15,599 nt of DNA, from the NCBI GenBank assembly GCA_043228905.1, contig JBHGNT010000791.1, positions 1 through 15,599 of the forward strand, written 5' to 3'. This DNA comes from Azolla caroliniana (Eukaryota; Plantae; Polypodiophyta). Position numbers and translations under genes: made by a program. The notes below the pieces were generated by a model that saw only the letters and a program-made list of their open reading frames with translations, searched no databases and was not told the DNA's origin. Position 1 is the stretch's first letter; every line of letters begins with the position of its first letter. Below are positions 1 to 15,599 of the stretch, piece after piece.

Positions 1-2717
1 CCCCGGTCCGCAATCACTTGTCCTACGCAGCCGTACCTACAAAACACTTCTTCCAAAAGAAATTGGCACACCGCGGCACACGTTTTCCTCCGAAGTGCTC
101 GACCTTCAACTTGGTTTGTGAGATCTTCTCGAGCTAACACCAAGTATTTCTTTTGTCCAATCCCGGTCGGCATAGCTACAATGTCGGCCATCCACTTGAA
201 GTTGATTGTCGGTGAGAATGTCGGATGCAGCTCATCTCGGTGTCAGACCCCGGAGTAGACTTGACATTTCTCGCAGCTTTCTGTGAACTCCGCGACATCT
301 TTATACATGTTCTTCCACCAATATCTTTGCTTGATTTTCACAAAAGTTGCCCATGTTCCTCGATGTCCAGCCCAATCGGATTCGTGGAACTCGGACATTA
401 TCCGGTTTCGTTGCTCTTTCGTCCCGACTACTCGAAGTGGTATCCCATCCGGTCTTTTCGGCGTCCTCCATATTAAACCGTTTTCCAAGAAGAACTTTTG
501 GACTTGCCTCTTCTTCCTTCGGATCTCGGCTCTCCTTTCTTTATCATTGGTTGAATCCTCGACCTCTTGTAGCATCTTCCCGATCATCAAGGTTTCCCCC
601 TCGTATTCTTCTTCCCGGAATTCTCGGATCACGTTCACTCGGCATATGTGTTCTGACGTGAAGTAGTCTTCGGAAACTTCTTCATTATCTGATTCGGTTA
701 TGTCGTCTTCAAACCGCGCCCTCGATAACATGTCCGCTACCGCGTTGTCCTTCCCCGAGATGTGTCGAACCTCCGGATTAAGTGACTTGACATATGCAAT
801 CCACCTTAGCATAGCCACATCCGGTATCGTACAACACCGCATCATCCCGAGTATCGGAAGACAATCCGTCTCGATCACCACTTCAGCTCCGATCAAATAA
901 TCTCGATCCGATTTTATCGCCGACACGACTCCCCACAATTCTCTTTTGACTTGTGCATATCCGTGTTGCCTTTCGTTGAGGACCTTTGCTCCAAATCGGA
1001 TCGGATACCGCGAACCATCCGAGTCGGCTTGATTGATGACCCACCCGATACCGGTTGGACTTGTATCAACCGTTACTATGATTGGCCGCTCGTAGCTTGG
1101 CTTCTTAAGTGATTCCGCCCTCCATAGTGTCTTCTTGAGCTTCCTCATGGCTTTAGTGTGTTCCGGTTTCCACTCGAATTTCTTACCTTTCCGCAACAAG
1201 TGATAGAGCGGGTCCGCTATATGTGCATAGTGCGGAATCCATATGTGATAGAATGCACACGAACCCAGAAACCTTCGGACTTCCGATGTTGACTCACATA
1301 CTTCCTTCATAGCTTGAATCGCATCGATCTTTGTTGGTGACGGTCTTCGGCCGTAGGGTCCACATAGATGTCCGACCACCAATATTTCTTCTTGCCCGAA
1401 TGCCGATTTCTCCCCGGAAAGTGTTAGGTGCACATCTTCTAGCTTTCGCAACACTTTCTCGCAATCATGAATATGGTCGACCACGAACTTTCGGCATCCC
1501 CGATCATCCATAGTCTCATCTTTTTCTTCCACCGCGCATCCTTTCATCGGAATGTCATCTAGAAACGGCATCGTTATCTCCGGGATGCAATCTCGAAGCA
1601 CCTTGTTCATCGCGTTCATCATATGTGCAACCGAGTTTGTCGCTCCTTGTGGTAGTGTGCACATTCGAACTAGTCCTATCGGTGTCCGCATGGTAGTGAT
1701 GTCTCAGCTCTCCACGGCTAGTTGGAATTGGTCATACCCCGAGTATAGGTCCCCGATGGAGTATATCGCACGTCCGGCAAAAGCTTCCGCGAATTCGTCC
1801 ACTATCGGACCGACTCCCGAGTTCCGGATCGTGACCTTGTTCACCGGTTGCAAGTCTTGGATGAATCGGAGTGACCCATTCTTCTTCGGAACCGTAAACC
1901 ATCGATTTGAGTACGGAGCACTTGATGGCTCTAGAATCCCCATCGCCACCTTCTCCTTGAGCAAGTCGATGACTTTCGGAATATGCGCCCGTGGCACCGG
2001 AATCGGCTTCAGGTTCCACGGTACATGATCAATCGTGAAAATCACCATCGGCTCCACTATCTTTGGATCAATGCATCCGATCTCCCTCGATGTGAACGCG
2101 AATGCTTTGCCATGTTGCTCCAACATCTCTCGAAACCGTTTTTCTTCTTCTTGTAAGAGGAACCCACCTCCACCGATCCGAAGTTTCTTCCGGGTCTCAT
2201 CTGTGAAGGCATGTCCGATATCCACGGACTTCCGAAGTGTCGGATCTCCCGAGACTTCTTTCTTCTTTTGTTCGCTATCGGCGGGTAGTGGTCCCGCGGC
2301 TGGTTTCACCTTCTTCTCCACGGTCTTGTATTTCGTACTTACCATTGCTTCTTCTTTGCGGAGCGCATCCGGCCCCATTTTCGCAACGATCTCGTACATC
2401 TCGACCGATTCCACCGGGACTACCCGGTTCCCTTGGCTTTTATCTTCCGCAAGCTCTTCAAGCCGTTGTAGTGTATCCCCATAGAACACTTCCTCGATCA
2501 CTCCCACGATTTCTTCGTCTTCTTTTATTATTGATGCCGACCGTAACTTATCCTCCACTTGTCGGTATTGTTTCTTCATTCCTCCGGTTACGGCCGTGTA
2601 CGTAGATGCCCCATCCGGGCCGATTCGTACTTGTTTTGCTCCGAGAGTTTTCTTCCTGTGTGGGGTATCAGGGCTTCTCGGACTATCACTTCCCCACTCC
2701 GCAACAGTCCGCTTTAA
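1..2717 (-). pseudogene. pol: pol (RT - RNase H - integrase) in the -1 frame relative to gag-pro, interrupted by two in-frame TGA codons
   Basis: Track ORFs 1704-2579 and 243-1691 share one frame, which is open from 2795 and continues past 243 to base 1. RT: DLYSGYDQ, LPQGATNS, FLDD (1554-1565). RNase H: VDTS..RELWG..ETDC..ADMLSR. Integrase: HHCC (FHESDWAGH..CEKC) and core KWMADIV...VIADRG. Stops at 1706-1704 (VES*DIT) and 245-243 (SGV*HRD). Confidence 0.92.
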
Positions 2718-2723
2718 AAATCC
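2660..2723 (-). promoter_or_regulatory. Predicted -1 programmed ribosomal frameshift signal: slippery heptamer GGAUUUU plus downstream pseudoknot
   Basis: Minus strand reads G GAT TTT (2723-2717), then spacer TAAAG. Stem 1 is CGGACTGTTGC (2711-2701) with GTGATAGTCCG (2689-2679). Loop GTGGGG (2697-2692) is complementary to CCCCAC (2665-2660). Confidence 0.78.
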
Positions 2724-4753
2724 ATTCTCACTTGGGACAAGAGTTCCCTCTTGTTCCTTTCGTGATTTGCCGGCACCGTTAGGAATTGGACGGATTTACC
2801 TCCGTTTTGGCTCCGAATTCGCGCAAAAGCCGCACCACTATCGAGCACCTTCGTCCCCATCCGTGAAGCCGTGATAAAGGGTTGGCCGAGGATGACAGAA
2901 TGTGAAACCTCATCCTGCACAAAGAAATTTTGGTCAATTTCGACATCCCCGATCTTTACCGTCACATCCGGACAAGCCGCAAATAGGTCTTCTGTCGTTT
3001 TCGTGGCTGCCCGAATCTTCCATCCATGGTTGGTATTTATAGGCCACTTCCCCTTTCGGTAGAACTCCTTGGACATCAAGTTGATCTCCGATCCGTGATC
3101 AATCAATGCTAGCACGGGTTCTTTGATGTTGCCGATTCGGACCGGAGTCTCCGTAGTCGCACGTGCCCAGTGTGGCCTTGTATAGTGGGAGTTCGGAATT
3201 TCGCCTTCCACTTCGGTGTCGTTCATTGAAACGGTATTTGCATTCACCCTTGGAGCATTTTCCTCCGTACTTTGTCTCTTCCTTTTCACGAGATCCACGA
3301 GAAGATCGTGAAACTCCTTCTTCGCTATTCCGAGTAGTTCCCGCAGCGAAAAATCTACCCGGCTATCCAAGATTCTTTCCTCGAACACTCTTTTCAAGTC
3401 GGTTTGTTGTTCTATGTCCGAGGCGAGCTTGAATGCCGGAGTCGCCTTTTCTTTTCCCTTACCTCCGGAGTTCCAGCTTTCCGTTATCTTCGATGGTCTG
3501 GCCGCATCCTCCGTGCGCCGTTGTTTCTCGTCCACATACACCTCATGTAATTGACACAGGGCGTATATGCTATTCTTATCGACAGGGCATTCCCATCCCG
3601 TAGCTTCCCGGACGCCTTCCGCGGTGTTTCGGATATCGTTGGAGTCGGTTTTCTCGGTGTTTCCTAGCACCTCCGGCCAGAAAGACGCCTTCGCTCCCGA
3701 TGACTCCCTGACACATATTCCCGCGGTTGTCGCATAGTTGCTTCTTGCCGCTAACTCCTCCTCGAGCACCTTCTTCATGCCGCCTTTCCGGAAGTTCGGT
3801 CGGAGTGGCTTCCGAGAGTCCATCGAATGAATCCGGTTTCCCTCGTAGTAGATGAGATCCCGTCGTAGCGCCTCCTTATGGTCGTCGCAATCCCTCCGAT
3901 CGTGTTCGGCGCTATCGCACCATATGCACCGTCGATCCGTATATTTGGAGCTTGTGGGGCGGTCATCCGACTTCTTCACCATCGCGATCTTTAGATTCTC
4001 CATCTCCTTCAGCAGCTGCTCCACCGTAGACGCGTCGACTCCCTTCTCGGCCGTAATCTCCCGAGCCCTCGGTTGATGGTCTTCCAGTCCCGTTCTCGGT
4101 TTCGGAATCGGTTCCGAAACCCTCTTTTCTTCGTTGGCAAGCCATTGCCCCCTCTTCGTGTACCGCGCGACGATATCCCGCACGCTTTCCCATGTTTCAG
4201 TGAGGCCGCTTTCGGTGGTCGTGTCCTCAAGAAGCACTCCGAGATCTTTCCGGTCCCGGACGTCCACAGCTCGCAAAAACATGATGACTTTGTCCGGTGC
4301 AAGAATAGTTTGATCTCTCGCGGACAACCTCCCGAACCGACTTTCGAATGTCGAAAACACTTCGAGGACCTTCAGCCCCTTACCTGACGTTTCCACCCAA
4401 TCCTCGAATCCCCTCCGCGTTGCCTTGGAGGAGTCCTCGATGGCAAACGTGGTCTTTAACGCCTCTTCGAATGCTTCCCACGTCGGATTTTGTTGTTGCA
4501 ACCCGTGGATACTCCCTTGAAGCCCGTCGGTCGCCACCCGGTTAAAGGATGTCACTTGCAGTCCTTCCGAAGCCTGGCACCGGAGCATCTCCGCCTTGTA
4601 GTCCTGCAAATATCGCGACACATCCTTACCATTAAATTGCCCGTTGCGTTGCACGAGCCGCTCTACTGATGCCGAAATCTCCGACATCGTGCGTTGTTCT
4701 TGAAGCATCCGTTCGAACATCGCCATCATATTGTTAGCTTGTTGAGCCTCCAT
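2714..4753 (-). CDS. gag: Gag + aspartic protease polyprotein (ORF1, 679 aa from ATG 4753; frame open to GTG 4840)
   Basis: Intact ORF. CX2CX4HX4C knuckle CIWCDSAEHDRRDC at 3887-3928. Retropepsin-like ALIDHGSEINLM (DHG at 3092-3100) and ILGQPF. First ATG is in good context (gagATGG). Stop TAA at 2716-2714. Confidence 0.9.
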   Translation of the reverse strand: MEAQQANNMMAMFERMLQEQRTMSEISASVERLVQRNGQFNGKDVSRYLQDYKAEMLRCQASEGLQVTSFNRVATDGLQGSIHGLQQQNPTWEAFEEALKTTFAIEDSSKATRRGFEDWVETSGKGLKVLEVFSTFESRFGRLSARDQTILAPDKVIMFLRAVDVRDRKDLGVLLEDTTTESGLTETWESVRDIVARYTKRGQWLANEEKRVSEPIPKPRTGLEDHQPRAREITAEKGVDASTVEQLLKEMENLKIAMVKKSDDRPTSSKYTDRRCIWCDSAEHDRRDCDDHKEALRRDLIYYEGNRIHSMDSRKPLRPNFRKGGMKKVLEEELAARSNYATTAGICVRESSGAKASFWPEVLGNTEKTDSNDIRNTAEGVREATGWECPVDKNSIYALCQLHEVYVDEKQRRTEDAARPSKITESWNSGGKGKEKATPAFKLASDIEQQTDLKRVFEERILDSRVDFSLRELLGIAKKEFHDLLVDLVKRKRQSTEENAPRVNANTVSMNDTEVEGEIPNSHYTRPHWARATTETPVRIGNIKEPVLALIDHGSEINLMSKEFYRKGKWPINTNHGWKIRAATKTTEDLFAACPDVTVKIGDVEIDQNFFVQDEVSHSVILGQPFITASRMGTKVLDSGAAFARIRSQNGGKSVQFLTVPANHERNKRELLSQVRMDF

Positions 4754-5048
4754 CTCCTTGCCACCCGTCTTCACGTCGGGTTCACCAACTGTGTCGTGCC
4801 TTTCGGCTCCGAATCGTTGCGTGAGTCGGGTGGGAACCACAGAGGTCTTGGACTAGGAGAAAGAAGTTCGTGAGATAGAGATTAATTATGAGTAAATAGC
4901 AAAGAGAAAGATAAGAAACTCGTGAATCACACGAGTATACTATATTAATTGGTACTTAGGGTGTTAAGAGAGAAGTAGATGTATAAATCGTGAATCCCAC
5001 AAATAATTTTTGTATTGATTAATACTTAATCCAAATAATCAACAACCC

Positions 5049-5079
5049 TTTATATATTTCTCTCCTCCTTATATAAGGA
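5049..5079 (-). promoter_or_regulatory. Candidate LTR TATA boxes
   Basis: Minus strand TATATAAG lies within the palindrome TCCTTATATAAGGA (5066-5079), and a second TATATAAAGGG starts at ~5056. The position inside the LTR is plausible for the U3 promoter. Confidence 0.5.
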
Positions 5080-5438
5080 AGGAAGAGCTAAGCATGGCTT
5101 CATGCTTTTTTTACAAAAAGTGTTCATGTCCACTAAATGTGCATGTGATGCTTTTTTATTTCCTAAGTATAGGGCTCATGCACGCTAGATGTGCATGAGT
5201 TATTTTTAGTGTCTCGTATTCTTTTTCATATATTAAAAAAAATACACGATTTACCTTTTAATAAAGGTATGCATAAATAAAGGTCTTATAGGTATTAAAT
5301 CTATATTCAAAACACTTAAGATAAGTTAATGTAATGGTAAGGTTGGGGTTTGTCAACGTGGAGGTGTAGAGTTTGAATCACGCCTTGCGCAGTAGTGAGT
5401 ATTTCTTTTTTTTTACATTTATGTCTCTTTATCCGGCT

Positions 5439-5535
5439 CTTCCTGGCCGGTATGCCGTTTTCTTCCTTGCCGGTATGCCGTTTTCCTCCTTGCCGGTATG
5501 CCGTTTTCCTCCTTGCCGGTATGCCGTTTTCTTCC
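5439..5535. repeat. 23-bp tandem repeat, 4 full copies plus a partial, in LTR U3
   Basis: Unit c(t/c)tcct(t/g)gccggtatgccgtttt starts at 5439, 5462, 5485 and 5508, with partial cttcc at 5531. Confidence 0.95.
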
Positions 5536-5999
5536 GGTTCTCACCGAGCACTCCATTCTCTATCCGGAGGGACAAAAATATAATTTCCACATAGTGTGCA
5601 ACCTACACTACGACAGCGTGTCGTATTGATTCTACTACAGTTGGACACACTACACAATTAGGAGAGCTGAGGTTCCCACACTGCCATAATTCATTTAAAG
5701 TATTTATACACTTGAATTCATTTTTGCTTTAATAGTTAGAATATCTATAAACCAATGTATCTTTTTCATTTAATTTGCAAAACTTTCACCACGATTTCGA
5801 AGGAAATGAGATAAGGACAAGCTCATCAATTGTATATCGTCAACAAGCAATTGAAACATGCTACTATCAAAAGTAAGCCTATTAGTATCCCATGAACATG
5901 CCCCAATCAATATACTATCTTTTGAACCCAAGTTTTCTTCTCTTAAGCCCTAATGCATCATTACGTGATGTTCATGTAAATAATCGATAACACAAGTGG

Positions 6000-6438
6000 A
6001 TGGGTCATGATGATAAGATAACTATATTGAGGAATAGAATAAGAAAAGAAGAGGTAAATAAGATAAAATGTTAAGTGTAATAACAAAAAGAACAAGAGTA
6101 CAAGAGTACGCCCAAGACTGGCGATGAACCATAATGCATCATCAATACTAGGGAGTTGCGTATGTACCATAGTTGGACACATGCATGATTGTCCACTCAC
6201 GAATGCATGATCGCCATTTGGCATTCATGCAAGCCTTCCATTTGGAGGTAATACATTAACATGTGCAAGGTAGTGACATTTCATAATATTATTGTTATGT
6301 TCTAAACTATTTATGAAATCAATGTCATGTATAATATGATGCATTTAGTTGGTATCTTAGTTTACGGCTTTTTTTCAATGAATTCATAAGTTCAAATCTC
6401 CACGATAATGAAAATATTTTGTATATATGCTCATGAAA
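6000..6438 (-). repeat. Possible decayed 3' LTR of the chromovirus remnant
   Basis: Follows the PPT-like tract and starts TTTCATGA, resembling a TGTCATGA LTR start. The distal boundary is not determinable (tgtcatg/ggtcatga at ~6323 and ~6003). Confidence 0.25.
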
Positions 6439-6442
6439 CTAA

Positions 6443-7480
6443 TCCCTTCCTTTGACCATGAGTTCCATGAATCGCAATACACAAACTAGGACTTGTTCTA
6501 TTGGGATATCAAAGTTCTTTGGCATTAGCAAGATTTCTTATAGGCTCCCAAGTTCAATCATTAGGTGAGTAACTCAACCAATTAACCAAATGATATAACT
6601 TGTCATTCATAAACTTGAAGTCCAATCTCCAAAATGGTTTCCACCTTACATAGAGCGTCCACAAGATCCCAAATAGGGTGGAGGAACAACACAATCTACA
6701 ATAGAGATTAAATCGTAAAACTCTAAAAACGAGACACATGGAACACTAGATGAATATGTATATGAGGAGAAAGTTTGACTATGATCAATATGTATATGAA
6801 AATGCAGATTCATTGATCTGATCAAAGATTACATATGAACCACCAAGACATGATCTGCAATGTTTGACTATCAGTATCGAGGTCATAGCTCGAAGAGGTT
6901 TTGCATACAATTTGGAGTAGCTCAAGCAATTGTTCTCAAAATTTAGAGACGAATTTTGAACCTCAATCATTGTTGATGTCATTTGGAAGACCATGATGCC
7001 TAAACATTTTGCGCACAAACAAAATCTATTGTTTCTTAGATTTGGATAGTCTTCATGCATAGAAGAAAATGTGTCTTCTTAGTATATTGGTCTATCATAA
7101 TGAGAATGACACCTAAAGAGATCAACAATGAAATTCAAAAAGATTCCACTAACTGTAAGGGTTGCATGAATATGTGCAATATGTGCGGTTGCAATTTGTA
7201 GGGTTTGTTGGGTCAAGAAATGTAAATGCATGTTAACACATGTACACGCTTGTGTTACTTGAGCAGGTCCATCAAGGACCCGAACCAAGGAAGATGGCTT
7301 CGTCGAGGAATGATTGTATGCAATGATATTTTGATATCCTCTCTCCCTTGTTTTCCATGAATACACTTGTAGGTTCTCTCTTGTGCTCAAGACAAATTCC
7401 TTGTAATTTTCTCTTTAATGTATAATTTGGCTCGGCTCGTCGAATATGTGCACCAGATCATTTGTGAACGAGTTTGAATA
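6443..7480 (-). mobile_element. Degenerate chromovirus (Ty3/Gypsy, Tcn1-like) remnant: integrase core, GPY/F module, chromodomain, PPT
   Basis: Manual minus-strand translation, with stops and frameshifts: HVLTC..KPYKLQP; NFIVDL; FVRKMFRHHGLPNDINND*GSKFVSKF*EQLLELLQIVCKTSSSYDLDTDSQT (integrase core); QINESAF..HIHLVFHVS (GPY/F); KVETIL/LDFKFMNDKLYHLVNWLSYSPND*TWEPIRNLANAKEL (chromodomain, ~6512-6647). Purine tract AAAGGAAGGGA at 6453-6443. Confidence 0.85.
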
Positions 7481-8974
7481 GTTTTATGAACTTCTATGCT
7501 ATATGTGGCACAAGAGTTGGCGTTGGAAAGGAAAACTCGGAAACATAATTAGAAAAGATGAAGAAATGTAACAAAAATAGTTCAATTAATATAAATTTTG
7601 TGATGAATTCATAATTACAAAAAATGACGATGTAGATGATTAAACTCAACAAACTAAAAATGGCAAAACAACAATTTGAAATAGCCAATCACATTCATGA
7701 TGTCGACAACATAAAGCTTTGTAAATATAACATCACCCAATATCAAATCATACACACATCACTTTTGAGGAAGCTACTCCAAAAATGTGAAGCTTGCTGG
7801 CATCACCACAAGAACAAATAATAATAATCGAGACAACGGAAGATGATGACAATAACAAGAACAATGTTAGTAATAATATGAGGAATGATTGTGACAACAA
7901 ACTAGGAGCTCCAATACCTCCATTAACTAGTGATGTTATCATACTTGCCCAACCAATACAAAGATCGTCATAGTCATGAATGCATTATATCCTAACCCAT
8001 CCATGCTAATCGAGCTTCCTTGGATGAACTCTATCTTTCTTCAACATTGATGGTTCCATAAGCACGAATAACCTTTCATAGAACTCTCCTTTGACATCAA
8101 TGAAGACCCAACCCAGAGAAAATGTTTCAATCTCCATAAATGTGCAACCACCAAGCCCTTGCCTTACCAAAAATGACTTTCAGATTATGGTTAGTTCTAG
8201 ATTTCCTATCCTTTAGTCATCTTTGAATGTAGAAGACTATAAAAGTGCAATGTTGATGTCACACACATGTGGTTCTTTAGGAACCTCAATCCAAATTTCA
8301 AGGTCACCATCCTAATCAAAGAAGCGTTTTCACAATCAATCAACATTTCCCACCAACAATGGGCCCCTCCATCTCCCAAAGCCTCTTATCTTCCTTCAAC
8401 AACAACATCCACGCCACGCAAATGTAAATGTGAAGGATGCAGAAAGCCAACTTTTTGTCTCTTCTTGCTTTTTAATGTTAGTTATCTAATCTATAGCTTC
8501 TCCATCTCTCACTTCTCTCATTGATTAATGCTAAGTGCTTAACTCTAAGCCTCAGAAAAATCTTGTATTTGCACCAATATTGATTAATGGTATGTGTCTG
8601 CCCATTTTCTAATTAGATTTACTTCTCCTTTTATATGTTTGGGAGTGTCATTTTAGTAGTTGGTTAAGTTTATGTGCTTCTAAATCAAGTTAATTTTGTA
8701 AGAGAGTGAGGTGAGGTTCACGTATATCATTAATGTAAGAGTGATTGATAGCCACTCTTGCTTGTGTCATCAACAATAGCTGAACATTTGTTTGGTCCCA
8801 CCAACTATAGAGTAGATGGTAGTCATGAGGCATGATTTCACTTGAGGTTAAGAATTATGCTTAGTCTAACACACCTAGGCGCACCACAAAGATGCATTAC
8901 TTTCTTCATGATGCCTCATATGAAACATCAACCAATGATTTTCGTTACAATGCCAATATATCATAACTTCAAAA

Positions 8975-9200
8975 TTATATTTGGTATTCGCTTATACTGA
9001 ATGCCCCACTTTCAACCACATTTGAGCTTGCTTTCCTCAAATTTTCAATCATGATCTATTCCTACACATTTTCTCTATATCACAATCGACACATTTTCTT
9101 GACTAAAATTCTTGAACTCCATGAAGTGCTTGAAAATGTTTCAATTTTGTCTCATAGGTCATATTTTACCTCTAAGGATGTTCATAAAAGCTGTCTATTT
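8975..9200 (-). mobile_element. Possible highly decayed Ty1/copia integrase fragment
   Basis: Minus frame reads KI*PMRQN*NIFKHFMEFKNFSQEN....KCVGIDHD*KF....KWGIQYKRIP. This resembles the copia integrase pattern (vYpmk.KseVf..FkeFk..ven..kiKclrsDnggEf....GI.h..t.pyt). Confidence 0.4.
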
Positions 9201-9281
9201 ATCTATCCATCTCACCATATGCTTTGAAAGAGATGCATACATTCTTTTGAGTGACCATGATAGGAAACTTCTAGGATGTCC

Positions 9282-9470
9282 ATGGGGATATATTACATTA
9301 TAGATTAAGGCTTCTTACATTGTAGTGACTTCTCTCGTCTTCTTGTGTTGTTCTTTTATGTAATTGTACCTTTTTATGGGGATATATAGATTACAACTTC
9401 TTACATTGTAGTTACTAGTGACTTAGTTCCTCGTATTGTATTGTTTTTTTCTGCAATGATAATTTTTTAT
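9282..9470. repeat. Degenerate ~94-bp tandem duplication
   Basis: atggggatatat at 9282 and 9376. Each copy is followed by tagatta..cttcttacattgtagt..agtgactt..ctcgt..ttgt.ttgtt and a T-rich tail. Confidence 0.7.
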
Positions 9471-12400
9471 TTGATACTTGTTGCACCTACAAAATATACT
9501 AATAATATTGGTGTTCTTTTATGTTGACCGTACATTGCCACAATTTACAAGCACATACATTCTTTAAAATACATTTGATATTTAATACTCTTTTTTATGA
9601 GATTTTGTTAATTGTCAATATTTAAGTTTTATTTTATTAAGTTGGATGTACATACCTTGTTTTAAGATAAAAAAACCTTTTTAATGTACTACATGTTGCA
9701 TAGTAAGTGGTACGATTAAACTGATTCCTAGTTGGGCAAATATTAAATTGCTTTCTATTTTCGTCACACATTCGCTTGATTAAAAATTTGTTTTACTAAC
9801 TTTTAGGGTGAGCGAACATTCGCTTTTGGTATTCGCATCGGTAAGAAACACTTTTGTGTGCAATATATATACATTTCAATTTTCATAAAGTGTAGAAGTC
9901 AAATGCAATGCTATGCTTCCAACTTTATTGGTAGACTCAATTAATGAAGTGTTAGTTGTGGAACTTGACAATTTTGCCCAAACACGTTGTTTACTTAGTT
10001 ATTGAACTTTATGAAATATGTATATTAAATGATGATTTGTTACAAAGGATGTCCAACATCAAGTATGATTTGCATCCTAGTTTTCTCTTAAATAGTATAA
10101 ATTAATTCGGTTGGAAACTGATCTTTGTATATAAGAATATCGTTCAAGCCTAATTATATTCTATTTGTTTATTAAGACACAAATCAATCTTAATATTCTA
10201 ATTATGCATTTATTCTATTCCAATTCATTGGATATTCCAACCAAACTATATAGTTTTGCTAGCATGAGGAGCTATTCCATTTATACTTTTCTTTCTTGTT
10301 CAACCCACCTCCTCTAGTTTTCTCCCATCAATGAAACATTTCCATATACACAAGGGGAGGATCTCACCCTTACTTAGGGGTTGAGTTGGACCTACTCATG
10401 GATGTACTTTGAGAGGGAAAAATATTGAGAGACAGAGACAAGTCATTAGTCATGCTTTTGAGATGTTGTGGTGAGAGACATTGTAGTCTGAATATCCAAC
10501 AAAATAACCTTTACTCCAGCTAGTATGTATTTGGCACATGTTATTTACATACTTAGATTACTGTTCATATTTTATGAACCGATGTTTTATGAGTACTATA
10601 AAACAAGATGTTACGTGTAATAAGTTGCACGATGCGTGAGGCGTTGCCTTAACAACAAAAATAAATCGCTTCATCCGATATGCATGAACTTCACTTTTTC
10701 GCAAAAGGAAGTATTGCAAACAATCATTGTCTCCTGCAAAGGCGATGCTGGCAAACAACATTAATGACCATTCCGATAAGACACAATTGATGGTATATAA
10801 CATCCTTATCTTTCTTTTCCTTTCTAAAGGAAACAACTCAACAACCATTCCTTTCTCTTCATGTGTATACCTTGATAGTTTACTATTTAAATGTAGTCTT
10901 TTCCAATAATTTCTTCCCTCTTTCTTGTCATTTGTTGCTTTGCTCCAGCCCCTATAGAATATTGCTACCTGTATGACTCAATCTACTTTGAGGGGCTAAA
11001 AGAAAATTCCAACAATGATTATACACAAAAATGAATAGGTGGATGATATAGAATCTTGAGTAGTTTTAGAATATGACGAAAATGTCAAAAATTCATGAGA
11101 TTCATGCTTGTCTTGAACCATGATGAATCTCAGCTACTGCTAATTTGTGGATTGGTCACCTCCTAGTGTCGTTTTAGATAGAGCTTGAAATGTCGTATTA
11201 CAATGGTTAGCTTTCTTGAGAAATTGATTTATTGCCACTCATTTAAAAAGTGATTTTGCTATCTCTTGTATACTATTACTACACCAAGTGTAGACGATGA
11301 TATATAGGTCACCATAAAACTATCTGGCAGCACTTGTCGGCGAATGAGCCTTTGAAAATCACTATAGCAAGATATAAACTTGGGTGGAGTTGTAGCCATT
11401 TGTCCAGCTCTCACATTGTCAAAAATGGTGTAAACATTACTAGAGATGTTCACGATACATACATACTCAATATATATATAATATTGGTGTGCGCGACAAT
11501 ATGCAAATGAAAAGAATAAGTGAACGCAAAAATTGAACTCATCACAAAAACATTGATGTATTTGATAGGTAACCTCATCATACTAAGAATTATCTTATGA
11601 GGCAACATAAAAATTAAAAGCAGATTCAAAAAGATTGTACCAAAACTTACAAACGACATAATGATTGTTGTAGTAAATACATATATATCTCTAGACAGTG
11701 CAAGGAGACTCTATTTGTGCTTTTGACCTGGTTGCTAGTTAAAGTACACAAATTGTTATGAATGTTTAGAAACCTATCGTACTGTGATAGGGTTGTACAA
11801 AGTGTGCTATATTTTCTAGTTGAATGATGCCTACATGAAATGATATATTCTTTTACTAAAGCACTCTGAGTCTTAGCCTTGATGTTCAGCAAATATATAT
11901 CTAAATTTCGTCCTCAAAATAAAAATGTCATTTCTAAGGTAGAATTAATCAAAGGTTAACCAACAACCATATTGTATTTTAAAAACAAGAAAATGTTAAT
12001 TTGTTGCACACACGAATGCCTAAACTTCCCGAGAAGAACTTGTAGCAACAGATTACAATAGTATAAAGGTGGTGTGATATTGACAACTTGCTTATGGTTT
12101 ATAATCTGAAGTTCAGTGGGGTCTCTCCCCTATGTTATTCTCTACTAGTGCCAATCCCAAATCCACTAAAACATCCCAAAAGAAATGCATCATATTACGT
12201 GTCATCTTAATTTTCTAAAGGCATGTTTGCCCTTTAGGTTGGGACAAACAAGATGGCTACTAGTGGGGGTGGTTATTGGTAAATGCCGATAATTGTTTGC
12301 CAATGGGAACATAGAAATCTATCAACCAAATTGCTTGTAGAATTGAAGTCATAAATTTGACAAAACCAAAGTTCGATCTTCACCATCAACTTAACGTCCT

Positions 12401-14883
12401 ACACATCACAAATTGGTATGTTTAAATGTGGTATAAACTAGATGAGGTGGGGGTATTGCTAATTATGTCAGTCCTTTAGAATGCATGAGCGCACAAAAAG
12501 ACATGCATATCCCTAAGCACTTATCCATAGTGTCAAGAGGTTTTTTCTACCCTTACTTTTTGTGGTACATTGTTCGAACTTCACCTCAATGGTTCTCAAC
12601 AAAGCAAATTGTTGTGGCTCACTCAAAGTGCATAGACCATACCATTAAATTTGGGTTTTAATTATATGCGATGTTTAGAGCATACCATTATACTTTTCAT
12701 CTAAATTTATGAGGTAAAGGCTTCCCAATGCTACTTTGGTTTTATAGAATGACAACTTTCATACCTATGAAGGCTACACAACTAGTAGTCTTACATCATG
12801 GGACAAAGAAAATCAAGTGTTAGCCTGATTTGAGGTATGCTAGGTTTGTGCAAAAGAGCTCATGTTAGAATAATGCGTTTTGATATGGCTTGTAAGACTT
12901 TGACACATCACCTTCTGCATTCAAGATCACATTGTAAAGCCTATTTTGTACCAACTATATTATCCTATTTTTGTGCTTATGTTAAAATCATACACCTTAG
13001 TAGGTCCTGTAAGCTTTGACACATTGGCATGATCATCACATTCAACTTTGATGGATTTTAATATTCAATGCTAGGAGGTGTAGGCTTCATGCATGTCCAT
13101 AAACCTATTAAAGCCAACATGTTAGGCATGTATTTAAACCTTTCCTTAAAGAAGACCCTCATTGTAATCATTATAACAACTAAGGTGTGAATATATTTTC
13201 TAATTTGATATATTCTTATTGATTGAATTTTGTTTCTAGTTTGATAAGAAAGTCATATGAAGTTAGATCACACTAGTTTATTTTCTTAATAAAACAAAGT
13301 ACACAAAAAGGGATCAAATATTGGGTTGATTATTAAAATGGTCTAATAAACAATCATGGTTCAACGCATTACAACCAAATTGTCATTCAAGCACACGCAT
13401 CATTGAAGGATTTCACATTTGATTGACCCAATATAATAAAGTTTGTCTTATTATACTTTGAGTGAAATTATGAAATTGTTTATGGGCCTTGAGCTTTTTT
13501 TATTTATGGTGTTCACATCTTTGGGCTAAATCCTATGAGTATTGCGGACAAAGGAAATAAATGGTTGTTACTGGATTCATAATTCCTTTCCTTAGATGTT
13601 AGCGATCTCCTTCAATGTATTATGGTGCACTTTATAACAAGCTTGCTTCTATCACATCTGCTTTGCCTACGAGTCTCAATTCTCCACCAAACATTAACCC
13701 AAATGTACACTCACTAGACTTTACATAACAAATAATAAGATTTTGAATATCCTAGGAAGGAATTTAAGATCACGTCATGTCATCCTTTGGTGCCAATAGT
13801 GGCCACCACATTTTTTATGTTATTTTCACATCAATTGGCTAATTCATTGTTATATAATATAGATACAAGGTAAAAAAATTTAGCTCATGCATAAAATGAT
13901 CTTGTCACAAAACACATCATAGTGTATACTATTAAATTCAGCTACTATTGTCAGTTAGTGATCATAGGTTACATGTATTTCATGGTGTAGTTCATATGTA
14001 TGGGTTTGCGTTCATACCTAAACTAGTGTGTAAGAATATATACATGCTAGATCTAGAAAGAAGCAACATATGCACCTAGACTTATCTTGTCACAAAGCAC
14101 GTTGTAGCATATACTATTGGATGAAGCCACTCCCATTGGTTATCATAATTGTTATGTTGAGGTGCAATTACGTGAATGCAGTTGCGTTCACCCCTCAAGA
14201 AGTATATAAGAACATATATAAATTCTAGACCTAGCCTAACACTGAACATTAAGAAAATATGCACATATTGAGATGGAATCTCAAACCTATGAAGTGTATA
14301 CTAAATGATGAAGGTTCAAAACTTAAAATATTGATATCAAATTCTGTAATCATACGGTCACATTGCAACAATGCAAATTAAATGGCCTTACATTTTCAAG
14401 GGAGCATTTGATGAAGTTGGAGGGAGGGATCTAGAGGTTTATAGCCAAAAGGTTGTAAACAAAATGAGCAAGATTCCATACTTTTAACATTTATGCAAAT
14501 GATGAAATTGGAAAACTACTTTGTAACGAATACACACCTTTCTTACCTTATTGTGACAAATGGAATGTCCGGACTCTCAACCAACCATTAGAATTTGCAC
14601 GTCAACTTCCAAGCTTAAAATATTCATAAACAAATGGTCGAAGCAATTACGGTACGTCAATACCACAAAGGATAACAAATTTGAATAAGGGAGCGTACGA
14701 AACCGTCTTCATTTTCTATGACAATGCAATGGAATGGAATGTTCGTTCACTACACACATTGTATACCAAGTGATCGAGCATCCAAACTTAAGCAAATTTA
14801 CTATATACAAAATTTGATTTTGTACTTACAAATATTACATTGCAATGAAGCAATTCAAGTGGGGTAGTAAAATTAAGGTGGTT

Positions 14884-15599
14884 TCATCTTATCTTGAGGA
14901 TAATGTCTATCCAAACATCACTGAAGGCATTCCTGATAATCTCATGGAGGTCTTGTGGATTAAGTTTAAGATAGTGGTAAAGAAGGTCCTCCATATCTTC
15001 GGCTTCATCCATACCTTTGTGCATGATCATCTCATGCATTGATTCTCGAAAATCATGGTATGGGTTGAGCGAGTCTTTCTCGACACGAAGAATGCTCTTA
15101 GAAGTATGATGGTTGAGTGAACTAACACTAGGGATATTGTTACCCCTCATTTTCTCATGGATATTATGAGTAGTAGTAGCCAATGCTTTTACATTGTCAT
15201 TCCACACTCCATTATGAGTCGAGGTTGAATGATGTGACCCATGATTAGTGTCTCCATTATTAGATTGCCAAAGAGATGATCGATCAACATCTATTGACAA
15301 TGCCGATGATAACGAGGATAAGCATCGATGATTCGAAGATGATGACAATAATCCTATATTGTATCGATGATTCGACAATGATAATAATCCGTTACTTGAG
15401 GATGATAATGCACCATGATTAGGAGATGAGAATATTGCATCATGATTAGGAGGTGAGAATATTCCATGATGATTAGGGGCATTATTAGAGGATGTTAGTC
15501 CATGGTTAGGAGTATTATGATTAGTGGGTGATATTAATCCGCAGTTAGGATTATGCTTAGAGGAAGATAATCGATGATTAGGGGTATGATTAGAGGATG
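14884..15599 (-). CDS. OFP: OVATE family protein (OFP), 3' part; start codon is beyond the window end
   Basis: The C-terminal VEKDSLNPYHDFRESMHEMIMHKGMDEAEDMEDLLYHYLKLNPQDLHEIIRNAFSDVW matches the OVATE (DUF623) consensus (K.S.dP..DFR.SM.EMi....leeLL..yL.LN....H..I..AF.dvw), ~14899-15090. The frame is open from 15597 to TGA 14884, so the track start at 15378 is an internal TTG. Confidence 0.93.
   Translation of the reverse strand, partial: SSNHTPNHRLSSSKHNPNCGLISPTNHNTPNHGLTSSNNAPNHHGIFSPPNHDAIFSSPNHGALSSSSNGLLSLSNHRYNIGLLSSSSNHRCLSSLSSALSIDVDRSSLWQSNNGDTNHGSHHSTSTHNGVWNDNVKALATTTHNIHEKMRGNNIPSVSSLNHHTSKSILRVEKDSLNPYHDFRESMHEMIMHKGMDEAEDMEDLLYHYLKLNPQDLHEIIRNAFSDVWIDIILKIR
15397..15477 (-). 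repeat. 27-bp (9-aa) coding tandem repeat x3 in OFP
   Basis: cctaatcatcatggaatattctcacct / cctaatcatgatgcaatattctcatct / cctaatcatggtgcattatcatcctca = PNHHGIFSP, PNHDAIFSS, PNHGALSSS. Confidence 0.8.

What the first reader, a model, noticed from the sequence alone, without database searches (positions are those of the whole stretch)
2655..2798. Virus-like -1 ribosomal frameshift cassette (GGAUUUU + pseudoknot) joining Gag-protease to Pol in a plant Gypsy element
Seen: ORF1 ends AUG GAU UUU UAA. The pol frame is exactly -1 and open only from 2795 (upstream TAA 2798-2796), so any fusion must occur within 2795-2717. G_GAU_UUU sits immediately before the stop. After a 5-nt spacer there is an 11-bp stem (8 Watson-Crick + 3 GU; 2711-2701 with 2689-2679). 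Its loop GUGGGG can pair with CCCCAC 13 nt downstream, giving H-type pseudoknot geometry. CCCCAC also lies in the loop of a small CCUG/CAGG hairpin, so a kissing-loop variant is possible. Known: GGAUUUU is the slippery site of dianthovirus RCNMV and umbravirus PEMV-2, and heptamer + 5-9 nt spacer + pseudoknot is the canonical -1 PRF layout. Most plant LTR elements encode gag-pol in one frame. Inference: this is a functional recoding signal giving ...MDF-LKRTVAEW..., not a random indel. I cannot confirm whether it has been described for this family.
Basis: partly seen in the sequence, partly recalled or inferred. Interest (0 to 1): 0.85.

Follow-up and report, generated by a model that had tools for sequence, protein, structure and literature searches.

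The report
Moss retrotransposon frameshift, −1 and −2
A widespread jumping-gene lineage of mosses, liverworts and ferns carries a conserved slippery site and a predicted RNA knot that likely make ribosomes step back one base to produce its copying enzymes, and one branch appears to have switched to a two-base step.

Summary
Confirmed and extended. The window holds a dead copy of a high-copy Phygy-like Ty3/gypsy element. Its Gag-protease ORF ends G GAU UUU UAA, with pol in the −1 frame behind an H-type pseudoknot-like structure. The cassette is lineage-wide. Of 59 related loci with a pol hit, 51 have pol open through the junction in −1 and none is an intact in-frame fusion. Of 120 protein relatives, 100 end at or five residues after an xDF-type motif, always behind a residue whose codon can end in G. 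Both stems covary, and three unrelated stem sequences keep the same geometry. Splicing, reinitiation and a copy-specific indel fit poorly. Unexpected: one nested clade (L052, L054; dS about 1.2, pol dN/dS 0.09) has AG GUU UUU, the arterivirus −2 site, a spacer one base shorter, and pol open only in −2/+1. This looks like a natural switch from −1 to −2 on the same pseudoknot. Ten literature searches found no description; REXdb lists Phygy ORF organisation as undetermined. No RNA or ribosome data were available, so frameshifting is inferred. The kissing-loop variant is not conserved. The scan's earlier notes held no look-alike of this DNA.

The parts
2717..2723 (-). Slippery heptamer G GAU UUU (ORF1 codons Met-Asp-Phe)
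   Evidence: All 61 of 61 loci whose ORF1 ends GAT-TTY-stop have G before it (79 examined).
2714..2716 (-). ORF1 stop directly after the heptamer; TAA, TAG and TGA all occur in relatives
   Evidence: It lies 1 or 5 codons later in L052, L053, L054, L055, L056.
2712..2716 (-). Spacer: 5 nt to the first pair of stem 1, 6 nt to its invariant GG
2701..2711 (-). Stem 1, 5' arm
2692..2697 (-). Stem 2, 5' arm (GUGGGG, in the loop of stem 1)
2679..2689 (-). Stem 1, 3' arm
2660..2665 (-). Stem 2, 3' arm (CCCCAC), after a 13-nt loop 3
   Evidence: own loop/arm pairing averages -13.2 vs -10.8 kcal/mol when partners are swapped between families.
2655..2672 (-). Small CCUG/CAGG hairpin, limited to the window's subclade
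   Evidence: 3 of 28 families.
2714..4852 (-). ORF1: Gag (DUF4100) plus aspartyl protease; 679 aa from the ATG at 4753
   Evidence: P0001, 679 aa, 98% identical over the scored part.
1..2717 (-). pol in the -1 frame: 127-aa linker, RT, RNase H, integrase. Broken in this copy by in-frame stops at 1704-1706 and 243-245, and cut by the window edge.
   Evidence: Sister contig L001 is open for 833+ codons.
4772..4787 (-). Primer-binding site starting TGG; tRNA-Trp assignment is recalled, not tested
   Evidence: found with at most 2 mismatches in 39 of 45 loci long enough.
4792..5615 (-). Putative 5' LTR (TGTCGT...ACGACA, about 824 nt) with a 23-nt tandem repeat at 5415-5552
   Evidence: Diverse loose ends at 4792 support the 3' edge. 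The 5' edge rests on the terminal inverted repeat only.
5616..5619 (-). ACGC flanking the LTR, fits an NCGN target-site duplication
   Evidence: The other copy lies outside the window.

Best explanation
The stretch is a conserved slippery site plus a predicted RNA pseudoknot that likely makes a minority of ribosomes slip back one base at the end of the Gag-protease gene, so that reverse transcriptase, RNase H and integrase are made as a rarer fusion protein. Shown: sequence, frame offset, conservation, covariation and purifying selection on pol and linker. Inferred: the ribosome pauses with GAU in the P site and UUU/UUC in the A site. The tRNAs re-pair on GGA and UUU, and translation continues as ...Met-Asp-Phe-Leu-Lys-Arg-Thr... 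Unshifted ribosomes stop at once and release Gag-protease. This would set a high Gag-PR to Gag-PR-Pol ratio. In one nested clade (L052, L054) the ORF1 frame sits one base closer to the same U5 run and stems (AG GUU UUU, 5-nt instead of 6-nt spacer). There the A-site tRNA-Phe would have to slip back two bases to reach the same pol register. I put that -2 reading at about 0.65 against +1 at about 0.25.
For: Frame: 51 of 59 loci with a pol hit have pol in -1 and open through the ORF1 stop; 20 of 79 had no pol hit. Heptamer: 65 of 79 loci have G-G[A/G]-U-U-U-Y in frame at the ORF1 end. Of 120 protein relatives, 76 end x[DGN]F and 24 end [DG]F+5; 0 of these 100 have a preceding residue lacking an NNG codon, against 32% in the preceding 10 residues. 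Stem 1: 84% of cells paired, 6 of 11 pairs with two-sided changes, covariation above all 500 shuffles and far above slid controls. Stem 2: own pairing beats swapped partners in all 20,000 permutations, and 20 of 28 families beat same-locus control windows at p<=0.05. The arms covary: GGGA/UCCC, GAGGG/CCCUC, GCGAG/CUCGC. Unrelated stem sequences keep the layout (L051, L055, L056; L092). Overlap is as short as 10 nt. The first pol-frame Met ranges from codon 1 to 109 over 31 loci; the linker is 118-153 aa and stop-free in the 29 where its end was located, with dN/dS 0.18-0.49 in 5 pairs. No indel at the junction was listed at 10% share in three runs with about 9,000-11,000 contigs each. Precedent: G_GA-type sites in umbra- and dianthoviruses, PEMV G_GAU_UUU (PMC5009743 passages). 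-2 clade: pol open 817+ and 819+ codons only in -2/+1; dS 1.19, dN/dS 0.086; clade 100/100 among -1 families; PBS intact; present in runs X3, X13, X18 with no junction indel listed at 5%; PRRSV -2 site AG_GUU_UUU (PMC7618472 passage); -2 optimal at spacers 1-2 nt shorter (PMC3458567 abstract).
Against: No reporter, ribosome-profiling, proteomic or usable RNA data were obtained. The families are related, so counts and shuffles overstate independence. Most loci are collapsed contigs from a small set of similarly numbered metagenome assemblies. The pseudoknot was scored as two helices, not folded with a pseudoknot program. The stems also encode pol-frame residues, although residues change together with the pairs. 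Stem 1 misses p<=0.05 in 9 of 28 families and stem 2 in 8 of 28. A donor-like AG/GT motif lies 122-128 nt before the heptamer in 13 of 28 families, and automated Riccia and Physcomitrium gene models bridge the junction with introns. For -2: Lin et al. found structure-driven -2 on U6A was lost when the first base was changed. AG GUU UUU offers poor P-site re-pairing, and PRRSV uses a protein stimulator there. The -2 clade rests on two families and one origin.
Confidence: 0.92

Rival explanations
1. Ogre-style splicing: part of the region between protease and RT is an intron removed from some transcripts to fuse the ORFs.
For: Ogre elements do this (PMC6317226 passage). A donor-like motif sits at -122 to -128 in 13 of 28 families. 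Eleven longer database hits are gene models that skip the junction.
Against: The linker is stop-free, changes length only in whole codons and has dN/dS below 1, unlike an intron. The donor-like motif appears to coincide with conserved Lys-Val codons of the protease (my reading, not tested). The gene models join at different places (ILG-to-xYK distance 83-195 aa) and are predictions. Splicing would not explain the heptamer's first G or the pseudoknot covariation.
Confidence: 0.03
2. Termination-reinitiation, internal initiation or stop readthrough expresses pol separately.
For: The structure follows a stop codon closely, and pseudoknots can drive readthrough at longer spacing.
Against: Readthrough would stay in frame 0, but pol is in -1. 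All three stop codons are used. No conserved pol-frame Met (codon 1 to 109).
Confidence: 0.02
3. Polymerase slippage on the T5 run (transcription or reverse transcription) adds a base in some transcripts.
For: Most families have a T5 run at the site.
Against: The L044/L046/L047 family has GGATTTC (T3) with intact ORFs, which fits tRNA-Phe re-pairing. Selection on the first G and on a downstream RNA structure fits a ribosomal event.
Confidence: 0.02
4. For the L052/L054 clade only: a +1 shift (P-site UUU, structure 2 nt past the A-site codon, antizyme-like spacing) rather than -2. The confidence given is for that clade.
For: +1 and -2 reach the same frame. In L054 UUU U allows cognate +1 re-pairing. 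Antizyme +1 uses a 3-nt spacer (PMC5009743 passage).
Against: In L052 the +1 codon is UUG, not cognate for tRNA-Phe. The A-site codons GAC and UAC are sense codons, not stops. Both families carry AG GUU UUU, the PRRSV -2 site. The U5 run keeps its ancestral distance from the stems.
Confidence: 0.25
5. A copy-specific indel in a dead element; no function.
For: The window's copy is dead: two in-frame stops in pol.
Against: The same offset and signals hold in 51 loci, down to 56% protease identity, and there is no junction indel among sister copies.
Confidence: 0.01

Closest known systems
Phygy clade of non-chromovirus Ty3/gypsy elements (Neumann et al. 2019, PMC6317226; passages and supplement rows read)
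   Same: Close Physcomitrium patens protein relatives; a 4-bp NCGN-type flank; a conserved TGG primer site; short element with coding sequence starting right after the PBS.
   Different: REXdb gives Phygy's ORF organisation as 'ND' and calls it species-specific. Here the organisation is resolved as Gag-PR / -1 / RT-RH-IN, and relatives occur in Riccia and Adiantum too.
Umbravirus PEMV-2 and dianthovirus -1 signals (PMC5009743 passages)
   Same: G_GAU_UUU heptamer in plant ribosomes, a nearby 0-frame stop, a 3' structure.
   Different: Those use a bulged stem-loop plus a kilobase-range pairing. Here stem 2 is local (9-16 nt loop 3), and the stop usually follows the heptamer directly.
-1 gag-pol frameshifting in animal and fungal LTR retroelements, PEG10 and PNMA3 (PMC5009743 passages, summarising Gao et al. 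2003, which was not held)
   Same: Heptamer, spacer and H-type pseudoknot controlling the Gag to Pol ratio.
   Different: The shift lies after the protease. The 2003 survey found only +1 arrangements among plant elements with separate ORFs.
Arterivirus nsp2TF -2/-1 frameshift (PMC7618472, PMC4937337 passages)
   Same: The AG_GUU_UUU site in the L052/L054 clade, a dead-end -1 frame, a productive -2 frame.
   Different: PRRSV has no RNA structure there and needs nsp1beta and PCBP on a C-rich motif 10-11 nt downstream. Here a covarying pseudoknot sits 5 nt downstream and the -2 product would be the essential replicase.
Trichomonas vaginalis viruses and tailed phage tail-assembly genes (PMC5009743 passage)
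   Same: Relatives that use -1 or -2 for the same gene junction.
   Different: The passage names no shared pseudoknot with a one-base spacer change; not retroelements.

Membership tests
Structure-stimulated -1 programmed ribosomal frameshift | Downstream ORF in -1, open through the site, conserved | tested here: met
   51 of 59 loci with a pol hit.
Structure-stimulated -1 programmed ribosomal frameshift | In-frame X_XXY_YYZ heptamer or accepted variant, conserved beyond protein need | tested here: met
   G_GAU_UUY or G_GGU_UUU in 65 of 79 loci; 0 of 100 proteins lack an NNG option; G_GA is an accepted variant.
Structure-stimulated -1 programmed ribosomal frameshift | 5-9 nt spacer | tested here: met
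   5-6 nt in 26 of 28 families, 3-4 nt where extra pairs extend the stem.
Structure-stimulated -1 programmed ribosomal frameshift | 3' stem-loop or pseudoknot supported by covariation | tested here: met
   Not folded with a pseudoknot program or probed.
Structure-stimulated -1 programmed ribosomal frameshift | Measured frameshifting or transframe peptide | not testable with these tools
   No ribosome or proteomic data.
Ty3/gypsy LTR retrotransposon | Order Gag-PR-RT-RH-IN with LTR and PBS | tested here: met
   Pfam hits (protease, RVT_1 and rve fall below their curated cut-offs in these pieces); PBS and LTR edge.
Phygy (REXdb) | RT/RH/INT phylogeny with REXdb Phygy references | not testable with these tools
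   No reference sequences held. Physcomitrium predicted proteins are among the top hits.
Phygy (REXdb) | 4-bp NCGN target-site duplication | tested here: inconclusive
   ACGC flanks the putative 5' LTR; the 3' end is outside the window.
Phygy (REXdb) | tRNA-Trp primer-binding site | tested here: inconclusive
   Conserved TGG site in 39 of 45 loci. The match to tRNA-Trp is recalled; a search for a tRNA gene holding it found none in 11 of 11 viral loci.
Phygy (REXdb) | 7.7-10 kb, no extra ORFs, no chromodomain | not tested
   The integrase end and 3' LTR are outside the window.
Arterivirus-type -2 frameshift (L052/L054 only) | RG_GUU_UUU site with product in -2 | tested here: met
   AG GTT TTT in 2 of 2; pol open only in -2/+1.
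Arterivirus-type -2 frameshift (L052/L054 only) | No RNA structure; CCCANCUCC motif with protein stimulators | tested here: not met
   A stable stem follows at 5 nt (z -3.6 and -5.1) and the motif is not in the sequence 10-11 nt downstream. It works like that site but is not a member.
Ogre-type spliced gag-pro/pol | Non-coding, stop-containing spacer between PR and RT | tested here: not met
   Linker open and under purifying selection.

The most novel reading that the evidence does not exclude
A natural -1 to -2 switch on one frameshift pseudoknot. Losing a single base turned G GAU UUU into AG GUU UUU and shortened the spacer by one. Since then a moss retrotransposon clade has made its essential reverse transcriptase by pseudoknot-driven -2 frameshifting, as the mRNA-tension model predicts from artificial constructs. 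It sits within a lineage-wide -1 signal in seed-free plant retrotransposons that I did not find described.
Probability: 0.6. Interest if true: 0.85.

Novelty: new variant of a known kind. Interest (0 to 1): 0.74.

Why it matters
Plant LTR retrotransposons are usually described as single-ORF, +1, or spliced. The review passage on the 2003 survey lists no -1 case in plants, and REXdb left Phygy undetermined. A conserved -1 signal across moss, liverwort and fern relatives would fill that gap. It would also explain why gene finders put variable introns at this junction. The lineage is a natural variant library of one frameshift signal: several heptamers, three stem sequences, stop next to the site or five codons away. 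The L052/L054 clade gives a matched natural pair for testing whether spacer length alone sets -1 versus -2, a model so far built on engineered U6A constructs and a protein-stimulated viral site.

Tried and rejected
No whole genome is held for the window, so copies came from metagenome contigs and sequencing runs. Viral contig scans found no relative. The prokaryote genome scan gave 2 loci that look like eukaryotic contaminants; L092 covers the junction, and L093 was not examined. No RNA holder was listed; X23 laid only 2 contigs and X18 is probably DNA, so splicing could not be tested on RNA. The joints listed are single low-depth contigs in DNA runs and were not used. The kissing-loop variant was rejected as a family feature (3 of 28). 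Folding the 101-nt window gave no signal (z -0.41). Rfam had no match. The attempt to name the primer tRNA failed. A second protein search found no further VF[DY]-type families beyond P0025 and P0043 among the listed hits (I did not re-tabulate the ends of the 15 new proteins). The search for longer fused proteins gave 11 hits, all eukaryotic gene models; the 10 in which the junction could be located lack the xDF-Leu-x-Arg junction; the tool calls such a blank weak evidence. Gao et al. 2003 was not held. Rows dropped: 2 of 81 loci run off the contig; 12 of 79 have no recognisable junction (degenerate or mis-anchored). The 28- and 29-sequence sets were picked by eye to remove near-duplicates and broken copies; L051, L055 and L056 were left out of alignment A1 because their stems differ in sequence.


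Full report
Setting. The first 5.6 kb of the window hold, on the minus strand, a Ty3/gypsy LTR retrotransposon: a putative LTR (5615-4792), a primer-binding site (4787-4772), ORF1 with DUF4100 and an aspartyl protease (4852-2714), and pol with RT, RNase H and integrase in another frame. An OVATE-family host gene at 14884-15597 points to a land plant. Named protein relatives come from Physcomitrium patens, Riccia sorocarpa and Adiantum nelumboides, so a moss-like host is inferred. This copy is dead: pol has in-frame stops at 1704-1706 and 243-245 that the high-coverage sister contig L001 lacks. No whole genome was held.

Observation. The 42 nt after the heptamer fold at z -4.97; the wider 101 nt do not stand out (z -0.41). 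The upstream TAA at 2798-2796 is peculiar to this copy.

Frame conservation. A metagenome scan returned 80 loci. With the window, 79 of 81 could be scored. Of 59 with a pol hit, 51 have pol in -1 and open through the ORF1 stop. One more is -1 but interrupted, two are +1 and interrupted, one is frame 0 and interrupted, and four are +1 and open. Of those four, L065 and L079 are degenerate copies whose stop was mis-anchored; L052 and L054 are treated below. The overlap ranges from 121 down to 10 nt, which confines the shift to the heptamer. In three runs with about 9,000-11,000 contigs laid each, the only indel listed at 10% share was at 4576, far from the junction.

Heptamer. Of 79 loci, 61 end G GAT TTY directly before the stop, 2 have it a few codons earlier or in a broken copy, 2 have G GGT TTT five codons before the stop, 2 have AG GTT TTT, and 12 have no recognisable junction. 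No locus ends GAT-TTY-stop without the preceding G. That G is the third base of ten different codons in 25 families (joint expectation about 2e-5 from codon usage; families are related, so this is indicative). At protein level, 76 of 120 relatives end x[DGN]F, 24 end [DG]F plus five residues, 2 end VF[DY], and 18 are truncated or gene models. None of the 100 has a preceding residue without an NNG codon, against 32% expected. The motif occurs in frame at 3 of 13,344 positions inside ORF1.

Structure. On 29 aligned cassettes, stem 1 is paired in 84% of cells, 6 of 11 pairs show two-sided changes, and the covariation score exceeds all 500 shuffles; the count of pairs with two-sided changes was reached by 49 of 500. 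The outer and inner pairs are often open, so the conserved core is 8 bp. For stem 2, each family's loop pairs with its own downstream arm at -13.2 kcal/mol on average against -10.8 when swapped (0 of 20,000 permutations), and 20 of 28 families beat control windows at p<=0.05. Arms change together: GGGG/CCCC, GGGA/UCCC, GAGGG/CCCUC, GCGAG/CUCGC. L051, L055 and L056 have a different stem-1 sequence, and L092, from the distant long-Gag group, a third one; all keep heptamer, 5-6-nt spacer, stem and loop-to-downstream complementarity. The CCUG/CAGG hairpin is seen in 3 of 28 families. The pseudoknot was scored as two helices, not folded as a whole.

Rivals. Splicing: the linker between site and RT is 118-153 codons, stop-free in the 29 of 31 loci where its end was located, and has dN/dS 0.18-0.49 in five pairs. 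A donor-like motif 122-128 nt upstream occurs in 13 of 28 families. Eleven longer 'fused' proteins are Riccia and Physcomitrium gene models; the ten that could be located skip the junction at varying points. No RNA data could test this. Reinitiation: the first pol-frame Met varies from codon 1 to 109. Readthrough stays in the wrong frame. Polymerase slippage fits badly with the intact GGATTTC family.

The -2/+1 clade. In L052 and L054, ORF1 ends CAG GTT TTT GAC or TAC, then TAG. The -1 frame closes after 0 and 5 codons; the -2/+1 frame is open for 817+ and 819+ codons and starts with the homologous Leu/Phe-Thr-Arg-Thr. The U5 run and stems keep their place relative to pol; only the ORF1 frame has moved one base closer, so the invariant GG of stem 1 lies 5 nt after the heptamer instead of 6. 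The simplest route is loss of one base from the heptamer (inference). The two families form a 100/100 clade among -1 families in a midpoint-rooted tree of 26 pol rows. They differ at dS 1.19 with pol dN/dS 0.086, so pol stayed under selection after they split. Both keep the primer site. Among the 19 cluster members listed, 5 of 15 in cluster 1 end QVFD and 2 of 4 in cluster 2 end QVFY; the rest are fragments ending elsewhere. The L052 family is in runs X3, X13 and X18, with one contig bridging 2666-3107 without a difference and no junction indel listed at 5%. AG_GUU_UUU is the PRRSV -2 site (PMC7618472 passage; PMC4937337 passages give GG_GUU_UUU and shorter spacers favouring -2). Lin et al. 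found -2 optimal at spacers 1-2 nt shorter than -1 (PMC3458567 abstract) but also that changing the first base of U6A abolished it (passage), which counts against. A +1 shift is possible, but in L052 the +1 codon is UUG. I put -2 at about 0.65.

What is known. Neumann et al. 2019 (passages and supplement rows) define Phygy by a 4-bp NCGN target site, mostly tRNA-Trp priming and 7.7-10 kb, with ORF organisation 'ND'; they note that some groups have GAG-PROT and the rest in two ORFs. Only 5 supplementary files were held as text, and figures were not seen. The window fits Phygy where testable, but membership was not tested by phylogeny, and the tRNA-Trp match is recalled. Atkins et al. 2016 (passages; first 300,000 of 449,034 characters held) report that the 2003 survey found only +1 arrangements in plant elements with separate ORFs, and list G_GA sites in umbra- and dianthoviruses. 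Gao et al. 2003 itself was not held. Ten searches (seen as listings unless named above) found no description of this signal; PMC9940879 has no 'frameshift' passage. Subscription papers were not searched. The scan's earlier notes had no look-alike sequence; word searches gave three notes on other elements, none used as support.

Verdict. A real, lineage-wide -1 frameshift cassette, inferred at about 0.92. Its mechanism is of a known kind; its presence in a land-plant LTR lineage after the protease was not found in print. A nested clade that likely switched to -2 on the same pseudoknot is the most novel part and is directly testable.

Noticed in passing
L052:2836-2904 and L054:2498-2566: Sister clade with AG GUU UUU, a one-base shorter spacer and pol only in -2/+1; intact and under selection.
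   Followed up: yes
L055:3052-3130, L056:1569-1645, and 24 proteins ending [DG]F plus five residues: Subgroup in which ORF1 runs five codons past the heptamer, through the first arm of stem 1; Physcomitrium and Adiantum proteins belong here. L053 also lacks an adjacent stop, so the adjacent stop is not required.
   Followed up: partly
L092:1113-1200: A eukaryotic retrotransposon contig inside a cyanobacterial genome bin (likely contamination) with the same cassette layout, a third stem sequence and a longer loop 3.
   Followed up: partly
window 5415-5552: Tandem array of a 23-nt unit, about five copies, inside the putative LTR.
   Followed up: no
window 14884-15597 (-): OVATE-family gene with a Ser/Asn/His-rich repetitive N-terminal part, cut by the window edge.
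   Followed up: no
P0210-P0220, P0049, P0058, P0101, P0022: Public Riccia and Physcomitrium gene models join protease to pol by skipping the frameshift region at varying points, probably annotation artefacts.
   Followed up: partly
window 2333-2716 (-) and relatives: The 118-153-aa linker between the shift site and RT has no Pfam match but is kept open and under moderate purifying selection; role unknown.
   Followed up: no
window 13892-14218: Two degenerate direct repeats spaced about 180 nt (D4, D6), possibly an old tandem duplication.
   Followed up: no
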